Assembly (NCBI GenBank): GCA_964244895.1 | Contig: CAXTKV010000073.1 | Coordinates: 1 to 22,165, forward strand | Length of the DNA: 22,165 bases | Direction of reading: 5' to 3' | Source: an uncultured Deinococcales bacterium | GTDB taxonomy: Bacteria; Deinococcota; Deinococci; Deinococcales; JAAFIG01 | Shown here: positions 1-22,165 of the stretch, in pieces | How positions within the stretch are numbered: position 1 is the first letter of the stretch | How the letters are laid out: every line of letters begins with the position of its first letter | The notes under the pieces: model-generated | Told to the model about the DNA's origin: nothing | The model's input: only the letters and a program-made list of their open reading frames with translations | The model's database searches: none | Position numbers and translations under genes: made by a program

Positions 1-4
1 ACCG

Positions 5-85
5 TTCTTGCTCGAAAGTTAGAGCACCTCACGGGCTACTCGCGCTTCTTGCTCGAAAGACAGCACCTCACGGGCTACTCGCGCT
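5..85. repeat. Imperfect tandem duplication, ~40-bp unit x2
   Basis: TTCTTGCTCGAAAG-(TTAG/AC)-AGCACCTCACGGGCTACTCGCGC occurs at 5-45 and 46-84. Confidence 0.9.
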
Positions 86-171
86 CTAGTACGGTGTTCC
101 TTGAGACCAGCAAATTCGTGTTTGGGACGGTGTTCCCTTCGAGCACCCAGGCCGGACAATGAGGAGACAGC

Positions 172-1629
172 ATGGCGAACAGCAAAGCCTCGGCCTTCGA
201 CACCGTGCTCGACGTGGGAACCCAGCGCCTTCCCGGCAGCACCGTGTACGATGCGCAGGCGCAAACGTACACGATCATCGGCGGCGGTAACAACGTCTGG
301 GGCGTCGAGGACGAGTTCCAGTTCGCCGCGCGGAAGGTCGCAGGAGATTTCATGCTGACCGCACAAGCTGCGTTTCTGGGCGAGGGCAGGAACCCACACC
401 GCAAGTGGGGCGTGATGTTTCGCCAGACGCTCGAGGGCGATTCGAGCTACGCGGACGCGACCGTGCACGGCGACGGCCTGACCTCGCTGCAATACCGCCC
501 GAGCCAGGGCGCGGACACGCTCGAGGTCGCCGCGACGCTCACCGCGCCCGACTTCGTGCAGCTCGAGCGTTCGGGCGCGGAGATCATCATGCGCGCCGCG
601 AAGAAGGGTGAAGCGCTCGTCGAGACCGGACGCATTCGAATCGATCTCGAGGGTGAGGTCTACGCGGGGTTGTTCGTCTGCTCGCACGAGATCGACGTGG
701 TCGAGACCGCCGTCTTTCACAACGTCCGCCTCGATGTGCCCGCCGCGCCCGGCGTGGACGGTCACGAAACCCCACCGCCGAGCCGCTTGGAACTGCTCGA
801 GGTCGAGACCGGAATCCGCCGCGTGATCCACTCGAGCGCCGATCACTTCGAGGCCCCAAACTGGTCTCGGGACGGCGCGTACCTGCTCTACAACCAGGAC
901 GGCCAGATCTACAAACTCCCGCTCGACTCGAGACGCCCAGAACTTCTCGACACCGGCTCCGTCGCGGCCAACAACAACGACCACGGCATCTCCTTCGACG
1001 GCGCGAGGCTCGCGCTTTCGAGCCACACGGTGCAAAGCGGACGGAAGTCCGGTTCGCAGATTTACGTCGTGCCCATCGAGGGCGGCGAGCCGGTCAGGGT
1101 CACGGACGAGGCCCCGTCGTACTGGCACGGCTGGTCGCCCGACGGCTCGACCCTCGTGTACTGCGCCGAGCGCGATGGCAACTACGACGTGTACTCGATC
1201 CCCGCCACGGGCGGCCTCGAGACGCGGCTCACCACCGACCCCGGCCTCGACGACGGCCCGGAGTTCAGCCCGGACGGAGCGCACGTCTACTTCAACTCGA
1301 CCAGAAGCGGGCGCATGAAGATCTGGCGGATGCGGCCCGACGGCAGCGAGCAAGAGCAGGTCAGTTTCGGCGACGACAACGACTGGTTCGCGCACCCCTC
1401 GCCCGACGGGGAACGCGTGGTCTACGTCACCTACCCGCCCACCGTACCCGCCGCCAGCCACCCGCCCAACCAGCGCGTCACGATCCGCGAGCAGGATCTC
1501 GTGACCGGGCGCGTCCGCGTCCTGGCGCACCTCTATGGCGGTCAGGGCACGATGAACGTGCCCTCGTGGAGTCCCGACGGGAAGCATGTCGCGTTCGTCT
1601 CGTACACCTACGGCGACCCGTCGGTCTGA
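172..1629 (+). CDS. TolB-like PD40/WD40 beta-propeller protein with an N-terminal concanavalin-like (DUF1349-like) domain
   Basis: 485-aa ORF with GAGGAG RBS at 161-166. Repeated PD40 motifs: PNWSRDG, GISFDG, HGWSPDG, PEFSPDG, HPSPDG, PSWSPDG. Confidence 0.85.
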   Translation: MANSKASAFDTVLDVGTQRLPGSTVYDAQAQTYTIIGGGNNVWGVEDEFQFAARKVAGDFMLTAQAAFLGEGRNPHRKWGVMFRQTLEGDSSYADATVHGDGLTSLQYRPSQGADTLEVAATLTAPDFVQLERSGAEIIMRAAKKGEALVETGRIRIDLEGEVYAGLFVCSHEIDVVETAVFHNVRLDVPAAPGVDGHETPPPSRLELLEVETGIRRVIHSSADHFEAPNWSRDGAYLLYNQDGQIYKLPLDSRRPELLDTGSVAANNNDHGISFDGARLALSSHTVQSGRKSGSQIYVVPIEGGEPVRVTDEAPSYWHGWSPDGSTLVYCAERDGNYDVYSIPATGGLETRLTTDPGLDDGPEFSPDGAHVYFNSTRSGRMKIWRMRPDGSEQEQVSFGDDNDWFAHPSPDGERVVYVTYPPTVPAASHPPNQRVTIREQDLVTGRVRVLAHLYGGQGTMNVPSWSPDGKHVAFVSYTYGDPSV

Positions 1630-1681
1630 ACGCGGATCGGCCCGGAGCGTCGGACTGGGGAATTCAAGATTTTGAACCCTC

Positions 1682-1743
1682 GAGGATGCCGTCCAGCACG
1701 CAAATTTTGAATCTCGAGAAAATGCGTCCCAGACGGTGTCCTG
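1682..1743. repeat. Diverged copy of the palindromic intergenic repeat (longer loop)
   Basis: GAGGATGCCGTCCAGCACGCA...TGCGTCCCAGACGGTGTCCTG. The arms match the 5118/13993 element. Confidence 0.6.
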
Positions 1744-1864
1744 CCAGTGGCACGCTCGGGCATACAGCAGTTCCTAGACGGAGACGAGAGAACGCCATGC
1801 GACATTCGACAACGCCACCCTCGAGCCGTGCATCACACCTCGCGTCTACCACCGGAAGGCCAAC

Positions 1865-2845
1865 CTGACCACGAACGCGCGCCTGCCCCGAGTCCAGCTT
1901 GGACGCAGCGAGAAACCGCTCCTGCCGCTCGGCATGGGCGGATCGTTCTACGGCCTCGATCACGCGCGGCACGAGGGCGAGGCGGACATTCTGGCGGCGC
2001 TCGAGGCGGCGCTCGAGGTCGGCATCACGCACTTCGATACCGCCACCGATTACGGTCAGGGCTACTCGGAACGCCTGCTGGCGCGCTTCATCAACGCCGA
2101 ACCGGACCGGCGCGAACGCATCTTCCTGGCCTCCAAGGCCAACCTGAACGACACGGGCGCGAGGGCCGTCACCGAGGCGATTGACGCCAGCCTCGCGCGC
2201 CTGCGAACCGACGTGATCGACCTCTACTACCTGCACTGGCCGCGCACGGGGCAGGACATGCGGGCGTGGATGGAAGGGCTCGAAGAGGCGCGCTCGCAGG
2301 GCAAGATTCGTGCGGTCGGCGTGAGCAACTTCTCGGTCGCGCAGATGAAGCGACTCAGCTAGGTCGGGAAGATTGACGTTTACCAACTCGGCTACAACCT
2401 GCTCTGGCGCTTCGGCGAAGCGGACATCGTTCCGTATTGCACCGAACATGACATTGACCTCGTCGTATACAGCGCCCTCGCGCACGGTATTCTCGCGGGC
2501 AAGTACGCGCGGCAACTCGAGTTCGCGCCGGACGACCAGCGCTGGAGCATCACGCTCTTCAGGGACTCCGTCTGGTCGCACGTCTTCGAGGCGGTCGAGG
2601 CCATGAAAGAGGTCGCGGCTCGAGCGGGGTTTTTGCTCCCGCACCTCGCTCTGCGCTGGCTGTTGCGCCAGCGTGGCGTGAAGACCGTGCTGGTGAGTGC
2701 CAAGAACAGGCAGCATGTTCTCGCCAACGCGCAGGCGCTCGAGCTTGAGGTTCCAGATACCGTGCTGGACGAACTCACCCGATTGAGCGACCGCGCGATC
2801 CAATCCGTCCCGAACGAGGGCAACCCGTTCGGCTATCACCCATAG
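1865..2845 (+). pseudogene. Aldo/keto reductase with a single in-frame TAG at 2360-2362 (pseudogene, sequencing error or readthrough)
   Basis: AKR motifs GITHFDTATDYG, SE, LASK, IDLYYLHWP and GKIRAVGVSNF precede the stop. The same frame continues YQLGYNLLWR...YSALAHGILAGKY...LALRWLL to the stop at 2845. Candidate CTG start at 1865 after GGAAGG; first ATG is at 1934. Confidence 0.85.
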
Positions 2846-2853
2846 GAGAGACC

Positions 2854-3837
2854 ATGTTCGAGTCGAGCGTTCCCGACAAGCGTTTCCTTCAAATCTGCGT
2901 CGTCGTGGACGACCTCGAGCGCTACGCCGAGAACTACCGCGCGATCCTGGGCTTCGACGTGCCGCGCGAGGTTCAGGTCACGCGCGCGCACGACCACACG
3001 CGGGCGACCTACCTGGGTCAGCCGATGGACGCCCGCGCCAAGATCGTCAGTTGGGCGATGGGCGAGGTCGCCTTCGAGTTGCTCGAGCCGCTCGATCCCT
3101 CGAGCGTCTGGATGGACCATCTCCAGAAGCGCGGCCCCAGTCTGCACCACGTGGCCTTCCACGTTCCACGCACCGCGCCCGCCGCCGCGTTCTTCGCGGA
3201 TCGCGGCTATCGGGTCACGCAGCAGGGCCTGTTCACCGGGCGCACCGGGATGTACGCCTACCTGGACACCGACAAGGACCTGGGGGTGATCCTCGAGTTG
3301 CTCGAGCACTACCGCGACGACTCGCACCCTGCGCTGAAGCCCTTCCCGACGGACAAGGGCATCGGGACGGACGCGGTGATCCAGGTCGGGCTCGTCGTCA
3401 ACGACATCGCGGCCACGGCGCGACGCTACCAGGACGTGCTCGGATTGCCCGAACCGAGCCAGCAGCGGACCCCCGGCTTCGAGATCACCGAGGCCACCTT
3501 TCGCGGCGAGCCGACCGAGGCCACCGCCAAGCTCGCCTTCTTCGACTTCGGTCAGGCGCAACTCGAGCTGATCGAACCAGATCACGTCCCGAGCGTCTGG
3601 CGCAACGCCCTGAATGCCAACGGCGAGAGCGCCCACCACATCGCCTTCCGCGTGCAAGACACGGGGCGGGCGGTCGAACACTTCGCCAGGCACGGCGTCG
3701 GCGTCGCCCAGCAGGGCTTCTACGGCGACCGCAGCGGGATGTACACGTACATGGACAGCGAGGCGTCGCTCGGCTTGATCATCGAACTGCTCGAGAACTT
3801 CGACCAGCCCAGGCCGCGCGAGGCTCGCGCGATTTGA
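2854..3837 (+). CDS. Tandem VOC (glyoxalase/methylmalonyl-CoA epimerase-like) domain protein
   Basis: Two homologous halves: QICVVVDDL/QVGLVVNDI, FELLEP/LELIEP, LHHVAF/AHHIAF, GMYAYLD..LGVILELLE/GMYTYMD..LGLIIELLE. AGGAG RBS. Confidence 0.85.
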   Translation: MFESSVPDKRFLQICVVVDDLERYAENYRAILGFDVPREVQVTRAHDHTRATYLGQPMDARAKIVSWAMGEVAFELLEPLDPSSVWMDHLQKRGPSLHHVAFHVPRTAPAAAFFADRGYRVTQQGLFTGRTGMYAYLDTDKDLGVILELLEHYRDDSHPALKPFPTDKGIGTDAVIQVGLVVNDIAATARRYQDVLGLPEPSQQRTPGFEITEATFRGEPTEATAKLAFFDFGQAQLELIEPDHVPSVWRNALNANGESAHHIAFRVQDTGRAVEHFARHGVGVAQQGFYGDRSGMYTYMDSEASLGLIIELLENFDQPRPREARAI

Positions 3838-3847
3838 AGGAGGACGC

Positions 3848-4606
3848 ATGGAAAAGAAAGTCGCACTGGCCCTCTACACCGTGCGGGACGCGTTCGCCGC
3901 AGATAGCCAAAACACGTTGAAAGCCGTCAGGGACATCGGCTACAGCGCCGTGGAGTTCGCCGGGCTCGGGCGGTGGAAGGCGGAGGACGTTCGGGCGCAA
4001 CTCGACGACCTGGGCCTGCGCGGGTTGTCGGCGCACGTGCCGCTCCAACGCCTGCGCGACGACCTGCCCGGCGTGATCCGCGAGGCGAAGGTGTTGGGCC
4101 TCGAGTACATCGCCTTCCCGTGGCTGCCGCCCGAGCAGCGCAACGCCGCGTTCTATCGGTCGCTCGTCCCGCTCCTCAAAGCGACCGGCGAGGCCTGCGC
4201 CGCAGAGGGCTTGAGGTTCTGCTACCACAACCACGACTTCGAACTCGAGCCTCTGTTCGACGGCACGAACGCGCTCGAGTTCTTCGCCCAGGAGGTGAGC
4301 GCACAGCACCTCGCGTTCGAGCTGGACGTGTACTGGGCCGCGTTCGCGGGACTGAACCCCGTTCAGTTTCTCGAGCGCTTCTCGGGCCGGACGCCCTTGG
4401 TTCACCTCAAGGATATGTCCAGGGACGACTCGAGGACCTTCGCGGAGGTCGGCTCGGGATCGCTCGATTTTCCCGCGATTCTCGGGGCCTGCGAGCGCAT
4501 CGGGGCACGGTGGGTCATCGTCGAACAGGACGAGGGCCAGCTCCCGCCGCTCGAGAGCGCAGCGATGAGCTTCAACCACTTGCGGACGCTGGGGCACGTC
4601 GTATGA
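3848..4606 (+). CDS. Sugar phosphate isomerase/epimerase (AP_endonuc_2, IolE/MocC-like TIM barrel)
   Basis: Motifs LYTVRD, GYSAVEFAG, YHNHDFE, FELDVYW, HLKD, EVGSGSLDF and IVEQD. AAGGAGG RBS. Confidence 0.9.
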   Translation: MEKKVALALYTVRDAFAADSQNTLKAVRDIGYSAVEFAGLGRWKAEDVRAQLDDLGLRGLSAHVPLQRLRDDLPGVIREAKVLGLEYIAFPWLPPEQRNAAFYRSLVPLLKATGEACAAEGLRFCYHNHDFELEPLFDGTNALEFFAQEVSAQHLAFELDVYWAAFAGLNPVQFLERFSGRTPLVHLKDMSRDDSRTFAEVGSGSLDFPAILGACERIGARWVIVEQDEGQLPPLESAAMSFNHLRTLGHVV

Positions 4607-4799
4607 CGGCTGCCGCTGGCGGAACGCGTTGTCAGCGATTGACCGGTTTGCGTCGGGATCGGGTCTTGGCCAGCTCGCGCGGGTTGGTTGAACCCTGACA
4701 GCCTTCAAGCAGTGCCTGAACCTTTGAACGCTTTGATGCATCTTCGGTCAGCGCGTGACCGAGCTTTCCGGCACGAGGGAACGCGCAGCGTCCATGCTC

Positions 4800-5085
4800 C
4801 CTCGAGGCGATCGGGGGAGACTTCACCGCGCAGGCTCGAGTGGCGCTTCCAGAACGAGCATCTGGTTCCCATCCGGGATGGCGAAATCATCGTCAGCCAG
4901 CCGGATTTGATGGCGCTGCTTGACGCGCAGACGGGGGAACCGATCACCACCGAAGGGATGCGTTACGGGTTGCGGGCCGTGGTGCTCGGCATTCCCTGCG
5001 ATCCGCAATGGCGCACAGTGGCGGGACTCGAGCGATACTTCGGCTATCCGGTGGATTTCGCTCCGGTCAAGCAACGGTTTTGGGG
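4800..5085 (+). pseudogene. C-terminal remnant of a DUF917-family protein
   Basis: FQNEHL...PDLMALLDAQTGEPITTEGMRYG...PCDPQWRT..GL matches the DUF917 C-terminus as recalled. The N-terminal part is missing; boundaries are approximate. Confidence 0.7.
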
Positions 5086-5117
5086 TGGCGTGAATGTCGT
5101 GCCGGATCGTTCAGCTC

Positions 5118-5169
5118 GAGAACACCGTCCCACACGCATGAATCGTTATGCGCCCTGGACGGTGTTCTC
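5118..5169. repeat. 52-bp palindromic intergenic repeat (REP/MITE-like)
   Basis: GAGAACACCGTCC-N26-GGACGGTGTTCTC, a perfect 13-bp inverted repeat. Confidence 0.85.
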
Positions 5170-5199
5170 TGTGAGTGTTCAATCTGCCGCAGCCAGCCC

Positions 5200-5381
5200 G
5201 TAGACCTCTCGTGTGCACTATCAGCGCTCCAGTCGAGCGCTTGGATGTTATCGATCCCTGTTGCCTCGATCACCAGAGCGCCGCTGGTGACATCGTAGAC
5301 CCTCCATCCGCTGCGGGATGTTGTCAATAGCCGCTGCCCGTTCGGGCTCCAGATCACCTGGTTGGGTCCGGCGTCGAGCAC
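5200..5381 (-). pseudogene. WD40/beta-propeller gene fragment
   Basis: VIWSPNGQRLLTTS..WRVYDVTSG...IQALDWSAD resembles one or two WD40 blades. There is no complete gene. Confidence 0.5.
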
Positions 5382-5432
5382 CCCACTCGTAAGCTGTGTT
5401 GATTTTTGGTATTCGATTCACGACACTAAGCT

Positions 5433-5540
5433 GTGACCAACACGAAACTTACCCCGCACGAATGGAAGAAAATACTCGAATTCCCCCGCACCCGTACCGA
5501 CTTCTACATCGGCTACCCTACCGGCTGCAAACACTTCTCG
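5433..5540 (+). mobile_element. Possible N-terminal remnant of an IS5-family transposase
   Basis: KLTPHEWKKILEF.RTRTDFYIG.PTGCKHF resembles IS5/DUF4096-type N-termini (from recall). The DNA is AT-richer and the gene is truncated. Confidence 0.4.
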
Positions 5541-5861
5541 GAACCTCAACCGATACTTCCAATTCAGTTCAAAACGTTCGAGCATACTCAGCACAAGACT
5601 GAAATTGTCCCGAAAAGTGGTGGTTCTGCGCTTTTGGTGCCACGTTCAATAACCCCACTTTTGAGCCTGTATCGGACCCAGAGATCGTTGATTTTTGACA
5701 GTAACCCAGCCGAAAACGGTCGCGAAAATCCGTGACCGAGAGTGACGAATCGCAAAACCAGTCGCCGAAAGAGAACTGTCCAGCACGCGAAATCGTGAAG
5801 CAGAGGTAAAAATCGGGACAGACAAAAAAACGCCCTAGCTGGACTCACAACCAGCCTCAAA

Positions 5862-6130
5862 TCAGTCCGCCGCGTCAGGAATAAGCACAGTTACATTGAC
5901 GCTTTGGTTGTCGTTGTCATCAAGATCGCCACCGTCTTGATTCAGAAAGTCCGCCATGCTGATCGCCGCTTCCCGTCGTTGCTCATCGAACAGGTGCGCG
6001 TACTTTTTGAGCGTGAACGCCACGCTCGTGTGTCCCAGGCGATCCGAGACGACCTTGGCGTTCAACCCGCGTCGGATTAGGACTGAGGTGTTCGTGTGCC
6101 GCAGGCCGTGGTCACTGAGGATCGCCTGGG
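5862..6130 (-). pseudogene. Tyrosine recombinase/integrase C-terminal fragment
   Basis: HGLRHT...VSDRLGHTSVAFTLKKYAH carries the H-x-x-R, LGH and catalytic Y motifs. The N-terminal part is absent. Confidence 0.85.
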
Positions 6131-6384
6131 CGTTGAACCTCCTGGAACTGCTCGAGCGGGCACTGGCCGACGCAGGGCCGTGATGGTCTGTCGTCGGTCG
6201 CAACGGTTCACGAGGGCCAGTCCTACATGCCCAGTGAGGCCTCGAGGATGGTGGCGAAGGTCATCGGTATCCGTGAGGCACAACGCGGCGATCAGACGAT
6301 TGACGATCCGGCGTGCGGCTCGGGTTCACCGCTGCCGAGGCGATCAACGAAGCGCTGTCGGGCGTGACGAACGAGAGCGAGTCT

Positions 6385-6431
6385 GAAAAGAAAAGCGGGT
6401 AGGTTACGTCTAGCACGATGAAAACCTACCC
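6385..6431 (-). terminator. Putative intrinsic terminator of the minus-strand gene run
   Basis: GGGTAGGTT (6397-6405) pairs with AACCTACCC (6423-6431), with extra inner pairing. It is followed on the minus strand by GCTTTTCTTTTC and lies ~40 nt after the stop at 6473. Confidence 0.5.
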
Positions 6432-6472
6432 AAGAGATCAAGGTTGTTTCTGAAAGGCGCCTTCATGCATGC

Positions 6473-7573
6473 TCAGGCCGACGCTGGGTGACGCGGCAAA
6501 CCGGCCAGGCCGCCCAACTCCGTCTCGAGCAAAATCGCGAGGTCGCCGCGCAAGAACCGCAGGCGCAGCCCGAACCGCTCGCGGAGTTCGCCCAGCACGT
6601 CGCGCAAGGTCGTGCCCTCGACGCCCAAGCCGGTCAAGGGCGAGATGCCCTGCGCCGGGTACGCCCCGAAGACGTACCCCTGCCCATCGCGCCAGACCGG
6701 TAAACTCGAGCCGTCGCCTGCGACCAATAGCTCGTACACGCCGCCCTCTTGCATGGCGGTCAGGGTCGCCTCCAGGCCATGCACGCCGCGCTCGCGGGTG
6801 GCCTCGAAGGCAGCCTGATCCGCGTCGTGCTGTGCCGTCTCGAGGATCGGCTGAGCCGCTTCGAGGACGCTGGCGGCAGTGGCGTCGCCCGGCGTGTGGA
6901 ACGTTCCAGCGAGTGCGCCTTTTAGGTCGGGGGTCAATTCCGCCGTCAGGCTGGAGCGCATCTCGGGCGGCCCGGCGATCAGTAAGCGTTCGAAACTGCC
7001 CGCTTGACGCAGCTGAACGAGCTTCTCGACCAGCGTGTTCCAGAGAACCTGATCCTGGTGTTGCTCGTAGTGGTCGTCGGCGATGTCTCGCGCAAAGACG
7101 CGCCGTCCAGCCTCGAGACCGAGCAGGTCGTGCAACTCGCTGATCTCGCCGAGCCGCACGCTGAACAAACGCCCCCAATCGTGATCCACCAGGACGATCA
7201 GGCTGGGTGGGCTGGATTGAAGCGCGAACCGCAGTGGCTCGAGATCGGGCGTGCCGAAACGGGCGGACTCGGGCAGTTCGAGCTGCACGTCCACAACGCG
7301 GCTCTTGACGTGACCGCTCTCATCCCAGACGAAGTACGCCCGCGAGCGGGTCGAGCGTTCCGCGTCACTCAGATCGTCCAGCACCGCTTGCGTCAGCGCC
7401 TCTGGAGCCTCGAGCGCAGTCATCGAGTTCTTCGCGCGGATGCGGAGCGCACCGCCCTGGTTGGTGGGACTGCCTGGATTGACATCGAGCACCACACAGA
7501 GCACGTGGTTTGATGGAAGCTCACCCTCGAGAACCTTGGGGGTGTCGTAATCGAGAGGGATGTTGGTTTGCAC
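6473..7573 (-). CDS. Bacterial aeRF1-like protein (baeRF/VLRF1-type), no GGQ motif
   Basis: 366 aa, GTG start with AGGAG RBS. aeRF1-like motifs LIVLVDHDWGRLF, RLLIAGPPE and GVHGLEATLTAMQEGGVYELLV, and C-terminal LGGLAGLPR. Confidence 0.75.
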   Translation of the reverse strand: MQTNIPLDYDTPKVLEGELPSNHVLCVVLDVNPGSPTNQGGALRIRAKNSMTALEAPEALTQAVLDDLSDAERSTRSRAYFVWDESGHVKSRVVDVQLELPESARFGTPDLEPLRFALQSSPPSLIVLVDHDWGRLFSVRLGEISELHDLLGLEAGRRVFARDIADDHYEQHQDQVLWNTLVEKLVQLRQAGSFERLLIAGPPEMRSSLTAELTPDLKGALAGTFHTPGDATAASVLEAAQPILETAQHDADQAAFEATRERGVHGLEATLTAMQEGGVYELLVAGDGSSLPVWRDGQGYVFGAYPAQGISPLTGLGVEGTTLRDVLGELRERFGLRLRFLRGDLAILLETELGGLAGLPRHPASA

Positions 7574-7687
7574 GATGGCTCCTGACTTCGTTGGGGAGAA
7601 GGCTGGACTGCGACGGGCCGGCGGGACTACCTCGAGATGGCGCGTCTGGAGCGCTCGAGAATCGCTGCGACATCAGTGCAGACCCGT

Positions 7688-8815
7688 TCAGGACTGCGCG
7701 AGCACTTGCGCTACCGGACGGCGCAACGAGCGCGGCATTGGATCGGCGTAGCCGAAGCGAACGAGGTATTGGGGCAGCGCTTCCTTGAGGCCCATCGCAC
7801 GCTGAAACTGCTCACGGACGGCGGCGACTTCGTTCGGCTGATTCAAGGAAGCAGATTTGATGTTCAACGAGGTCATCTCGAGTGCCAGGCGCTCGTAGAC
7901 CTGACCTGTACGCACCCAGGCGGCTCGGTCATCTGAACCCGAGGCGATCAGGACTGCGCCGGATGAGCTGCGAAATTTTTTGGCATCCGCGTCGGCCTGC
8001 TGTTGTGGGTTCGTCCCGGAGACGACCATCTGCCCCAGCCAGCGCGGTACTTCCGGGCTGCCCGCACAGCGCGAGTACAGGCCGTCGAGCGAGGCGAGCG
8101 CTTCTTTCTTGTTGAAGCGAACCCAGTGGATCAACTCGTCGACGAAGGGTTTGTCCGCGTACTGGCTGAGGTTGCCCTGGTTGATGTACTCCAACACGGT
8201 TTTTAATTCGGAAGGCTCGAGCGCGAAATGCAAGCTGATCCCCGGTTCGAGAGGTAACGCCCGTATCCGACGAAGGGTAGCGGGCTGAACGGGCTGACCG
8301 TCATAGATGGAGCGGGTGTTCTGGCGCTCAGGAATCGCATCGAACAGCGGACTCCCCCGTGGGGAATCCGCCGTCAAACGAACGCGGATGAAATCTGACG
8401 CGCCGGGATACGTGACTTCGGGCGCGTACCCCGCAGCGCGGGCAGCGATCAGCAGGTTTTCCAGCGCGCAGCCGAGGCTGATCCAGAGTTCGCGGTCTCG
8501 AGGGTCGAGGATCGGCAAACGGCGGGTGTCATCCGGGTGAATTTCGAGCAGACCGGGCTTGATCACGAAGATCCACGGTTGCGTGTTGTGCGAACTCGCC
8601 GCCAGCGTCGCGGAACGGATCAGGCCCCGCATGGGTGCAGTTGCGGTGGGTTGATCCTCGAGCGGTTGCCGGACTCGATCCGCTTGGCCGCTGTAATCAA
8701 GCCACGGGGTGTATTCGTAGAGGGCATAGCCCCCTGCGGCGGCGACGCCAGAAGCCGCCAGGAGTTGCAAAACGCGGCGACGGTTCAACGATGGATGGGG
8801 CAATGGGCTCTTCAT
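7688..8815 (-). CDS. Acg-family FMN-binding nitroreductase-like protein with a Tat-like N-terminus
   Basis: ATLAASSHNTQPW, DPRDRELWISLGCALENL, IPERQNTR, GQVYERLAL, RFGY and RSLRRP. N-terminal RRRVLQLL followed by a hydrophobic stretch. Confidence 0.85.
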   Translation of the reverse strand: MKSPLPHPSLNRRRVLQLLAASGVAAAGGYALYEYTPWLDYSGQADRVRQPLEDQPTATAPMRGLIRSATLAASSHNTQPWIFVIKPGLLEIHPDDTRRLPILDPRDRELWISLGCALENLLIAARAAGYAPEVTYPGASDFIRVRLTADSPRGSPLFDAIPERQNTRSIYDGQPVQPATLRRIRALPLEPGISLHFALEPSELKTVLEYINQGNLSQYADKPFVDELIHWVRFNKKEALASLDGLYSRCAGSPEVPRWLGQMVVSGTNPQQQADADAKKFRSSSGAVLIASGSDDRAAWVRTGQVYERLALEMTSLNIKSASLNQPNEVAAVREQFQRAMGLKEALPQYLVRFGYADPMPRSLRRPVAQVLAQS

Positions 8816-8891
8816 GGCTCAACTCCTGATGGGGTGAAACGCACCGGACGGATGCGCGCTGGTCCTGACGCCCTTCGACCCTCGAGATTTC

Positions 8892-11444
8892 TCAACGACT
8901 CCGTTGCAGACGCAATCCGACGATGGCCTTGTAGACCTCGATCCAGCCCACGCCGACCAGGGCCGCCAGTGCGCACCATCCGAAGGCCGCCATTAAAACA
9001 GGTGTAAACCCGAATAGCCGTTGCGCGGGTGCGAAAAACAACGTGGCGAGCAATAGACCGAAGGTCAGGCCGAGCATCAGCCACAGCAACCCGTTCGGCA
9101 CTTGAATCGTCTGAAGAACGGCTTGCGTGAACGACCGGTTCTCCAGCGTTAGAAAAATATTACTCAGCACCAACGTCGAGAACACCAGCGTTCGGACCAC
9201 CGCGACATCCTCGCCGTGTTGCATGGCCACGAAATAAACACCCAGCACGGCCAGCGCGATGCCCAGCCCTTGGACGATGCTCCGGCCCAGCTCAGGCCCG
9301 GCCAGAAACGTGTCGGTCAGTCGGCGTGGCGGTCGCTGCATCTGGCCCGCCTCGGCGGGTTCGTTCTCGAAGGCGATCGAGCAGGTCGGCCCCATCACCA
9401 GTTCAAGGAAGATCACGTGAATCGGACTGAAGAGGTTCGCGAACCTCCAGTTCATCAAGAGCGGTACGGCCACGGTCAGGATGATTGGGATGTGAATGGA
9501 AACGATGTACGAAACCGCTTTCTTGAGGTTCTGGTAGATCCGACGGCCCTGCGCGACGGCCTCGACCATGCTGCTCAGGTCATCGTTGACCAGCACCAGC
9601 GACGCGGCCTGTTTGGCCACTTCCGTCCCGCGCCGACCCATGGCCACGCCGATGTGCGCCGCTTTCAGGGCGGGGCCGTCGTTGACCCCATCGCCGGTCA
9701 TGGCGACGACCTCGCCGTTGTGTTTGAGGGCTTCTACCACCCGCAGTTTGGCCTCGGGAAACATCCGTGCGAACACTGAGGTTCGTGCGGCCTCGAGCCG
9801 GAGGGTGGGTTCGTCCATCGCCATCACCTGTTGGCCGGTCACGAACGAATCCGCACCGGGTAAACCCACCTGCCGGGCGATGGCCTGGGCGGTCTCCGGG
9901 TAATCGCCGGTGATCATTTTCACGCGAATGCCAGCGTCAGTGAAGGCTCGAATGACTGCACCCGCGTTCGGCTTGGGTGGGTTCTCGAGCGCGACCAAGC
10001 CCAGAAATGACCAGGTAAAATCGTCCTGCTCCGCCGGGAAATCCGGTGACAGGTACGATCCCTTCGCCACGCCCAGCACCCGATAGCCGCCCTCGGAGAG
10101 TTGTTTCGTGACGCCGCGTATTCGTCCGGCAACGTCCGGTTCAGGGCGGCACACGGCCAGAACATGCTCGAGCGCACCCTTCCCGGCCACCACCAACTTG
10201 CCCGTTGGTGACTGCCGAACGTGAGTCATCATGGGAGGAGAACCCCCCAGCGGGTACTCCCGCGCCATCGGATACGCGTCGATGGTTGCAGACGGATTTA
10301 CCTCTCCGAAGGCGGCGACGATGGCTTTTTCCATCGGGTCGAACGGATCGGTTTCGCTGGCCCATCGGGCGTAGGCCAGGACCCGCTGTGTTGAATCCGG
10401 TAACGCGGCCAAGCCGTTGGGTATCGGGAGAAGCGTTTCAGTTGCGCCGTCGTACACGTGGCGAACGGTCATGCCGACCTGCGTGATGGTGCCAGTCTTG
10501 TCGGCACAGATCACCGTCGCCGAGCCGAGGCTCTCGACCGTCTGGGGTTGCTTGGTCAGCACGCCCATGCGGCTCAGGCGGGCGGCTCCGAGGGCCATGA
10601 AGCTGCTGAAAGCCACCGGAATTTCTTCGGGCAGAATCGCCATCGCCAGCGTCAGACCGAACAACAGGGCCGTGAGCCAATCGCCGGAACGGGCGTAATT
10701 GATGCCCCAGACCAGCGCAAACGCACCCACGCCGATCCACGCCATGCGGATCACGAACCGATTGATCTGACGTTGCAGCGGCGTTTTTTCCGTCGGGATG
10801 GAACCGATGCTGCGTCCGATTCGTCCGAGTTCGGTCTGTCCGCCGACCGCCGTGACGGTGAGCTGTGCGCTGCCCGATATCGTGCTGGTGCCAGCATAAA
10901 CTGGATCGCCGGACGTTTTCGTGAGACTGACCGATTCGCCGGTCAGAATCGATTCGTCCAACGAAAAATCGTTGCCGTCCTGAATCGTGCCGTCGGCGGG
11001 GATGCGTTCGCCCTCCTCGATCAGTACGGTATCGCCCACGACGATGTTCTCGACCGGAATGGTGGTCAGTATGCCATTGCGCCAGACTTGCGCTTTTGGT
11101 TGCGTGAGCTCGCGCAAGGCGCTCAAGGCCCGGTCGCTGCGAACGGCCTGGTAGACCGATATTCCCGCCACCAGCAGCAGTGCGACGATCAGCGTCATCG
11201 CCTCCGCGAGCTCTCCGATCACGGCGTAAATCGTGCAGGCCACCAGCAGCATCAAGAACATCGGCTCGGTCACGACTTCTTGAATGGTTGCGAGCAGTGA
11301 CCCTCCGTTGTCGGTGTTCAGGATGTTCCGCCCATGCTCAACCGACGACTTCGCGGCGGCTTCGTCTGTCAGGCCCTGAACGGCCTCAAGACGGCTCGAC
11401 AAACGATCCTCTGGCGTCACGTCACTGCGTATTTCTCGTCCCAT
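8892..11444 (-). CDS. Cation-translocating P-type ATPase (type II-like)
   Basis: TGES, PEEIP, DKTGT, KGA, MITGD and TGDGVNDGPALK motifs. AGGAG RBS. Confidence 0.95.
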   Translation of the reverse strand: MGREIRSDVTPEDRLSSRLEAVQGLTDEAAAKSSVEHGRNILNTDNGGSLLATIQEVVTEPMFLMLLVACTIYAVIGELAEAMTLIVALLLVAGISVYQAVRSDRALSALRELTQPKAQVWRNGILTTIPVENIVVGDTVLIEEGERIPADGTIQDGNDFSLDESILTGESVSLTKTSGDPVYAGTSTISGSAQLTVTAVGGQTELGRIGRSIGSIPTEKTPLQRQINRFVIRMAWIGVGAFALVWGINYARSGDWLTALLFGLTLAMAILPEEIPVAFSSFMALGAARLSRMGVLTKQPQTVESLGSATVICADKTGTITQVGMTVRHVYDGATETLLPIPNGLAALPDSTQRVLAYARWASETDPFDPMEKAIVAAFGEVNPSATIDAYPMAREYPLGGSPPMMTHVRQSPTGKLVVAGKGALEHVLAVCRPEPDVAGRIRGVTKQLSEGGYRVLGVAKGSYLSPDFPAEQDDFTWSFLGLVALENPPKPNAGAVIRAFTDAGIRVKMITGDYPETAQAIARQVGLPGADSFVTGQQVMAMDEPTLRLEAARTSVFARMFPEAKLRVVEALKHNGEVVAMTGDGVNDGPALKAAHIGVAMGRRGTEVAKQAASLVLVNDDLSSMVEAVAQGRRIYQNLKKAVSYIVSIHIPIILTVAVPLLMNWRFANLFSPIHVIFLELVMGPTCSIAFENEPAEAGQMQRPPRRLTDTFLAGPELGRSIVQGLGIALAVLGVYFVAMQHGEDVAVVRTLVFSTLVLSNIFLTLENRSFTQAVLQTIQVPNGLLWLMLGLTFGLLLATLFFAPAQRLFGFTPVLMAAFGWCALAALVGVGWIEVYKAIVGLRLQRSR

Positions 11445-11736
11445 CGTTGTTCTCCTGGTGCTGGCCGTCCGATTTTCGTTGCCTGAGCGCAGATTTGTTC
11501 AGCCATTCGTGCCTGACGGTTTCGGCGCTCTTGGAAAGCCGAACGGTGTTGTCTTCGACGGTTTCGACCCACTCGAGCGGGATGTGACGCCGTTTACCGT
11601 CAGCTGTATCGCGCTTGCCGAGCTTGATGTACGTCTGTGTTTTCAGACCCACGACTGTGCCGATGTGAGAATTGAAACCTCTCCCTTTGGCTTGAATCAA
11701 CATGTCGGCACGGATGCGCTCGGCTCTCTCTTTCAC
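11422..11736 (-). CDS. DUF2171-family small protein
   Basis: HIGTV..L...YIKL.K.D..DGKRRHIPLEWVETVE.NTVRLSK. GTG start at 11736 after AGGGG; the longer 207-aa ORF overlaps the BON gene. Confidence 0.7.
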   Translation of the reverse strand: MKERAERIRADMLIQAKGRGFNSHIGTVVGLKTQTYIKLGKRDTADGKRRHIPLEWVETVEDNTVRLSKSAETVRHEWLNKSALRQRKSDGQHQENNDGTRNTQ

Positions 11737-11881
11737 GATGTCGCCCCTACGCTCGGTTCGCGCTGGCCTGCAAGATGAGGTGACTCTCGAGTCCCATTTG
11801 CAATCTTCAGCTCGCGCTGCGATTCTTCCCGGTGCTCGAGGAGAACGCACCGCGCGCAGACCCACGATCGACACGCTGGAT

Positions 11882-12541
11882 TCACGTACCGACCACGATC
11901 TGATTGGTGACCGACGTGACGCCAACGGCGTTCCAGGCGGCGCGGGTCGCCGAGTCGCGCTCGGCCCAGGTGGGCAGGTTGCCGCGCAAAGTGATGCGGC
12001 CACCATCCACTTCGACGCGAACGCGACTCGCATCGAGGTTCGCATTGCGCTCGAAGGCCGATTCGATCCTGGCGCGAACGTCGTCGGGCGTGATGTGCGA
12101 CTTGAGGGTGATCAGGTTCCTGACGCCCTTGACCCCGCGCAGGTGCGCCACGGCGTCGTGCGCACGCTGCTGCTGGTAGTGCCAGTCGAGCTGGCCCTCG
12201 AGCGTCACCCAGCCGCGTTCGACCTCGATCAGAATGCGCTTCTCGGACACGACCGCGTCCCAGTCGAGCGCGCGCCGGGCGGCTTCGGCGATGTCCGTGT
12301 CGGTGTGTTCCGGGCTGGGGAAGGGATTGACCGTCAGTTCCTCGGCCACGCCCTCGACGCCTTGCACGCGTTTGACGGCGCTTTCGGCGGCCCACTTCTC
12401 GAAGTAGTTGGTGACGCTGCCCGAGAGGGTCACGATGCCGTCCGCGACGGCCACGGCGATCTTGCCCGCGTCCAGACTCGGCTCGAATTCAAGTTCGTCC
12501 ACCACATCCTTGTGAAGTTGTGCGTCGGTCTTGCCGTTCAT
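11882..12541 (-). CDS. BON-domain protein (OsmY-like, three BON domains)
   Basis: Three repeats of the pattern V..G.VTL.G.V.......A......GV..V.N.I.V. ATG at 12541 preceded by GAGGAG/GGAG. Confidence 0.9.
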   Translation of the reverse strand: MNGKTDAQLHKDVVDELEFEPSLDAGKIAVAVADGIVTLSGSVTNYFEKWAAESAVKRVQGVEGVAEELTVNPFPSPEHTDTDIAEAARRALDWDAVVSEKRILIEVERGWVTLEGQLDWHYQQQRAHDAVAHLRGVKGVRNLITLKSHITPDDVRARIESAFERNANLDASRVRVEVDGGRITLRGNLPTWAERDSATRAAWNAVGVTSVTNQIVVGT

Positions 12542-12634
12542 GCTCCATCTCCTCGCTGAAATGACGGTGTACCCGGTCGGTCTGGTGGTGATCGCGCTGT
12601 GATCGCGGTTTGATGTTCGAGCCGTGGGAACTTC

Positions 12635-12667
12635 AGCCTGATTTGCTGCCATTACCGTGGAGTGACC
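12635..12667 (-). promoter_or_regulatory. Putative activator box plus -10 element (BON operon)
   Basis: Minus strand GGTCACTCCACGGTAATG-N9-CAGGCT. Confidence 0.6.
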
Positions 12668-12805
12668 ACCTGACCTGTCGCGTCGTGGCACGATCCGCTT
12701 TTGTGTCGTGTGCGGTGGTCTCTCGGTGCTCAAAGACCGTCTCGAACGCGGAAATCCCGTTGCGCCAGTTCGCAATGCCTTGCGAGACGCGTCGAAACCA
12801 GCTCT

Positions 12806-13651
12806 TCAGCTCACGATCCGGTGCTCGAGCGCGGGCAGGCTGTGGCAGCGGAAATCCGGGGTGAACGGGCAATTGAGCGTTTCCGATGCGTCGGGCCGAT
12901 GGGGCGCGTGCAGGCAGATCTGTTCACCATCTTTGATGCGTGTCGCCAGATCCGATGTCTCGCGCATCGGTACGTCCCCGAGTTCATCGCGCAGGAACAC
13001 CAGGAAGCGCCGATAGTGCTCGATCGCGGCGTACTTGTCCTCGACCACGGACAGGCACGACATCAGCGTCTGATGGTGGTTCTCGCCGATGAACGGATCG
13101 AGCCGAAGCGCCCTGGCGAGCGCCCCGATGGACGCCGCGCACGAGCCGTTCTGGCGGTGCAGCAAGGACATCTCGATCTCGGCGCGGACGGCGGCGGCTC
13201 GGTGCTGACCGCGAACCTCGAGCACCCAATCGGCGCTCTCAAACGGCAGGTATTCGCCCGCGTACACCGCGAGCGCCCGCCGGTAGCGCTCGAGCCTGGC
13301 TTCGGGCGTTGCGGCGCGTTCCGCCTGCCCAAAGGCCGTGTAAAATTCGTGCATGTCGGACGCCTCGAACACCTCCTGGGCGAGATGGTAATGGCTGTGG
13401 TGCTCGGTGATGGCATCTCGCCAGCCGAGCGCCGCACGAAGGCGGTAGATGACCACGCGGAAGTAATTGCCGGAAACCGCGTCAGGTACGGTGTTCCAGA
13501 GCATATCGATGATTTCTTCGCGGCTTTTGCCATTCGGGTGCGAGAGCAAATAAAAGAACAGCGTTCGCGCCGCGTCTGAACGCCATTGCACCGGGCGTCC
13601 GTCCACCAGCACCTCGGCCTGGCCGAGCGTGAGGATCTTCAAGCTCTGCAC
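12806..13651 (-). CDS. SARP-like transcriptional regulator (winged helix plus BTAD/TPR), no receiver domain
   Basis: LKILTLG..EVLVDG, LFFYLL, REEIIDMLW, IYRLRAALG, ALAVYAGEYL...DWV and ALRLDPF.E..HQ.LM. The C-terminal tail is Cys/His-rich. Confidence 0.85.
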   Translation of the reverse strand: MQSLKILTLGQAEVLVDGRPVQWRSDAARTLFFYLLSHPNGKSREEIIDMLWNTVPDAVSGNYFRVVIYRLRAALGWRDAITEHHSHYHLAQEVFEASDMHEFYTAFGQAERAATPEARLERYRRALAVYAGEYLPFESADWVLEVRGQHRAAAVRAEIEMSLLHRQNGSCAASIGALARALRLDPFIGENHHQTLMSCLSVVEDKYAAIEHYRRFLVFLRDELGDVPMRETSDLATRIKDGEQICLHAPHRPDASETLNCPFTPDFRCHSLPALEHRIVS

Positions 13652-13992
13652 GGATCACCTGCACACGGAAAACCTTCTTCCATGCCGCTCGCTGTGAGCG
13701 GTTCTGGTCTTCCAGTGCGGTCCGTTGTTCAGGCCCTGGCTGGGATTGATGGCGAACTGGCGAACCAGCGGCACGTTGACAAGTTGTTTCTCGAGCAAAA
13801 CCGGATTCGGGTTGCGGACGGACCGAGCGGGTGAATACATCGCAAACCATCGCTCAAAACGCTTCCCCTCGAGCCAAACCTTGCTGTCCACGGCTCAACT
13901 TAGGCCTCGCGTTTGTCTGCAGGCTGATGGGGAGTTGATGGAACGCCTCCCAGCCCTCGCGGTTTCATGCGCCAAGCTCGAGGCCAAAACCC

Positions 13993-14044
13993 GAGAACAC
14001 CGTCCAGGACACGTATTTACGAACGCGTGCTGGACGGTGTTCTC
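13993..14044. repeat. 52-bp palindromic intergenic repeat (REP/MITE-like)
   Basis: GAGAACACCGTCCAG...CTGGACGGTGTTCTC, a perfect 15-bp inverted repeat that extends to 22 bp with 2 mismatches. Confidence 0.85.
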
Positions 14045-14137
14045 AATTGCTGAAGCCTGACGAACCCGAGGTTCACTCGTCCGTGTCGAAACGGGAGACG
14101 CGCGCGAGCGTCCTCGTCCACTGGACGTTCGCGGCCC

Positions 14138-14668
14138 TCACCTCGCCGCCATTTCGCGCACCAGCCGCACAGCGTGCGGAAGTGCGATCCGCACGCGCCC
14201 GAAATTGCAGGTGATCGCCTGCGAGCTGCTGGGCATCTCGATCACCCCATCGGCAACCATCGCGCCCTCGAGCGTCGCGGTCGTGCCCTCGAGACAGAGG
14301 CTGACCTCGAGCTTCAAGCGCACCCGAAGATCGCGGCGTTCCCCGGTCAAAGCGAACGTCAACGGCAAGAATAGGTCGCGCGCTTGCGCCCTCAGATCGC
14401 CCTTGAGCGCCCCGTTCACGTCGGTCAGGTTCATCCTCAGCTCGAGTGGAACGATGTGCGCATCGCCAGGCTCGCCGATCGGGGCAGTGGTGATCTCGGA
14501 TTCAGCCCAATACGTGCCGCTCAGGTTAACGGGCGCCGCGCCGCGCCCCGCCCCGAGGACGCCGATGAGCGTGAGGCTGCACGAAACCCGCGCGATCGTG
14601 CCACGGAGGCTTCGACGGCGTTTGGGGTTCGGTACGGTGTCCTTCAATCCATCCTCGGTTCTTCTCAA
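14138..14668 (-). CDS. Hypothetical, probably exported protein (start uncertain)
   Basis: 176-aa ORF with a basic then hydrophobic N-terminal segment, followed by a beta-rich domain (NLSGTYW). It is divergent from the USP gene. Confidence 0.5.
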   Translation of the reverse strand: MRRTEDGLKDTVPNPKRRRSLRGTIARVSCSLTLIGVLGAGRGAAPVNLSGTYWAESEITTAPIGEPGDAHIVPLELRMNLTDVNGALKGDLRAQARDLFLPLTFALTGERRDLRVRLKLEVSLCLEGTTATLEGAMVADGVIEMPSSSQAITCNFGRVRIALPHAVRLVREMAAR

Positions 14669-14701
14669 CGCCAGCGCCCGGATCTGAGTTCGGGTCGCTC
14701 G

Positions 14702-14782
14702 AGCGTAAAAGGGCGGCGTTACGTTCGAGTGACCCTTTTGGGTGGTCGCGGTAACTCGAACGTAACGGTCGTACCTGAGACT
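14702..14782. promoter_or_regulatory. Divergent promoter pair with inverted activator boxes
   Basis: CGTTACGTTCGAGTGACC (14717-14734) and GGTAACTCGAACGTAACG (14750-14767) form an 18-bp inverted repeat with 1 mismatch. Each box is followed 9 nt later by a -10-like hexamer (TACGCT on minus, GAGACT on plus). Confidence 0.7.
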
Positions 14783-14806
14783 CGAGCCAGGAAACGAGGT
14801 TCATCT

Positions 14807-15760
14807 ATGTTCCAGAACATTTTGATTCCCGTGGACGGTTCCCCCTGTAGCGCACGCGCCACGCATCTCGGACTCGAGTTCGCCAGGCGGCTCGTTGGTC
14901 GCGCGATCTTCACCTACGCGTTGATCGAGCACGTCAGCCAGGACGACGGTCAGCAGGTCTTGAGCCCGTCGGCGAGGCTGGCCGAAGAAGCCCGTGTCAA
15001 GTTCGAGACGCGCCTGATCGATGGCTACACGCAGGGCATCGGTGACGCCATTGTCCGCGAGTGCCAGGAATCGGGTTGCGACCTGATCGTGATGGGCACG
15101 CACGGGCGCGAGGGTATGGAGCATCTGCTCCTGGGCAGCGTCGCTGAGCGGGTCAGCCGTCAGGCGCTCGTCCCGGTGATGCTCGTCCGAAACCAGGAGC
15201 GTCCGACCAACGATGCTTTGAATTTCGAGCGCATCGTGGTGACGGTCGATGGCAGCCAACCGAGCCTGTTGGCGCTGACCACGGCCAACGAACTGGCTTG
15301 TGCGCTCGGCGCGAGCCTGGAGGTGATGCACGTGATCCCGGACGTACCTTCGGCCTACGCCTACGCCGCTTACGAGTACGCACCAATCATCGACTACGAC
15401 CGCTATCAGCGCGACCTCGAGGCGGAAAGTCAGGCGATTATCGCTGCGGCTCTCGCGCATTTGAAGGCCAACGCGACGAAGATGGCGGATGTCAGCACCT
15501 CACGCGTGCCCGCAAACAACCAGCGCGTCGGCGATGCCATCGCACAGGCAGCCACGGAACACCGCGCCGACTTGATCGTGATGAGTACGCACGGGCGCAC
15601 CGGCTTCGACCGATTGCTGCTGGGAAGCGTGGCCGAGCGCGTCTCGCACCGCGCCGAGGTTCCGGTACTGTTCGTTCGGGCACCCCAGGTCAAGGCCGAT
15701 CAGCCCGAAAAGACACGCTCGAATGCAGCGGTGTTATCTGATGCCGCACCGACAGGCTGA
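14807..15760 (+). CDS. Tandem-domain universal stress protein
   Basis: Two USP domains: ILIPVDGS...DLIVMGTHGR.G...LLLGSVAERV and IVVTVDGS...DLIVMSTHGRTG..LLLGSVAERV. ATG at 14807 with GAGG RBS. Confidence 0.95.
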   Translation: MFQNILIPVDGSPCSARATHLGLEFARRLVGRAIFTYALIEHVSQDDGQQVLSPSARLAEEARVKFETRLIDGYTQGIGDAIVRECQESGCDLIVMGTHGREGMEHLLLGSVAERVSRQALVPVMLVRNQERPTNDALNFERIVVTVDGSQPSLLALTTANELACALGASLEVMHVIPDVPSAYAYAAYEYAPIIDYDRYQRDLEAESQAIIAAALAHLKANATKMADVSTSRVPANNQRVGDAIAQAATEHRADLIVMSTHGRTGFDRLLLGSVAERVSHRAEVPVLFVRAPQVKADQPEKTRSNAAVLSDAAPTG

Positions 15761-15809
15761 ACCACGAACGCATCCCGGTTCTGCGCAGGATATCTCAAGA
15801 GTAGATTTC

Positions 15810-15861
15810 TTGAATACCGTCGAGCACGCAAGAATGAATGGGCGTGCTCGACGGTGTTTGC
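15810..15861. repeat. 52-bp palindromic intergenic repeat, diverged copy
   Basis: AATACCGTCGAGCACGC-N12-GCGTGCTCGACGGTGTT between the convergent USP and mgtA-like genes. Confidence 0.75.
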
Positions 15862-15923
15862 GTAAAACCATCTCGAGTACCCTGAAGGAGATTTGCGCCC
15901 GCAAAGATCATCGAGGCGCAACC

Positions 15924-18500
15924 TCAGGCCATCACCCGACCAAACAACTGGCGCTTGACCAGCTCCACCAGCCCCAGGTACGTCAGCGTCGCTCCACCCA
16001 GGAACGCGAAGTACAAAGGTGGCAGCCCGACAAAGCCGAGAATCCCTGCCAACGGCGTGAACGGCAGCAGCGCCCCGACGACCACGACCCCGAGCGCCGT
16101 CGCGGTCAACGCCGGGCTCGCCCTCGAGCGCAACGGGTTGCCGAAGGTGCGAATCACGAAGATCACCAGCGTCTGCGTGGCCAGCGATTCGACGAACCAG
16201 CCCGTGTGAAACTCGGCTTCCGTGGCTCGGAAGACTTTCAGAAGCACGTAAAAGGTCAGGAAGTCGTACAGGGAACTGATTGGCCCGATCCAGAACATGA
16301 AACGTCGAATCAGGCCGATGTCCCAGTGATGCGGTTTCTGAATGAAGGCCTCGTCAACGTTGTCGCTCGGGATCGTGATCTGCGCCAGGTCGTAGAGGAA
16401 GTTGTTGACCAGAATCTGCGTCGGCAGCATCGGCAGGAACGGTAAAAACAGCGACGCCCCGGCCATGCTGAACATGTTCCCGAAGTTGGAGCTCGTGCCC
16501 ATCAGGAGGTACTTCATGACGTTTCCGAAGGCCCGGCGACCCTCCAGGATGCCGCTCAAAAGCACCCGCAGGCCCGGCTCGAGCAGGATGATGTCGGCAG
16601 CGTCCTTGGCGACATCCGTGGCGTTGGCCACGCTGATGCCGACATCCGCCGTGTGCAGGCTGGGCGCGTCGTTGATGCCGTCACCCATGTACCCGACGAC
16701 GTGCTTGCGGGCTTTGAGCGCCAGGATGATGCGGTTCTTCTGCGCAGGTGCGACGCGAGCAAAGACCGCGTTCGCCTCCGCCACCTGAAACAACGCGCTG
16801 TCCGTCATGTCCTCGAGTTCGCTGCCCAGCACGATCCGCCCGACCTCCAGCCCGACGGCCTCGCAGACGTGCCGGGCGACGAGTTCGTTGTCGCCGGTCA
16901 GGATCTTGACCGTCACGCCCCTGGCCCGGAGTTCGTCCAGCACCTCCTTGGCGTCCGGCAGCGGCGGGTCGACGAAGGTCACGAAGCCCGCCAGCACCAG
17001 GTCGTGCTCGTCGCTGGCGCGGTACGCAACCTGTTGAACGTCAACTTGAATGGTGCGGTACGCCACCGCGATCACCCGGTAGCCCTGGGCGGAGAGTCTC
17101 TGAAAGACCCCCTCGATCCTGCCCCGCGCATCGGCGTCCAGCGGTTGCACTGATCCACCCCGCTCGAACGAGGTGCAAATCTTCAGGATGCTCTCCGGCG
17201 CGCCCTTGGTCAGCATCAGGTGCTCGCCACCTCGAGCGACCACGACCGAAGCGCACCGCCGCTCGAAATCGAAGGGAATCTCACTGAGCTTCGTGTAGGG
17301 CCGCACATCCGGGTGCTCGAACTTCAGGATCGCCATGTCCAGCGGATCCGCACCCTTGGGCTCGAGGATCGCCGCGTTGAGCGGGTTGGCGATGCCGGTC
17401 TCGAACAGGCTGTTCAGGTACGCGAGCAGGAAAACCTTTTCGGATGGCCCACCGAACGGATCGAGCCGCCCCTCGAGCGTCATCGCGCCGCTGGTCAACG
17501 TGCCCGTCTTGTCGCTGCAGAGCGTGTCGATCTGACCGAAGTTCTGAATGCTCGAGAGGTTCTTGACGATCACGTGCTGTTTGGCCATGCGGATCGCGCC
17601 GTTCGAGAGGGTGATCGTCGTGATCATCGGCAAAAATTCCGGCGTCAAACCGACGGCCAGCGCCACGGCGAACAGCAGCGACTCGAGCGGGTCGCGCTTG
17701 TGCAGGGCGCTGACGGCGAAAACGAACAGCACCAGGAAGAACACGACCTGGACGATGAACAGACTGAAGGATTTCATGCCGCGCTCGAACTCGGTCTCCG
17801 GGGCGCGCCGCTGGAGGCTGGTGACGATCCCACCGAAGGTCGTGCGCGACCCGGTCGCGGTCACGATCGCCTCGGCTTTGCCGCTGATCACGCTCGAGCC
17901 GACGAAGACGAGGTTCCTGGCATCGGCGGGGTTTTCGAGGGCTGCTGGGGATGCTTGACCCTCCGCGATGACGGTTTTCTCCACGGGCATGGATTCGCCG
18001 GTCAGGGCTGATTGTTGAACGTGCAGATCGCTGGCAGAGATCAACTGCGCGTCCGCAGGCACGAGCGCACCCGCTGAGAGGCGGATCAGATCGCCAGGTA
18101 CGAGACTGCTGCGCGACACCTCGAGCCACGCGCCGTCGCGTTTGACCATCGCGGTCGGTGAGACCTGCGTGCGCAGACGCTCGGCGGCCACCTGCGAGCG
18201 GCGCGTCTGCCCGAAATCCAGCCCGATGCTGCCGACCACGATGGCGGTGATGATCAGGGCGTTCAGCCAGTCACCCGAGATCCCGGAGATCAGGGCCGCG
18301 ATCAGCAAAATCGCCACCAGCGGCTGCGCGAAATACGCCAGCAACTGAAGCAACAATGGTCGCGGTCTCGAGCTGGAGAGTTCGTTCGGGCCGACCTCGG
18401 AGAGCTTCGCGCGTGCCGCCTGGTTCGAGAGGCCCGAAGCCGCATCGGATGCCGCCCCGCTCGAGCGCTCAAGGGTTGCAGGGATAGATTCGTTCGCCAT
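15924..18500 (-). CDS. mgtA: Magnesium-translocating P-type ATPase (MgtA-like)
   Basis: AVGLTPEFLPMI, IQNFG, DKTGT, GTSSNFGNMFS, LPFLPMLPTQIL.NN.LYD and FHTGWFVES. AAGGAGG RBS before the ATG at 18500. Confidence 0.9.
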   Translation of the reverse strand: MANESIPATLERSSGAASDAASGLSNQAARAKLSEVGPNELSSSRPRPLLLQLLAYFAQPLVAILLIAALISGISGDWLNALIITAIVVGSIGLDFGQTRRSQVAAERLRTQVSPTAMVKRDGAWLEVSRSSLVPGDLIRLSAGALVPADAQLISASDLHVQQSALTGESMPVEKTVIAEGQASPAALENPADARNLVFVGSSVISGKAEAIVTATGSRTTFGGIVTSLQRRAPETEFERGMKSFSLFIVQVVFFLVLFVFAVSALHKRDPLESLLFAVALAVGLTPEFLPMITTITLSNGAIRMAKQHVIVKNLSSIQNFGQIDTLCSDKTGTLTSGAMTLEGRLDPFGGPSEKVFLLAYLNSLFETGIANPLNAAILEPKGADPLDMAILKFEHPDVRPYTKLSEIPFDFERRCASVVVARGGEHLMLTKGAPESILKICTSFERGGSVQPLDADARGRIEGVFQRLSAQGYRVIAVAYRTIQVDVQQVAYRASDEHDLVLAGFVTFVDPPLPDAKEVLDELRARGVTVKILTGDNELVARHVCEAVGLEVGRIVLGSELEDMTDSALFQVAEANAVFARVAPAQKNRIILALKARKHVVGYMGDGINDAPSLHTADVGISVANATDVAKDAADIILLEPGLRVLLSGILEGRRAFGNVMKYLLMGTSSNFGNMFSMAGASLFLPFLPMLPTQILVNNFLYDLAQITIPSDNVDEAFIQKPHHWDIGLIRRFMFWIGPISSLYDFLTFYVLLKVFRATEAEFHTGWFVESLATQTLVIFVIRTFGNPLRSRASPALTATALGVVVVGALLPFTPLAGILGFVGLPPLYFAFLGGATLTYLGLVELVKRQLFGRVMA

Positions 18501-18605
18501 GAACCTCCTTGAATCCTCGACAGGTTTTGGTATGAACATTCCTGGTCATGTTCAGGTTGAACTCGATCTCCTCGGTGTTCTCGAGACGATGGTCTCGATT
18601 TTCCA

Positions 18606-18983
18606 TTAAATCCTCATGCGCCGCATCCAGAACATCAAGACCAGAATGACGATGTTCAGCGCGATCCCCGCGAACGCGAGGCTCGAGTCCAAACCAGTCA
18701 ATACCAGAGAGAAGACTGCCGCACCGATCAGCGCGGGTTGCCACCAGCTCGAGTCGGTCAGCATCCCGAGGGTCGCCACGACGAAACCGAGAGCGGCCAC
18801 CGCCCACAGCGCCCCAAAGACCCCGATTCCAGTCGCTCCGAGCTCCCAACGCCCATTGAGCAGGGTGGTCTTGTAGGCGAACCCCTTGATCTCACCGAGC
18901 CGCAGGTAGACCGTCGCGCCCATCAGGTGAATCAATCCGTGCGCAACCAACACCACGGCAGCCAGGATCAACGTCCATTTCAT
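18606..18983 (-). CDS. Small four-helix membrane protein (HGLIHLMG motif)
   Basis: About 125 aa with four hydrophobic segments. ATG at 18983 after GAGGTGAGGGG. Confidence 0.75.
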   Translation of the reverse strand: MKWTLILAAVVLVAHGLIHLMGATVYLRLGEIKGFAYKTTLLNGRWELGATGIGVFGALWAVAALGFVVATLGMLTDSSWWQPALIGAAVFSLVLTGLDSSLAFAGIALNIVILVLMFWMRRMRI

Positions 18984-18998
18984 GCCCCTCACCTCGAG

Positions 18999-19817
18999 TC
19001 ACTTGCCACCGCTCGACATGGCCGCGCTGACATCGGCGTTCAGCACGATCTCCTCGACGTTAAACACGGCCCACGGTTTGCCGTCGTCCATCCACGTCAC
19101 TGCGCCCTGCGTTGAAACCATCTGCCCGCCGAGCATCGCCCAGGCTCGAGTCTCGTTGATCCACAAGACTTTCTGATCGGTTTTGAAGCGCATGGCCTCG
19201 AGGAAGCACACCACGTGCGTGTCGGGGTCGAAGCGCACGACGAAGGTTTCAACACCCGCCTCGAATGGGACGGTCAGCGTGGCGGTCACGTCATCCACGG
19301 CATTCCAATGCACCCTCGGATCGGTCAGGAAAATCGCGGGGAACCAGATCGCTTCCGCCCACAACCCCAGATTGGCGGCTTGATTCGCTTTTGGGTCGTT
19401 CTGGGTCGTGCCCCACGGCATCTGCTGGCGGCTCGAGCTTGCGATGTAGGTTTCGATGACCTTCAGGATGGGCACTCCGAAAACCGTGGCTTCAATGTCA
19501 TGGCGGTAATCTTTGCCTGCGACGTGCGTGAAGCGAAAGCGTGCCGGAAAGGCGACCGGCCCGACGGGTCGAATCGTGGCCCGCCCAGAGATCACTGCCG
19601 AGCAAATCACCGGGATGTTCTCGCCGTAGATTTTCCGGTAGAACCTGGCGACCGGGGCGGGTAAACCCTCAGGTAAGGGGATCGTCTCGAGCTTCTTTGT
19701 CGGTTGGGCGAACGCTGGGAACGATGCGGGCTTGAACCTCAACCCGACGAAACCGAGTACCACCAAAAATAGAACGCTCGAGAATACGATCACGGTGATT
19801 TTGAAGAGCGTGTTCAT
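18999..19817 (-). CDS. DUF6544-like membrane-anchored protein
   Basis: N-terminal transmembrane segment, LPAPVARFY, WAEAIWFPA, V.W.AVDD.TA and EAMRF. GGGAGG RBS before the ATG at 19817. Confidence 0.7.
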   Translation of the reverse strand: MNTLFKITVIVFSSVLFLVVLGFVGLRFKPASFPAFAQPTKKLETIPLPEGLPAPVARFYRKIYGENIPVICSAVISGRATIRPVGPVAFPARFRFTHVAGKDYRHDIEATVFGVPILKVIETYIASSSRQQMPWGTTQNDPKANQAANLGLWAEAIWFPAIFLTDPRVHWNAVDDVTATLTVPFEAGVETFVVRFDPDTHVVCFLEAMRFKTDQKVLWINETRAWAMLGGQMVSTQGAVTWMDDGKPWAVFNVEEIVLNADVSAAMSSGGK

Positions 19818-19926
19818 GGTTGCCTCCCGTGCGGGCGCACGAACCGGGCCGCAGTGGGTTCGTGCATCTTGAGGCGCACCCGGTGACCCCCTACGATCCA
19901 ACTTCGTGGCGGCGAGGGTCTGTCAC

Positions 19927-20223
19927 TCAAACGGAGCTTGATGATCCTGGATTGGCCGAGTCAGTGTTCGCCTCCGGGAGCGCACCGGTTCGTTCGACAA
20001 CGATGGTCAAGTGCGCCGCAAGAGCCGCGATCGCGCCAATCGCCGCCCAGACGGGTAGCAGCAGCGCCCCGACCACACCGACTGTTAATGGAATCTCGAT
20101 CAGGGTGTGACCGTCATCGTTCTTGATCGTGACCCGACGAATGTTGCCTTCGTGCAAGAGATCTTTGAGTTTGCCAACCATCGCGTCGCCGCTCAGTTTG
20201 AATTCCTGGGTGTTGGGCGTCAT
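19927..20223 (-). CDS. DUF4342-domain protein
   Basis: KLKDLLHEGNIRRVTIK....LIEIPLTVGVVGALL.P..AAIGAIAAL....TIVVER. AAGGAG RBS before the ATG at 20223. Confidence 0.85.
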   Translation of the reverse strand: MTPNTQEFKLSGDAMVGKLKDLLHEGNIRRVTIKNDDGHTLIEIPLTVGVVGALLLPVWAAIGAIAALAAHLTIVVERTGALPEANTDSANPGSSSSV

Positions 20224-20299
20224 CTGATGCTCCTTTGATTCATGTTCTCGAGATGGCTTCTTGGATGTGCCGATTGTGATGTTCGAGTTCAGCAAGCAC

Positions 20300-20332
20300 A
20301 CCATCAGGCGCGACCGTTACCACCGAGTGACC
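20300..20332 (-). promoter_or_regulatory. Putative activator box plus -10 element (DUF4342-mgtA operon)
   Basis: Minus strand GGTCACTCGGTGGTAACG-N9-GATGGT. Confidence 0.65.
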
Positions 20333-20447
20333 ACTGTGATCGGTGGACGGAACATCAATCCTGCGAGATGCTCGAGGCTTCGCACCTCGAATCCGGTGTC
20401 GGCGATACCGTCGGGAACGCGGCTCGCACGCTTGAATACGTCTGAAA

Positions 20448-20501
20448 ACGTCCAGGACGATGTTTTCGCAAGTATGTAGTGAAGAACATCGTCCTGGACG
20501 T
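20448..20501. repeat. 17-bp perfect inverted repeat made of two back-to-back arms of the palindromic repeat family
   Basis: ACGTCCAGGACGATGTT (20448-20464) and AACATCGTCCTGGACGT (20485-20501). Confidence 0.75.
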
Positions 20502-20577
20502 AATTCCGATCACGTGATCAAACGCCCACCAAAAGCGCTGCCTCGAGTTTCGCAACGACAGTTTCAGACTGGCTCGA

Positions 20578-22164
20578 TCAAAGTTTTTCGCCGAGCACAA
20601 CTCGAACACGATGGGTCAGGCCATCATCTCGCACAGGAACGCTCGAACCAGAGACCTGTTGACCGTCCACCTCGAGCACCTTGACGCCTCTCGTCACACC
20701 CTGCGGGTTCTCGACGCTGATCTCGTAGCGCGAGGAGTGGTACGCGAAGCTGATCCGGTAGCCCGCCCAGGCCCGAGGGATGCACGGGTCGATTTCAATC
20801 TGGTCCCCACGCAACTTGAAGCCGAGGATCGCTTCGATCCCGACGCGGTACAGCCAGCCGCTCGAGCCCGTGTACCATGTCCAGCCGCCGCGTCCGACGT
20901 GCGGCTCTTGGGCGTACACGTCCGCAGAAATCACGTAAGGTTCGACCTTGTAGCGGTGAACGCCAGCTCGGGTGGTGCTCCGGTTGATCGGGTTGAGCAT
21001 CGAGAACAATTCGAACGCCTTGTCCCCCTCGCCCAGCATGGCGAAGGCGAGCACCGACCAGACGGCGGCGTGCGTGTACTGCCCGCCGTTCTCGCGCACG
21101 CCGGGAAGATAGCCCTTGATGTAACCGGGGTCGCGCTCGGTGTGCTCAAAGGGTGGTGTGAACAGCAGCATTAGATTGTCTTCGCGTTTGACCAGGTGTT
21201 GCTCGAGGGACGCCATCGCTCGGGCGGCCCTGGTGGGTTCAGCAGCCCCAGAGATCACCGCCCAGGATTGGGCGATGGAGTCGATCCTGCACTCGTCGTT
21301 CTGGCTCGATCCGAGCGTCGTGCCGTCGTCGTAGAAAGCGCGTTTGTACCACTCGCCGTCCCAGCCGTGCGTCTCGAGCGCGAGCTTGAGCGCGCCCGCG
21401 TGTTGACGCCAGACTCGGGCGCGCTCAGGTTCACCTCGCGCCTCGGCGAATTTCGCCCAGGCTGTCAGGTTGGCGTGCAGGAACCAGCCCATCCAGACGC
21501 TCTCGCCTTTGCCTTCGCGTCCGACGCGGTTCATGCCGTCGTTCCAATCGCCCGAGCCGATCAGCGGCAGGCCGTGCGCGCCGACCTTCAGGCTGTGCTC
21601 GAGCGCCCGAGCGCCGTGCTCGTAGAGCGTCGCGGACAACGGGGAAATTCGGGGCGTGTAGTACGAATCTTCCTGGTTGGGCTCGAGGGGTGGCCCCTCG
21701 ATGAAACCAACAAGCGCATCGAGCAGCCGCGCATCGCCCGAGACCTCGAGGTAGTGCGAGATCGCGTAAGGCAGCCACACGAGATCATCGCTGATGTGCG
21801 TCCGCACGCCGCGCCCGCTGGGCGGATGCCACCAGTGCTGCACGTCGCCCTCGAGAAACTGACGGCTGGCGGCGAGGAGAATCTGCTCGCGGGCCAGATC
21901 GGGCTTGACCATTGCGAGCGCCATCGTGTCCTGCAACTGGTCGCGGAAGCCGTAAGCACCGCCCGCCTGGTAGAACCCAGTGCGCGCCCAGATTCGGGAA
22001 GAGAGCGTCTGGTACGGGAGCCAACGATTGAGCATCAAGTCCATCGCGCGGCTCGGCGTAGTGACCCGCACTGCGCCGAGCGTATCGTTCCAGCCGCGCT
22101 TGACGGTCTCAAGGACGGCGCTGATGTCGGTGTTCCGGTAGAACGAGATCAGGCGCTGCGATTC
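20578..22164 (-). CDS. GH94 (GH36-type) glycoside phosphorylase domain, probably the C-terminus of an NdvB/cyclic beta-1,2-glucan synthase-like protein; 5'-truncated by the window
   Basis: [57 protein letters not shown] and GGWTWYTGS. The frame is open to the window end. Confidence 0.9.
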
Positions 22165-22165
22165 C

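Follow-up and report, generated by a model that had tools for sequence, protein, structure and literature searches.

A candidate SARP-type regulon with a conserved direct-repeat promoter box in Deinococcota

The window (the whole 22,165-nt stretch analysed, a contig from the 5.12-Mb genome G000 of an uncultured Deinococcales bacterium) carries four copies of a promoter box next to a gene for a stand-alone SARP-type protein. On balance, we read the boxes as putative binding sites of this adjacent protein, which would activate four stress/dormancy promoters, probably under low oxygen. That they are functional activator boxes of this regulator family is very probable. No paper describing this regulon was found, and the control system appears undescribed. 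Sequence comparison adds two paralogues in one genome, each with its own box type, and a regulon that extends across the phylum with a GTAAYG consensus.

Boxes and regulator in the window

The four sites quoted in an earlier sequence-only reading of this DNA matched exactly in position and strand (Table 1). All are intergenic and oriented to the next gene, with 93, 54, 24 and 76 nt from site end to start codon for boxes 1 to 4, respectively. That reading described GT(C/A)AC-type direct repeats with an 11-bp period, then exactly 9 nt and NANNNT. The period and the 9-nt distance to NANNNT held at all four sites, as did GTMAC in the upstream half-site; the downstream half-site had to be corrected, being GTAAYG in every box. 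The inner spacers differ among the four, with half-sites and 9-nt distance constant. Boxes 2 and 3 are nearly identical in sequence and stand back-to-back with 15 bp between them, as an 18-bp inverted pair. No further box was detected in the matrix scan of G000 before the DUF2171, Acg, baeRF10 or mgtA genes or directly before the regulator. Boxes 1 and 4 also have CTCGAACATCA in common, 12–13 nt further on (21 copies genome-wide), which was rejected as a second motif because CTCGAG/CTCGAA words are very common in the genome. An integrase fragment lies at the edge of the cluster.

Table 1 Features of the window discussed in the text.
Feature	Position	Strand	Remark
baeRF10 protein	6473..7573	-	weakly like Rv2629/MSMEG_1130 ribosome hibernation factors; NCBIfam matches far below cut-off
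Acg-family FMN-binding oxidoreductase	7688..8815	-	NF047509 above cut-off
Cation P-type ATPase (type II-like)	8892..11444	-	23-bp overlap with DUF2171
DUF2171 protein	11422..11721	-	likely in box 1 operon, 160-bp gap
Three-BON-domain (OsmY-like) protein	11882..12541	-	first gene after box 1
Predicted -10 hexamer CAGGCT	12635..12640	-	9 nt after box 1
Box 1	12650..12667	-	GGTCACTC-N4-GTAATG direct repeat, before BON gene
Stand-alone SARP-type regulator, 281 aa	12806..13651	-	wHTH, BTAD and Cys-bearing tail
Family-less 169-aa protein	14138..14647	-	signal-peptide-like start; first gene after box 2
Predicted -10 hexamer TACGCT	14702..14707	-	9 nt after box 2
Box 2	14717..14734	-	before gene for the 169-aa, putatively exported protein
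Box 3	14750..14767	+	before tandem USP gene
Predicted -10 hexamer GAGACT	14777..14782	+	9 nt after box 3
Tandem universal stress protein (USP)	14807..15760	+	first gene after box 3
MgtA-like P-type ATPase	15924..18500	-	TIGR01524 above cut-off
128-aa membrane protein	18606..18992	-	no Pfam family
DUF6544 protein	18999..19817	-	box 4 gene run
DUF4342 protein	19927..20223	-	first gene after box 4
Predicted -10 hexamer GATGGT	20300..20305	-	9 nt after box 4
Box 4	20315..20332	-	before DUF4342, DUF6544, membrane protein and MgtA-like ATPase genes

The motif is more frequent in the window than at random: GGTMACTC-N4-GTAAYG with at most one mismatch gave four matches in the window and none in each of 100 dinucleotide shuffles, and the looser GTMAC-N6-GTMAYG gave the same four sites (shuffle mean 0.03, maximum 1), counts that are partly circular because the patterns were derived from these very sites. 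Five copies of the core exist in the whole genome, four of them on this 22-kb contig (the chance of at least four of five is ~2e-9); the fifth, on contig C303, is without the NANNNT hexamer. A matrix built from sites of the genomes G005 and G001 placed the four best variant boxes of G000 all in the window (box 4 at rank 1, box 1 at rank 4). The repeat alone is not enriched across G000 (12 GTAAY pairs at period 11 versus up to 18 at other periods), and the box set of this genome is small and local.

The regulator was correctly recognized as a SARP/BTAD protein. It has an OmpR-type wHTH followed by BTAD, i.e., the SARP module, by Pfam (BTAD 2.4e-12; Trans_reg_C 5e-4, below cut-off) and by fold: the best matches of its structure model (pLDDT 91.4) were AfsR and EmbR (TM 0.68–0.71; AfsR 8k60 with E 7.5e-11 and TM 0.69). 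The protein begins with the wHTH, with an in-frame stop two codons upstream. The domain scan found no receiver or LuxR domain, nor does the window regulator have a GAF domain, which GAF-bearing family members have at the C-terminus (locus L180). A protein atlas lookup returned generic SARP clusters only, and a metagenome scan with the window regulator two weak, unrelated loci only.

Conservation of box and regulator across the phylum

At orthologues across Deinococcota the consensus is a GTAAYG 11-bp direct repeat, 9 nt and NANNNT. Among 141 repeats at 64 loci around orthologues, chosen blind to the hexamer, NANNNT followed at spacer 9 in 104, versus at most 13 at any other spacer from 4 to 14. 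Period 11 accounted for 128 GTAAY pairs around orthologues versus at most 10 at any other period, and G or C directly follows GTAAYG in 89 of 102 sites. The first gene after the box (99 sites) most often encoded a USP (n = 37), a CBS protein (n = 15) or the regulator itself (n = 10).

The motif search in relatives with the BTAD orthologue, which the sequence-only reading had proposed, separated genomes by regulator content: among 251 genomes, in which kin are not independent, at least two strict boxes were found in 77/101 with the regulator versus 3/150 without, and at least two loose-pattern sites in 93/101 versus 26/150. In genus g7, where the family is patchy (68 of 92 genomes), the loose-pattern counts were 62/68 versus 5/24. 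The link that had been drawn between regulator and boxes holds at the level of sequence, because the SARP module is present and the layout follows the orthologues phylum-wide.

Some boxes lie in genomes without a detectable family member. In G110 (one contig, 98% complete) these are three canonical boxes, which precede genes for USP, CBS and oxidase subunit II, and G164 and G201 have two or three strict sites each without one. In genus g38 the loose pattern picks up 20–23 sites of GTAAYA type, of which the strict pattern leaves 1–3. In genus g9, which we take to be Thermus, 0/30 genomes match the family profile at 1e-12 and 16/30 carry a single conserved box; this was rejected as a DnrS target and assigned to another regulon, as a FabH-like gene follows in 5/5 examined. 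Among the entries listed in the D. deserti start-site table, none has GTAATG and three have GTAACG, with only 7–8 bases left of the -10, shorter than the 9-nt layout. OmpR-type regulators of Deinococcota have similar GTAACC repeats (in L118, with the same spacing before an OmpR-type gene), so that, as far as these motifs go, the repeat-spacer layout by itself does not single out a SARP.

Two paralogues and the probable reader of the boxes

G000 has two regulator paralogues, the window copy and a copy on contig C16 that adjoins the three best canonical boxes of the genome (family matrix). We call the window box a variant, because its upstream half-site has drifted to GTMACTC, whereas elsewhere both half-sites have GTAAYG as the consensus of the family. 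The recognition helix reads FRVVIY in the window copy versus FRVTVH in the family. At least three variant boxes occur only in G000, G005 and G001 among 364 genomes. G005 has the same helix type as the window copy, and a variant box lies immediately behind that gene. In G001 (74% complete), which has 3–4 variant boxes, all regulators detected are of the canonical-helix type; with no FRVVIY-type regulator found there, two genomes carry the co-variation of helix and box. Canonical boxes are used by the three syntenic orthologues closest to the window copy (G011, G007 and G015), in the same clade of a quick tree, and the USP box in syntenic locus L022 leads to GAGACT, as after box 3. These comparisons suggest that the window copy likely reads the drifted half-site and the C16 copy the canonical boxes. 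The C16 paralogue and relatives have a USP<-box/box->regulator arrangement at the position of box 2, and no terminator-like or sigma-70-like site was found between 13651 and 14138; box 2 probably has a second role as an autoregulatory promoter, expressing the regulator gene that lies beyond.

With good probability, the window copy is the main reader of the window boxes. It is rather improbable that the C16 paralogue mainly reads them, or both paralogues or mixed dimers do, with the drifted half-site only tuning strength: the four variant boxes are all found no more than 7 kb from the window regulator, C16 has canonical boxes and none of the variant type, and G005 repeats the pairing of helix type and box, even though the downstream half-site is canonical, the family matrix ranks three window boxes 4th, 6th and 7th in G000, single variant boxes occur in seven genomes outside family f1, and G001 has variant boxes with canonical-helix regulators. 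A reader from outside the family, whether a response regulator of the OmpR/PhoB type or the widespread receiver-SARP, with the BTAD gene a mere neighbour or target, would fit the L118 repeats, the 19 Trans_reg_C (OmpR-type wHTH) matches of G000 and the boxes of G110. We regard it as very unlikely: every g7 genome has weaker BTAD matches (E 1e-21 to 1e-29), yet the boxes there track the family, and boxes are concentrated near the family gene and immediately in front of it. The near-identity and inverted arrangement of boxes 2 and 3, the integrase fragment and the shared CTCGAACATCA could also mark remnants of a local duplication, ends of a transposon or a hairpin, with no regulatory function; this is most improbable, because half-sites and 9-nt distance are kept while spacers differ, and in other genera, where the flanks are unrelated, the same layout recurs ahead of these gene families.

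Probable targets and signal, and relation to known systems

Many window genes have relatives directly behind boxes elsewhere. The DUF2171 gene has its own box in L045, and Acg (L081), baeRF10 (L059), DUF4342 (L180 and L082, canonical boxes), DUF6544 (L234, canonical) and a 46% identical homologue of the 128-aa membrane protein (L251, canonical) come first after one; at L180, L243 and L267, the genes behind canonical boxes include P-type ATPases. The 169-aa protein, whose export we infer from its sequence, has four homologues (48–82% identity) and no Pfam family. Targets in relatives also include Hsp20 and a SufS-like desulfurase, and, in several genera, ba3-type oxidase subunits, LDH, PEPCK, phosphoketolase and a nitrite-reductase-like copper protein.

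Of the family cysteines, the window regulator keeps C171, C199, C246, C261 and C269, and C166 is replaced by R. Cysteine occupies position 166 in 92/120 close homologues versus 2/108 outgroup BTAD rows, and position 171 in 114/120 versus 2/108; C199 is frequent in the outgroup as well (59/106). Because the family has conserved cysteines absent from other BTAD proteins, oxygen or redox sensing by it is likely. Two wHTH domains would bind head to tail on the 11-bp repeat, replacing a -35 element and holding RNA polymerase over the weak -10 hexamer in an AfsR-like manner, and box 2 would feed back on the regulator's own transcript. The conserved cysteines of BTAD and tail may ligate a metal or an iron-sulfur cluster, in a site that would be intact at low oxygen; a cysteine-bound cluster as the sensor is possible, at slightly less than even weight.

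We consider low oxygen a fairly likely signal. With the same regulator and boxes, the cysteines could instead be structural and zinc-binding, or a thiol switch, and the signal energy shortage, stationary phase or drying. The window copy is without C166, its own targets include no oxidase or fermentation gene, the Cys tail is of low confidence in both structure models (pLDDT about 50), and genes for USP, CBS, BON, Hsp20 and hibernation-type factors also belong to growth arrest and stress in general. We nevertheless hold a signal other than oxygen to be unlikely, given the oxidase, LDH, PEPCK, phosphoketolase and copper protein genes after boxes in several genera and the expression of ba3 oxidase under limited oxygen described in an excerpted account (PMC9060599).

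The wHTH and BTAD module is common to the window regulator and the SARP activators AfsR (PDB 8k60/8hvr) and EmbR (PDB 2ff4), and here as there a direct repeat covers the -35 region, a short and constant distance ahead of the -10, which is a predicted one in the window. AfsR binds direct repeats over the -35 that end 8 bp before the -10 (PMC11301090); the gap here is 9 nt from GTAAYG, or 8 nt counting the following G/C. In contrast, identity to AfsR and EmbR is about 22%, the repeat sequence differs, and the family is without their ATPase/TPR or FHA parts, having its own cysteines and tail. Its targets are stress, fermentation and respiration genes in Deinococcota, rather than antibiotic or cell-wall genes in Streptomyces and mycobacteria.

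DosR is a LuxR-type response regulator of Mycobacterium, phosphorylated by heme sensor kinases and binding palindromes, whose regulon includes the CBS protein Hrp1, Acg-family and Hsp20 proteins; the protein here is instead a one-component SARP that lacks a receiver domain, and its putative boxes are direct repeats. FNR, a CRP-family protein on palindromes, is turned on without oxygen by a cysteine-bound cluster; the likeness to such sensors is in the proposed logic only, with no common fold, and none of the seven CRP-type proteins of G000 has an FNR-like cysteine cluster. A DosR-like target set (USP, Acg, Rv2629-like, P-type ATPase, CBS and Hsp20) is present, a likeness and not membership; the excerpted account of the DosR (DevR) regulon lists USP, the cation P-type ATPase CtpF, Rv2629-like and phosphoribosyltransferase targets (PMC7753917). 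Within the phylum, Thermus thermophilus DnrS is a BTAD-containing activator with an oxygen-sensitive conformation that is needed for anoxic genes; by the descriptions excerpted, it is set apart as large, with an N-terminal GAF domain, control of nitrate respiration and no known binding site, and in Thermus no FNR homologue is present and the sensor of DnrS is unknown (PMC5748679, PMC7694296). No nar genes were found among the 20 window proteins scanned. The SARP-domain regulator Deide_19260 of Deinococcus deserti (COG3947), with targets given as unknown in the excerpted source, has a CheY-like receiver and is conserved across Deinococcus (PMC3564903), unlike the patchy, receiver-less family here.

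More tentatively, the Deinococcota oxygen sensor might be a one-component SARP with a cysteine-bound iron-sulfur cluster, doing the work of FNR and DosR with an unrelated fold, and paralogues such as the window copy might have split the regulon, by changes of helix, box and cysteine set, into two sub-regulons that respond within the same cell to separate signals or redox thresholds. For about 100 genomes of Deinococcus and relatives, named laboratory-type strains among them, the analysis provides a candidate low-oxygen regulator together with a precisely defined box and a list of targets, and it suggests a role for DUF4342, DUF6544 and DUF2171, which are families of unknown function. The known range of SARP activators would widen from the control of antibiotics to a regulon of the dormancy type, and a cluster held by the cysteines, if present, would be an oxygen sensor of a new kind. 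How SARP helix residues set DNA specificity can be studied in the paralogue pair as a natural experiment.

Four promoter boxes and the cluster that carries them

The sequence-only reading had described a direct repeat, followed by 9 nt and a NANNNT hexamer, before the BON gene, the exported-protein gene, the USP gene and the DUF4342-MgtA operon (boxes 1 to 4), and all four strings are present in the window exactly as given. The motif also exceeds random expectation, with GGTMACTC-N4-GTAAYG (at most one mismatch) matching four times in the window and never in 100 shuffles, and a looser form recovering the same four matches against a shuffle mean of 0.03. All four boxes are intergenic and oriented toward the next gene, which starts 24–93 nt past the hexamer; a search of these sites gave no sigma-70 consensus promoter. 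The box core occurs five times in the 5.12-Mb genome (G000), four of them on this contig, and the fifth copy lacks the hexamer. The boxes are considered a small set, because no period-11 enrichment of the repeat was seen over the whole genome. Several GGTMACGCNCCRGTAACG repeats without a hexamer at 9 nt, on contigs C26, C68, C87, C197, C199 and C264, are possibly the sites of another regulator. CTCGAG is the commonest hexamer of the genome (21,883 copies in 5.12 Mb, with GAGCTC at 568), a HIP1-like overuse visible too in the flanks of relatives from family f1.

Names of homologues indicate Deinococcota as the source. The cluster encodes a baeRF10 protein, an Acg oxidoreductase, two P-type ATPases, DUF2171, BON, DUF4342 and DUF6544 proteins, a tandem USP and the regulator. 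Its intergenic gaps of 6–160 bp are consistent with one long operon behind box 1 and another behind box 4, and it may be located in an old island. The regulator (281 aa, wHTH and BTAD domains, no receiver domain) was modelled with a pLDDT of 91.4, and its only six structure matches at E ≤ 0.001 were to AfsR and EmbR; by domain and fold, it is a small SARP. When 1.84 billion representatives were searched with a profile, its family proved bounded, with 38 newly listed representatives (P0121–P0158) plus four known ones down to E ~1e-46, beyond which mostly long BTAD proteins appeared. The 78-codon ORF next to the regulator may not be a real gene, or may be a leader ORF coupled to it.

Coordinates of features in the window, in other contigs of G000 and in loci from relatives
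Feature	Sequence	Position	Remarks
Tyrosine integrase C-terminal fragment	window	5862-6203	PF00589; left edge of cluster
SARP-type regulator	window	12806-13651 (-)	
78-codon ORF	window	13655-13891	ends 3 bp before regulator start; no Pfam match
Region of second family member (C16 paralogue)	C16	5270-12200	all six cysteines; three canonical boxes; neighbours USP, pyruvate-kinase-like, PEPCK, LDH-like (from translations)
Two back-to-back GTAACC direct repeats	C13	31924-33384	close to OmpR-type gene
Family member beside boxes	L180	14967-16370	C-terminal GAF domain replaces short Cys tail
Family member beside boxes	L183	12216-13619	C-terminal GAF domain replaces short Cys tail

Association of the box with the regulator family

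Across 64 loci around orthologues (61 + 3, some overlapping), all GTMAY-N6-GTMAY repeats were taken blind to the hexamer. NANNNT followed 104 of 141 repeats at a spacer of 9, and no other spacer in the 4–14 range accounted for more than 13. The consensus of 102 distinct sites was (G/C)GTAAYG(C/G)NNN(G/C)GTAAYG-N9-NANNCT. For the 99 sites with an ORF (chosen automatically), the first gene encoded USP in 37, CBS in 15, the regulator in 10 and no assigned family in 12; the remainder included PRT, Hsp20, DoxX, PEPCK, multicopper oxidase, oxidase subunits II/IIa, LDH, Acg and baeRF10. Genome-wide site lists of six further genomes (60 loci for 65 sites; of 58 first ORFs, 38 were scanned and 24 of these had a Pfam family) added PEP synthase, a SufS-like desulfurase, flavodoxin and ferredoxin-like proteins. 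Gene families of the window itself (DUF6544, the 128-aa membrane protein, DUF4342, P-type ATPases) lie behind canonical boxes, with GTAAYG in both halves, in other genera. An orthologue together with boxes is also carried by plasmids of Deinococcus psychrotolerans (NZ_CP034186.1) and Deinococcus sp. KNUC1210 (NZ_CP092187.1). Six start codons fall 5–6 nt past the hexamer, as in leaderless mRNAs; in D. deserti, according to PMC4007540, a -10 motif precedes 94% of starts, a shared -35 is lacking and 60% of the mRNAs are leaderless.

A family member, called at a best E below 1e-40 (no values fell between 6.5e-48 and 4.9e-30; up to nine candidates scored per genome), was present in 101 of 251 genomes. 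At least two loose-pattern sites were found in 93 of these 101 genomes versus 26 of the 150 without the regulator (62/68 versus 5/24 within genus g7), and at least two strict-pattern sites in 77 versus 3, counts that overstate the association because the patterns derive from regulator-adjacent sites and related genomes are not independent. The reversed loose pattern gave 5/101 and 10/150. As a counter-case, canonical boxes precede the USP, CBS and oxidase subunit II genes of G110, and a family member turned up neither there nor in four further box-bearing genomes when they were searched a second time. Nor is the layout unique to the family: an OmpR-type gene is preceded by GTAACC repeats, and a FabH-like gene in genus g9 by a single conserved box. 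The earlier proposal that the BTAD protein activates the four promoters stands as a prediction, given that the boxes track its family across relatives.

Related layouts were also observed at loci L175–L179, L108, L110 and L114 (genera g9, g13 and g18), where a conserved TGTAAC-N5-TGTAACA lies 9 nt from the -10 and before a FabH-like gene. Three genomes of genus g38 (G201, G249, G260) carry 20–23 GTAAYA-type repeats in the same layout without a family member, probably the large regulon of another wHTH activator.

Two paralogues and two box types

The C16 paralogue shares 56% identity with the window regulator, which is the likelier reader of the window boxes. When the genome was ranked with the family matrix, the C16 boxes (before LDH, USP and the C16 paralogue itself) took the three top ranks and window boxes came 4th, 6th and 7th, scores that the reversed genome does not reach. 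With a matrix from eight variant sites (upstream half-site GTMACTC) of G005 and G001, the four window boxes were the top four of the genome, a ranking that is partly circular as the sites were fetched with a window-derived pattern. Only G000 (4), G005 (3) and G001 (3) among 364 genomes had at least three variant boxes, and seven had one. The window regulator and its counterpart on contig C78 of G005 share the helix FRVV(I/V)Y and an arginine at the C166 position, where the family has FRVTVH and cysteine; no such protein was found in G001 (74% complete). A quick tree placed the window regulator in a 15-row clade (support 98) separate from the C16 paralogue; at the syntenic loci of its clade-mates in G011, G007 and G015, C166 is retained and the boxes of USP and BON are canonical. 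It is thus plausible that box and helix drifted together, with two genomes behind this reading.

The order usually seen in relatives, and at C16 too, is USP, two back-to-back boxes, regulator. In the window, a 169-aa gene (4 homologues) and the 78-codon ORF intervene between box 2 and the regulator, and no terminator-like site was found between these three. Given this order and the lack of such a site, box 2 is likely autoregulatory.

Proposed mechanism and signal

The window boxes would work like the promoter set of an AfsR-type SARP. PMC11301090 describes two AfsR DNA-binding domains side by side over the -35, 8 bp before the -10, recruiting polymerase. By analogy, the window regulator likely activates promoters with no -35 and a weak -10; the hexamer begins with T at just 27 of 102 sites.

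We infer that the signal is probably low oxygen, because the targets combine a DosR-like set, fermentation-type enzymes and oxidase subunits. The Pfam families of the latter (PF09125/PF08113) are presumably ba3-specific. The ba3 oxidase is described as a high-affinity enzyme made when oxygen is limited (PMC9060599), and the DosR genes listed in PMC7753917 include USP, CtpF, Rv2629 and a phosphoribosyltransferase. The system is none of DosR, FNR or DnrS, and an FNR-like cysteine set was absent from the seven CRP-type proteins of G000. The nearest precedents are DnrS (PMC5748679, PMC7694296) and Deide_19260 (PMC3564903). The regulon had been put forward as not recognised as described; among the papers listed from mostly open-access literature on Deinococcus, BTAD/SARP regulators, DnrS and oxygen sensors, none was found to describe the family, box or regulon.

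Close homologues have cysteine at positions 166 (92/120), 171 (114/120), 199 (117/120), 246 (110/119), 261 (85/103) and 269 (85/94), and outgroup rows at 166 (2/108), 171 (2/108) and 199 (59/106), barely aligning past 245. Judged from helix order, cysteines 166, 171, 199 and 246 would all lie at the same end of the stacked helices; the cysteine tail (pLDDT ~50 in both models) is compatible with a cluster or none. That the family senses oxygen through a cysteine cluster and that the regulon is split between the two paralogues, both holding together, is a tentative reading, which we consider somewhat more doubtful than probable.
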